Shown in pieces: positions 1 through 64,000 of a stretch of 64,000 nucleotides of DNA. The stretch's first letter is position 1. Every line of letters starts with the position of its first letter. A program made the position numbers and the translations under genes. The DNA comes from the human T2T-CHM13v2.0 reference genome, Homo sapiens. Location of the stretch: assembly GCF_009914755.1 (NCBI RefSeq), contig NC_060928.1; one strand, given 5' to 3'. The notes beneath the pieces are model-generated. The model did not search any database. It had not been told where the DNA came from and saw nothing but the letters and a program-made list of their open reading frames with translations.

Positions 1-1623
1 GAAGCATATTGTTTTAGATATAAGGTAATAAAAGCTGAGAAAAGAATTCCTTCAGGAGTGGGATACCTCGTGCTGTATTGATTCAGAATTAAACAAGCAA
101 ACAAAACATGGAAACATTAAAGGAAAATTCAAGATTCAATAAGAACTTGAGAATAAATAAAGTAAAATAACAATTATTTATTTCTCTCTTCCTTCAATTT
201 TCCCTACATATTTTTTGATAGCTAAGCTAGTGGAAAAGTTAGATAGTAGTTATAGCAGGGGACAACAAGAAGACTTTACCTTGAGAAGTACCTGAAATTC
301 TGGAGACACATTCTAAAATTACTAAAAATCAAGCAGGTGAAGGAATGGTACAGGCATACTTCTCCTTGCAGTTATAAAGAAGGAAAAGACCCAGAATGAA
401 AGAATTAAAAAAAATTCTTAATTTATATTAGGAATATAAAATAACAACCTAGGCTTTATTGATTAAAAATTTGATCTAGAGTATCACATTAAAATGTAGA
501 AACTTTTTATTTGGAGAAACAGAGGGTTTTTTAGTTCAAACTTTGTTGGAACAGTATAAAGGGTTATAGAAAAAGCAAATTGTTTCAGTAGTATTTATCA
601 AATTTCTTATTTATAACTGAGTATCCAGAAATAAATAGATGAATAGGTGCTCAACAAGTATTATGCTAATCACAGCAACAAAATGCTAGAGCAACATAGA
701 GAAAGGAGTAAGTAATTCTGTTGGGGTATTAAGGGATAGTATGGGCATAAATGATCTAATTAGAAGGCAAAATTTCCACCACGTGTTGTTATTGGAATAG
801 GATTCTGCCTGATGGAGAACATGGTGTCTGTGTTGGTGTGTGTGTGTCTGTGCTAAAAGAGGGAAGATCAGAGAGGGAAGGAGGTCTGTTTCTTCTTTTC
901 TTCAGAATTAATTGCTTGAATGAAGGAAAGCAAGAGAGTACAACTTGCTTAGTGTTCATCAGACACAGCTGTGAGGCTAATGGATAGGATTTCAGGGTAG
1001 AGGGAGTCAGGAGGTCATACTGAAAGAAGGAGAAATGTGATGAAAAATTAATATGTAATATGACAGAAAATGAAGGTGCAATATGATGTAATATGATAAA
1101 AAATAGTATGCATAAAATTGTAGGATGGTTGAGGAAGGCAAACTGGAAGGCAGGATGACTTGCCAAGAAGTAGGGAGGCATTTCAGTGACTGGAGTGTGG
1201 CTGAGGAGGAAGCTGAGCCTGCAGTGAAGAGCCAGAAAGATTGAAGGTCATGTGAGGTGGAGTCAGAAAGAAGGTAGATGGCCATGTGGGGAGCATAATC
1301 CATGCATGTGCATGTGTGTGTGTGTGCCTACATATGCTGTAGCTAAACTTGCAAAACTGAATGTGACTTGATCTCTTCTTCGAAAGATGGGATGAATCTT
1401 AGAATCTGAAACTTACCTAGGGCAGAATCAAGTCAGCATGCATGGTACTAAATAATTAATCCCACAAAAGCAGACATATGAAGTCATCAGATACAATGTT
1501 GAATTTACCTGCTGAGATTAAATTGTGCTAACATCTGAAACGAGAGACGAGAGGGGTCATGGTTCACTGGAGTTAGGGTTGGTTAGGATTTAAAGTGAAG
1601 TGTACTTTGAGTTTTGTTAAGGA

Positions 1624-2053
1624 ATTTTATTTTTAATTTTTGTAGGTACATAGTAGATGTATATATTTATGGGGTACATGAGATGTTTTGATACAGGTAT
1701 GCAATGTGAAATAAGCACATCTTGGAGAATGGGGTATCCATCCCCTCAACCATTTATCCTTTGAGTTACAATCAATCCAGTCATGATCTTTAAGTTATTT
1801 AAAAATGTACAACTAAGTTATTATTGACTAATCACCTTGTTGTGCTATCAAATAGTAGGTCTTATTCATTTTTTTCTGTTTTTTTTTTTTGGTACCCATT
1901 AACCATTTTCACCTCTCCAAAACCCCTCACTACCCTTCCAAGCCTCTGATAACCATCCTTCTACTATTTATGTCCAGGAGTTCAATTGTTGTGCTTTTTA
2001 GATCCTACAAATAAGTGAGAACATGCAATGTTTGTCCTTCTGTGCCTGACTTA
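1624..2053 (-). mobile_element. L1 3' end fragment (L1MA-like)
   Basis: Antisense L1 3'UTR: tttttgtaggtacatagtagatgtatatatttatggggtacatgagatg...agtgagaacatgcaatgtttgtccttctgtgcctgac. Confidence 0.85.
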
Positions 2054-3855
2054 GCTCTATTCTGAAGACCCAAGTCAGGCAGGAATGCCAGGCTCTGCCT
2101 TCCCTCTTGTTTTTTCTCTCTTTCTGGAAATCATGTAGCCAACAAAAACATTCATAGGAAAATAAAAATAACTTTATTTTATTTCATCCTTTTTTTTTCT
2201 TTAGGTAGTTAAAAATCTTCTAGTCTACCACACACAAGCACACCCCCATCCCCCCCTCCACACGACACGTTCAAGTCTTGTGTTCTGCCTTAGTTAATCT
2301 ATTTCTTTATATTCCTTCCTTTGATATCCAAGAGACACATGATATGTGCATGCAGGGTCACCATGCTGAGTCCCATCAATTGTAGGACACATTACCCCTG
2401 GTGGCACAGTAGTGATTCTCATTCTTATCTTATACATGATAAGTCTAAAGTAGAGGTGAATGTAATAAACCGTCTTAGATAAGAAGTGAAAATGTAAAGT
2501 ATGATAGAGCAGGTAAATGTCGCATTTTTCTACACAAAACCAAGCAAACAATAGACTACTTTTATTACAGACTTTGTTAAGCATTATTCATAACATACTG
2601 AGAAAATGTGGAGGCAATATTGCTTCTTGAACTACGTAATTCATAAAATTAGGTAAAAAATATGTACCACAAAACTCAAACTTCCTAAGGTTTTATTGCC
2701 ACTGTTTGGTTATAATCATTGCTGAAACAGGGAGATAGTGAGCCACAGTGCTCCTCTTGGAACATGTGCTTAGTTCAGGCAATCTGTTAGGGGATCTGTT
2801 TGAATGCTTCTGTCATATTAAAAATTAAATATTGTAGTTGATGCTGTACAAAAGGTTATGATTATATAAGTTCTATATAAAGGCAATATTCTGTTATTGA
2901 GTCTTTCTTAATGTACTGGTTCCTGCAAATATCTGCAGACACTCTCCTAAAGATTTTGAATTTTTAATATTAAAATATATTTTTCATTAAACGACACCAA
3001 TGTAAGATTAAATAGATTTTATCCTGATATTTCTTTGAGTGAAATCACTGCCGTGCATGCAATACTCTGTCTCTAAATAGCCATTCTTAGGAAGTGAATA
3101 AGTGCTCATAGATCATCTGCAAGAGAGAATTAAACAAACATCAAGAGAATTAAAAACTATTTGTAATTTTAAAACAGAAAGTTATAGATGGGCATTTTAT
3201 AAGTATCTTTGAGAGTACATGGATGTTGAAGTTGCACTAATGCTTAAGAGAAATGCTTCAAGAATATATGCTAAACAGATGTACCAAGGTAATGCAAAAG
3301 CCTATTTATTTCCATTTACAGAATAAAAGACCCTCTACTTCTTTATATTGCTGCCAAGGAGGGAAATTTTCCAATTTGTGTCCATGATTAAGCAAATTAC
3401 TGCAAATTAGACACTTCACTGTCAAGCCTACCCGGAAAATACCCATGGCTGGACATCACATTGAAGAGGCACCAGCTTTCTTCTATAATTCCTTTCTATA
3501 GCTTTTATTTGTGAGTTGATAAGAGATGGCCATTAGCATCTTTAAATATTAGCAAAAAGATTATTGAATTCACTATTGCCCTCCAAAAAAGATAGAGCAG
3601 AGCCCCTAAAGAGTGCACTCTCAAAAAGCAGGGCCTAGAATTGGTATATTTTTATTGAATATGCATTTAGGGGACAGAATTGAAAGTGTTAGAGAATTAG
3701 GTGCATCCTAGAGGCACCCTGGGGATAAGCTGGGGAAGCAGATGGTGGCAACATACATACTTATTTCCAATACAGTCTAGTAGACAGAAAACACTTAACT
3801 GGCGTTAAATTGTCTCAGTTGTTGTCCCAATCTAAATGCTTTTATGTGTGTGTAT

Positions 3856-4015
3856 TTTTTTTTTTTCAGAGACAGAGTCTCACTGTGTTCCCCATGCTGG
3901 AATGCAGTGGTGTGATCATAGCTCACTGCAACCTCAAATTCCTGGGCTTAAGTAATCATCCTGCCTTAGCCTCCTGAGTAGCTGGGACTACAGGCATGTA
4001 CCACCAAGCCTGGCT
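3856..4015 (-). mobile_element. Alu monomer (FRAM/AluJ right arm)
   Basis: Poly-T followed by gagacagagtctcactgtg...gcctcctgagtagctgggactacaggcatgtaccacc; single arm only. Confidence 0.85.
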
Positions 4016-4076
4016 ATTAATTCTTATATTCTGAATGTTGTTGAATAATATCCTATCATGTTATAGCATAGAGGTT

Positions 4077-4152
4077 GTATTAGTTAGAGTTCTCCAGGGG
4101 AATAGAACCAACAAGAGATATAGATAGACAGGTAGACAGGTAGGTAGGTAGG

Positions 4153-4204
<52 letters not shown>

Positions 4205-4702
4205 AATAAATAGATAGATAGAAGAGGAGATTTATTATGGGAATTGGCACACACAATTATGGAGCCTGAGAGGTCCCACGGTATGCCATTTGCAAGCTAT
4301 AGATGTAGGAAAGCCAGTGATATAATTAATTCCTAGGCTGAAGGCCTAAGAAGAGGGTTGGTTGGGGTCTGGTGTTGGAGGGTTGGTTGGTGTAAGTCTT
4401 GAAGTCAAAAGGACCAAGGACTGAGACATTCAATGTTCAAAGTCAGGAGAAGATGAAAGTCTGATCCCAATGAGGAAGAGAAAACTTATCCTTCTTGCAC
4501 CTTTTTTGTTCTGCCTGGACACTCAATATGTTGGATGGTGCCTGCCCACATTGGTGAGGGCAAATCTTCCTATCTCAGTTCACTGATTTAAATGTTAATC
4601 TCTTCCAAAAAACACCCCACAGACAAACCCAGAAATAATATTTCACCAGTTACCTGTGCATCTCTTAACCTGGTCAAGTTGACATTGAATTTATCATCAC
4701 AA
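4077..4702 (-). mobile_element. MLT2-family (ERVL) LTR containing a TAGA microsatellite
   Basis: Starts tgtattagttagagttctccagg...agaacc and ends gtcaagttgacattgaatttatcatcaca, typical MLT2 termini. Confidence 0.8.
4119..4221. repeat. Compound (TAGA/CAGG/TAGG)n tetranucleotide STR
   Basis: Direct reading: gacaggtagacaggtaggtaggtaggtagatagatagata... Confidence 0.95.
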
Positions 4703-4711
4703 ATGATTTCA

Positions 4712-5064
<353 letters not shown>

Positions 5065-5501
5065 GTTATATCCAAGGTACGCATAAATAATACCAGCATT
5101 CTAGTGAACAAATACTTTAGCATTACATGAAAAATATTGTCACATAAAAACCAAATGTATATTTTGGAAAAGGGGAAGAGATTGACATTTTTTGAACATT
5201 CACTATGTACAAGGCATTTTACAAAGTTTTTTATTTAAATAATCTTGTTTAGTTCCATCAAGTTCTCTAAGATATTTAAAGAGGTAGTAATTTGCCATTT
5301 TATACAGGTGGATTAATTCCAAAATAATAACAAAAAAATTAAGAGAAAACTCTCTGCAGACAAGAAAATGGTTATTGAAAACATTGAAATGAAAAAAGAT
5401 GGACTGGGAAACATTGTAGATGATTATTTAGCCTAAGGATTGAACTTGGAAGCTTTAAACCTAATGTGCAAATCTTAGTAATTTTAATAATTCACTGATT
5501 C

Positions 5502-7400
5502 GCTTAAGATGCTTTGGGGCTGAGTGGATGGACTTTTCTAGATATAGGATCATGTCATCTGCACACAAGCCAACTTTAGCAAAGTCTCAGTTTACAAAAT
5601 CGATGTGCAGGATCACAAGAATTCTTATACACCAACAATAGACAACCAGAGAGCCAAATTATGAGTGAATTCCTATTCACAATTGCCACAAAGAGAATAA
5701 AATACCTAGGAATACAGCTAACAAGGGAAGCGAAGAACCTCTTCAAGAAGAACTACAAACCACTGCTCAAGGAAATCAGAGAGGACACAAGCAGATGGAA
5801 AAACATTCCATGCTCATATATAGGAAGAATAAATATAGTCAAAATGGCCATAATGCCCAAAGCAATTTAGAGATTGAATATGATTCCCATTTAGCTAATA
5901 TTGATATTCTTCACGGAATTAGAAAAAAAACTATTTTAAAATTTACATGGAACCAAAAAAGAGCTCGTATATCCAAGACAATCCTAAGCAAAAAGACCAA
6001 AGCTGGAGGAGGCATCACGCTACTCTACTTCACACTATACTACACGCCTACAGTAACCAAACACCGTGGTACTGATACAAAAACAGGCACATAGGCCATT
6101 GGAACAGAATAGAGAACTCAGAAATAAAACCGCACATCTACAACCATCTGATCTTGGAAAAACCTGACAAAAAAAAGCAATAGGGAAAGGATGGTGATGG
6201 GAGAACTGGCTAGCCATATGCAGAACATTGAAACCGGATCCCTTCCTTACACATCATACAAAAATTAATTCAAGATGGATTACAGACTTAAATATAAAAC
6301 CCAAGACCATAAAAATCCTAGAAGAAAACCTAGGCAATACCATTCAGGACATAGGCATAAGCAAAGATTTTATGACAAAATCGCCAAAAGCAATTGCAAC
6401 AAAAGCAAACATCTACAAATGGAATCTAATTAAGCGAAAGCACAGCAAAAGAAACTATTATCAGAATGAACAGACAATCTACAGAATGGGAGAAAATTTT
6501 GCAATCTATCCATCTGACAAAGATCTAATATCCAGAATCTACAAGGAACTTAAGCAAATTTACAATTAAAAAAATTAAAAAGTGGGCAAAGGATATGAAT
6601 AGACACTTCTCAAGAAAAGACATACATGCGGCCAACACATATGATAAAAAGATCAACATCACTGATCATTAGAGACATGCAAATCAAAACCACAATGAGA
6701 TACCATCTCATACTGGTCAGAATGGCAATTATTAAAAAGTCAAGAAACAACAGATGTTGTAGAGAAATAGAAATGCTGTCACACCGTTGGTGGGAAAATA
6801 AATTAGTTCAGCCATTGTGGAAGTCAGTGTGGTAATTCCTCAAAGATTTAGAACTGGAAATACATTTGACCCAGCAATGCCATTACTGCATGTATACCAG
6901 AGGAATATAAATTATTCTGTTATAAAGATACATGCAAGCCTATGTCTATTGCAGCACTATTCACAATAGCAAAGACATGGAATCACCCAAATGCCCACCA
7001 ATGATAGACTGGATAAAGAAAATGTGGTACATATACACCATGGAATACTATGCAGCTGTGAAAGGGAACGAGATCATATCCTTTGCAGGGACATGGATAA
7101 AGGTGGAAGCCACTATCCTCAGCAGACTAACAGGATCAGAAAACAAAACCAAACACTGCACATTTTCACTTATAAGTGGGAGCTGATCAATGAGAACACA
7201 TGGACACAGGGAGGGGAATAACACTCATTGGGGCTTGTCAGGAGAGGGTTGGGGAGGAGAGCATTAGGGAAAAGAGCTAAGGCATGCTGTGCTTAATATT
7301 TAGGTGATGGGTTGATAGGTGCTGCAGACCACCATGGCACGTGTTTACCTGTGTAACAAACCTGCACATACTGCACATGTACCCTAGAACTTAAAAAAAA
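5502..7400 (+). mobile_element. 5'-truncated L1PA (approx. PA8-PA13) with short 5' inversion
   Basis: ORF2 C-terminal remnants ([28 protein letters not shown]), L1PA 3'UTR and poly-A at 7393-7402; 5502-5566 is antisense L1 ORF2; degenerate TSD 5489-5501 / 7401-7413. Confidence 0.92.
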
Positions 7401-7609
7401 AATTCACCAATCCATTTTTTTTTTAAGTTTCTCAAATGCATTTGACACAATGGATTTAATCTTTATTTTTTGTGAGGTTTAGGGAAGATTGGAATGGAAT
7501 GCTTGTATTTTGATCTCATTTTCAGAAAGCTTATAGTTGAGCAGGGCACATAGGCCATGTCAAAAATAATAAAAGTTTGAAGCTAATTATTCTGTATTTA
7601 TTGGGTTGC

Positions 7610-8035
7610 TTCCTTTTTGTATTGGAATTATGCATCCACACTCTTTGCCATGTAACTTAGCAACACCTTTTACTATGGGTGTACTTTCCTAATTCATTGA
7701 CTTGGAGATTGGTGAAATGACTTGCATTGGTCAATGAAATGTGAATGGAAGTAACAGTGAGCAAGTTGTCAGCAGAAGCCTCGAAGCATCCTGTGCTTTT
7801 TCATAACTCCTATGATCCATGATCAAACAAGCATTCCACAATAGCTGCTTCAGTCTAGGTCTCAGAATACATTTAGATGAAGGAGACCAGAATGAAGACA
7901 AAGCCTGGAGTCTAGCCTAAACCAGCCAAGCTCAACTTAGATCAATGGATAGGCAGTTGATTTGCACAGCAGGAAGAATATATGTTGTGAGCTACCAAGA
8001 TACTGAGATTATTATTCAGCAAAACATGACTTACA
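7610..8035 (+). mobile_element. Old MaLR LTR (MLT1-like), degraded
   Basis: Motifs tgccatgtaacttagca, gacttgcattggtcaatgaaatgtgaatggaagt and terminal cagcaaaacatgacttaca resemble old MLT1. Confidence 0.5.
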
Positions 8036-8526
8036 TAGTTCTCAAACTCTTTTTAGCAGGTGATGTTTGTTTATATTTTTAAAATTGCAGAATTTTGTAG
8101 CGCTGAGTAAGGAGAATAGATGCATTATATCACAAACTATTTCTCAGTTTTCTTTGAATACTATTCTAATATTTAATTATAAGAATATTGGAATCTTGGA
8201 TTTCTAAATGGTGAGTTGGACATATTCAATGGTGATATTATTAAGTTTTATTTCAAAGCAAAATGTCCATAAAGGAGTGGTTTTTAGAATTTTTTTACTC
8301 AATATGTATTAAAACTGAATAATGTAACTTTTTATATCAAAGATTATAAATCATAATTACTATTACATTATTCTTAAATTATCTCACATTAATGCTACAA
8401 TTTTCGGTGCCATAAATCTTACTAAATCTATGTGCAAAGAACTATAAGGCTCTGTGAGCTTTTTTTCTATCTTGGTAGTACAGTCAGTATTGTACTGCTC
8501 TAAATAATGAGTGTTTTATTTTGGAT

Positions 8527-8698
8527 CAGTGCTTCTCAGCTTTAAGGGCCATATGGCATAAAAACCACCCTGAGATCTTGTCAAAATGTAGATTCTAATT
8601 CAGTAGGTCTGGGATAAAGTCTGAGATTCTGCATTTCTAACAAGTTTCCAGATTATCCTGATGCTTCAAGTCCAAGGAACACTCAGGGAGTAGCAGGG
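8527..8698. mobile_element. MER5A hAT DNA transposon
   Basis: cagtgcttctc...gattctaattcagtaggtctggg...tgagattctgcatttctaacaagtttccag, the MER5A core. Confidence 0.85.
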
Positions 8699-9857
8699 TC
8701 TTGGAATATCACTTAACAAACAAAAACCCCCAAAACATATAGATGAGACAGATGGCATTAAGTGACTATGTATGCATGTGGACTGCACAGAATTAAAGAC
8801 TAATCAAAGGTTTGAGAACATAGCTTTTATCACAGATATATTTAACGAATATTAAATGTAACTACTATTAAACCTACTAATATTAAACATAACTATTATT
8901 ATCTTTTGAGTAAATAAATATGGGATTTTCAGTTAACATTGCTCTTCTTTTGCTGTTATTTAAAAATGGCCAAAGATTCTATATCTATATCTACGTATCA
9001 TCTACATGTATATTTCAAAAATGTAAATGAAATGGTTTTAAATGTTAAAGGTATGTTTAAAATAGTTGGAGATAATAATTTTGCTATGTAAATTCCTAAG
9101 CATGCTTTTTTATGTTTTTGTTTTACTAGAAAATAGTAAAAAAAAAAAAAAGAAGAGAGAATATAGTATAAATAATAATCTTCCTATAGAAGAATAATCA
9201 TGACTAATTTTTTTAACAGGAATTATGATTTTAGTTAGCAGAGGCAAGAAATTTAATGTTTCTCAAAGCCTGATCAAATTAACTTCGTTTTATTCTGGAT
9301 CTTATTGTACTGTATTATTTCTGGAAACAGCCAGTTGTAGCAGCAGTCTTTCCTACCTCTTTCAGTTTCTAGCACATCCTTTGTAATTTCTCCAGGATTT
9401 GGCTTCTTTTTGACCTCAGAAAATTCAGGTTCTCTCCACGTGTTATTTTCATTCATTTCAAACAGAAACATACATCTCTGAACTTCATGTTTTACAAAAC
9501 AAAAACAAAAGCTTTCTTTTCCTTGGACTTTTATAACCCCTCAGATATCATTCTGTATTTTCTTCTTTGATTAAGCTTCACGTAACTATGGCTTTGTTTA
9601 CTGGCTTACTCTCTTTCCCTGCCGTTCATTGGCTCCTCAGCTTGCTGCAATCTGGCTTCCATGCATCTGCATGACTAAAGGTCTAGAATTAGAGGGCACT
9701 TGAATGTTTTATTGATAGTCCAATGGCATTCCAAGTCTTCTTTTTCACATTCTGTTTTATTTTAGGTCATTGCTAACATCTTCCTTTTTGTGATTTACAG
9801 AGACTCAATTAAATTCCAGCTTATTTCCTCCTTCATTGACAGACTTTTCTTTCTTCC

Positions 9858-9899
9858 CCATCCAATCAGTGATGAAGGCCATCCAATCAGTGATGAAGG
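9858..9899. repeat. Perfect 21-bp tandem duplication
   Basis: ccatccaatcagtgatgaagg x2. Confidence 0.95.
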
Positions 9900-10299
9900 C
9901 CTGTCCATTTTCTTTCCTATAAGAAAGCAAAGTATGCACCCTTTCTCAATTCCTAATCTCATGTCCAGTCCCTGCTCCATTCTTTACAATATCGCCGAAG
10001 GCGTCCTTTCTTCAGTTTTGCCCCAGAAAATCAACAGTTCTTCACACTGACAACAAGGCACTGTAAAATTTTCTGGAATATAAATCTCATCATGTGAGTC
10101 CTCTATTTAAAACAATTGCAAGACTACCCATTGCCTATAGTAGAAAATCCAAGCTTTCAAATAGGGTTATATTTTGCTTTTGCTTATCTTTCCAAGCTCA
10201 CTTCTCACTCCTATTCCCTCATACACTCTCCATAAACCATAATAACTTACTTCAGTCTCTATGTACCTAATTGATTTTTTAAAAAATAAATTTCATAGA

Positions 10300-10690
10300 A
10301 AAGAATAATTTATTTTAAAATACAATGGAAAAAGATACTTTAACAGAATCAACAAATGATAAAGCCACTAGGAATAAGCTCAATAAGAAATACATAAGAT
10401 ATATATGAATGGAACTTTAAAATATTAAAGGGACTAAAAAAACTTTTGAAGAAATTCATTTATATAGAGATTCAATATTGTAAATATGTCATTTCTCCTT
10501 AGTCTACAAATTTAAGCATGGTCAAAGGAATATTAAGTCAATAGATTATAAAATTCACATGGAATAATAAACTTCAAGAATGTCAAGGACATTCTAAAAA
10601 GGTTGGCCTATGGGAGATGACAAAAGATTAATTATGGTCAATCATAAAAATAAATCATATGTAAGCCAGGGTATAGTATATAATGAATGA
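10300..10690 (+). mobile_element. Ancient L1M ORF2 fragment
   Basis: Degraded L1 motifs: ttcaatattgtaaatatgtca, taaaattcacatggaataataa. Confidence 0.55.
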
Positions 10691-12792
10691 AGAGGTGCTC
10701 AGTAATTGCATGGCATGATAATTCCTTTATTTTATTACTTTTATGTCTATTAACAAATAGCATTCTCTTGAAAGATTACCTGACCTTATATTTTATGCTT
10801 GTGGAAATTTTAATTGCAGTGACAATACATCACTTTTTGATAGTTACACAGCATCCTACGATATGTCAATTCCTCCTGGCTCCAGCACTACTCAGTTGAG
10901 GCTACGGGTGCTTCTCACCTGCTGCTCCACCCTATTAAGTTTCTCCATTAGTTTTGAGTGCATGTTCTACCTCCTGTAGTGGTGAAATGTAAATTAAATT
11001 TGTTACTGTATACAGTCAGCTAAGGTTGCACATGGGCCTCAAAATACCCAAAGAGCTACCACCTGCCTGGACTGTTCCATTGGTTCTTTCTCTATGTCTG
11101 TGTATCATTCTTAATTCTTCATGAGCATTTGGCTTACTCTATTGTATCTAGGATGGAGGAATAATGGGTTTGATAGTGTCCTTGGTTATTGCAATCTCCC
11201 ATTCCCATGGTAGTCAGACCTTGTCTCTATCACCCACTTGCTGGTTGTCATGTGCTCCAAATAGGGAAGCACATATGGAACTATGAGGCTTCACCTTTCC
11301 CAAATGAGAGACTTGTCAGAGCTTAGGTACTGCTGCCTCCTCTTATAAAACTAAATTCCTAATTTGTTGCCTGTCAAGACCCGCTGCAAGTTACCCAAAC
11401 CAATTTGGTGACCAATTAAGACAGCTTCCTTCACAGTCCTTACTTCAAAGAGATCCCCTGGCTTTGATTGTGTTAGGTGATATCTTGTTCCCCTGGTTGG
11501 TCTCACAAATATATTAACTATGTTTTTCCCCCTCATTTATCTTGCTGCTTTTATGATTCCAGTTCATGCTTCAGAAAAATGAGAAATGGTATGTGATGAC
11601 TTTCTGGGGAGCTCACAAATTTTTCAAACATGGAACATTGAATTTCTGAATGCCTGGGATCTACAAACAGTTCATACATAGAAGTAGGCTAAATAATTAT
11701 GACTATCAGATAAAGCTCCTAGAATTAAAAAAAATGGTCTATGTCATAACTTCAGTTATTCTACTTTTAGAGAAATATGTGTGACCTGAAGATTTTGATG
11801 TTATTCACAGGCCACACTTTAAGGTTTTATTAGCTAATGCCTCATTTAGAAATCAGATGACAGTGACATTCAGCCACTAATGTGTATGAAATGAGGACAG
11901 ACTGTCAAAGAAACTTTGGCAAAGAGTTCTAGAGGCAACCATCAATTATTTGTCTACTTTCCAATGTCATCCAAGAAAACACTAGTTTGTAAGATAAATG
12001 CTAGTAGAAATAAATAAAACAATACATATATTTCTTTAAAATTAGAAGATGATGTTAAAATTAAGGTCCATAGTTTTGTAGTATGTTATATTTGGAAAAG
12101 CATGGATTGAAATGGCAAAGACCAAATCTTTGAGTTATAGTACAAAACCTCTCTTGCTTGAGACTGTTCAGATGAAATATCAGGGAAGACGAAATTTGGC
12201 CTTTCACATCTTTGAAATTGCACCTGAAAAGCAATTCAACTTTAGCACTTTTGTTTCTTCCCAAGAATCTGATAATGGGAGTAGGTTCATTCAAGTTTGG
12301 GTCATGACTTCTACACATTTGATTAGTGGAATATATAATATTTTGTGCTGAATCAAATTGCAAAACCTCTGCTGAATATATTGAAAAATGTGGCTGACCC
12401 ATAATTTGGGATGTGAAATATAATATGTAATTTTTTTGGCTTTGCATCTTAGAATTTTTTGTGACCATCTTCAGAACATGCTTACTTTCTCCTCTAATAT
12501 AGTCTCACTGGTGATGCTTTGCTTTCATTGCAATTTTTGGTCCCATTAATATAATGCTAAATACCTTCCTCTCATTATTCCACAACTTATAGCCCTGATA
12601 AAGTTATGTCTTTAATTTCTTAGTCACCAAGACCCTAACATCAGCTAAAACGTTTTTTATATATGTGTGTGTGTATATATGTGTGTGAGTGTATATATAT
12701 GTGTGTGTATATATACACACACATTTCAATCCACGCTTTTCCAAATATAACATACATGCATGCACACACACACCACACACATATACATACAC

Positions 12793-12970
12793 GCACACCA
12801 CAGACATACATACGCATAAGAAAAAATTTAGTTCCAAACAACATCTCTTCTCTGGTGATTTTATATATATATCTCTCCCATATATATATAATATATATAT
12901 ATAATCACCAGAGAAGAGATGTTGTTTGGAACTAAATTTTTTCTTATGTGTATGTATGTCTGTGGTGTGC
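12793..12970. repeat. Inverted repeat, 68-bp arms (67/68 match), 42-nt AT-rich loop
   Basis: 12793-12860 is the reverse complement of 12903-12970 with one CpG-type mismatch; flanked by TG/CA microsatellite. Confidence 0.95.
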
Positions 12971-14167
12971 ATGTATGTATGTGTGTGGTGTGTGTGTATG
13001 TATGTGTGTGGTGTGTGTGTATGCATGTATGTACATCTGTGGTGTGCGTATGAGAGAGGAGAGAGACAATGAGAAAGAGAGGGCATGTCTGTGAGTTTTC
13101 TTCTCTCCATGTGCTTTCTTTTTCCTACTTATGTTTCTATGAATTCAAAGTAATCAGAGAGTAAGACACTAGGAAATTATGAAACTAGTTATTGTAATAT
13201 GAAGTTTCCACGTAAAGGAGCATTTTCATTTACAGCATAACAAAGAACACTTGGTTATGGGTTGAAGGGATCTCAGAATGTCCTATCTTGTGTAAAAAGC
13301 ATATCCCTTCCTTTTAGAATATGCCTTGTTGTCTAACAAAGAGAAGTAACCCTAGTTTCAAATATTAAGCTTCCTCTAATCAATACAACCTTAATGTGAA
13401 TTAGATCATTAAATCTTTGTCAAAAGAAAAGACAGTTATGGAAGAACCAATTTTGCCTGACAGTAAGAAAGTGGAAAGAAAAGGGTAGAGATTTAAAAGA
13501 AAGACAAGTTAAGCCAAAGAAATAAAAACAAGGAAGTGGAGAGATTTTAAATATATTTTGACCTGTGAAAAGTATCACAATGTTCAACCTCATAAGCCCA
13601 TCATATATCAGGTCAGAGAGTGCCCAGAATTATTATGGTAACTGTTTTCTCCAAGTGAAAACTGAGCAATTTCAGTTCTTCCATAGGAACTGATAAAATG
13701 CTTGATGATGAGTGTTGGTTAAAATTATGTCTATTTATTAGTGGCCATGAAATTTATTGTTCTGTCTTAGGTGATTAAGTGATCTCTTGAATCAAAGGAA
13801 CTAGCTATAAGTGGGTGCTAAATTTTGCTAAGTTTTGGCCAGCTTTTACGATTCCTTAGGAGACAACAAAATTTTAGAAATTGGACACTTTCTCATCATG
13901 CTTTATTCAATAAAATACAAATCTTTAATCAGTTACTTGGACCTCATTGAGTTTTGAGGACCCCTTCACTTCACTTGTGGACTTTGGAAGTCATATGAAC
14001 ATGTTTAAAGGCTGTTAAGGAAATAAAAGTTAATCAGCAGTGTATTCATGGTCTCATACAGTCTGATGTATAATGAAAGCTGAACATTTTTAGGCTCTTT
14101 CAGTTTTCACAATAAGCGCCACACCATTATTTTAAATAAGCCACAGATTTTTAGACTAAAGAATCAT

Positions 14168-14169
<2 letters not shown>

Positions 14170-14229
<60 letters not shown>

Positions 14230-14406
14230 TTATATATATATTTATATATATATATATATTTATATATATTTATATATATATATTTATATATATTTATATA
14301 TATATATTTATATATATTTATATATATTTATATATATATATTTATATATATTTATATATATATTTATATGTATATATCTATGTATCTCTCTCTATATATA
14401 TTATAT
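14170..14406. repeat. (CT)n followed by long interrupted (TA)n/(TATATATT)n microsatellite
   Basis: Direct reading. Confidence 0.97.
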
Positions 14407-14529
14407 GAGAAAATAAAGTGTCAAACATTTCAAGACTTATAATTATGAAAATTAAGGTGTTTAACTGGGTTAAAATAAGGCAATAGTTTATTTCTACACT
14501 GCATGTAAGAAGGAGATTCTTTGAATTAT

Positions 14530-15240
14530 AGTGTCATTTAAATAAAACTGTTTGCTAATATTTGTTGCTCCCCTATCTTATGCCAAGCACGATGGTAGGT
14601 AGTGAGGATTCGAAACTATAAACAGTAGTCCCTTATGCATCCGACATTCCTTTTAAGAAATAAAAAGATGAATTCAAATCCATTCATCCATTGTATGTTC
14701 ATTCACTCAATAACCAGGTATTGAGTACCCACTCTACACCAAACATTCTTCTAAGCTTTATGGCACAGAAGTGAGCAGGAGAGAAAAAATGTCTTTCATG
14801 TTAGCAAGACAGGCAGACACATCAACATACACATACATAAATAATTGTGATTTAAGGCCAAAAATAAGAGGCTGAGACAGAGAATACAATGATTGGGTGG
14901 ATTGTGGTACTTTGGTAAGATCTTTCTAAGACAATATCCATTTAAGCAGAGATGGTAACATGTGTGTGCGAGGTGCTATGGAAATACAGAGGACAACCAC
15001 TTGCTTCGACTTGGGCAAGTCTGAAAAGGTTTCTAAGCCAGATGTCATGACTGAGAGACAAATAATACTTAAAGCACTCCCGGGGAAGAAGAAGGCAGTC
15101 CAGTCAGGGGAATGATATAATAAAGGTAGAGAAGGATGATTAAGTATACCATGAGCCACAGCATAAGGTGTTCAGTTGGGAGGCTGGAGGGTGGTATAAG
15201 ATGAGATTGAAGAGGGGCTTAGAAGCCTTATTAGGGAGCC
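14530..15240. mobile_element. L2 remnants
   Basis: cattcactcaataaccaggtattgagtacccactctacaccaaacatt and similar L2 3'-end motifs. Confidence 0.55.
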
Positions 15241-16898
15241 CTCTGAAATTACCACAGACAGGATTTGCTGTCATCATTAGCTGTGTTGCCTGATATGAGC
15301 ATACCACCTTCTTAAAATATCAAGCTTCTCATTCTGGGTGTAAATCTGTATTGTTTGTCTCCTGTCACACAATCATGAGGAACACTGTCTAAAAAAGACT
15401 TGTTTGTTTACATGAGTTTACAAGAAATCATGTATCAGGGGAAGTTCATTTGGGAAATGTGGACAGTAGAAATTGAGAAAATATTTGTTTTTCAAAAACA
15501 TTAAGAAGGAGTGCTTTACAAATCCTTATCACATTGGAGAGTCTACTTCAGGCATCTTAGGACAGAATGATGGGATAGGGGTATCAAGAACAGGCCAATT
15601 CATTTTCTTTCCTGAAGGGAGAGAGATACCACAGTAAATTTATCTATGTCACAGAAACTAAGTAGTTAATTAATTCCTTTGACAAAATATTTATTGGGCA
15701 ACTAGAATGTGTTAGTCACAGTGATAGGTGTTATTCTTTCTGCATTTGATGTGTAGTGACTTTATAAAGCTATTGATTTTTACACTCAAGCCTGTTCACA
15801 ATCACTTCTTAGTTAATTTTTTACATTTTCCTCCTCTACTGCAAAGGTGAACCTAATTAGTTGTGGATCTGACAGAGGGATTCCTCTTGTTGTCATTCTT
15901 TTCCTTATATACTTTGGAGAATTTTGTCTTAAACTATAATAGACATATTATTAAAATTAAAATAGAAAAGAAAAAAGAAAACTAATCAGGAAGAATTTGC
16001 TTTTGTTGTTTTGTGCTTAGTAATTGCTTTGGTGGAGTTCAAGAGAATTATGTCTAACTGAAGTCCTTTTAAACTGCTAACACTTATTAGAGTGGACAAA
16101 AGTACAAGTTACCAAGCAGAAAACAATCTCTAGAGTTTATTAACTTTAGCCAATTTTCCAATGGATGCTGTGGGCCACATACAGAACCCATGAGTTATTA
16201 CTTTTATATTAAAGGAATAACATATCCTTTGGTTAAACAAAAAAGATATAGAAAAATTGAGACTAAGTTAGATTTTTGGTGAATATGGTGATCAGATTGA
16301 TACTAAAAAATTAAACGTTAACATTTTAAAATTGTGGTTATTTCGACATATTTTTAAATCTTAATTTTGAGGCATAAAAGATCTGAACAATTATCTCGTA
16401 ACAGCTAATTCTAAAGTGAGCACCAATACAGAAACAGAGGCTTCTAAAAGTTTGACTCAACCACTTTCTCACAGCTTATTTGTGGTGCTGACCCTAGATA
16501 AGTTATTAAATTTTGTAATGCCTAGGCGAAAGGTTGCTCCATTCACAACAACCAGAACACTTTCCTTTGCACTTAGGATGATCACAAACTCTTTTTTTTG
16601 TCTTTCTAGTTTACATGTATTATTGCATATTGTTCAAGAAATGTATTATTTATAATTTCTACAACTGTGGTAGTCTCATTACTTGCTCAAATTCACATAA
16701 GACAATGATGGAACTAAAATCTATATGTTCTGATACTCAGTGCAGTGGTAAATGCAGCAATCTGCTTTTCTGTTATTATTAAGTAGAAAAAATAAATATA
16801 ACCAAATCCTTCTTTGATGATTGAAAATGTGAGATATGCCTTGTATTTTCAATTTCCATTCATATAACTTTGATTGAACAGTATTAGAGTTATAGAAG

Positions 16899-17042
16899 TG
16901 TCGTGAGTTTAATTTTGTTCCCCAAAATGTTATATTTTAGCCCCAGTACTCGTGAACATGACTTTACTTGGAAATGAGATATTTGCAGATATCGTGCTAG
17001 ATGGGAGACCATGCAGGATTAGAGTGAGCCCTAAATCCAATG
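16899..17042 (+). mobile_element. MLT1 LTR 5' portion, truncated
   Basis: ccccagtactc...gactttacttggaaatgagatatttgcagat...ggattagagtgagccctaaatccaatg; similarity ends abruptly. Confidence 0.7.
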
Positions 17043-17611
17043 CAAAGGTAAGTATTACCACTATTTATCAGAAAAAGCTGGCACTATAAAGTACAGTATT
17101 GACCCAGTGCAATACTCTCTGCTGAAGATATTGCTCCACTGAGTTTTTTTAATGTAAAACTCACTTTATTATCTTTATATTTTCTATAAAATAAAGTTGT
17201 TAGATTAATAATCCATAAGAATGTCATTGTTTAGATATATATTAATTTTGATAAATTATTTGAGCAAATATTGCATTATTTGCATTGAATAGGTAGGTGG
17301 TGTCACTGCTCATTAAATATTCTTTGTCCAAAGGCTGTTAATCAGTGACTTATCATTAACATTTCTTTCAAACGTGCTACAAACTATTAAGTTTGTCTCC
17401 CTCCTATTCTTCTCAAAACTTATTACTTTATTCAAAATCATGCATGTTCTATTTGAAGATCCATTTCTCTTTTCAGTACCACCCTTCTCCACTAGCCTAA
17501 TCACATTATTCCTATTTTCAACATCTGGAATCCAAATCCGTAATGAAAATGGAATATCTAAGAAATAATAATCTCAAAAGATATTCCATTTTTCTTCTTC
17601 CTTACTCCTAG

Positions 17612-17892
17612 TCAAGCCTAGGGTGAACGTCTCCCCATCCAAGAAGGGTCCTCTGAAGCACCACAACCTGTTTGTCTGCCACGTGACAGATTTCTATCCA
17701 GGCAGCATTCAAGTCTGATGGTTCCTGAATGGAAAGGAGGAAATAGCTGGGGTTGTGTCCACCAACATGATTCATAATGAGACTAGACCTTCCAGATCCC
17801 AGTGATGCTGGAAATGAGCCACCAGCAGGGAGACATCTACACCTGCCAAGTGAAGCACCCTAGCCTGGACAGTCCTGTCACCACGGAGTGGA
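17612..17892 (+). pseudogene. Isolated MHC class II DP beta-chain exon 3 (beta-2 Ig C1 domain), disabled, unprocessed fragment
   Basis: Translates (V)[90 protein letters not shown], closely matching the HLA-DPB beta-2 domain. Polypyrimidine tract plus AG at 17610-11 and GTGAGT donor at 17893. TGA at 17716, a 1-bp deletion near 17780 and TAG at 17784. Length 281 bp versus the canonical 282. Confidence 0.95.
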
Positions 17893-18416
17893 GTGAGTTA
17901 GTCTCTGATGACCCTCTAAACCCCACCTCTGAAGAGCAGGGGACTCTCTGGCTCTGGGGTCCACTCATCTTGTCTTCTGTGTCTATACTCTGGGGCCATG
18001 GCTGACCCCATCTTTCTTCTATACCAGTTCCTGAGAGTGGTTTCAACCTGGGGCAGTGGAGACTTGCCTGTCTTTGGCCTAGGGGATCCTGAGGATTCAC
18101 AGTTTTCCCACTCATCAGAGTCTAGGGACAGAGACACCTTCTTGAACTGACCTCACACATGGGAACTGTTCTCTTTCTTCAGCCTTTTATCCTATTCTGA
18201 GTTATTTTGAGAGACAACTGCTGAATTCTGCATTTGTGCCTTGTTGAGATCACACCATATGTTTCAGAATTAAGGGAGTGGCTTTTTCTCAATTTCCTCT
18301 TATGCAAGGTGTACCCCCCTCACTGTACTTGTGCCAATATCCTACAACAGGCTGCAAGATACCAGACAGGATGTGAGCAGGGGCGCAGCTGGTGGAGGTG
18401 ACAATGACCCTGGGTC
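17893..18416 (+). pseudogene. DP-beta intron 3-like sequence accompanying the orphan exon
   Basis: GC-richer block following the donor site that resembles my recollection of HLA-DPB intron 3 (tctctgatgaccctct..., cagctggtggaggtgaca...ctgggtc). No exon 4 (TM) follows; the sequence reverts to AT-rich DNA. Confidence 0.7.
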
Positions 18417-19739
18417 AGCTTATAGAAACTCAGCTCCACTGAGTTTCTATAAAGTAGCAGCTTTTTGTACCTGCATAGAAATAGCCAGAATGATAAATAA
18501 TTCCATCATCTATGATCACTTCTATTCCAACATCCAATTTTAGTTGCCAAAAGATTGGAGACTACTGGTAAATCACAGGAAAAATAAATCGTAGTCTGCA
18601 TTTCTTTTGTAGTATTCATAAAATTTCTATATCCATCAAAACTTTGTACTTTTCTGATTTCCATAATTACATTATTGGTTGAGAATCTAATCATTGGACT
18701 ACACAATATAACACAAAATAAGCAAGCAAGGAAACTAACAAAAACAAACTATTTTTCCTTACTTTGTTACTATCATTCCAACTTCAAGCAACAGAGACAT
18801 GTAATTTCCATTTTTGTTTTAATAAGTGTCTTTAATGTTGCCATACAAAAATAATATCCATGATTTCCATGTTACTGAGATGTTATCTAAAAATAAACAT
18901 GCGTCTTCTAATATTCTCCTTTCTTTAGAAAGCACAAACATTGAACCATTCTATCCAAGACCAAATTTGGTTAAGTAGCCAAGCTCCCCAAAGTCAGCTG
19001 TTATTACTTTCTTCTCCTCCATGAAGTTTCAATAGCTTCATGATATATTCACATTTGCCAGCTTGAAAAAGAGTCTTCTTCACTGAGTGTGACAGGGAGT
19101 AGTGAATCTGTTCATTGTGAAAGTTTTTCTACAGCAGGATAAGACACAGCCCTGGTACCTGGGATAGCCACTGGCAGAGAGCATTATCCAACAATATGCT
19201 GCATGCAGTTTAACCTTGTTTTTACTCCACAGTCATGAGGCATGAATTCACTGTACTTGCTTCACCAACACAGGTTTAAAAAACATGCTGCAATTGCCTC
19301 TTTTATTAAACACAAATGAACACCTTAGACCCCGGGACAGGTAAGAAGAAATTTCCTGTACTTAGGAAATATTTTCATTTAATAGCAGCAGTGAGAACTC
19401 AGCCTCTGTACTTGGTATTAGAGCACCTTTTGTTTACTCCAAAATGTGAAAACAATTAACAAACATTATTAATAAGAGATATTAGAATTTGGAATGTTCT
19501 TTTAAAAATACTATATTTTATGAGGATTATACTCTTTGAGCCTTGTAGATCAAGGAGGAGATTAAAGAGATCTTTAGAAAGAAGGGAAGAGTCTGCTTCT
19601 TCCTGTAGAAATCTTTTAAAATCTGAGTGTTGTAGGGACGTATTATATTCTAACTCTGCCTCCAAAAAAGCAGCTGATATTTATGAAGCAAATTGTGAAA
19701 GTGAACATTTTTTATTGAGCTCCTTTAGTAGGTATTCAC

Positions 19740-19900
19740 AGCCACCCTTCCAGGTACGTATTCATTTTGCATATGAGAAAACTAAGGCTTGGTTAGTTTA
19801 AATGAACAACCTTTCCAACCCCACGCATTCTATCCAAGACCATACGTTAGTAGTAGCAGAACCGAGATTCCAAACTAGAGCTGTTCTAATTACTATGTTT
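19740..19900. mobile_element. MIR fragment
   Basis: cattttgcatatgagaaaactaaggctt...gttagtagtagcagaaccgagattccaaactag. Confidence 0.65.
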
Positions 19901-21664
19901 CTACTATTTTCTATATACCTATTGCAAAAAAACTATGCTGGATTTGTCATATAAAAATTTAAAGTATAAAACAATTTTATGTACTCAAAAAGTTTAAAGT
20001 ACACTGTATACATAGCAGATAAGTTATAAAATGTGTAAAACTATAAGAGATAATAGAGCTTCCATGGCATAATCATGGTCAATCACAGACAAATTTGTCT
20101 CAAGACCTTAGATTGTGAATAGCAATCTGACTTATTTACATCAATTATCAGGTGAGTTTTTTGATAACTATCTTCTATTATTCCTTTTGCATTTAATGAA
20201 ATTTCTAAAATACTAATGATAATGTGATTTATATACAAACAACTAGGTCAATTTGGTACCTACCTACACAATTTTTAGATATCTTCTTTTTTAATTTTTT
20301 TTTCTTAAGGAAAAAATAACCTCCCAAAAATGGCTGACAATGTTATGGCTCCTGGTGATGAGTGGAGATGTGCTCAGTGTGCTCCCTATTAATGAAAAAG
20401 TGACATAAAAAAATGACTTGCACTCAAAGAAGTGATGCACACTCCATCACACATCAAGTGGAGTTATAAGTCATTGCTCTGAGTTTTTAAAAAAATGGCC
20501 TGGGTTAAATTAAATACATGGCCTTTTACAAATCACTTACTTTTTTCAATTTCATTTTGACAATTTGATGATTTAAATATTTTTATAGCTTCAAGGTATA
20601 ATATGTTCTGAGTGTTGAATGGGTTGATGAAACATTAGAATGACAGGTTCTGGACAATCTCTTCCAGCATTTTAGCAGATGCTAATTGTGCAAATGGTCT
20701 TGACAGCCAGTGAAAGACACTTTTCTCAGTTCTTGAATGATGTCTGTTTCCCTGTCAGTTAGCTGAAGACATCACTGAAGGCCACTACCATACTGACAGC
20801 AGACTTCAAGGGGAAAAGCAGACCTAATAAATACTTTATTCCACCCACAAACTTCTTTCTCTTAACGTGTTATTTTATTAAGAACACAAGCAGATATTTA
20901 TTATATGTACCAAGTCACAAACCACCATGAATTCTGCTGAAACGTGAGACCATAATCACTTTTTAAAGTTTACATGCCATAAAAGGAAAATGAAAGTTCC
21001 ACGACTACCACATGAATTTCATGTTTTGACAGTTCTTAATATTTTGAAAAGATAACATTATTTATCATCAAACTCAGGCTTCCCAAATTTGTGGTCATAT
21101 AAGCAAATATTTGTGTCTCATTTATCTTTTCATTTTATGGGAACATTTTCAGAAAAGTGATAAAATGTTAGTTTCACTAATTTATCAGAGCATTAAAAAA
21201 ATAATGGCACAATATTTCTTTTCTTTTATTGTTCTCAGGCCCTTGACCTTTTTGTCTCTAACTTGTCTGGAAGACATTGAAAATGGAATTCTTTCCAGAT
21301 ATATTTTCCTTCAACCTTAAATATTCTGTTTTCATTGGTATAATTTAGCTTTAGGAAAAGGTCCAAACCATGCTGATAACTTTTTATCTAAATGTTTTTA
21401 ACTTTTATCTAAAATAGACCATTTAAAGTGAGTCTATTAGGTCTTATACACAATGCTGGGCACTTTCATATACAGTTGACATTTGAATGCACACAGTCTT
21501 TTGTGTTTCCTTGTGTTGCAAAGAATATAAATGAAATTCACAGAGGTTAAATGACCTTCTCCAAGTATATGTAATTAATAAGTGTAAGAGACAGGACTGA
21601 GGCTTCTTTTTGTCCAATAATTAATTAGTCTTTTATCTCACTAATGTCATACATATGCCATACT

Positions 21665-21860
21665 GTGGAGTTGCAGTTAAGATCACACACTCTTGAATCA
21701 GTCTGCCTTAGTTAAAATTTCAGCTTCGTCAATTACTAGCTATGTCACCTTGGTAATGTTTCTTAGACTGTCTATGCCTCAATTTTCTTACTACTAAATG
21801 AGATAGTAGTAATTAGCTTTTAGAGATTCTGTGGGATTAAATTAATACACATAAAGCCCA
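21665..21860. mobile_element. MIR fragment
   Basis: cagcttcgtcaattactagctatgtcaccttggtaatg...ctatgcctcaattttctt...taaatgagatag. Confidence 0.7.
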
Positions 21861-22025
21861 TTGAAGTTGTTATTATTATTACATTATCACTACCTACTCA
21901 GTGCTAAACTGACTCAACTGTTTTTTCTCTATCAGGATATTTTCATTAAGACCTAGACTTATATATCCAAACACATCCTCAAAATCTTTACTTGGTTGTC
22001 TCAAAGACATCCTCACTTACTCTAT

Positions 22026-23038
22026 TGAGAAAGAGAAAACCAGCCTCCAATATCCAGGGCCTGACCTGGCATTATCACCTGCTGGGTCTTGAAGCTACTA
22101 TGAGCTGGCCTGGCACTCACAGAGGGACCATGGTGTTCTCCTCTTCACCATAAACAATTTTACAGAACGCCTATAGCAGACAAGGCCACTCTGTGACTCT
22201 GGTGGATCAAGACACAATAAGGCCACTTTGTAATCCAATCTGAGTACAGAAAAAAACATGACAATTTTCCAAACTACAAAAATGACCATACATCTCAATA
22301 TCCTCATTAATATGAATCACTGCTGTTTTATTAACCAAGTTGGTTTTATTCCATTCTTCCTTTATCTTAAAGAAGAATGATTCAGATGATCATAGAATTG
22401 CTTCTTCTGACAAAGAGTATCCAATTCAGAACAAATCTCTGCTTTCTTATACCTTCCTCAAATCACCCAACACAAACCACACAACGAATAATTCCCTTTT
22501 CAAATGCATTTACTGAGATGATCCACAGCTCTCCATAGTGTGTGCTCTCCCTTGTCTTTGTCTGTTTAGTGTCGTTATATAGGAATACTCAAGGCTAGGT
22601 ATTTACAAAGAGGTTTATTTGGCTCAAGATTCTGCTGGCTGGAAGATTGGGCATCTGGTGAAAAGTCTCAGGCTGCTTCTACTCATGGTGGAAGATGTAG
22701 GGGAACCAGCATGCTCAGGGAGCACACAGTGCCAGAGAAAGCAAGAAGGAGCCGGGAGGGGCCAGCCTCTTTTTAACTACAAGCTCTGGAGGGAACTAAT
22801 AGAACAAGAACTCACCACCGCTTCCCTCAGGGAAGGCATTCATCTATTCAAGAGGGATCCACCCCCATGAACTAAACACCTCTAATTAGACCCTTACTCC
22901 AACATTGAGTATCAAATTTCGACATGATGCTTGAGAGAACATCCAAACTGTAGCATCCCTCATTGCCAGGATTAAATAATCCCAACTTTATTCAGATAAA
23001 GCTGTGCTCTTTGTGGTTTTTGGCTACAAGGTATTGAT
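22026..23038 (+). mobile_element. ERV-type LTR (MER39/MER21-like), interrupted by a MaLR LTR
   Basis: LTR-like sequence ending ...tgtgctctttgtggtttttggctacaaggtattgata; subfamily tentative. Confidence 0.5.
22553..22955 (-). mobile_element. MST/MLT1A-type MaLR solo LTR
   Basis: TG...CA termini with 5-bp TSD tccct (22548-52 / 22956-60); MST-like body. Confidence 0.85.
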
Positions 23039-24363
23039 AATATCCAAAAATACCTCCAAAATGATCTATCCCAGACCTGATATATTCTCCTTTTGTGTAG
23101 TTTGAGCCGAATAGAAGCCTATGAGTCATCTTCAATCCCTCCAATTCTTTTATTTTCCATGTCTAATCTATGACTGAATTATTTTTATTCCCATGACAGC
23201 AGTTGTTTAAATTGTCTAAGTTACTATCATCACTTACTTGAACAAATTCTATAGCCCTTTAACTAACCTCTCATGACTCACTTTTATTTCAATTGGAGAG
23301 ATTTTTCTATAGAACCAATATTATCATATCTCTCCTTTGCTTATTACTTTTAAATTACAATCGTGTGCTGCATGATGACATTTTCTTCAATGACATGGTC
23401 CCATAAGATTATAATGGAGCTAAAACATTCCTATTGTTTAGTGATGTTGTAGCCACCTTAACAACCTGATGCAAAGCATTATTCACATTTTTTGGGTAAT
23501 GCTGCTGTAAACAAATCTATTATGCTGTCATTCATTTAAAAGTATAATAAATACAATTGTGTACAGTACTTAATACTTGGTAATAAATGACTATGTTAAA
23601 GGTTTATGTATTTACTATAGTATACTTTTTATTGTTATTTTAGAGGGTGCTCCTTCTACTTATATACAGAAAAAGTTAACTATAAAAGAGCTTCAGGCAG
23701 GTCCTTCAGGAAGTATCCAAAAGAAGGCATAGTTACCAAAGGAGATGGCAGCTCCATGCATGTTATTGCCCCTGAAAACCTTCCAATGGGAAGATATAGA
23801 GGTGTGAAACAGCAATAATGATGATCCTGATCCTGCATAGGCTAATATGTGTGTTTGTGTCAAAACAGAAACACAAAGTTTAAAAAGCAGGAAAAAATTT
23901 AAAAAAAGAAAAATAGTTTATAAGATAAGGATAAAAAGAAAATGTTTTGTACAGATGTACAACATGTTTGTGTTTAAGCTGTGTTATTACAAAAAAATCA
24001 AAAATTAAAAAGTAAACAGCTTATAAATTTAAAAGTTTTAGCAAGCTAAGGTTAATTTACCTTTGAAGAAATAAAACAATATTTAATAAATTTAGTACAG
24101 CCTAAATGTACCTTGCTTATAAAGCATAGATTAATGTACAATAATGTCATAGGCTGACAGGGTTTGTATTTCTGACAGTGCCCAAATCTCATGTCAAGTT
24201 GTAATATCCAGTGTTAGAGGAGGGGCCTGGTGGGAGGTGACTTTTTCTCATGATGATGAGTGAGTTCTCACAAGACCTGTTTATTTAAAAATGTGTGGCA
24301 TCTCCCCTTTCTCTCTCTTTTTCCTGCTCTGGCCATGTAAGACGTGACTCCTTCCTCTTCTTG

Positions 24364-24406
24364 AAAGTAATGGCAAAAACAGCAATTACTTTTGCCCCAA
24401 CCAAAT
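24364..24406. mobile_element. Half MADE1 (Hsmar1-derived mini-element)
   Basis: aaagtaatggcaaaaacagcaattacttttgccccaaccaaata corresponds to the right TIR half of MADE1. Confidence 0.85.
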
Positions 24407-25030
24407 AATAGCCAAGACAATGGGGAAAATGCCTTAGAGGAATTTCAGAGGCCTTCCCATCACGGGCCTGGAAGTCTAGGAGGGAAGAATGGTTTCCAGG
24501 GCCAGAACCAGGGCCTGGCTGCCCTGTACACCTTCAAAACATTGCTCCCTGAATCCTAGCTGCTCTCACTCCAGCTGTGGCTAAAAAGGCCCCAGATATG
24601 TCTCAGGCTGCTTCTCTGGAGGTTGTGAGTCATAAGCCTCGGTGGCTTCCATGTGATATTAAGCCTGCAGATGTGCAGAGAGCAAGAATTGACGCTTTGG
24701 AGCCTTCACTTAGATTTCACAGGATGTACATCCAGGCAGAAGTCTGCTGCAGGGGCAGAGCCCTAATGGAGAACCTCTACTAGGGCAGTGTGGAGGGGAA
24801 ATGTGGATTTGGGACCTGCACACAGAGTGCACCTTGGGGCACTGTCTAGGGTAGCTGTGAGAAGAGGGTCACCATCCTCCAGACCCCAGAATGGTAGATC
24901 CACCTACAGCTTGCACAGTACACCTGGAAAAGCCACAGGCACTCAATGCCAGCCCATGAAGGCAGCCGTGCGCACTGTATCCTGCAGAGCCACAGGCCAC
25001 AGGAGTGGAGCTGCCCAAGGCCTTGTGAGC

Positions 25031-25393
25031 TGTATTAGTCATTTTCATGCTGGTGATAAAGACATACTTGAGACTGGGCAATTTACAGAAGAAAGAGGTT
25101 TAATGGACTCACAATTCCACATGACTGGGGAGACCTCACAATCATGGCAGAAGGTGAAAGGCATGTCTCACACGGAGACAGACAAGAGAAGAAAATGAGA
25201 GCCAAGTGAAAGGGGTTTCCCCTTATAAAACCATCAGATCCCATGAGACTTTTTTATTACCATGAGAACAGTATGGGAGAAACTGTCCTCATGATTCAAC
25301 TATCTCCCACTGGGTCCCTCTCACAACAAGTGGGAATTATGGGAGCTACAATTCAAGATGAAATTTGTATGGGGATACAGCCAAACCATATCA
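25031..25393 (-). mobile_element. THE1 solo LTR nested in the MST internal region
   Basis: tgtattagtc...gataaagacatacttgagactggg...ccaaaccatatca; TSD tgagc/ggagc. Confidence 0.9.
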
Positions 25394-25963
25394 GGAGCCC
25401 ATCGCTTGCATCAGTGTGGCCTGGATGTCAGACATGGAGTCAAAGGAGTTTATTTTGGAGTTTTAAGATTTAATGACTGCCTACTGGGTTTTGGACTTGC
25501 ATAGCATGTTTAGCCCCTTGTTTTGGCCAATTTCTCCCATTTGGAAGGGGAGCATTTACCCAAAGCCTGTACCTTCATTATATCTTGGAAGTAACTAACT
25601 TGCTTTTGATTTTACAGGCTCAGAGGCTCAAGAGACTTGCCTTGTCTCAGATGAGACTTTGGAATGTGGATTTCGAGTTAATGCTGAAATGAATTAAGAC
25701 TTTGGTGACTTTGGGTGACTGTTGGGAAGGCATGATTGTATTTTTCAATGTGAGAAGGAAGTAGGATTTCTGAGGGACCCAGGGTGGAATGATATGGGTT
25801 GTATTTGTGTCTCAGCCCAAATCTCATGTTGTATTGTAATCCCCAGTGTTGGAGGAGGGGCCTGATCAGGGTAATTCGATCATAAGAGCTGATTTCCCCT
25901 TTGCTGTTCTCATAATAACGAGTGAGTTCTCATGAAATCTCATTGTTTAAAAGTGTGTCGCAA

Positions 25964-26264
25964 GGCCGGGCGCGGTGGCTCACGCCTGTAATCCCAGCAC
26001 TTTGGGAGGCCGAGGCAGGCGGATCATGAGGTCAGGAGATCGAGACCATCCTGGCTAACAAGGTGAAACCCCGTCTCTACTAAAAGTACAAAAAATTAGC
26101 CGGGCGCGGTGGCGGGCACCTGTAGTCCCAGCTACTCGGGAGGCTGAGGCAGGAGAATGGCGGGAACCCCGGGAGGCGGAGCTTGCAGTGAGCCGAGATT
26201 GCGCCACTGCAGTCCGCAGTCCGGCCTGGGCGACAGAGCGAGACTCCGTCTCAAAAAAAAAAAA
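25964..26264 (+). mobile_element. AluYb-lineage element (lacks two Yb8 diagnostic positions)
   Basis: 7-bp duplication gcagtccgcagtccggcc; TSD aaaagtgtgtcgcaa 25949-63 / 26265-79. Confidence 0.95.
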
Positions 26265-27425
26265 AAAAGTGTGTCGCAAGTCCCCCTTCTCTCTCTTCCT
26301 CCTGCTCCAGCCACGTAAGATGTGACTCCTTCCTCTTCACCTTCTGCCATGATTGTAAGTTTCCTGAGGCCTTCTCAGATATGCTTCCTATACAGCTTGT
26401 CAAACCATAAAACAATTTAACCTCTTTTCCTTATAAATTACCCAGTCTCAAGTAGTTCTTTATAGCAATGTGAGAACAGACTAATACACAGGCCTTCACA
26501 TTCACTCACCATTCACTCACTGACTCACCCAGAGCAACTTCCAGGTGTGCAAGTTTCATTTGTGGTACATTCTCTATGTAGGTGTACCATCTTTTATCTT
26601 TTACACCATATTTTACTGTACCTTGTCTATGTTTAGATATACTAATAGAATTACATTAAAATTACCTACAGTATTTAGTACAATAACATGCCATACAGGT
26701 TTGTGGCCTAGGAGCAATAGGCTATATCATATAGTCTAGGCGTGTAGTAGGTTATACCATATATGTCTGTGTAAGTACACTCTGTGATGTTTGTGAAATG
26801 ACAAAATTGCTTAAGGACACATTTTTCAGAATAATTTCCCATAGTTAAGCAATACATCACCGTAGTTGTTTCTCTTATTATCAAGAGCAAAATCCTTATT
26901 GTGGCCTGTATGTAGAAATATCATAAATTCTTATTTGCCTTGGAGAGTCTTGATTTATGCCTAGTGTCCTGAAAAAATTAATAGCTTCACCTTTCACTCT
27001 CAGAAGCATAATAGTTTGAACAATAAGTTATATGGTCACCATATTCATGGGAACCTACATTCTCTGATTCGTACCCACATGTCCATTCTCATTTTTTGCT
27101 ACCCCTTCCTCTCTCTCTGTGCTTCATCTACACTTGATTTTATTTTCCTTTTATTTTTATGTCTGTGACATAATCCATCTATTACTGAGTCTCTTTTTCC
27201 ATATATTTTCCTTATCATCCCTCCTCTCTTTCTAGTTAAGCCCTTTTCATTCTCCAAATCTTAGTTCTGAAGTCAGTTCCTGAGTCAAACTTTTCATGAC
27301 CCTACAGACAAGATCAGAATCTGCTATATGCTTATATAGTGCTCAGTAGTTACCACAATCTGCAGTTATCGTATGTGTGCTCCTTTTTGGCTGATGCCTT
27401 TTCCTTAGTTGAAATTTAAGCTACA

Positions 27426-27757
<332 letters not shown>

Positions 27758-29311
27758 AATTTAAGCTACCTGAAAATTAGGGCATATCTTTCTTTTTCTT
27801 TAACCTTCCATTTTACCCCAAGGCCTGACACATAATAACAAGCATTTAATAATTTTAAATGCATTTTTTTCTTATGCAGAAAAAGGTTTGAACCATAAAT
27901 AACCATAGTAAGTGTGACACTCAGATAACCTGTGAAGAGATAGCTTTAATCTCAATCAAAGGATTTGTTTATCTCTTTCATCTCCTGGAATATATGACTC
28001 AAAGGTCACCCTTGAATGATGGTGGAAAGTGTCGGCTCTGTCTAGACAGGGATTGTTCTGCATGTCTTCTCACAAACGAAGACAATTAAGGATGGGTAAG
28101 AATGATTTATTCCAATCTTTCTTAACTATGTGGGCTGATGAAATTGTACGTGTTTTTTTTTTTTTTAATATGAAATGCTTTGGGAAAGATGGTGTGAACA
28201 AAGAAGAAAGGAGTGACAATCACTTAATCATCAAATAACCCTCCCATGGTCCCAAAGAGGAATAGTCACAGAAAAAGAGGATGAAAGTGGAAGAGGTATA
28301 TTATAACATAATGAAATGAAAGTATCAGAACTTATTATTAAAACTAGTATTCAATAGAATTATAATTTTAGATTACTCATTGCTTAAAGTCAACAATATC
28401 ATATCTTTTCTAGAACAATATGGGTACTGACAGTTGAATGTCACATTTTTTCCTACTCTCTACAGAACCACCTGAATGTGAGTTTTTGTTATGAATGAAG
28501 CCAAGATCAGGAGATCTACACAGGTGAGAGAATAACAAGATAAGCCTGATTTACAGTCAATACTTTTTGTGGTGTAGGAATTTTAGATGTTTTATCACCC
28601 ACCTGCTCACTTTTTGCAGAAGCTTTTAAGGGAAAAGGAAGAGATCACTGAAGAAGGATCCCTGAGAAAAGATTATTGCTTGTGTTATTATTGTTGTATA
28701 TGATAATATGGTGTTAATTTATTGCCTTTATATAAAAATTTGTTGGATGTTATCTGTAGTAGCTTTATCCTTAAAAGCTTTTACCGCATGTTGTAATTTT
28801 GTGACAATCCATTAGGGAAGGTTTGTGGGAGCTGGGAAAATAAGTTAAGTTCTACCTGACAGGTGGGTAAATGCAAAAGTTAGGGCTTATCAAGTTGAAG
28901 TTCAGAAAACCAGCCAAAGAAAACAAAAGATACGGGTACTTTAGTACAAAGAAGAAAAAGATTGAATCCAAAAAATTAGCTAAGGTAAAAATAAAACTTT
29001 AGATTAATAGACTAAAGAGTAAAACACTAGGAATTAAGTATCCAGACAGTCTTGGCAAGGGTTGGCATTAGAAAAAGAAGGAAAGTTGGTATCGAACTGT
29101 GGCTTACACTCCCTTCTTCAGCTGTGATTTCTTGTAGGTATAGAAGCCAGGGTCCAGCATGGCTTCCAATGATCTCTACCTCCTTGATTTCTCATCCTTG
29201 TATAGTCATCCCGTGCATTGTACTGGAATTTTTCTTGCCCATTTTCATATTGAAGAAGTAATGGTATATTAATTCTGAGATTAAGTTATAAAAGATTGTA
29301 GCTTCTTGCTT

Positions 29312-29373
29312 ATGATTGTACCGCTGCACTCCAGTCTAGGCAACAGAACAAGATGCCATCTCAAAAAAAAAAA
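29312..29373 (+). mobile_element. Severely 5'-truncated Alu with TSD
   Basis: Only the Alu 3' ~50 nt plus poly-A; TSD aaaagattgtagcttc / aaaagattgtgggttc. Confidence 0.85.
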
Positions 29374-29401
29374 AAAAGATTGTGGGTTCAATCTTTGGTG
29401 C

Positions 29402-29950
29402 TGTTATGTAAATGAACCAAACATGGTTTCTGTACAGGGCCCCTGATGTTATTTACTCCACAGCATGGTAAGGACCATTTGTTCAAAACCTGTAGGTACC
29501 AAATTCAAATTCTTACACATCCAACTGCTTTAAGTATAGCCCAAATAAGCATATATTTAGTTATTTTAAGCATTCCTGCTTTTGCATACCCTGTACAATT
29601 GCAACCAACACCTGCTAGGCATAAATAAGACAAACCTTGTAGCTTTAAAAGACTCCAAACTTCTGCTGCCCTTTGGAGCTCACTGACCCAGAAACTCCTA
29701 CCTTGTCACTGAATGACGTCACCTAGACATGGAAACCCTCTCTCAGATTCCCATCCTTCCCCAGGAGTTCCCTTGTCCTCTTCCCGCTGTGGACAGTGCC
29801 TCTTGCTGCTGTCCCTGGAAAGTCTCCTGCTCTGAGGGACTTCTGTCATGCAACCTTGTCCAAGCATCACCCAATAAATCGTGTGATGTACTGCCATTCC
29901 ATGGACTTGTTTTTCCCTTGATCAGCCTTGAAATCTTTGAACTTACCACA
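29402..29950 (+). mobile_element. Solo LTR (ERV class) nested in MLT1
   Basis: TG...CA, AATAAA at ~29873, TSD ggtgc/ggtgt. Confidence 0.75.
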
Positions 29951-31170
29951 GGTGTCCACTCTTTTTGTCTTTCTTTTGAATCTCTCATCTTGGAAGAAGG
30001 AAGTTGCAGTGTTATCAGCAGCCCTGTGGAAAAGTCCACATGGTGAGAACTCAGGCTGCCGAAACCACACAAGTGAGCTTGGAAGCAGGTTTTCCAACTG
30101 CAGCAAAATTTAGAGATGACCAGAGCTCCAGGCAAGAGCTTGACTGCAAATGGGGAGAGACCCTGAATCACACCAAACAGCTAAGCCTCTGTGAGATTCC
30201 CGACCCTCAGAAACTTCATGAAATAATAAATGTTTGTTGTCTTGAAATGTCAAATACAGGGTGATTTGTTATACAATGATAGATAAATAATACAGTAACA
30301 CCTCCTATCTGGAGTGTGGTCATCTCAGAGGTTGGATAAACATGGCCCCAGGGTAGCAAATAAGATAGCACAAGTGAAGGCAATGGTCTTTGAGGACCTG
30401 AAAGCCAACAATTACCTGACATTCGGATTTCATATCTAAATTATAAAATTAAATTTTAAAATCTGGTGATTAAAATTACCCTTCTCTCTTAATGAATTTG
30501 AAGAAATATAGGATTTCAACAGTGGGGTTGCATTAAACAAAGATTTTTAGTAAATAGCACTTGTGCATCACCACATAGAGTTAATAACTTCTATTTCCCC
30601 CAGCAGTGCCTGGAACATCTTCCTATTACTGTACATATTACTGTGCTATGCCTCCTTTTGTTTGTATTTGTTTGCTTTTGTTTCCTTAGCATCTAGATGG
30701 TGTTTGACAGATGAGCAAAAAATGGTAATATGATGTTGAACTAAATTCAGCTGATAATTAGACATTTCATGTTTTATTTCCTTTTAATTATTTGTACATC
30801 TGATATGAAGATGGGGATGAAAAAAATAACAATGCCACTGAAAAATAATTAGAAATGTCGAGTTAGAGTAAAACATTTCCTTATTAAGTTTTATTCATTT
30901 CACTTCATTAAAGGATTATCATGTGGGAAGTCATTGGGCTAAACGTTTTAATGAGAGTAAGCAGATAATTTGTAACATCACTTCTGCTTGCAAAGATATT
31001 GAAATCTAGTGAGGGAGAGTAAATAAGAAAGAAACAGGTATGTCTGGGTGAGACTATTTCTAATATCTCAAAGTTGAATTCTGGGGCCCAAACTTGTACA
31101 TAGTGTAGCCCGAGTACCCTACATTTTAAAGACAGCAAGAAAACTGACAATCATTAATATGTGACACCTT

Positions 31171-31453
31171 GGCCAGGTGGGGTGGCTCACACCTGTAATC
31201 TCAGCACTTTGGGAGGCCGAGGTGGGTGGATCACGAGGTCAGGAGTTCAAGACCATCCTGGCCAAGATGGTGAAACCCGTCTCTACTAAAAATACAGAAA
31301 ATTAGATGGATGTCGTAATCCCAGCTACCCAGGAGGCTAAGGCAGAGAATTGCTTGAATCCAGGAGGCAGAGGATGCAGTGAGCCGAGAACGCGCAACTG
31401 CACTCTAGCCTGGGCTACAGAGCAAGACTCCTTCTTAAAACAAAAAAAAAAAA
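31171..31453 (+). mobile_element. AluS with small internal deletion
   Basis: Canonical Alu; TSD g(t)gacacctt / gttacacctt. Confidence 0.93.
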
Positions 31454-34400
31454 GTTACACCTTTTTTGAGTTTACCAAAAGGGCTTAGAACCAGAAAGTT
31501 TAAGACAAGTGCCTCCAAACATAAGAAATGTTCTACTTTTTTAGAGGATGGAGTCAGCAGTTCTGACTGGGGTGATCATTCCTTCATTCACTAATTTATA
31601 TGTTCATTAATTCCAGAAATATGTATTGATCATCTCCATGCCTCTGGCATTGTGCAAGATGCAAAGGATAAAGTTGAGAGTAAGTGATTGGTTGTTTTTG
31701 CTCTCAGAAAACTTACATTTGTATTTGTCCATGAAAATCAATTAGTGTTTTAAAATGTAGATGTGTAGGTAACAGATTTTAGGAGAATGAAAAGGAATAG
31801 TATAAAAAAGGCCAATGTAAACCAGAATGTATAATGAGATGAATAAAGAAGAAGAAAAAATAAAGTGGCTGTGATGGAAATAAAGTTAAATTTTGCAGAG
31901 GAAGAGTATACGAAAATCATGTTCTTAAAAAAGAAAATTATATTTTAATTTTAACATAGACTAAATAAATTTACCCCTCTCTACTGTTAAACTTATTGGT
32001 ATGCATACATTTTTTGGATATACATATTCCTATTTATTATACAGTGACCTTTTTAGTATCACTTTTCTCATGTGCAAGGAGAGTTGACTCAATCAATAGC
32101 ACAGAATTCACAAACTACCTGTATATAGGATACTTCTAGCCAAAAATATACTCTCAAAATGAAACGAGTTGACACCATTTAAGACATGAGCATCTATACA
32201 TACATCGATGGATATTCCATCTACCTTGAAAAATCTGAACACATGACAACATTGGGTCCAATTTCTCATGGCAACAACTGGATGGAGCTGAATAAAAGCT
32301 ATCTCTTTTAAAAGGGTTGTGCTTTCTTTCATTTGTCTTAGCTTTCATAGATTGCCTTATGTACTCAATTGCATAACCTATTTGCCTATGGTTGGTATTT
32401 GGATTGGCAATTCTGATCAGGGCTTCCTGATATGCCTTTCAGTGATAAGTGTATTTCTATGATTCATTTCATTTCATACTTTACTATTTGCTGTTCTAGA
32501 AATATCCAGGAAACTTTTGTTTAACCTGTTATTATTCTAAAAAAGGGTTGGTGAATAAAAAAATTGTTCTGAAAAAGATTTTATAGATGACATTTTACCA
32601 TATGAAGGCCTTTGCTTTACAAAGATTTTTTGGCTAATCAGTTTCAATGCTGTCCTTTATCCAGTATTTATTAATTGAAAACTGTGTTGGGAGAACAAGA
32701 GAAACTGAAGATTCAGTTGCTCTAATTAAGGTAACAAGAAAGACAATAAATCTGACTCCTGAAAGATGAAGGAAAAAACAATTCCCTCACAGTTTTTACT
32801 ATATCCATTCCTTACATTATTAATAAAAGACTACACTTAAATCAAGAGTAAAGAATGACTATCATTTATTGAATACTTCTCCTGCCAAGAACCTTATGTG
32901 GATCATCTCGTTGTTAATTCTTACATGTCATTTGTAGTTGATAAAATTATTATTTCAATTTTATAGATAGGAACATTAAAAATTAGGGTGATCATGGTTA
33001 TTTACAGAATTTTCTATTTACTATATTCTCTAAACATTTATCTCCCACAAGCTATCAATATTTAGGCCTTGATATGTTCATATCTGTTCTTCATAGAGGA
33101 CTATCTGTCTAATTGCATACAATCTTACTATCCAGTATACATGCAAAAGGATGAAAATTATTGTATGGAATAAATCAACTGCTATGAGAGTAGTCTACTT
33201 GAGTTGTCTTCAATCATAAATTAATCAGAATCTGAGAAGCCCTTACTACAAAGTGGGTAGAGAGAGATTTGGACCCTAAATCCAGTTACTTTCACAGGAA
33301 AAATGGCACGGAAATAGAATAGATAGATAAAGGAGTAAAATATATTAAAAGATTCATTATTTAGCAATAAATCTGATAGTAGGGTAGCAATATGGTGCCT
33401 GACTAAGGTCAAATTTAAGGTTATCAGAGTCTGATTGTATCTAAACTAGTATCTAAACTCACTTTGGGTTGACTTTTGAATGGTTTTGCTTATATGAGCT
33501 GCACATAACAGTCAACATTAAATTGCAGAACATGTTTTTATTTATCAATTTATTATTATAAATGTATTGTTTGCAACAGAGTTATTGAGGCATGCTCCTA
33601 AAAATAACTTATCTTAATTGTTAATTACATCTTTTTTAATAGTGTGTTGCTATGTGTTCCTGGAATAACCTAAATTTTTGCATTTTACAAATTATGTCTC
33701 TAGTTATTTTTGCAAACAATAACTTAATTAAAAGTACACGTTGTGCAGCAGAAGGTATCCCTAGGAGCCTCTGTTAATTGGAATGCTTGGTTAATTAGCA
33801 TATTTTTGTTTCTACCAGGTTGTGCCAATTAGGAGTATTCTATCATATTATCATCTTGTTGATATTCTATATCATATCTGCATCACCAACTCATCAGCAT
33901 TCTTGATTCCCTAACTTTCAGAAGAGATTTCTCTGGATAAGGATAAGATGTCACTGAAATGAATTTTCCATTAGTAAAATTTTCCTCTCTATTATGAAGT
34001 TTTTCTAATGGAGTTTCTTTGTTAAATAAATTGAGGTGATAGAATGGAGCTTGAATATAATTTTGGCCTCTATTATCTTCTCAAGTTTCCACACAAATTG
34101 TAATATAAAAATTTAAGAATATCACTGTAATAAACAGGAGAACATATTTGATTAGAGGCCCAGTGTTTCTTACTTGCAGCCTCTGGTCTGTAATTGACTT
34201 ACCTTGTGATTTAACTATTCTTTACTTGTCCTACTGGGCAATTACTGGCCCAATCATCTACTGCCCTTTTGGAAAGAACTTATAATTCTTTCTAACCATG
34301 CTGTGTATGGAAATCTTGGAGCCTTGACAAGAAAGCCTATTTTTTCTGTAAAGTACTACTTTCACAATGTTTACATTAGGAATTTAAGTGAAGCTTTTAA

Positions 34401-37076
34401 TATGATGAAAAGAAACATTTGCAAGTCATATACTATGTGTCAAGAACTAGCCCCATCACATTTAGGTTTATTAACTCACACACTGGATAAAAGTATTTGA
34501 CTGATTTTATTACCTAATATGTAAGCAATTTTTCCTCAGCTTATAGTATAGTTATCTTTTCCATGATTAGCCATTTGTATTGCTAATAAAATCTATTTAT
34601 TAATTCTAGCTAGCTTTTGTGAAACAAAGACAGAAAGGAAGCCATTGGTTCAGAATGACAGGGTAATAATGAGGTTTTAAAAATACCTACTGTAGCAGAA
34701 GTTAGTAGCCATTCCATTGGGGAGGGTGGTGGTGTGTCTGTTTGGGTTCGATGGGAGTTTTCAATTCACACAGAAGAGGGGAGGAGGAACATAATATCTC
34801 CCAGGGAGAGAGTTTTGGGGGCAAGTAAAATTTTTGGGAGCTTTAAATTATACTTCAATTCCAGGTTAATTGCTTGATTATGTGGCTCCAGGTTAGGAGA
34901 AGAGATTTCTTCATTGATGGCTAAATGATAACCACCATAGTTGCAATGAGGCAGCATTCCTAAACATGTTTTAAAACAAAATGTAAATCTTGGCTCCAAT
35001 TAAACTAATTGAGAGTTTCTAAACCATTAACTTTCATTCATTGTTTGCTGAATCTCAATCTAGCTATTTTATTTCAGACACCATAATAAAGTAAAACATT
35101 GGACAATTGTTTGTTACTTTATGGTGAATCTCTGCATCCTCTTCATGTTAATCTATATAATAGCAATGATTGTAAATAAAAATTGTGTGTTTGCATGGTG
35201 AACTTTTATCTTGTTACAGATATTTTAGTCTGAATTTATAACAATATACGTTAAGCTACGTTGTGCTTTTTATACTGAAATGTTCAATTTTCAGAATCTT
35301 GTTAGTATGGTGATATGGTTTTGCTGTTTCCCCACGCAAATCTTATCTTGAATTGTAGTCTTCTATATCCCCCTGTGTCATGGGAGGGACCAAGTGGGAG
35401 GTAATTGAATCATCGGGGTGGTTACTCCCGTGCTTCTCTCATGATAGTAAGTTCTCACAAGATCTAATGGTTTTATAAGCATCTGTATTTCCCCTGCTGG
35501 CACTTCTCCTTCCTGCCACCATGTGAAGAAGGACGTTTGCTCCCCCTTCCACCATAATTGCAAGTTTCCTGAGGCCTTCTGAACCCTGCAGAACTGTGAG
35601 TCAACTAAACCTGTTTCCTTTATAAATTACCAAGTCTCAGACAGTTCTTTATAGCAGTATGGGAATGAACTAATACAATAAATTGGTACCATAGAGAGTA
35701 GGGTGCTGCTATAAGGATACTGGAAAATGTGGAAGCGACTAAGGAAATGGGTAACAGGCAGATGTTGGAACAGTTTGTGGGGAGGGGGCGCTCAGAAGAA
35801 GACAAGAAAACGTAGAAAAGTATGGAACTTCCCAGAGACTTGAAGGGCTCAGAAGACAGGAAGATGTGGGAAAGTTTGGGACTTCCTAGATATTTGTTAA
35901 ATGGCTTTGACCAAAATGCTGATAGTGATATGGACAATGAAGTCCAGGCTAAGGTAGTCTCAGATGGAGATGAGAACTTCTTGGGAACTGGAGCAAAGGT
36001 GACACTTGCTATGCTTTATCAGATATACTGGCTGCAAATTGCCCCAGCCTTAGAGATCTGTGGAACTTTGAACTTGAGAGAGATGATTTAGGGTATCTAC
36101 TGGAAGAAATTTCAAGTGGCAAAGTGTTTGAGACAAAGCAGAGCATAAAAGCTTCAAATATTTGCAGCCTGATAATGCAATAGAAAAGAGAAACCCATTT
36201 TCTGGGTAGAAATTAAAGCCTTCTGCAGAAATTTGCATAAGTAGCCAGAAGCCAAATGCTAATCACCAGGAGAATGGGGAAAGTGTCTTAAAGGCATGAC
36301 AGAGACCTTCACAGCAGCCTCTCCCATCACAGGCCCAGAAGCCTAGGAGGGAAAAATGATTTCGTGGGTCATGTCCAGGGACCCCCTGCTGTGTGCAGCC
36401 TCAGGACTTGATGCCCTGCTTCCCAGCCACTCCAGCAGTTGATAAAAGGGGCCAAAGCAAAGCTCAGGCTATTGCTTCAGAGGGTGCAAGCCACAAGCCT
36501 TGGCAGCTTTTACATGGTGTTGTGCATGCAGGTGCATAGAAGACAAGAATTGAGGTTTCAGAACCTTTGCCTAGATTTCAGAGGATGTATGGAAATGCCT
36601 GGATGTCCAGACAGAATTTTGCTGCAGGGGTGAAGCCCTCATGGAGAATCTGTGCTCAGGCAGTGCAGAAGGAAAATGTGAGCTTGGAGCTCCTACACAA
36701 AGTCCCCACTAGGGCACTACCTAGTGGAGCTGTGAGAAGAGGACCACTGTCTTCCAGACCCGAGAATGGTAGATCCACTGACAGCTTGCACCATGTTCCT
36801 GGAAAAGCTGCAGACACACACTAGCTCTGAAAGCAGCAAGGAGGGGGCTTATGCCCTGCAACGCCACAGGGGCAGAGCTGTTCAAGGACATTGGAGCCCA
36901 CCTCTTGCATCAATGTGACCTGGATGTGAGACAAGGAGTCAAAGGAAACCATTTTGGAACTTTAAGGTTTAATGACTGCCCTCTTGTATTTCAGATGTGC
37001 AAGGGGCCTGTAGCCCCTTTGTTTTGGCCAATTTCTCTCATTTGTAATTGGTGTATTTACCTAATGCCTGAACCCC

Positions 37077-37806
37077 TGATATGGCATGGCTGTGTTCCCA
37101 TCCAAATCTCATCTTGTACTATAGTTCCCTTAATCCTCACATTATGGGAGGAACATGGGGGAGGTAATTTTATCATGGGTCTTGGGGTGGTTACCTCCAT
37201 GCTGTCCTCATGATAATGAGTGTGTTCTCATGAGATCTGATGGTTTTATAAGAGGCTTTTTCCCCATTTACTCAACACTTCTCCTTTCCACTGCCAAGTA
37301 AGATATGTCTTTTTTCCTTCTTGGGCTTCTGCTACGATGGTGAGATCACCTCAGCCATGTTCAAGTGTAAGTCAATTAAACCTCTTTTTCTTTAAAAAGT
37401 GCCTAATCTTTGTGTATTAGTTCATTTTTATGCTGCTGATAAAGACATACCTGAGACTGGGAAATTTACCAAAGAAGAAGGTTTAATGGATTCACAGTTC
37501 CATGTGGCTGGGAATGCCTCACCATCATGGTGGAAGGTGAAAGGCACACGGATAAGAGAAGAGAATGAGAGCCAAGCATAGAGGTTTTCCCCTTATAAAA
37601 CCATCAGATTTTGTGAGTCTCATTCTCCACCACAAGAACAGTATGGAGGAAACCATCCCCATGATTCAATTATCTCCCACTGGGTTCCTCTCACAACATG
37701 AAGAAATTATGTAAGCTACAATTCAAGAAAAGATTTGGATGGGGACAAAACCAAACCATATCACTCTGGTATGTTTTTATTAGCAGCATGAGAACAAACT
37801 AATACA
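37077..37806 (+). mobile_element. THE1/MST solo LTR nested in the provirus
   Basis: tgatatgg...ctaataca; TSD acccc. Confidence 0.88.
37413..37763 (-). mobile_element. THE1 solo LTR nested inside the nested LTR
   Basis: tgtattagttc...ccaaaccatatca; TSD ctttg/ctctg. Confidence 0.88.
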
Positions 37807-38857
37807 ACCCCCACTGTATCTGAGTAGTAACTAGCTTGCTGTTGATTTTACATGCTCCCAGGAAGAAGGGACTTGCCTTGTTGGAGATGATACTTTGGAC
37901 AGTACACTTTTGAGTTAATGCTGAAATGAGTTAAGGATTTGGGGGACTGTGGAGAAAGCATGATTGTGCTTCTAAAAGTGAAGACATGAGATTTGGGAGG
38001 GGCCAGTGGTAAAATGATATCGTTTGACTGTGTCCCCACCCAAATCTGCTTTTGAATTATAGTCTCCATAATCCCCACATGCCATAGGAGGGATCCACTG
38101 GGAGGTAATTGAATCATGGGGGTGGTTTCTCTTATGCTGCTGTCATAATAGTAAGTTCTCACAAGATCTGATAGTTTTATAAGTGTCTGGCATTTCCTCG
38201 GCCAGCACTTCTCTTTACTGCTGCAATGTGAAGAAGCGCATGTTTTCTCACCCGTCTGCCATGGTTGTAAGTATCCTGAGGCCTTCCCAGCCCTCCAGAA
38301 CTGTGAGTCAATTAAACTTCTTTCCTTTATAAATTACCCAGTCTTGGGCAGTTCTTTATAGCACATGAGAACGAACTAATACATATGGTACAGTGGAAAA
38401 TCCTAGAAATTGGGTATCAGGAGTGCTGAATTTGAATCTCAGCTGTGTCCTTACTTTGAGGAAGTTGCTCAAACTCTCTTTGTTTCAAAATCCTTATCAG
38501 AATAATATATATTATTCTATTTGTCCTGATGACCAATTGTATTATTTTAGGAATGAGGTGGATGTCTATGTGGACAGTATAAACTATAATATTCTATCAA
38601 AAGCGAGTGAATATTTTGCATTCTGTGTGGCAAAACACATTTGAGAATTATTTTAAAAGTGTACTGATGATAGCTATAGGTTTGTTATAAGGATATGATA
38701 TTGAAGTCTATTTTTAATACAGAATATTAAATATAATTCATGAAAGAAAAGCTATATTAAAAGAACTATGAGAAGTATTTTATTTTTGAGTTAATTAGAA
38801 TTAAAAGACATGGAACTGTGGCAGATAGTGACTGTTGCTTCCATAAAATGCAGAGGA

Positions 38858-39154
38858 GGCCGGGAGTGGTGGCTCACGTCTGTAATCCCAGCAGTTTGGG
38901 AGGCCGAGGCCAGTGGATCACAACATCAGGAGATTGAGACCATCCTGGCTAACACGGTGAAACCCTGTCTCCACTAAAAATACAAAAAATTAGCCGGGCG
39001 TGGTGGCGGGCGCCTGTAGTCCCAGCTACTCGGGAGACTGAGGGAGGAGAATGTTGTGAACCCGGGAGACAGAGCTAGCAGTGAACAAAGATCACGACAC
39101 TGCACTCCAGCCTGGGCAACAGAGTGAAACTCTGTCTCAAAAAAAAAAAAAAAA
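38858..39154 (+). mobile_element. AluY/Sc
   Basis: Canonical Alu with accatcctggctaacacggtg and poly-A. Confidence 0.95.
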
Positions 39155-39794
39155 TTGCTTAGGAAACCTGATTTGCTTTATGTATTTCATTCTTCCAGTG
39201 CATTGTGCTGGGTCTTTGTAACATTAAGTCAGCAAAAGATATTCCACATAAATGGAAACCAAAAGCAAGCAGGTGTAGCTATACTTATATCAGATAAAAC
39301 AGACTTTAAGTCAAAAACAGTAAAAATAGACAAACAATGTCATTATATAATGATAAAAGAAACAATTCAACAAGAGGATGTAGCAATTCTGAATATATAT
39401 GAACCCAACACCAATGCACCCAGGTATATAAAGCAATTGGATTCAAATACATTATTAATATTTGGAGACTTCAATATCCTACTCTTAGCATTGGACAGAT
39501 CATCTAGACAGAAAAGCAACAAAGAAACAGTGGATTTAAACTGCTCTTTAAACCAAATGGACCTAACAGACATTTACAGAATACTTTACACAGCACCTGC
39601 AGAAATACATTCTTTGCATCAACACATGGAACCTTCTCCAGGATAGACTATAAATTGGGACACAAAACAGGTTTCAACAATTTTTTTTAAAATAAAACTA
39701 GAAATAAATAATAAAAAGAACTTTGGAAACTGTACAAATAGATGGAAATAAAACATGCTCCTGAACAACCACTAGCTCAATGAAGAAGTTAATT

Positions 39795-40762
39795 CTTTTT
39801 TTTACAGGCTTAATTCACTTTACTTTTCTTGTATAAAAACCCTATGTTGTAGCCACAGCTGGAGCCTGGGTCCGCTGTACGGAGACTCTGGTGTGGGTCT
39901 TGAGGAGGTGGTCAGTGAATTCCTGATAGGGAGACTTGGTAAATACAGGTCTCCTTCCAGAGGTCGGGGGCCAGGTAGCTGTAGGTCTTAGAAATGGCAT
40001 CAAAGGTGGCCTTGGCGAAGTTGCCCAGGGTGGCAGTGCAGCCTCGGGCTGAGGTATAGCAGTCATTGATACCAGCCATCATAAGCAGCTTCTTGGACAC
40101 AGGTGTGGAGACGATGCCAGTGCCCCTGGGTGCAGGGATGAGGTGCAGCAGCACAGAGCTGCAGCGGCCTGTAACCTTGCAAGGGACGGTGTGGGGCTTG
40201 CTGATCTTGTTCCCCCAGTAGGCTCTGCGCACGGGGACAATGGAGAGCTTGGCCAGGATGGTGGCCCCACGGATGGCGGTGGCCACCTCCTTGGAGCACT
40301 TAACATCCAGACAGAAGTGGCCATTGTAGTCCCCGACAGCAACAAACGCCTTGAACCTGGTGCCCTGGCCGGCAGGGGACTGCTTCTGCACCGGCATAAT
40401 CTTCAAAACCTCATCCTTGAGAGAGGCCCCCAGGAAAAAGTCAATAAGTCAATGATCTCTGATTCCTTTATGGGCAGGGAGAAGAGATAGATCTCCTCCA
40501 GGGACTTGATCTTCATGTCCTTGACCAAGTGGCCCAGCTTGGTGACGGGCATCCACTCCTTATCCTCAGCTTTGCCTCCATGAGCTCCACGGCCTCGGCC
40601 CTGGCCCCATCCATGGCCGCTACCCTGGCCCTGGATGCCACTGCCGAAACCTCCACCGAAGCCACCGTGGTTCCCCATCCCAGGGCCACCAGGGCCTCTG
40701 GCCCCCCACTCCCCCGCTGCACCAGCGTCATCCACCATTTGGTGTTTTCTTGGAGAAGAAGA
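39795..40762 (-). pseudogene. RPS2: Processed pseudogene of 40S ribosomal protein S2 (uS5)
   Basis: ATG at 40738 (MVDDAGAAG...[14 protein letters not shown]...[15 protein letters not shown]...[12 protein letters not shown], stop at 39842); intronless; 5' pyrimidine leader; short poly-A; TSD aagaagttaatt 39783-94 / 40763-74; frameshifts from an 8-bp duplication at 40438-53 and a +1 near 39948. Confidence 0.98.
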
Positions 40763-43443
40763 AAGAAGTTAATTTTTAAACAAATGAAAACAGAAACACA
40801 ATGTACTAAAACCTTTAGGATATAGCAAAAGCAATGTTAAGGTAGAATTTTATAATAATAAATGCCTACATCAAAAAAGTAGAAAAATTTAAAATAATCT
40901 ATGTACCTCAAGAAACTACAAAAATAAGAACAAATCTAACCCCCAATTTATAGGAAAAAGAAATAACGAATATTAGAGCAGAACTAAACAAAGTGGACAC
41001 TAAAAATAAAAATACAAAGGATGAATTAAACAAAAACATTTTTTGAAAAGATAAAATTGGTAAACTGCTACCTAGATAAAACAAAGAATAAAAGAATGAC
41101 CAAAATAAACAAAATGAGAAATAAAAAGGGAAATATTACAACCAATACCACAAAAATATAAACAACTGTCAGAGACTGTTATGAAAAGCTATGCTTAAAC
41201 ATGTTGGAAAACCTGGAGAAAATGGATAAATTCCTGGACTTATGCAACTTACCAAGATTGAACAAGGAAGAAAGAGGGAACATAAACAGAACAATGAGTA
41301 ATAAGATTGAACCAGTAATAAAAAATCTCCCAACAAAGAAAAGCTCAGTAAACTGGCTTTACTGCTGAATTTTACCAAAATTATAAGGAAAAACTAACAC
41401 TAATTCTTCTTAAACTATTCTAAAATATTAAAGAGGAAGGAATCCTTTCTAAATCATTCTATGAGCAAGACATACCTGGACACTAAGACCAGACAAGGAC
41501 ACACAATAAAAGACTACAGGCACATATCCCTGATGAACATAGGCACAAAATTCCTCAACAAAATACTAGCAAACAGAATCTAACAACACATCAAAAAGAT
41601 AATACACCAAAATCAAATGAGATTTGTCCTAGGGATGCAAGGATAGTTTGATATATGTGAATTAATAGATGTGATGCATCATATCAACAGAATGAAGGAC
41701 AAAACCATATTGACCATCTCAATAGATGCAGAAAAAGTATTTGATAAAATTCAACAATGTTTCATAATAAAAACTCTTCACAAATTAGGCATAGGAGTAA
41801 CATACCTCAATACAACAAAGGCCATGTATGACAAATCCACAGCTAACATCATAATAAATGGGGAAAATCTGAAAACCTTTTCTCTAAGAACTGGAACAAG
41901 ACAAGGATGCCCAGTGTTACTACTCTTATTCAATATAATGCTGAAAGTCCTAGCCAGAACAATATGGTAAGAGAAAGAAAGAAAAGGCAACCAAGTTAGG
42001 AAAGAGAAAGTCAAATTGTCCCTCTTTGCATATGACATGATCTTATATTTTGAAAAACTAGAAGAATCCACTGAAAACTATTAGAATTGGTAAACAAATT
42101 CAGTAAAGTTGCAGGATAGACAATTAACCTATAAAAATCACTATGATTTCTATACATTAATAATAAAATAGCTAACAAGGAAACCAAGAAAGCAATTCCA
42201 TTTATCATAGATACAAATAAACAAAATACTTAGAAATAAATAAAACCAAGGGGATGAAAGATCTCCACAAGGAAAACGATAAGACACTGATGAAAGAAAC
42301 TGAAAACACAAACAAATGGAAACACATCCTATGCTCATGGACTCGAGAATTAATATTGTTGAAATGATCATATTATCCACAGAAATCTACAGATTCAATA
42401 AAATCCCTAACAAAATACCAATGACATTGTTCACAGAAGTAGAAAAAAAAACAGTCTTAAATGTGTATGGAATCACAAAAGACATGAATAGCAAAAAAAT
42501 TCTGAGCAAAAAGAATAAAGCTAGAAGAAGTAAGCTACTTGACTTCAAAATATACTACAAAGGTATAGTAAACAAACAAACAAACAAAAAACAAAACATG
42601 GTTTGGGATAAAAACACATAAACTAGTGAAACAGAATAGAAAGCCTACATATAAATAACTGTATTTACAGCCAATTGATATTTTACAAAGGTACCAAGAA
42701 CATAGATTGAGAAACGGATACCCCCTTCAATAAACAATGCTGAGAAAACTAGATATCTATATGCAGAAGAATAAAACTAGACTCCAGTCTGTCACCATAT
42801 TAAAAAATCAACTCAAAATGGATTAAAGACTTAAATATATGACCCAAAACTATAAAACTACTAGAAAAGAAAAACACAGGGGGAAAAACTTCAGGACATT
42901 GATATAGGCAAAGATTATACAACTAGAACCTCAAAAGCAGCCAAAACAAAAAGATGCAAACGGGACTATATGAAACCAAAATGCTTTTGCACATCAAAGG
43001 AAATAATAAACAGGGTGGAGACACAACCTTTAGAATGAAAGAAAATATTGCAAGCTATTCAATCCAACAAGGGACTAATATCCAGAATCTATAAGAAACG
43101 CAAACAACTGCACAGCAAAAGCAACAAATAATCTTATTAAAAATGGGCAAATAATCTGAATAGACATTTCTCAAAAGAAGATATACAAATGGCCAACAGG
43201 TATATGAAGAAATGCTCAACATAATTAATCATCAGAAAAAACGCAAAGCAAAACCACAATGAGATATCATCTTATCCCAGTTAGAATGGGTATTATCAAA
43301 ATGACAAAAACAAAAAACAAAAACAAATGTTGATTAGAATGTGGAGCAAAGGGGGTTATTATATATTCTTAGTAGTAACATAAATTAGTATAGCCATTAT
43401 AGAAAACAGTATGGAGATTTCTCTTTTCTTTTATTTTCTCTTC

Positions 43444-43746
43444 TTTTTTTTTTTTTTTTTTTTGAGATGGAGTCTCACTCTGTCACCCTGGCTGGAGGGC
43501 AGTGGCACAATGTCAGCTCACTACAACCTCTGCCTCCTGGGTTCAAGTGATTCTTGTGTCTCAGCCTCCCAAGTAGCTGGGACTACAGGCGTGCGCCACC
43601 ATGCCCGGATAATGTTTTGCATTTTTAGTAGAGATGGGGTTTCACCATGTTGGCCAGGCTGGTCTCAAACTTCTGACTTCAGGTGATCAGCCTACCTTGG
43701 ACTCCCAAAGTGCTGGGATTACAAGTGTGAGCCACTGCACCCAGCC
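43444..43746 (-). mobile_element. AluS inserted in L1
   Basis: Poly-T plus antisense Alu; flanks gagatttct / gaggtttct. Confidence 0.94.
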
Positions 43747-43939
43747 AGAGGTTTCTTAAAAAACTAAAAATAGAGATACTATATGATCCAGCACTCCTAC
43801 TTCTGGGTATTTAGCGAAATGTAAAGGAAATTAATATATCAAAGAGATTCCTACACTTCCATATTTATTGCAGTTCACAATAGCTAAGATATGGAGTCAA
43901 CCTAAGTGTCCATCGACAGATAAATTGATTAAAAATGTG

Positions 43940-43941
<2 letters not shown>

Positions 43942-43972
<31 letters not shown>
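43942..43972. repeat. (CA)n microsatellite
   Basis: Direct reading. Confidence 0.95.
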
Positions 43973-43974
<2 letters not shown>

Positions 43975-44495
43975 GAGTGGAAAACTATTCAGCCATAAAA
44001 AAGAGTGAAATTCCATCATTTGCGGCAACAGGATGGAACCAGAGGTCATTATCTTAAATGAAATAAAGCCAAGCACAGAAAGACAAATATTATGTGTTCT
44101 CTCTGATATGTGGAAGCTAAAAAATTTGATCTCATGGAAGTGGAATAGAATGGTGGTTACCAGAGGCTGTAAAACTGAAGGGTGCAGGAGTCTATGAAAA
44201 GAAATCGGTTAATAGGTACAAAAATACAGTTAGATAGATGGAATAAGTTCTAGCATTTGATAATACAGTAGTGAAATTATAGCTAATAATTTATTGCATA
44301 TTTCAAAATAGCCAGAAGAGAAAAGCTGTAATGTTTCCAACATGGAATGATAAATGTTTGAGTTGATGGGTATACTAAAGATACTGACTTGATCATTACC
44401 TATTGAATGCATGTATCAAAATATTAGATGGACTCCATAAACCTTTATAAATATTATGTATTTGTAAAACTATTTTTGAAAAATAGGGCCAGTAA

Positions 44496-44795
44496 GGTCA
44501 GTTGCAGTGTCTTACACCTGTAATTCCAGTATTTTGGAAGGCCAAGGGAGAAAGATGTGAGAATTGCTTGAGGCCAAGAGTTTGAGAGCACACTAGGCAA
44601 AATTGCGAGACGTTGCCTCTAAAAAAATTTTTAAAAACTAGCTGGGTATGGTGGCAAGTGCTTGTAGTCCTAGTGCTCTTAGGAGGCTGAGTTAGGAGGA
44701 TCACATGAATGTAGGAGTTCAAAGCTGCAGTGAGCTATGATCACACCACTGCTCTCCAGTCTGGGCAACAAAGCAAGACCCTGTCTCATTTAAAA
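44496..44795 (+). mobile_element. AluJ
   Basis: Diverged Alu with AluJ features (ggaggatcac, gagctatgatcacaccactg). Confidence 0.88.
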
Positions 44796-44854
44796 TATTA
44801 GGGCAAGTAAAAGAAGCTATTACACAGATACAGTATCATTTCGTTTCAGTTATT

Positions 44855-46059
44855 GTGTATAATGAAAGTTTTATGTAACTGTTTTTCCAAGATCCCTGAA
44901 TAATAAACAGATTTTATAAGCTTTCACATGTGGACCAAATTATGTTGTAACTTTAAGGGTCAATAAACATTGAAAGGAAGAAAGAACGTGAATTTTCTCT
45001 AGAATAAAAAGAGAAAGAGATCTTTCTCTGTGTCTTTTTTTTTTTTTTTGCTGTAAACAAGGATAAACATCTTTTTTATTTATTTTTTCATTTATTTATT
45101 TTTATTATACTTTAAGTTTTAGGGTACATGTGCACATTGTGCAGGTTAGTTACATATGTATACATGTGCCATGCTGGTGCGCTGCACCCACTAACTCGTC
45201 ATCTAGCATTAGGTATATCTCCCAATGCTATCCCTCCCCCCTCCCCCCACCCCACCACAGTCCCCAGAGTGTGATATTCCCCTTCCTGTGTCCATGTGAT
45301 CTCATTGTCCAATTCCCACCTATGAGTGAGAATATGTGGTGTTTGGTTTTTTGTTCTTGCGATAGTTTACTGAGAATGATGGTTTCCAAGTTCATCCATG
45401 TCCCTACAAAGGACATGAACTCATCATTTTTTATGAGCATTTCCTTTAGAAAACTTTTAATTGTAATTTTTTTTCTATTACTTTCAGGTGTTTGCAAATC
45501 TTTTTAGAAGCTAAATATCCATTTTTCCAGCTTTAAAAGCCATAAATGCTTTTCTCAAGGGCCATTTCTGTGAAATGCAATCGCTAAAGAAGATAGTTCT
45601 CTAGTCTCTATTTCCTGTAAGAAGATGGGAAATTCTTCAGCTGACTGACTTCAGCTGGTGCCTAGCTTCAAGTTGCAAGTCTTCCTCCTGTCATAAAGAT
45701 ATGAGAAATTCTTGTTTTCCTTTGGACAAAGCCAATTAGCTAACATAGATGGCAACTTAATTACCAGGTGAATTAAGATTAACTACTATATGAGACAGAT
45801 AATGCTGTCAAGTCCTCTTACTTGAGTACTAGTTATTATTTATTTTGAGAATGTGTATGCAGTGGGTTGTATCTGCTTAACTATGAAGGGGATGAAAAAT
45901 CTGTCTTTATAATCTCTTTATCAGATTGTCTGTGGTATGCATCACATTGTGCTTTAATATGTATTCAACAATAAAACTATTTTCTTTCTCTTCTATATTT
46001 AGAGAAGTTTTCAAGGTTGGCAGGAGATTTTGTTTTTAATTATGTATATTTCCTTAACA
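44855..46059 (+). mobile_element. ERV1-type LTR (MER34-like, tentative) interrupted by L1
   Basis: LTR-like body with aataaaactattttctttctc near 45970 and terminal tttccttaaca. Confidence 0.5.
45072..45434 (-). mobile_element. Young L1 3' end (L1PA2/3-like)
   Basis: ttattatactttaagttttagggtacatgtgcacattgtgcagg...; GAG rather than ACA at the Ta-diagnostic site (actaactcgtcatc). Confidence 0.92.
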
Positions 46060-47545
46060 TAACACACATCTGATGTATCACTCTTTTATTTAAACATTTG
46101 GATGGCTTTCTTTTATTTGTGGGATAAACTCTAAATCCTTAGTTCAAGTTCAAGGTCCTTGTATTCATCTGGGGTCACACTGCTATAAACCTATAAACAT
46201 ACTACCTGAGACTGGATAATTTATAAAGAAAAGGGGTTTAATTGACTCACAGTTCTGCATGGCTGGGGAGGCCTCAGTAAACTTATAATCATAGCAGAAG
46301 ATGAAGGAGAAGCAAAGGCACATCTTACATGGCAGCAGGCAAGAGAGGGAGTTTCAGCAAGAGCAGGGAAAATTGTCTTATTAAATCATCAAATTTCCTG
46401 AGAACTCACTCTCACAAGAACAGCATGGGGACACCACTCCCAAGACCCAATCATCTCCCACCTGGATCCTCCCCCAACACGTGGGGATTATGGGAATTAC
46501 AATCCAAACAGAGATTTGGGTGGGAACACAGAGCCAAACCATATAATCCTGCCCCTGACCCCTCTCAAATCTCATGTTCTCACATTCAAAAACCAATCAT
46601 GCCAACAGTCCCCCAAAGTCTTAACTCATTTCAGCATTAACTTAAAAGTCAAAGTCCAAAGTTTCATGTGAGACAAGGCAAGTCCCTTCTGCCTAGGAGC
46701 CTGTAAAATCAAAAGCAAGTTAGTTACTTCCAAGATACAATGGGGTTACAAGTATTGGATAAATGCTCCCATTCCAGATGGGAGAAATTGGCCAAAATGA
46801 AGGGGCTACAAGCCCCATGCAAGTCTGAAATCCAGCAGAGCAGTCATTAAAGCTTAAAGCTCCAAAATGATCTCCTTTGACTCCATGTCTCACATCTGGG
46901 GCATGCTGATACAAAGGGTGGGCCCCCGTGGTCTTGGGTAGCTCTGCTTCTCTGGCTTTGTACAGCTCCCTGCCCCAGCTGCTTTTATGGCTCTCACTGA
47001 GGGTCTGTGGCTTTTCCAGGAGCCTGGTACAAGTTGTCTGTGGATCTACCATTATGGGGTCAGGAGGTCTGTGGCCCTCTTCTCACAGCTCTGCTAGGGA
47101 GTGCCCAGTGGGGACTCTGAGTGTGGACTCCAACCCCACATTTTCCTTTCATACTGCCCTAGCAGTGGTTCTCCATGAGGACTTCACTCCTGCAGAAGAC
47201 TACTGCCTGGACATCCAGTCATTTCCATACATCCTCTGAAATCTAGGTGGAGGTTTCAAACCCTCAATTTGTGACTTCTGTGCACCTGAAGGCCCAACAC
47301 CACATGGAAGCTGCCAAGGCTTGGGGTTTGCACCTTCTGATGTGGTGACCTGAGCTGTACCTTGGCCCCTTTTAGCCACAGCTGGGAAGCAGGGCATCAA
47401 GTCTGGAGACTGCACAAAGCCTCAAGGCCCTGGGCCCTGCTCAGGAAACCATTTTCCAACTTAGGCCTTTGGGCCTATGCTAAGATGGGCTGCCAGGAAG
47501 ACCTCTGACATACCCTGGATACATTTTTTTCCATTGTCTTGGTGA

Positions 47546-48743
<1,198 letters not shown>

Positions 48744-49589
48744 GTTCCACAGATCTCTAGGGCTGGGGCAAAATATTGTCAGTCTCTTTGCTAAAGTATA
48801 GCAACAGTGACCTTTGCTTAAGTTCCCAAGTTCCTCATCTCCACCTGAGACCACCTCAGCCTGGACTTCATTGTACATATCACTAACAGCATTTTGGTCA
48901 AAACCATTCAACAAGTCACTAGGAAGTTCCAAACTTTCCTACATCTTCCTATCTTTTTCTGAGCCTTCCAAACTGTTCCAACCTCCGCCTGTTACCAAGT
49001 TGCAAAGTCACTTCCACATTTTCAAATACCTTCATAGCAGTACCCCACCCCGTGTGGTACCAATTTACTGTATTAGTTTCTTCTCACACTGCTGTAAATA
49101 TACTACCTGAGACTGGATAATTTATAAAGGAAAATGATTTAATTTACTCACACTTCTGCATGGCTGGAGAGGCCTCATGAAACTTACAATCATGGCAGAA
49201 GGCGAAGGAGAAGCAAAGGCACATCTTACATGGTGGCAGGCAAGAGGGAGTTTTAGCAAGATCAGGGAAAACTGCCTTATAAAACCATCAGAACTCCTGA
49301 GAACTCACTCACTATCACAAGAACAGCATGGGGGCACCACCTCCATGATTCAGTCACCTCCTCTCTGGACCCTCCCTTCATGTGTGGGGATTATGGTAAT
49401 TATAAATGGAGATGAGATTTGGGTGGGCATACAGAGTCAAACCATGTCGGTACACTACCATATAGCACTATCATATTTTTCAATATCATCTCTTTGCCCC
49501 TACCTCAGTGACCCTACATACAAGTTACAGCAAACTGCTTAACATCTCCTGAGTATGCTATGCAAATTCAAATATTCATCAGAGGCATA

Positions 49590-50790
49590 TGGTAGAGCAG
49601 GACTGCAGAATTACAGCATAAGAAGTTTGGTGGACCATTTTCTTTGCAAAATAACTTAACTGATGAAAATTATAAAAATAATTCATTTAAAGTCTCTGGA
49701 AATTGTCCTAAGGACAGGAATGAGGAAGAAATAAAAATATGGAATATAGGAAACACAAGAAATGGAAAATATTAATTCAAGAAAATCTACTAAATATTGG
49801 TAAACACAGAGGGAGTCTATGATATTAAAATGATAAATTGCTCTTTTAAAACTCTTCCTCCACCTCCATGCTATGTAATCTCTAGCTCAAGTGTTCTGGG
49901 GCCAAAAATACTGGCTACCTCTTCTTCCAGATTCTAGTTTAAGCATGGGAAACAATGTTAAAGTATCAATGAAAGATATGATGACAATATGTCTTCAAAT
50001 ACAGAATATCAATAAAGACACAGAAATTCTAAAAAATCAAAATTCTGCAATTGAAAAGACAACTAACAGAAATTTTTAAAATTCACTGGAAGTACTCAAC
50101 AGTCGATGTTAGCCGTTATCGGAAGAAAGAATTAGCAAAGTTGAAGAGATCATTGGAGATTATTCAATCTGACAAAGAAGAAGAAAATATAATAAAGAAC
50201 AATGAACAGCGTTTGCAAAAAATGTGGAACACATGTACAACTTTGAAACAATTAGAAGATAAATCATTCCATCCAAGGGCCTCATAAATGGAAAAAAATG
50301 AATGGAAAGTACAAATTAAAATATTCAATTAAGATGACTTGGGTATGAGTTCTAACATAAGAGTAAATTCAAATGTGTCTATTTGCTTAATTTATCATTT
50401 AGAAAGATACTTTTAATTTTAAAAATAATATAATTTTTAAAGATTCTCTCTTAAATAAAAATATACCTAAGAAAAGGTTTGAAACATAATAACATTTAAA
50501 TACAAATCATTATAATAATAGAGGTAACAACCTTTATGATTTCACAATAGAATTTACGGCCTAAGAAAAAATAGGATCAAAGAAAAAATTGTATTTTGTA
50601 AAGGAAAAATGGATGAAATGTTATATTTATCATAAATATGTATAAACTTATTTAAAATGTATTAAGCAACTCTTGACGGAACCATGAGATCAATGGATTA
50701 ATGAAAAATTGTAACTGGTCATTTTAACGTACTCCTCTCAGAGAGATCAAGCAGACAAGATAAACTTCATTGTATGACCAAACATTTTTA
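49590..50790 (+). mobile_element. Ancient L1M fragments (5'/ORF1-like)
   Basis: A-rich degraded L1 motifs (aaagacacagaaattctaaaaaatcaa, gaaagaattagcaaagttgaag). Confidence 0.55.
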
Positions 50791-50927
50791 TTTAATAGAG
50801 AAAGCCTTGGATGAACTGCTTCTTATCAAATTATTTTGAGGTAGACTTCCCTATTTATTCAAAAATATAATCAAACACCTGTCTGAAGTTAATTCAAATA
50901 CTTTAGTAATTATTTACTGAGAGGTGA

Positions 50928-51275
<348 letters not shown>

Positions 51276-54253
51276 TCTGCTTTTAATTCTTGCCTGGATC
51301 ACTTTAGAGAGGAGAGATCAGCAGCTCCATTGAAGTTAACGTCTCACAGCAAAAGTCCAAGCTCTCTTGCAGAATCTTTGGCTGAGATTTGACAACTGTT
51401 CTGTGAAACAGGACTCATTTACCTATTCTTCTTTGCCCAAACAGCAAAACAGTGTTAGCAAGAATTGCAGGTGCTTCATTTCTGAAAAGAGGATCAAAAA
51501 TATCTTTTCAGTTACACATTTTAGTAGCAAAGGATTTTCAGGAGATGTTGACGATTTTAAATGAGCTCTCCAAACAGGAATTCTCAGTGGTCATCCCAGT
51601 TTAAGAGGTGAAATCTACGTGTTGGCTACACAAAGAGATTTCAGTAGTTTCATGTTGCTGCATGCTGATTCTTTGCTAATTATTCAGTGACTTTCATTAA
51701 TATACTCTCAGATTCTCTGTTGATGCTGAATCACGGATTCTTTAGTGATCTCTTATGTATTAGAAAACAAATGACTGGTGTCATTTGTCACACACACTGC
51801 ATCTTTTCTTTCTGGGCAAAAAAACTACAAAAAAAGCTTATCTATTTCTATTTCATGATTGTATCAAAGTCTCCACAATTCGGAGCAGATTTGTTTCATA
51901 ATTGGAAATGCAATACCTAACCCTGTGTAGGATGCTTTCAAGGAAGGTTTTGATTCAGAGTAGCCTTAGTTTCCAGCCTCTTTAAATCAAGCCATTTTCT
52001 CTTGAGACATATCAATGTGTGTGACATATTGTCAGGTTGAACACACCTGACGAGTTTTTCAGCCTCCAGGGCTTTAGATTACTATTGGCGTACAAAGTTT
52101 GTCATGCTATAAATATTGCCGTTTGATGATCAATCAGATTTTTAAATGAAATTAAAATCTAAAGTAATTTCAGCTTCATTTTACTATATTTTCTTTGACA
52201 GTTCCCAACTTAAATGATGTCTGATATAAAAAACAGCGGAGAAGTATGTGTTTTATTTATTTATATCAAGCAGAAACTTGAAAATGATTATACTCACATA
52301 CATGTATGCTCAGTTGTATTCTATGCCATTTACAGCAAAGACATAATAGCATTAATGTAACATAACATTAATAAAGCATTTTATGTTAGTTTTAATGTAA
52401 TTATAAAATACAATTAATATAACATTTTCTCTGTAAACAAAAACAGTTTACAATATGACAGAAAGGTAATGAAAAAAGGGTGTGTGTGCCTGTGTGTGAG
52501 TGTATTCATGAATGTGTGTGCCTCTGTGTGCATAAGGCCTATATTTTCTTCTGGGCTATGCCTAGTTCATGGAACTCCTAAAGACTCCCCATAGGTAAAA
52601 GATTAAAGCTTCCATTCTAGGGGAATTTTAAAGGGTCTGCATTTACCAAAATTGAGTGCAGAGCCAGAAAGATATTGATTTGTAGCTCATATGTGAGGCA
52701 AGCCTTGACCCTTGCTGAAGTGCATTGGATAATGAGTTATTTAAAGAAATGTCACACAGCTTTGATTGAGTAATGCCCCCTTGCTAAAAAAAAATCTATA
52801 ATTAATCTCCATTTTTTCAGAATATACTAAGGCTTCTTAATTTGGTATGCAAGACACTCATGATTTCCAAGTGTATTTTCAACTATTTATCATCAGGAAA
52901 GCTACATTATTGCTAAAAAGAACTCCAGACTTACTTAGTTATTGCGTATGTGCCCAGTGCTTCCCTATCTTCATTAAAAACATGCTTTATTTCTCCCACA
53001 CTTCTGTTTTCTTAAGGTCTAAAGATGGTGCATCTTTTATAACTCAGTTTAAATTATGTATCCTCTATATTGTCTGCCCTAATAAAGTCAGTAAAAAAAT
53101 AATTTCTTCACTGGGGGGAATCTCAAGACTCTGGATTTTCTGTGTCATTTTAGAATAAAAAATTTCATTTTTTATCTTGTATTTATCATTTTGATATTTT
53201 TTATTAATGCTTTCCTTGATGAATCTTTGTAACATCTGCATCATCTCAGTGCTTTGCACACATTAGTCATTCATTAGCTACTTGTCGAGTGAATGAATCA
53301 ACAAATGAAGTAATAATGAAGAGTAGAATTTTTTTCTTAATAATTCTTTACTTTGGCTTATGCTGCCTGTCAGCTTGGGTTAGCAGCAACTCTTTCTCTC
53401 AATAATTTCATGATTGATTATCTGTTCAGCAGTACCTAATGAAGAAAACAATTCTTAGCTGAGAATACTGATCCAAAGTATCATTTGCTTTGCTGGAGTT
53501 GATATTACCATGTAAACAATAAATTTTTAATTGTCAGGACTTAGCAATATTAGATTTTTGAAAAAGAATCTTAAAATTCTATTCATATGGAATCATACAA
53601 AAATAGAAAGTCTTGTGATAGAGCTACAGATTTTATGTTAAAGGCTATTTATTATCCAATTGATGTATTAAGAGCCTGTTACAAATCACGTACTGTGCAC
53701 AGACTTTACATCAAACCTCAGAAGAGCCCTCAGATTAGGTGTAACTCCATTCCTCAAATGAAAGTACAAGGCCCAGAGAGGTTAAGCGGATTCACATCAC
53801 ACAACTATTGATTGGTACATTGAAGATTTATATCCAGGTCTGTTCTCTTTCCATTGTACTGATTTTGTTCTTAAGTTTGCTTTAATTTTGACATTGAAGA
53901 TGTCAGATATAGAAAATTTTGTATAGTGAGCAAAACCCTGAAACAGGAGACTAAAAACTATGGCTGTTGAAAATAAATTAAGCTGAAGTAGGTAGGAGTG
54001 TAAACATTCACTACTAGGAAGATAGAATACTATAAGATATAAGCAAAATTCAGGTGGTACAACCAGTGTTAACAGACCACATAATTTAGGGCAAAATGCT
54101 AATATCATTAAAATGAGGATAATAATAATCTCCTTTCTTTTTTTTTGTATGTGTTTACAGTAAAATATATTTGGCATTAGTAAATGTTCAATAAATATTC
54201 CATCAGTGATAAATATTTTTGGAAAATTTTAATTAACTTTAACTAAAGTTGGC

Positions 54254-54618
54254 TGCATTAGTTTACTAGAAATCTCACAATGTAATACCACAGACTGAGA
54301 GGTTTAAGCAACAGAAATGTATTTTCTACTAATTCTGGAGGCCAGAAATTCAAAATTGAGGTATTGGCAGGCCTCAATTCCTTTGAGGCCTCTTTGGTGT
54401 AGAAATGCTGCCTTCTTGGTATGTCCTCACATAGATACCTCTCTGTCCTTATCTCCTCTTCTTAGAAGGACATATTGGATTAGGGTCTACTCTAATGACC
54501 CCATTTTAACTTAATTACCTCTTTATAGATTCCAATTCCAAATACAGCCACATTATGAGGTATTGGGTGTCAGGCTTTTAACATACGAATTTGAGGGGAT
54601 GGGAATAATTCAGCCCAA
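54254..54618 (-). mobile_element. MLT1A-type LTR
   Basis: taccacagactgagaggtttaagcaacagaaatg...ctaatgaccccattttaacttaattacc. Confidence 0.8.
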
Positions 54619-56354
54619 ACCCTTGGAGACCAAGAATATAATCCCAGAAGAAAGTGTTTAGGAACTAAAGACACATGATAGTAACACTGGAATGCCTTGT
54701 TATGGAGGATGACTTCATACTGTAAATACTGCTAAGATACCGAATATTTTTGAGCAGGTGAATAATGAAAGCAAAGTGTTTCTCCCAGGTTGTGGTCAAA
54801 TATTTAATAAGCACTTCAAAATTTGAATGGAAAATTTAAACAATTAACAAAATGTAGAGTAACATGGATAAATTTTACTTCATGAGAAAAAGTATAGACA
54901 CAGATATGTCTTAATAAGCATAACCTAAAAGTCAACTCAGCATCAAATACTGAGCGATATTTGGTTAATACTGGTTGGAATGCATCTCCCTTAACTTAAC
55001 ATTAATCCTCTCAAGATACCCTGTAAGCTTCAGAAAATCTTGTGACAACCAAGAATAAGCTTCTTGTCTTTTTCAAAGTGAGCTCCCAAATTCCTCCTAG
55101 CTGCCTACCTTCCACAGCATTAATCTGTTCCCATCTAAATACCTGTTAGGAATCCATGCTAAGTGGAATATGAATTATGATAGATTTGCAATGGCATGTC
55201 TCAGCTTCCCTAAGGGTGCATGACTTCTTGCTTTGTTTTCTACGGATGACCTAACAGAAAGACCATTCTCATTCTCCCAAGGAAAAAATTTATCACAATT
55301 AAAAGGAAGCAACAAAGTCCTGTTTCACATTTTTCTACCTTGTTTTCATCATCATCTTTACATCTTTTTTATTAGAGGTATTTCTGAAAGGAATCTGAGC
55401 TTTCTCCTGCTGATCTGCTTAAAATATATTTTGAACATAATTTTTTTGATCACTGACTCAGCTGTATTATTTGACACTGCACAGAAGGTACTGTTTGATC
55501 ATTTTTAATAAAAAAGAGAACACTTTGAACACTTTTATTAATAAGAAGACATTTTAAAATTATAAAATTATGTGTCTTGGGTTGAATAACTTTCTTTATG
55601 AAAATCATTTGGAAGTTCATATTTTTTACTCTCTTTTCCATTTTGAAGATGAACTGTTCACTCTTACCTAATTCCATACATAGGTCAGGTATGTCCCTTA
55701 TACTTTACTGACCCAATAACTTTTTATATTGAAAACTCCATTCACTGTGTTTTTCCTCCAACTGAACATTTCTAGTGACATTGATAATAGTCTAATATAT
55801 ACACACATAAAAACAAAACAAGATGATAAAAGAGGAAAAGGAGGAAGGGGGGATGGAAGTAACAATTAATTTGGTAGTCAGGAAGAGATATTTGTCTTGT
55901 CTGAAACAATAAATTATTGGAAGAATTAATTTATATAAAAGGAGGAGCCTCATTAATTCCCTCCTCAAATGATTTATTCACTAAGACAACGTGAAACCAA
56001 TACAGGCCAAACACTAAAGAAAAGTTTTTCTGTTCTCTTTACCCCTTATAATCTATAGTGTAACCTGGGGTAACACACTTCGGCATATACCGACATTTCT
56101 ATGTTCAGTTTTGCAGACTATGTTATATTGTACATAAAACCTGAAATACTGTGGAAGGACCTGAACCCTAAGTAAAACATTATAATGCTAAGACTTTGGA
56201 TACATCTACTCTACTCTATTCCAGAAGACAAAGTCTCACTACACCAAAACCAGATCTAAATAATTTTAAAAATGTGTTTTAAATTGAGATTCTAGGGCCT
56301 TTCTTCTGGATAGGCCCATATTAATTGAATTGAGTTTTAAGATGCGTTTGTTTC

Positions 56355-57735
56355 TTTTTTTATTTTATTTATTTATTTATTTTATTTTTTGTTACATTTT
56401 AAGTTCTGGGATACACGTGCAGAATGTGTAGATTTGTTACATAGGTATACACATGCCCTGGTGGTGTGCTGCACCCATCAACCCATCATCTACATTAGGT
56501 ATTTCTCCTAAGGCTATCCCTTCCCTTGTTCCACACCCCCCTACAGGCCCCAGTGTGTGATGTTTCTCTCCCTGTGCCCATATGTTCTCATTGTTCAACT
56601 CCCACTTATGAGTGAGAACCTGCAGTGTTTGGTTTTCTCTTCTGTGTTAGTTTGCTGAGAATGATGGTTTCCAGCTTCATCCATGTCCCTGCAAAGGACA
56701 TGAATTGATTCTTTTTTATGGCTGCATAGTATTCCATGGTGTATACGTGCCTCATTTTCTTTATGCAGTCTATCATTGATGGGCATTTGGGTTGGTTCCA
56801 AGTCTTTGCTATTGTAAATAGTGCCGCAATAAACATACGTGTGCATGTGTCTTTATACTAGAATGATTTATAATCCTTTGGGTATATATCCAATAATGGG
56901 ATTGTTGGGTCAAATGGTATTTCTGGTTCTAGATCCTTAAGGAATCGCCACACTGTCTTCTACAGTGGTTTAACTAATTTACATTCCCACCAACAGCATA
57001 AAAGCATTCCTATTTTTCCGCATCCTCTCCAGCATCTGTTGTTTCCTGACTTATTAATGATCACCATTCTAACTGGCATGAGATGGTATCTCAATGTGGT
57101 TTTGATTTGCGTTTCTCTGATGAACAGTGATAATGAGCATTTTTTCATATGTCTGTTGGCTGCATGAATGTCTTCTTTTGAAAAGTGTCTGTTCATATCC
57201 TTTGCCCACTTTTGATGGGGTTGTTTGTTTTTCTTGTAAATTTGTTTAAATTCCTTGTAGATTCTGGATATTAGCCCTTTGTCAGATGGATAGATTGCAA
57301 ACTTTTTCTCCCATTCTGTAGGTTGCCTCTTCACTCTGATGATAGTTTCTTTTGCTGTGCAAGAAGCTCTTTAGTTTAATTAGACTCCATTTGTCAATTT
57401 TGGCTTTTGTTGCAATTGCTTTTGGCATTTTATTCGTTAACTCTTTGCCATTGCTTGTGTCCTGAATGGTATTCCCTAGGTTTTCTTCTAGGGGTTTCAT
57501 GGTTTTAGCTCTTACATTTAAGTCATTAATCTGTCTTGAGTTAATATTTGTATAAGATGTAAGGAAGGGGTCTGGTTTCAGTTTTCTCCATATGGCTATC
57601 CAGTTTTCCCAAAACCATTTATTAAATAGGGAATCCTTTCCCTATTGCTTGTTTTTGAGAGGTTTGTCAAAGATCAGATGGTTGTAGACGTGTAGTGTTA
57701 TTTCTGAGGCTTCTGTTCTGTTCCATTGGTCTATT
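56355..57735 (-). mobile_element. 5'-truncated L1PA (approx. PA6-PA8)
   Basis: Antisense ORF2 C-terminus (FIAALFTIAKTWNQPKCPS, YTMEYYAAIKK) and 3'UTR with T-rich tail. Confidence 0.94.
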
Positions 57736-58208
57736 TCTTATATACTGAGCAACTCTTCAGCACATGGAAAGCAGACACATGTAAGATGTGTGAGTAGCAA
57801 CAGCAACCTTCGGCTTATGGAGATAATGTTGCCTTTTTTTTGTATCTATCATCTCAGGAGACTTAGTTAAGAAATTGTATAATGCATATCCTGGATAAAT
57901 GTGCAGATATCCCTTTTCTCCTGCAGTCTCGCTCTAATAAAATATTCAATTGTAAAGAAATAAAGTTGTTTCAAATTAGAAGAATAGAAGCAAGTACCCC
58001 CTTTTTTTTCCTCTGGTAAGCTCTGGAGTATTGAAAATGAGGAAAATATCCTTGAAAAGACTTAACAGAAAGAAGTTGTTTGGATACAGAGTGACATAGT
58101 TTGGGAGCATGAGGCAATCTCCCTCAATGATATTGCTGGTGCCACAATTTCTCCTACTGTGGTCTTATGAGCCTTTTTTTTTCTCAAAAAAGAAGGTAAA
58201 ATCAAACG

Positions 58209-58620
58209 TGATAGAATGACTTATGTCCCTTCCATATTTATATGTTGAAGCCCTAACCCCTAGTGTGGATGTATTTGAAGATAGGGCCCTTAAGGAGGCA
58301 ATTAAGGTTAAATGAGCCCATGAAGATGGGACCCTAATAAAAGTCATCTAATATGACTGATGTTCTTATAAAAAAGGAAGAATCACTAGGGAGGGCCCAT
58401 ACAGAGAAAAGGCCATATAAGGATGCAGCAAGAAGGTGGCTGTCTCCGCACCAAGGACAGGGGACAGTAGAAATCAGTAGAAATCAACCCTGCCAGGACC
58501 TGGATCTTAGACTTGCAGCCTGCAGATCTGTGAACTGCAGAACTGTGAGAAAATTAATTTGTTTTTCAAGCCACCCAGACTACAGCATCTTGCAATGAAA
58601 GCACCAGCAAATTAGCATAT
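58209..58620 (+). mobile_element. MLT1A/B LTR
   Basis: atatgttgaagccctaacccc...gtatttgaagatagggcc...agaactgtgagaaaatt. Confidence 0.82.
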
Positions 58621-61600
58621 CCAGTTGTATTTTTATTGATGGGCAGGTTGTGTCTTCTGAAATCAAGGTATCACATGGAAGATGTGCAGAGTGATACTTA
58701 AGGCTGCTCTTAAAGAAACATTGCAAAATCCTAGTTCTCCGATCAAATCTTTTGTGGTCATCTTCACAATTTTTATTTTCCTTAATTACAAAATATAATA
58801 AGCACCTGGGAAGGTGGAAGGAGCAATGTGGCAAGAGGGATAGATTAAATTTGCCATTACTATCATCATACCACGAACAAAGACGAGGAATAAATGGTTT
58901 TATTCATAGCCAAAAGACAATAGAATCTATACAGCTAATAATCAAAGAAAAAATAGTTTAGAGTACTTCCTGAAGCTGTTACTGATTTGCGCTTCCATGT
59001 TAAATAACAACATCATGGGTCCTCAAAAGAAAGTTAATTGTGGGGCAGGAAAAAGGTCATCATCATATAATCCTTCCATATATTCACTGTGTATTCACAA
59101 ATAAACTGCTTTGCATAAGTCAAAGGTAATATTTAGAGTTTGAGAAGTGATGAGTAAGGATAATTAAAATAATCAAAGTAATTTGGAATCAAGAAGGTTG
59201 CATTACGAGGATGCAGTAAAGGATTACTACTTATCAATTTTGAAATGTAAAGGCAAAGAATATTATTGGAATCTACAGTGTCATTAGGATAGAAGGCAGG
59301 GAGTGGACTTGTTCATAAGATCAAATCCAATAGATAAAATAGATATTCCTTGTAGCTTGAAAAGTTGTAATTATAGAAAAATAATTACAGTAATAAATAT
59401 TAAAAATTAAAGTATATTTGATTTTAAATATTAAAGGAAACATTTATTTTTATATGGAGACAATAAATTTTCCCCAAGAGTTGATTAAAAATTAGATGAT
59501 TATATCTAATTTAATATAATTGTGTATCAATAGCTATATCATTTTATAATAATTCATAAATCTTGGCATAAAATATAGCAATTATGAAGAAGAAAAGGCT
59601 AAATGTTTCTTGTCTTTCATGTTATTAGTAATTCAACAGATGACATTTATAGCCCTGATAGGCTATGTATATTTATACAATAGTTCTGAAGGGTTACTTT
59701 TTAACTGTCCATCAGGTTTAAGTCATTATTTTTTTTTAAACTGTGTAATATGCCATGGTTGGTATGATAAATTCTTAGAACATTTATTCTAATGTAGTTA
59801 GATGAAACGATTCAAATGAATACAAAAATACCCACCAGTTAGGACCTGATGGCAACCATGAAATCTCATGGCAAATTCTTTAATGATTACTAGCTAATAC
59901 AAAGCGTAAGTAAGACATTCAAATTAAGACCTGTGATAGAGATAGGAGGCAATACTTTGAAGCCTAAGGACTATAGAACTTTATTTGGAGACTGGGAATA
60001 TACCCAAAAGGCATAATGAAGAGATACCACTACTACTAATTCCATGTGATGTTTTAATTACAGTGGCTCCTGTTGATTTATCTACCCCAAACTGAGATAT
60101 GGTAAAAAAACTTATTTAATTGGTGGTCAATTATCTAATTTAAAAAATTGTTATTTATATCATTCTAAATTGAGTTTGTTATTTAAAATACAAAAATACC
60201 TTTATCTTAGATGATTCTTTATCTGAGGGACAAATTTTCAAACAGTACTAATACAATTTTTTGCCATTATATTTTTAATATTTATGTAAGGCTCTTGCCA
60301 TTTACGGCTTATACTCTGGCTTACATTTTAAAACTCATTTCACGCACTCTAATTTGGCTTAAAATGTCAATTAATCACATAAGATACTAGTCAAAGGAAA
60401 TTCATGTTTACCATAGTTTATATAAAATTAGTAATAGGAACACTGAATAAATGATTTATTTTGTCAGCACAATACATTTATAACTATGTCTTACTATTTT
60501 TTTCTTGTGGTGAAATGTAGAATGCTTTTAGTCTCCTTTAATATCTCAGATAAAGAAAAATTTGTATTTTTTAAGAAAATAGAGTCTATAGTTCACAATT
60601 CATGGTATGAGAATTGTTTTTTATTGTTGGCCTATTTTGTTTTTTTATTATAAAATAACAGGTAAAGTATTTTTGAAGTACTAACTAAATGCTACAAAGG
60701 AAAGAAAATTAAAACATGCCTAGGATAACAATGGAGGAGGAACCATTTTACCAGGATATCTCAGTTAGGGAAAAATTAGTCTTGAGGATATGATATTCTT
60801 CCTCAAAGCAGGAATATGTGATGCTTTTACAAACATGGATCAACAATTTATCCATTGAAGTCTGCTGATATGGGTAGTTAATCTCAGGATACACTTTTAA
60901 AATCATAAAGAAAGGAGGTAAAGTAAATATCTAAATTCTAGGCTAGGTACCAATGATTTTATGTCTTATTTTATAAAATTATAGTACCTTGAAATTCAGC
61001 AACTGTAAAACCATAAAAATGAAGAAAGACTCCCCTTACATAAATAAATTAGAATAATCAGAAATATTCTTTAGAAAATTATTTATTTATGCCACATTTT
61101 ATACATGGGCATGGGTAAAAACCAATTTGAAATATTATGCATGCCATTTTTTACACTTACAAAGATCTTGAAATGAACCATCTCATGTCAGTAGATATCT
61201 TACAGAAAAAAAAATCATCATATATATTTTCTTTGCATAACACTCCATCTTTTTAAGAGCTTTCACTCATCTAGAGGTATGTTAGATTTAATAGATCCTT
61301 TTTAGAAAAAAGATATATAGCGCAAAGTTACATAAGTTCCGCAGAGGCAACAACAGATCTTTTGCAAATAAATCTTTACTTATTAGTGTGTCAGCAGCTT
61401 CTACTTTTGCCAAATTAATTATTTAGCAAGCTGAAAGCTAGCCTGTTTCTTTTGCTAATTTCTGTCTTTTCATCAGTAATGCAAGTAAAAGTGACTTTCT
61501 TAAAACCATTTTCTTCTCTTTTACCTTACTTAATAGACATAACTCTTGTACGAATTATTTTTCTGGGGCAAGTTACTTTTTAAAAAAGTGTATGTGATCT

Positions 61601-62229
61601 AGAGGATGTTTAATTTAATACAATATCTTATCCTATAAATTGGATTGGCTAGTAGGAAATCTCCAAAATAAGTACAGTTCATTCTTTGCAGTTAGTTTTA
61701 TTATTCCATTTCTCGTATTCCTTTATGCACCTTCTGTCGAGTGTGCAGTGATCATTTCTGGCAACCAAGCAAAGGGTATCCTTGCAGAGCTTTATTTATG
61801 TGCACTACTGAAACACATTCTAACTTTTTTCTGCTATGGTCACCAATGTAATTCATTGGTTTTATGTATTTGAGGTTGCATACAAAAGGAAAATAATTTA
61901 GATAAATCTGTAAATCACCAAACACAGCTGTTGAGGGCATAAATTGATATATACGCTCTAAAATAAAATCTGGCAATATATTTTTATTCCTATAAATACT
62001 GTGTATTTCTTGATTTACTAATTAAATTTATAGTGCTCTATACCAAAGAAATAATGAGAGATATATTTTATTACATACAAAAATGCATAACACAGTGTTA
62101 TCAAAAAAAATGAAGAAAAAAACCAACTTGAGTGTCCATTTATAGGCTCTTGTTATATAAATTAAAACAAAATCATGTGGCAGAATAATATAAAGTTATT
62201 AAGAACAGAAAAGATGTCTGCTTCCGCCA

Positions 62230-63055
62230 AAATGCAGAACACTGACAACACAAAATGGCGGCAAAGATGTGGTGCAACAAGAACTCTCATTCACTGCTGA
62301 TGGGAATTAAAAATGAATGGTACAGCCACTTTGAAAAACAGGCTAACAAAACCCTACCAAACTAAACACACTCTTACGATATGATCAGCGGTTGCCCTCC
62401 TTACTGTTTATCCAAGGAAGTTGAAAATGTATATTTACACAAAAACCTGCACATAGATGTTTATAGCAACTTTATTCAGAATTGCCAAAACTTGGGAACA
62501 ACCAAGATGTTCTTCAGTAGGCGAGTGGATAAATTGTGGTGCATTGAGACAATGGAACATTATTCAGCACTAAAAACAAATGAAGGAACCTTATATGACT
62601 TAGTGAAAAAAGCCATTGTGAAAAGGCTACATACCATATGATTCTAACTCTATGGCATCTTGAAAAAGGCCAAACAATGAAGACATTAAAAAGATAGTCA
62701 TTGCTAGGGGTTAGGGAATAGGGAAGAATGGATAGTCAGAACACAGGATTTCTAGGGCAGTGAACATACTCCGTATGATACTATAATTATGGATACATGC
62801 CATTATATATTCATTCATACCTATAGAATATAGAAGACCAAGAGTAAACTCTAATGTAAACTATGGACTTTGGGTGATTTTGATGTGTCAGTGTAGTTAC
62901 ACTAATTACAATAACTATATCACTCTAGTGGGGGATGTTGATAATCAAGGAGGCTATGCATGTGTAGGATAAAGGGTATCCCATAAATCTCTGTACCTTC
63001 CTCTGAATTTTGTTGCAAATCTATAGCTGCTCTCAAAAAATAGTCTTTAAAAAAA
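62230..63055 (+). mobile_element. L1MC-type 3' end
   Basis: ctctaatgtaaactatggactttgggtg...ctagtgggggatgttgataat...atctctgtaccttcc. Confidence 0.82.
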
Positions 63056-63191
63056 GTCTTCTTTCTGTAGTTTGGTAAAAACAGCTAGATCTTCAATAAG
63101 CCTTTCCTTTTCCTATATTTGTGGCCTTCTAAGAAGTAAATAAAATCTATAAGGATCACCCCTTCACACACACAAAATATGTGGCTGGTGC

Positions 63192-63678
63192 TGGAACAGG
63201 AATTAAAAGAAATTAAAAAATGTGTAAGCAAAAACTCAGTTGTATGTAAGAAAAACCAATTCCCCATGAGGAAAAGAAAGCGCCGAAGTCCTTCAAAAAT
63301 TGAATGCCTGTTTTTGGGTGGCTAGTGAGCCTTATCTCTCCATTTCCCAGGCATTGTGAAGAGTCTGTTTTTCTAGCTGTGCAGCTGCAAGGTCACTAAA
63401 CAGATAATCTCAAGTCATAAAACATGTTGTTCCTTAAAACGTAAGAAATAATGTAATGCCTGTCTTAACTGAATAACTGTTTTTGTTTCTTGTTTCTGTA
63501 ATACGCTTCCCCCTGCACAGATCTCCCCCCACCCCATGAAATGCTTAAAAGGTAGCTTGACTCTTTGTTCGGGGCTCAGTCCTTTGGATGTTAATCCGAC
63601 TGGGTCGGTGCACCTAAATAATTAAATAATTCCTCCTTAACTCCTCAGTCTCTCTGATTCCTTAATTATTCTGCTGCA
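63192..63678 (+). mobile_element. ERV1-class solo LTR
   Basis: tggaacaggaattaaaag...ctgctgca; 4-bp TSD gtgc/gtac. Confidence 0.75.
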
Positions 63679-64000
63679 GTACTTCGAGAAAAAATGGAGA
63701 CATTGTCACTACAATAGGCCAATCTACCAAATGGAAGAATTGATTCTGAGATTATTACATTAGGTCCATGATTTTCATAGAAGGCTAAAGTGGTCCCAGA
63801 TTAACACTATTCTTGATTTCCATCATAGAGAAGTAACAATCTTTTTTGGAGAAAAATGTTCCCAACTCAGGCCTTTAGGATTCCAAAGATCATGGTAAAG
63901 AAAATATGAGACAGCAAATAAAGATCCCCAACACATAAGAAATAAACCACCAGGTTTAAGGGAGAGCAGTAATAATAACTAGATAGGGTTCCCACTTAGT

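What the first reader, a model, noticed from the sequence alone, without database searches (positions are those of the whole stretch)
12081..13032. Two-template inverted insertion creating a long hairpin inside a TA/TG microsatellite
Seen: 12722-12755 is the reverse complement of 12081-12114, about 640 bp upstream (33/34 match). It is directly fused, via a shared catac/gtatg, to ~12751-12860, which is the reverse complement of ~12903-13031 (core 67/68 match). A ~140-bp segment is therefore built from two separate local templates, both inverted and joined at a microhomology. Both mismatches are CpG-type transitions, implying a recent event. Inference: a fossil of serial template switching (FoSTeS/MMBIR or Pol-theta templated insertion) at a (TA)n break. 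The result can form a cruciform, or a long dsRNA stem if transcribed.
Basis: partly seen in the sequence, partly recalled or inferred. Interest (0 to 1): 0.7.

Follow-up and report, generated by a model that had tools for sequence, protein, structure and literature searches.

The report
Fold-back repair scar in TA repeat
A 147-base stretch in an intergenic part of human chromosome 4 consists of backwards copies of three neighbouring pieces of DNA and is likely the scar of an old break in a TA repeat, a known kind of mutation with no sign of function here.

Summary
12716-12862 is tiled by three inverted local copies: A (12712-12724, a TA-centred palindrome), B (12722-12755 = rc 12081-12114, 33/34) and C (12750-12872 = rc 12880-13032). 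They overlap by 3 nt and 6 nt (not 5) of microhomology. The unique parts have no further copy in the genome search, so it is not a MITE. Three substitutions and three to four indels between copy and donor argue against a read chimera. A and B copy the + strand left of a (TA)n run, and C is what the - strand right of it would give by folding back. The likeliest mechanism is therefore a break in the TA run, fold-back synthesis on both ends, and joining at the 6-nt microhomology (0.5). One-strand serial template switching is the main rival (0.3). 'Recent' is not supported: 2.1% divergence (CI 0.4-6.2%), no outgroup available. One clear sister event turned up in 40 other TA-palindrome loci, with no enrichment under a strict test. 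No gene and no Rfam family. New member of a known kind; low interest.

The parts
12081..12114 (+). Donor of segment B, single-copy sequence; starts with the only GTATGT hexamer in 11700-12715
12658..12715 (.). Left compound (TG)n/(TA)n microsatellite, period 16-18; inferred left side of the break, and source of segment A
12712..12724 (-). Segment A: inverted copy of 12699-12711 (perfect 26-nt TA-centred palindrome 12699-12724). Common motif, so not diagnostic on its own
12722..12724 (.). 3-nt microhomology shared by A and B
   Evidence: P of 3 nt or more = 0.067 over position pairs
12722..12755 (-). Segment B: inverted copy of 12081-12114, 33/34, CpG-type difference at 12734/12102
12750..12755 (.). 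6-nt microhomology shared by B and C (donor ends 12081-12086 and 13027-13032); inferred joint of the two break ends
   Evidence: P of 6 nt or more = 0.0025 over position pairs
12750..12872 (-). Segment C, left hairpin arm: inverted copy of 12880-13032; perfect 46-nt core 12815-12860
12873..12879 (.). 7-nt non-TA spacer between two TA runs; hairpin loop and inferred fold-back loop of the right end
12880..13032 (+). Right hairpin arm, donor of C: (AT)n run, unique 46 nt, then 23-nt tandem array that continues past the copied part to 13052

Best explanation
The 147 bases at 12716-12862 are a patchwork of three backwards copies of neighbouring DNA, likely written in when a break in a TA repeat was repaired by each broken end folding back on itself, being extended, and the two new ends being joined at six matching bases. 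Shown: tiling by A, B and C, inverted orientation, 3- and 6-nt overlaps, and no further genomic copy of the unique parts in the genome search. Inferred steps: (1) a break in a (TA)n run between the TG array and the 7-nt spacer; (2) after resection, the left + strand 3' end self-primes on TA and copies about 9 nt (A), re-primes at 3 nt about 600 nt upstream and copies about 30 nt (B); (3) the right - strand 3' end self-primes TA on TA around the 7-nt spacer and copies 150 nt or more (C); (4) the two extended ends unwind, anneal at the 6-nt microhomology and are filled in; (5) CpG-type changes and microsatellite slippage accumulate. The enzyme is inferred: Pol theta to prime, probably Pol delta for the long tract. 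The product is a neutral fossil that would form a stable hairpin when single-stranded.
For: Every base of 12712-12872 is covered by a local inverted template. All three templates are on the strands that resection of a break in the TA run would leave single-stranded, so only intramolecular fold-back is needed (follows from the coordinates). Both fold-back points are self-complementary TA runs. B's donor ends at the only GTATGT in the upstream kilobase; a 6-nt overlap has P = 0.0025. The overlap grows from 3 to 6 nt at the last joint, as described for templated insertions where secondary microhomologies are longer (PMC7165422 passages). Snap-back synthesis followed by annealing across the break is the SD-MMEJ model (PMC5728401 passages). 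Pol theta extends stem-loops from two paired bases (PMC11292364 passages). TA repeats break and are repaired by MMEJ on ecDNA (PMC13645644 passages). The right array continues beyond the copied part, marking it as the donor. Sister event at L038.
Against: Tract lengths (about 150 and 34 nt) and the 600-nt reach exceed typical Pol-theta insertions: synthesis is rarely over 10 bp and templates are typically within 30 bp, and about 30 bp was suggested as the outer limit for SD-MMEJ. Priming B on 3 nt at 600 nt is weak (P = 0.067). Segment A's 24-nt motif occurs at 91 places genome-wide, against 49 for the reversed control, so A may predate the event. The TA runs now hold only 4-6 units, and a fold of the supposed right end did not pair around the 7-nt spacer as its best structure. 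The final sequence cannot by itself separate one-ended from two-ended synthesis. No outgroup or second haplotype was available. The TA-break paper concerns ecDNA in cancer cells, not germline.
Confidence: 0.5

Rival explanations
1. One nascent strand at a fork stalled on the TA repeat switched templates serially (FoSTeS/MMBIR or chained four-point template switches): A, B, C and back on the + strand, or C, B, A and back on the - strand. No two-ended break is needed.
For: It gives the same product with the same microhomologies. Read from the - strand, B is primed by 6 nt rather than 3. Human template-switch mutations of 119 and 125 bp, and two adjacent ones of 62 and 32 bp, are reported (10.1101/2021.11.26.470150 passages). 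MM-BIR makes fold-back and serial switches with long tracts (PMC13065848 passages). Switch sites are enriched in AT-rich DNA (PMC7954356 passages).
Against: It needs four switches, including inter-strand jumps to templates up to 600 nt ahead of the fork or across the stall (point 2 ahead of point 1 cannot be intra-strand), where the two-ended model uses only fold-backs.
Confidence: 0.3
2. Two or more independent events: for example, C arose by a template switch and B was copied earlier or later (in either direction), with A an ordinary compound microsatellite.
For: A's motif is common (91 places). Ten other non-simple inverted pairs of 25 nt or more within 1.5 kb occur in 264 kb, so a B-like match is not unique by itself.
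Against: B's match ends exactly on both overlaps (12722 and 12755), leaving no untemplated base. B (1/34) and C (2/107) are similarly diverged, though the counts are tiny.
Confidence: 0.13
3. The hairpin is a MITE or fold-back transposon, or another dispersed repeat.
For: Long terminal-inverted-repeat shape with a TA-rich centre.
Against: The unique 66 nt match only the two arms in the genome. The 701 nt around B's donor match only themselves and B. The junction query hits other places essentially through its CA-rich part. The search skips very common words, so the counts are lower bounds. The right arm runs on into a local tandem array.
Confidence: 0.03
4. Assembly or read artefact (fold-back chimera).
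For: Palindromes and TA repeats are hard to sequence (recalled). No reads or second assembly could be examined.
Against: A chimera would copy perfectly. Here 3 substitutions, all CpG-type, and 3-4 indels separate copy from donors, and one piece comes from 600 nt away.
Confidence: 0.03

Closest known systems
Snap-back SD-MMEJ / inverted templated insertions of Pol-theta-mediated end joining (PMC5728401, PMC7165422, PMC11292364; passages read)
   Same: Inverted copies of flanking DNA, primed on short inverted repeats, several rounds, resolved at a longer secondary microhomology; AT-rich context.
   Different: Tracts of 34 and about 150 nt and a template 600 nt away, against tracts rarely over 10 bp and templates within about 30 bp; apparently both ends extended; germline fossil, enzyme unknown.
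Short-range template-switch mutations, four-point model (PMC7954356, 10.1101/2021.11.26.470150, PMC10710096; passages or first part read)
   Same: Reverse-complement copy of nearby DNA that creates a hairpin in one step; lengths over 100 nt and adjacent double events are on record; low-complexity context is common.
   Different: Three templates on both sides of the site, one 600 nt away; net insertion of 147 nt; no ancestral sequence here to assign an event type.
MM-BIR / FoSTeS chromoanasynthesis junctions (PMC13065848, passages)
   Same: Serial microhomology-primed switches, including fold-back, with long tracts.
   Different: Strictly local, under 1 kb, with no copy-number change beyond the insert visible in the window.
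Palindromic AT-rich repeats, PATRR11/17/22 (PMC1851657, passages)
   Same: Near-perfect palindrome of 283 bp (PATRR17 about 190, PATRR11 about 450) with an AT-rich centre (89% AT over 44 nt; 66% overall).
   Different: Non-palindromic 7-18 nt centre and asymmetric TA runs; no known translocation or length polymorphism.

Membership tests
Locally templated inverted insertion (mechanism-agnostic) | Inserted DNA is a reverse-complement copy of nearby sequence | tested here: met
Locally templated inverted insertion (mechanism-agnostic) | Microhomology at junctions | tested here: met
   6 nt (P 0.0025) and 3 nt (P 0.067)
Locally templated inverted insertion (mechanism-agnostic) | Segment absent in the ancestral allele | not testable with these tools
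   no relatives held for this genome
Pol-theta TINS / SD-MMEJ | Short tracts (rarely over 10 bp) templated within about 30 bp of the break | tested here: not met
   A fits; B is 34 nt at 600 nt, C is 123 nt
Pol-theta TINS / SD-MMEJ | Primer repeat at the break and longer secondary microhomology at resolution | tested here: met
   TA self-complementary ends; 3 then 6 nt
Pol-theta TINS / SD-MMEJ | Dependence on POLQ | not testable with these tools
   fossil event
Four-point template-switch mutation | Explained by one reverse-copied fragment (2 to 3) | tested here: not met
   needs at least two, probably three fragments
MITE / fold-back element | Dispersed copies | tested here: not met
   2 matches only, both arms; lower-bound search
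MITE / fold-back element | Discrete termini with target-site duplication | tested here: not met
   left end fused to B by microhomology; right arm continues into a tandem array
PATRR | Near-perfect palindrome of 190-600 bp with AT-rich centre | tested here: met
   283 bp, centre 89% AT
PATRR | Perfect central symmetry (needed for cruciform extrusion) | tested here: not met
   7-18 nt spacer
PATRR | Recurrent translocation breakpoint | not testable with these tools
   no variant data; searches for nearby gene names gave two unrelated COPD papers (listing only)
miRNA or other structured RNA gene | Match to an Rfam family at gathering score | tested here: not met
   0 of 41 matches at E <= 1 reach the gathering score
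miRNA or other structured RNA gene | Transcription and processing | not testable with these tools
   no annotated gene over the site (hub table); stem over 100 bp against a preferred 35 bp (PMC10710096)

The most novel reading that the evidence does not exclude
Short (TA)n microsatellites act as germline palindrome factories: both ends of a break fold back, are extended by 100 nt or more and are stitched together, leaving PATRR-like hairpins de novo. This locus and the chr3 sister (L038) would be fossils of an uncatalogued class that repeat masking hides from template-switch surveys. The one-sided CpG pattern (3 of 3 CpGs in the copy, none in the donors) would be a signature of the copying polymerase or of unequal methylation of the arms.
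Probability: 0.12. Interest if true: 0.55.

Novelty: new member of a known kind. Interest (0 to 1): 0.2.

Why it matters
As one locus it matters little: intergenic, with no known RNA or phenotype. Its value is as a clean, fully parsed germline example of multi-template fold-back repair at a TA repeat, with tracts longer than typical Pol-theta insertions, and with an exact prediction for the ancestral allele (12715 joined to about 12863 inside a TA run). If such events proved enriched at TA repeats genome-wide, they would link TA fragility to the birth of long palindromes and hairpin RNAs. My 40-locus sample did not show that under a strict test.

Tried and rejected
Paralog outgroups to polarise the CpG differences: none found, because the flanks 11950-12650 and 13050-13700 are single-copy in the search. 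Polarity is unresolved; one internal hint is the paralogous unit junction at 13047, which has CG like the copy, favouring decay in the donor at that one site. Strand-coordinated ssDNA deamination: rejected, the three changes fall on mixed strands. Enrichment of inverted copies at TG-TA-CA palindromes: the first 20 loci gave 4 of 20 against 5 of 213 background tiles (p 0.004), and all 40 gave 5 of 40 (p 0.011). A stricter criterion, chosen after seeing the data, gave 1 of 40 against 3 of 213 (p 0.50). The loose positives include a pair of opposed Alu-like tails (L026), an AT-rich minisatellite (L028) and two short AT-rich matches (L034, L051). The 40 loci are the first 40 distinct others of the 91 listed; the background is one 264-kb block of chr4 and is not matched for repeats. 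Enrichment is therefore not shown. Rfam: nothing at threshold. Literature on the locus: 8 searches showed no paper naming this site. Published template-switch catalogues could not be checked: I had no way to map the site to their reference coordinates, one PMC10710096 dataset is too large to read and I opened none of its other three files, and bioRxiv supplements are closed, so the site may be listed there. Earlier scan notes were not available.

Full report
Observation. In 300 dinucleotide shuffles of the 1,485 nt made of 11200-12650 plus the 34-nt copy, no exact inverted match exceeded 18 nt, against 21 observed. 12740-13045 folds at -125 kcal/mol as DNA (z -24.9) and -193 as RNA (z -23.0). 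In 264 kb of contiguous chr4 (plus the window), 18 inverted pairs of 25 nt or more, 90% or more, lay within 1.5 kb. I dropped 6 as low-complexity; of the 12 left, two belong to this locus, and this hairpin is the only one with an arm over 60 nt and a spacer under 100 nt.

Anatomy. Three inverted pieces tile 12712-12872 with no untemplated base. A (12712-12724) mirrors 12699-12711 in a perfect 26-nt palindrome centred on TA. B (12722-12755) overlaps A by 3 nt. C (12750-12872) mirrors 12880-13032 and overlaps B by 6 nt. Over position pairs in the plausible donor ranges, an overlap of 6 nt or more has P = 0.0025, and one of 3 nt or more at A/B has P = 0.067. The hexamer occurs once in 11700-12715, exactly at B's donor end, and seven times in 12880-13200. 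C differs from its donor by two substitutions (12792, 12814), a 2-nt insertion, a 21-nt gap in the 23-nt array and an 11-nt gap in the TA run. The loop is a 7-nt non-TA spacer. The right array continues to 13052 beyond the copied part, and the left arm ends in the B junction, so I infer that the left side is the insert: 12716-12862, 147 nt, with ends ambiguous inside TA.

Not a dispersed element. The unique 66 nt match only the two arms in the 3.1-Gb genome. 11950-12650 matches only itself and B, and 13050-13700 only itself. The junction query finds other places essentially through its CA-rich part. These searches skip very common words, so they give lower bounds. A read chimera is unlikely given the substitutions and indels, but no reads were seen.

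Mechanism. If a break lay in a (TA)n run between the TG array and the spacer, resection would leave the + strand single-stranded on the left and the - strand on the right. A and B are what the left 3' end makes by folding back; C is what the right 3' end makes by folding back around the spacer; and the two new ends are complementary over the 6 nt. This needs only intramolecular priming and one end-joining (inference; confidence 0.5). It works like snap-back SD-MMEJ (PMC5728401, passages) and inverted templated insertions, for which Pol theta can prime from two paired bases (PMC11292364, passages) and secondary microhomologies are longer than primary ones (PMC7165422, passages). TA repeats break and are repaired by MMEJ on ecDNA (PMC13645644, passages). 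Against it: typical tracts are rarely over 10 bp and templated within about 30 bp; the TA runs are now short; and a fold of the supposed right end preferred a different TA hairpin. Long fold-back tracts are known from MM-BIR (PMC13065848, passages), and template switches of 119-125 bp and adjacent pairs from human variation data (10.1101/2021.11.26.470150, passages). One-strand serial switching therefore remains a strong rival (0.3), though it needs jumps to templates ahead of the fork (PMC7954356, passages). Segment A is weak evidence: its 24-nt motif occurs at 91 places, and the reversed control at 49.

Age. Three substitutions in 141 aligned positions give 2.1% (95% CI 0.4-6.2%), with no non-CpG change. 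This fits an ape-age event better than a very recent one (human-chimp about 1.2%, recalled), unless the differences were polymerase errors. In all three the copy has CG and the donor TG or CA: the insert holds 3 CpG in 147 nt and the donors none, while the flanks hold 3 in 1,716 and 3 in 968. Direction is unresolved without an outgroup, so 'recent' is not supported.

Recurrence. I read 40 of the 90 other places with A's motif. One, L038 on contig C3, is a clear sister: about 70 nt of an Alu-like 3' end (Alu recognised from recall) and its TA/TG tail are copied in inverted orientation across the microsatellite, with a 25 of 25 core. A loose criterion gave 5 of 40 against 5 of 213 background tiles (p 0.011); a stricter one chosen afterwards gave 1 of 40 against 3 of 213 (p 0.50). 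The event type recurs; enrichment is not shown.

Function. No gene is annotated over the site (hub table). None of 41 Rfam matches at E <= 1 reaches its gathering score; the best are hairpin-shaped miRNA models far below it. Template switches have produced over 6,000 hairpins and at least 18 miRNAs in primates (PMC10710096, first of six parts read), but this stem far exceeds the preferred 35 bp. The palindrome is PATRR-sized with an 89% AT centre, yet lacks central symmetry, and a 9-bp spacer abolished cruciform extrusion at physiological salt in PATRR22-quasi (PMC1851657, passages). A hairpin in single-stranded DNA is predicted; a cruciform is doubtful.

Novelty and verdict. Eight literature searches listed no paper on this site. 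Supplementary catalogues of template switches were not read and may list it. The finding is real: a tidy, multi-template member of a known class of local inverted templated insertions, longer than usual and probably neutral. Interest 0.2.

Noticed in passing
L038:540-756 (G000:C3:15594822-15596045): Sister event: about 70 nt of an Alu-like 3' end plus its TA/TG tail copied in inverted orientation across the microsatellite (25/25 core), abutting a palindromic tandem array upstream.
   Followed up: partly
window 12734, 12792, 12813 vs 12102, 12971, 12949: All three substitutions leave CG in the copy and TG/CA in the donor; the paralogous unit at 13047 also has CG. Unexplained one-sidedness.
   Followed up: partly
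window 14170-14406: (CT)15 followed by about 208 nt of TA-rich tandem array with 10-12 nt units, 1.2 kb downstream; a much longer TA tract than those in the finding.
   Followed up: no
L028:400-800 (G000:C1:164875596-164876819): AT-rich minisatellite whose units switch orientation, 49/51 inverted match across the TA palindrome.
   Followed up: partly
L034:558-576 and 1167-1185: 18/19 inverted match 590 nt apart, each copy beside a TA/CA microsatellite; may be a short templated copy or chance.
   Followed up: partly
upstream block, window coordinates about -126711 to -126611: 34/36 hairpin with a 29-nt spacer in non-simple sequence; a candidate ordinary template-switch product.
   Followed up: no
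upstream block about -6557 to -5847 and -194860 to -194411; window 37649-38129: Nested or single inverted pairs of 28-46 nt, 250-650 nt apart, probably transposon-related; not tested.
   Followed up: no

What the first reader, a model, noticed from the sequence alone, without database searches (positions are those of the whole stretch)
17560..18416. Orphan, intron-flanked HLA-DP beta exon 3 in a gene desert with no other MHC exons
Seen: a 281-bp exon encoding the DP-beta beta-2 Ig domain with intact AG/GT splice sites, two stops and a 1-bp deletion. I recognise no signal-peptide, beta-1, TM or DP-alpha exon anywhere in the 64 kb. Established: HLA-DPB1 and DPB2 are multi-exon genes next to DPA genes in the gene-dense 6p21 class II region. 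Inference: this is a DNA-level or pre-mRNA-derived fragment dispersed from the DP locus. It keeps intron sequence, so it is not a spliced retrocopy, and no poly-A or TSD is apparent. It is clearly diverged from DPB1, so it may record an ancestral or extinct primate DPB lineage. It could also attract HLA-DPB reads or primers.
Basis: partly seen in the sequence, partly recalled or inferred. Interest (0 to 1): 0.85.

Follow-up and report, generated by a model that had tools for sequence, protein, structure and literature searches.

The report
Old antisense retrocopy of HLA-DPB piece
A dead 1.3-kb piece of an HLA-DPB gene (one exon with parts of both neighbouring introns) sits alone on chromosome 4, most likely because the LINE-1 machinery long ago pasted in a copy of an RNA read backwards across the gene; it is a molecular fossil, not a working gene.

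Summary
Window 17612-17892 is a 281-bp HLA-DP-type beta-2 (C1-set) exon with AG/GT borders, two stops (TGA 17716, TAG 17784) and a 1-bp deletion.

Homology to DPB genes is wider than reported. It runs from 17151 to 18419 and covers 461 bp of intron 2, exon 3 and all but the last ~12 nt of intron 3. No other class II exon lies in the window, and no beta-1 or alpha-1 exon was found outside chr6.

- A perfect 14-bp direct repeat, GCTCCACTGAGTTT, occurs only twice in the 64 kb and brackets the insert at 17133 and 18433.
- The left junction carries a T-run that the DPB genes lack.
- TTTATT (antisense AATAAA) lies 14 nt inside that junction and is shared with DPB2.
- The right junction carries a 13-nt snap-back copy of the target site.

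Best reading (about 0.72): a LINE-1-mediated retrocopy of an antisense, polyadenylated transcript of a DPB2-like gene. This explains why the introns were kept. The copy has decayed neutrally (branch about 0.09 substitutions per site), so it is roughly 40-65 Myr old. It is a new member of a known kind, of modest interest. It is not annotated in the RefSeq table supplied by the hub.

The parts
17133..17146 (.). Target-site duplication, left copy (GCTCCACTGAGTTT)
   Evidence: This 14-mer occurs exactly twice in the 64-kb window, here and at 18433. It is family D1. Only 1 of 400 random zone pairs at the same spacing reached 14 nt or more.
17147..17150 (-). Four T not templated by DPB1 or DPB2. With the TTT of the TSD they form T7 (17144-17150). 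Read as the remnant of the poly(A) tail of a minus-strand (antisense-to-DPB) RNA.
   Evidence: The three-way alignment shows DPB2 and DPB1 reading ...AATAAGTCACG / ...AATAAGACATG here, with no T-run.
17151..17611 (+). 3' 461 bp of DPB intron 2 (DPB sense is on the + strand)
   Evidence: blastn: 17154-17435 matches DPB2 at 78.9%, and 17152-17574 matches DPB1 at 71.5%. Alignment. The chr4 copy lacks the separate Alu that each chr6 gene carries here.
17165..17170 (-). TTTATT, i.e. AATAAA on the minus strand, 14 nt upstream of the tail remnant: candidate polyadenylation signal of the antisense template
   Evidence: The hexamer is present at the same alignment position in DPB2 (TTTATT), while DPB1 has TTCATT. 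Chance of such a hexamer in that range: 3.6% of window positions, 7.9% in the local AT-rich DNA.
17612..17892 (+). DPB exon 3 (beta-2, C1-set Ig domain), 281 bp. Broken by TGA 17716-17718, TAG 17784-17786 and a 1-bp deletion after 17778.
   Evidence: It has 30 differences in 281 bp to DPB1 and 31 in 281 bp to DPB2.
17893..18419 (+). DPB intron 3, all but its last ~12 nt. Donor GTGAGT is kept, and a 4-bp insertion follows just after it.
   Evidence: blastn homology ends at 18412 (DPB2) and 18416 (DPB1). In DPB1, exon 4 starts 12 nt after the last aligned base.
18420..18432 (.). 13-nt junction filler: a perfect inverted copy of target DNA 18440-18452. It spans the end of the TSD and the next 6 nt of flank.
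   Evidence: Inverted repeat I4: 14-nt arms (18420-18433 and 18439-18452), 100% complementary, 5-nt loop. Hairpin z-score -5.04, with 0 of 200 shuffles folding as well.
18433..18446 (.). Target-site duplication, right copy

Best explanation
The feature is a single, complete insertion of 1,286 bp (window 17147-18432), made by the LINE-1 target-primed reverse-transcription machinery from a non-LINE RNA. The template was a polyadenylated transcript running antisense across a DPB2-like HLA-DPB gene.

Proposed steps:
1. The + strand of chr4 was nicked after ...GAGTTT.
2. The RNA's poly(A) tail paired with those T residues.
3. Reverse transcription copied about 1.27 kb of the RNA. Read on the + strand, this appears as DPB-sense intron 2, exon 3 and intron 3. 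Copying stopped about 12 nt short of exon 4.
4. The other strand was cut 14 nt away, which created the TSD.
5. The 3' end of that strand snapped back and copied 13 nt of itself before switching onto the cDNA.

Because the RNA was antisense, the gene's splice sites meant nothing to it, so the introns were kept. The copy was dead on arrival and has decayed neutrally since.

Shown: the TSD, the non-templated T-run, the position of the antisense AATAAA and its presence in DPB2, the inverted filler, neutral decay, DP affinity, and the absence of other class II exons.

Inferred: LINE-1 as the enzyme, the existence of the antisense RNA, its source, and the date. One possible source is read-through from the convergent DPA3/DPA2-type gene downstream.
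For: 1. A perfect 14-bp direct repeat lies exactly outside both ends of the homology and occurs nowhere else in 64 kb. Only 1 of 400 control zone pairs reached 14 nt. A passage in PMC1687206 gives about 14 bp as the LINE-1 TSD length.
2. At the left junction the TSD ends in TTT and is followed by 4 more T that neither DPB1 nor DPB2 has. No run of four or more A exists at the right end. So only the antisense orientation has a tail.
3. Antisense AATAAA lies 14 nt from the tail and is present in DPB2. In DPB2 a T-rich stretch follows about 30-40 nt further on in the antisense direction.
4. The filler at the right junction is an exact inverted copy of the sequence across the presumed nick (CTGAGTTT|CTATAA). 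This shows that the sequence was contiguous before insertion and that the 3' end created by the second cut was extended.
5. The chr4 branch is 0.085, 0.087 and 0.095 substitutions per site in intron 2, exon 3 and intron 3, so the exon is no more conserved than the introns.
6. The block is single: no other DP gene DNA in the window, and no beta-1 or alpha-1 exon found off chr6.
7. Source. Site patterns over both introns are DPB1-unique 110, DPB2-unique 78 and chr4-unique 64. Intron K2P distances are chr4-DPB2 0.205, chr4-DPB1 0.2525 and DPB1-DPB2 0.274.
8. A convergent alpha-1 fragment (DPA3, minus strand) lies at C6:32952546-32952692, about 2.6 kb downstream of DPB2 intron 3. The 3 kb in between is single-copy.
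Against: - The tail remnant is very short: 7 T, of which only 4 are non-templated.
- The nick site reads GTTT/CT. This is T-rich on the primer side but lacks the A residues of the usual TTTT/AA site (consensus recalled, not tested).
- An AATAAA in the right range would occur by chance at 3.6-7.9% of positions.
- I have no evidence for a present-day antisense transcript. A literature search for HLA-DPB2 + HLA-DPA3 + antisense returned 0 papers, and no expression data are available here.
- Intron 3 does not favour DPB2 (patterns 43/42/37).
- The exon-3 tree leaves chr4, DPB1 and DPB2 unresolved (38% support).
- Snap-back fillers are also typical of DNA end-joining (recalled), so point 4 above does not by itself require RNA.
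- The orthologous empty site could not be examined because no other primate genome is held.
Confidence: 0.72

Rival explanations
1. DNA-level capture. A staggered break on chr4 was repaired by template-switching or end-joining synthesis. It first copied 13 nt of its own flank and then about 1.27 kb of genomic DNA from the DP region. No RNA intermediate was involved.
For: Introns are retained. The junction filler is a snap-back copy of the flank, which is a signature also produced by polymerase-theta-type repair (recalled). The tail remnant is only 4 non-templated T, and the nick site is not a canonical LINE-1 endonuclease site.
Against: A 14-nt stagger giving a perfect 14-bp TSD is the LINE-1 hallmark (PMC1687206 passage). 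The left breakpoint falls 14 nt past an antisense AATAAA shared with DPB2 and is capped by non-templated T. Under this rival both would be coincidences. No microhomology between DPB DNA and the target is visible at the left junction.
Confidence: 0.14
2. Orphan 3' transduction. The antisense RNA started in a LINE-1 or other retroelement lying downstream of DPB exon 4 on the minus strand and read through into the gene. Severe 5' truncation then left only the transduced DPB sequence.
For: It would give the same TSD, tail, polyadenylation signal and intron retention as the best explanation. It is a special case of that explanation, with a defined source of the RNA.
Against: The 3 kb downstream of DPB2 intron 3 (C6:32949990-32952990) matched only 10 places, all on chr6. 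These were the DPB1/DPA2/DPA1 paralogous DNA and short matches in the DR/DQ region. No multi-copy element is present there. DNA further downstream, and the DPB1 side, were not examined for retroelements.
Confidence: 0.06
3. Retrocopy of an unspliced sense pre-mRNA fragment of a DPB gene, primed at the right-hand end.
For: Sense pre-mRNA certainly exists for an expressed class II gene. The exon has its sense on the + strand.
Against: There is no run of four or more A at the right junction, and no sense AATAAA or ATTAAA near it: the only sense hexamers are at 17190 and 17312. The strand that would have been nicked first reads ...GGAGC/AATATC, which is not T-rich. The T-run and the hexamer sit at the wrong end for this model.
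Confidence: 0.03

Closest known systems
HLA-DPB2 (class II DP beta pseudogene, 6p21) and HLA-DPB1
   Same: The block is collinear with intron 2, exon 3 and intron 3 of both genes. Identity is 83.6% over 913 bp to DPB2 and 82.1% over 868 bp to DPB1. On exon 3, chr4, DPB1 and DPB2 form a DP clade with 100% support against DQ, DR and DO. The antisense AATAAA is shared with DPB2.
   Different: Only about 1.27 kb of the gene is present. There is no beta-1, transmembrane or alpha-chain partner exon. It lies on chr4. It lacks DPB2's own 1-bp exon-3 deletion and the intron-2 Alu of either gene. It carries its own two stops and a frameshift.
LINE-1-mediated processed pseudogenes (retrocopies of mRNAs)
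   Same: About 14-bp TSD, a tail at one end preceded by a polyadenylation signal, a 5' junction with extra nucleotides, and a single dispersed copy that decays neutrally.
   Different: Introns are present. The tail is on the strand opposite to the gene's sense, so the template was not the mRNA. The review PMC5470649 (passages seen) notes that intron-containing retrocopies may be overlooked by the usual search strategies.
snoRNA retroposons (snoRTs) of types 2 and 3, Weber 2006, PMC1687206
   Same: These are LINE-1-type retroposons with a short A-rich tail and an ~14-bp TSD that carry intron sequence of the parental gene (abstract and passages seen).
   Different: snoRTs start at a mature snoRNA 5' end and are in the sense of the host gene. 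No Rfam family reaches its gathering score in 17000-18600: the only match is mir-7359 at 21.9 bits against 90. The template here is antisense.
Retrocopies of non-coding primary transcripts that record how the parent was transcribed (microRNA retrocopies, PMC7692494)
   Same: The end of the retrocopy, joined to its tail, is used to infer an alternative 3' end of the parental transcript (abstract seen). Here the left junction implies an antisense cleavage site in DPB intron 2.
   Different: The parental locus and strand differ. Here the parental transcript itself is only inferred.

Membership tests
MHC class II beta chain, beta-2 domain exon of the DP lineage | Immunoglobulin C1-set domain | tested here: met
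   PF07654 matches both halves: 48 bits (profile positions 1-52) and 24.6 bits (57-86), cut-off 21. Both domain cysteines are kept (FVCHV, YTCQV).
MHC class II beta chain, beta-2 domain exon of the DP lineage | Closer to DP than to DQ, DR or DO | tested here: met
   DNA identity is 82-84% to the two DP genes against 72-77% to seven other chr6 class II exon-3 matches. The 10 DP beta PDB entries rank first. DP clade has 100% support.
MHC class II beta chain, beta-2 domain exon of the DP lineage | Part of a complete, readable class II beta gene (leader, beta-1, beta-2, TM exons; open frame) | tested here: not met
   Two stops and a frameshift. No other DP gene DNA in the window. No PF00969 match off chr6: 9 of 9 on chr6.
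LINE-1-mediated retrocopy | Target-site duplication of LINE-1 length flanking the whole insert | tested here: met
   14 bp, perfect, unique in the window, directly outside the homology.
LINE-1-mediated retrocopy | Poly(A) tail at the 3' end of the copied RNA | tested here: inconclusive
   Only T7 on the + strand (17144-17150). Three of these belong to the TSD and four are non-templated. This is compatible with an eroded or short tail but is not proof.
LINE-1-mediated retrocopy | Polyadenylation signal 10-30 nt upstream of the tail (spacing recalled) | tested here: met
   Antisense AATAAA at 17165-17170, 14 nt from the T-run, also present in DPB2. Chance 3.6-7.9%.
LINE-1-mediated retrocopy | Endonuclease target resembling TTTT/AA at the primed nick (consensus recalled) | tested here: inconclusive
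   The inferred nick is GTTT/CT. It has three T on the primer side and no A after the nick.
LINE-1-mediated retrocopy | Loss of the parental introns | tested here: not met
   Intron 2 and intron 3 DNA is present. This is expected if the template was antisense. So it is not a 'processed pseudogene' in the strict sense.
LINE-1-mediated retrocopy | Empty orthologous site in a lineage that split before the insertion | not testable with these tools
   Only the human genome is held. The flanks have no paralogue that could serve as an empty site.
Segmental (DNA-mediated) duplication of the DP region | A block carrying neighbouring genomic DNA, without retroposition hallmarks | tested here: not met
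   Homology stops sharply at both TSDs, although at least 870 bp more chr6 DNA was available on the left side and about 1.5 kb on the right.

The most novel reading that the evidence does not exclude
The chr4 piece is the only surviving record of something now lost at the DP locus. Either it is an extinct third DPB gene, the missing partner of the DPA3 fragment. Or it records an ancient germline antisense transcript, driven from the convergent DPA3-type promoter, that ran through DPB2 and ended at a real polyadenylation site in its intron 2. In either case it is a neutrally evolving snapshot of a class II gene, about 40-65 Myr old. That snapshot could be used to polarise and date gene conversion between DPB1 and DPB2. 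The star-like intron 3 against the DPB2-like intron 2 hints at such conversion.
Probability: 0.12. Interest if true: 0.45.

Novelty: new member of a known kind. Interest (0 to 1): 0.3.

Why it matters
It explains an odd-looking "orphan exon with introns" by an ordinary machine (LINE-1) acting on an unusual template (an antisense transcript).

- The insert is missing from the RefSeq gene table that the hub supplied. Pipelines that define retrocopies by intron loss would miss it (point made in PMC5470649, passage seen).
- For MHC specialists it offers a neutral, dated outgroup sequence for DPB1/DPB2 intron and exon 3 evolution.
- It gives indirect evidence that the DP region was transcribed antisense in the germline or early embryo of an early anthropoid.
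- Practically, it is too diverged to be a serious source of HLA-DPB mis-mapping.

Tried and rejected
- **Exon 4 at the right end.** I first read the 16 nt between the end of homology and the right TSD as diverged intron 3 plus the start of exon 4 (8 of 11 matches to TAGAGGCACAG). I rejected this when one search showed those bases to be a perfect 14-nt inverted copy of the target site.
- **Empty site from paralogues.** I searched both flanks against the genome. The left flank holds only an old dispersed MIR-like repeat (window 16899-17043; 37 other matches at 69-97%). The right flank is single-copy. No empty site is available.
- **Retroelement source just downstream of DPB2.** None found within 3 kb.
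- **snoRNA or miRNA cargo.** None found.
- **Outgroup rooting of the introns.** The DQ, DR and DO matches cover essentially only the exon. Only exon 3 could be rooted, and it leaves the three DP sequences unresolved.
- **Literature.** Searches found no paper on a DPB fragment on human chromosome 4. The 'chromosome 4' hits include two versions of a rhesus macaque MHC class II paper, seen in the search listing only. These searches cover open-access papers only and are not proof of absence. GENCODE, Dfam and the UCSC retrogene tracks could not be consulted.
- **Minor direct repeats.** Direct repeats D4 and D7 (10-13 nt) near the junctions were treated as chance, since 31 of 400 control zone pairs reach 10 nt or more.
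Full report
**1. What is there**

The window is T2T-CHM13 chr4:43,338,001-43,402,000 (hub note; confirmed).

At 17612-17892 there is a 281-bp stretch bounded by AG and GTGAGT. It translates in two frames:
- KPRVNVSPSKKGPLKHHNLFVCHVTDFYPGSIQV*WFLNGKEEIAGVVSTNMIHN
- then, after a 1-bp deletion, [35 protein letters not shown].

Both halves match the Pfam C1-set domain, at 48 and 24.6 bits against a cut-off of 21. Against PDB sequences, the first half ranks the 10 HLA-DP beta entries first at about 100-102 bits. The best DR chain scores about 74 bits.

The lesions are:
- TGA at 17716-17718, where DPB1 and DPB2 have CGA.
- TAG at 17784-17786, where both have TGG.
- One missing base after 17778.

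**2. Relatives in the same genome**

A DNA search of the whole assembly with 17400-18500 found only chr6 places besides the window itself:
- C6:32949067-32949969 at 84%.
- C6:32906259-32907117 at 82%, with a further piece at 32905703-32905853.
- Seven shorter matches at 72-77% in the DR, DQ and DO part of the class II region, covering essentially only the exon.

Pfam searches of the genome gave 9 of 9 beta-1 (PF00969) matches and 8 of 8 alpha-1 (PF00993) matches on chr6. Their order and strands in the DP subregion are:

| Element | T2T chr6 position (Mb) | Strand |
|---|---|---|
| alpha-1 | 32.891 | − |
| beta-1 | 32.902 | + |
| alpha-1 | 32.914 | − |
| beta-1 | 32.938 | + |
| alpha-1 fragment with a TGA | 32.9525 | − |

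This is the known DPA1-DPB1-DPA2-DPB2-DPA3 arrangement. GRCh38 coordinates for the first four are in a table of PMC9772353 (passage seen). DPA3 is recalled.

The 82% place is DPB1. Its exon 3 translation matches PDB 'DP beta 1 chain' entries over all 93 residues at 209.8 bits. The 84% place is DPB2. It has its own 1-bp deletion in exon 3.

**3. Extent of the copy**

Sensitive blastn and a three-way MAFFT alignment show homology from about 17151 to about 18419:
- 461 bp of the 3' part of intron 2.
- Exon 3.
- Intron 3, except its last ~12 nt. In DPB1, exon 4 begins 12 nt after the last aligned base.

Each chr6 gene carries its own Alu in intron 2, at different points and in different orientation. 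The chr4 copy lacks both.

Homology stops sharply at both ends, although at least 870 bp more of the chr6 loci was available on the left side and about 1.5 kb on the right.

A blastn of 70 kb of the DP region (C6:32,885,001-32,955,000) against the whole window found unique DP gene DNA only at 17152-18416. The other 25 intervals are either multi-copy (Alu-like, up to 14 places) or 60-73% matches to intronic or intergenic DP DNA, that is, shared old repeats.

**4. The junctions**

*Target-site duplication.* The 14-mer GCTCCACTGAGTTT occurs exactly twice in the 64 kb, at 17133-17146 and 18433-18446, directly outside the homologous block. Among 400 random pairs of 200-bp zones at the same spacing, one reached 14 nt or more.

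*Left junction.* It reads TSD-TTTT-AATGTAAAACTCACTTTATT. The four extra T have no counterpart in DPB1 or DPB2. TTTATT (AATAAA on the minus strand) lies at 17165-17170, 14 nt from the T-run. It is present at the same position in DPB2, whereas DPB1 has TTCATT. In DPB2 the antisense strand has a T-rich stretch about 30-40 nt beyond the inferred cleavage point.

*Right junction.* No run of four or more A lies before the TSD. Instead, 18420-18432 is a perfect inverted copy of 18440-18452. Together with G18433 it forms a 14-nt arm against 18439-18452 with a 5-nt loop. The hairpin has z = -5.04, and 0 of 200 shuffles fold as well. The copied stretch runs across the end of the TSD into the next 6 nt of flank (CTGAGTTT|CTATAA). 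So that sequence was continuous before the insertion.

**5. Mechanism**

These features fit target-primed reverse transcription by the LINE-1 machinery. The general scheme, with its ~14-bp TSD, is described in PMC1687206 (passages seen).

1. The + strand was nicked after GAGTTT.
2. The T residues primed on the poly(A) tail of an RNA whose sense is the minus strand, that is, antisense to DPB.
3. About 1.27 kb was reverse-transcribed.
4. The minus strand was cut 14 nt away.
5. Its 3' end (...GGAGC) snapped back, copied 13 nt of itself, then switched to the cDNA.

An antisense template explains why the introns are retained, with no need for a DNA-level transfer.

Weak points:
- The tail remnant is short.
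- The nick site GTTT/CT is only half canonical (consensus recalled).
- An AATAAA at the right distance has a 3.6-7.9% chance expectation.
- No antisense DPB transcript is documented here. One search returned 0 papers, and no expression data are available.
- Snap-back fillers also occur in DNA end-joining (recalled).

I therefore keep a DNA-capture rival at about 0.14. A sense pre-mRNA template is disfavoured because tail, signal and T-rich nick all sit at the wrong end.

An orphan LINE-1 transduction is a possible special case. However, the 3 kb downstream of DPB2 intron 3 matched only other chr6 class II DNA. It is collinear with the DPB1 3' region and then jumps straight to DPA2/DPA1 alpha-1-like DNA.

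That last result shows that the DPA3 alpha-1 fragment abuts the DPB2 3' end in convergent orientation. A transcript starting there would have no 3' exons of its own and would run antisense into DPB2. This is a plausible but untested source of the template.

**6. Source and age**

Only columns with a base in all three sequences were used: 1,184 columns, with Alus and gaps left out.

| Partition | chr4-DPB2 (K2P) | chr4-DPB1 (K2P) | DPB1-DPB2 (K2P) |
|---|---|---|---|
| Introns combined | 0.205 | 0.2525 | 0.274 |
| Exon 3 | 0.121 | 0.117 | 0.064 |

| Partition | DPB1-unique sites | DPB2-unique sites | chr4-unique sites |
|---|---|---|---|
| Intron 2 | 67 | 36 | 27 |
| Intron 3 | 43 | 42 | 37 |
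| Exon 3 | 8 | 9 | 22 |

(Site patterns.)

Under a clock, the intron totals (110, 78, 64) fit chr4 as sister to DPB2, with a split at roughly four fifths of the DPB1/DPB2 depth. This signal comes from intron 2 only. Intron 3 is star-like.

The exon-3 maximum-likelihood tree, rooted with DQ, DR and DO exons, gives a DP clade at 100% support but leaves its interior unresolved at 38%.

The chr4 branch is 0.085, 0.087 and 0.095 in intron 2, exon 3 and intron 3 (0.078, 0.070 and 0.093 without CpG columns). The exon has therefore evolved as fast as the introns, which means no constraint.

With recalled neutral rates for the human lineage (about 1.3-2.2 x 10^-9 per site per year over this span), a branch of about 0.09 corresponds to roughly 40-65 Myr. 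That is near or before the catarrhine-platyrrhine split. The date is an inference and could not be checked against other primates.

The copy lacks DPB2's exon-3 deletion, so that lesion is younger than the copy, or the source was not DPB2 itself.

**7. Comparison with what is known**

The thing works like a LINE-1-mediated retrocopy. It is not a processed pseudogene in the strict sense, because the introns are kept.

The closest described class is intron-bearing retroposons such as type 2 and type 3 snoRTs (PMC1687206). However, no Rfam family reaches its gathering score here, and the template is antisense.

Retrocopies of non-coding primary transcripts have been used to infer how the parental locus was transcribed (PMC7692494, abstract seen). 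The same logic applies here.

PMC2584115 (passages seen) uses 'antisense retrocopy' for mRNA retrocopies inserted in reverse orientation into host genes. That is a different matter.

[quoted passage not shown] This shows that displaced class II sequences are rarely reported, but that case is a whole gene lying near the region.

My three searches found nothing on a human chr4 DPB fragment.

**8. Verdict**

The feature is real and well delimited. It is non-functional and apparently unannotated. Its mechanism is ordinary and its template unusual.

- Confidence in the antisense LINE-1 retrocopy reading: about 0.72.
- Interest: modest (0.3).
- Risk of confusing HLA-DPB typing: low. Exon identity is about 89%, and the only long exact runs shared with DPB1 are 38, 52 and 23 bp.

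Noticed in passing
L002 about 1194-1501 (DPB2 intron 2) and L003 about 1095-1420 (DPB1 intron 2): Each DPB gene has its own Alu in intron 2, at different points and in opposite orientation. In DPB2 the Alu is flanked by a repeated CATCATTCCTA(C/T)TTT. The chr4 copy has the uninterrupted sequence and so acts as a pre-insertion 'empty site' for both Alus.
   Followed up: partly
G000 C6:32949990-32952990 (L017 4990-7990): The DNA downstream of DPB2 is collinear with the DPB1 3' region up to 32952551. It then continues directly in DPA2/DPA1 alpha-1-like DNA, whereas DPB1 and DPA2 are about 4 kb apart at the matching points. The DPA3 fragment therefore lacks its 3' exons and abuts DPB2 tail to tail.
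   Followed up: partly
window 39234-39684 and 40783-42251: The DNA on both sides of the annotated RPS2P21 processed pseudogene (39804-40761) matches one continuous old repeat copy at C6:32920130-32922225 (72% and 67%). RPS2P21 therefore inserted into a pre-existing interspersed repeat.
   Followed up: no
window 16899-17043: An old dispersed repeat of about 140 bp (37 other genomic matches at 69-97% identity, MIR-like by size and divergence; the name is recalled, not tested). It ends 90 bp before the left TSD.
   Followed up: no
window 17546-17559 and 17579-17592: A perfect 14-nt inverted repeat (AAAATGGAATATCT / AGATATTCCATTTT) lies in the intron-2 part just upstream of exon 3. It gives the only Rfam match, mir-7359 at 21.9 bits against a gathering score of 90, i.e. 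chance level. It is only partly present in DPB2.
   Followed up: partly
window 17893-18416 versus 17152-17611: Intron 3 is equidistant among chr4, DPB1 and DPB2 (unique sites 37/43/42). In intron 2, DPB1 stands far apart (67 unique sites). This is compatible with an old DPB1/DPB2 gene-conversion tract over exon 3 and intron 3, or with faster change or poorer alignment of DPB1 intron 2.
   Followed up: partly
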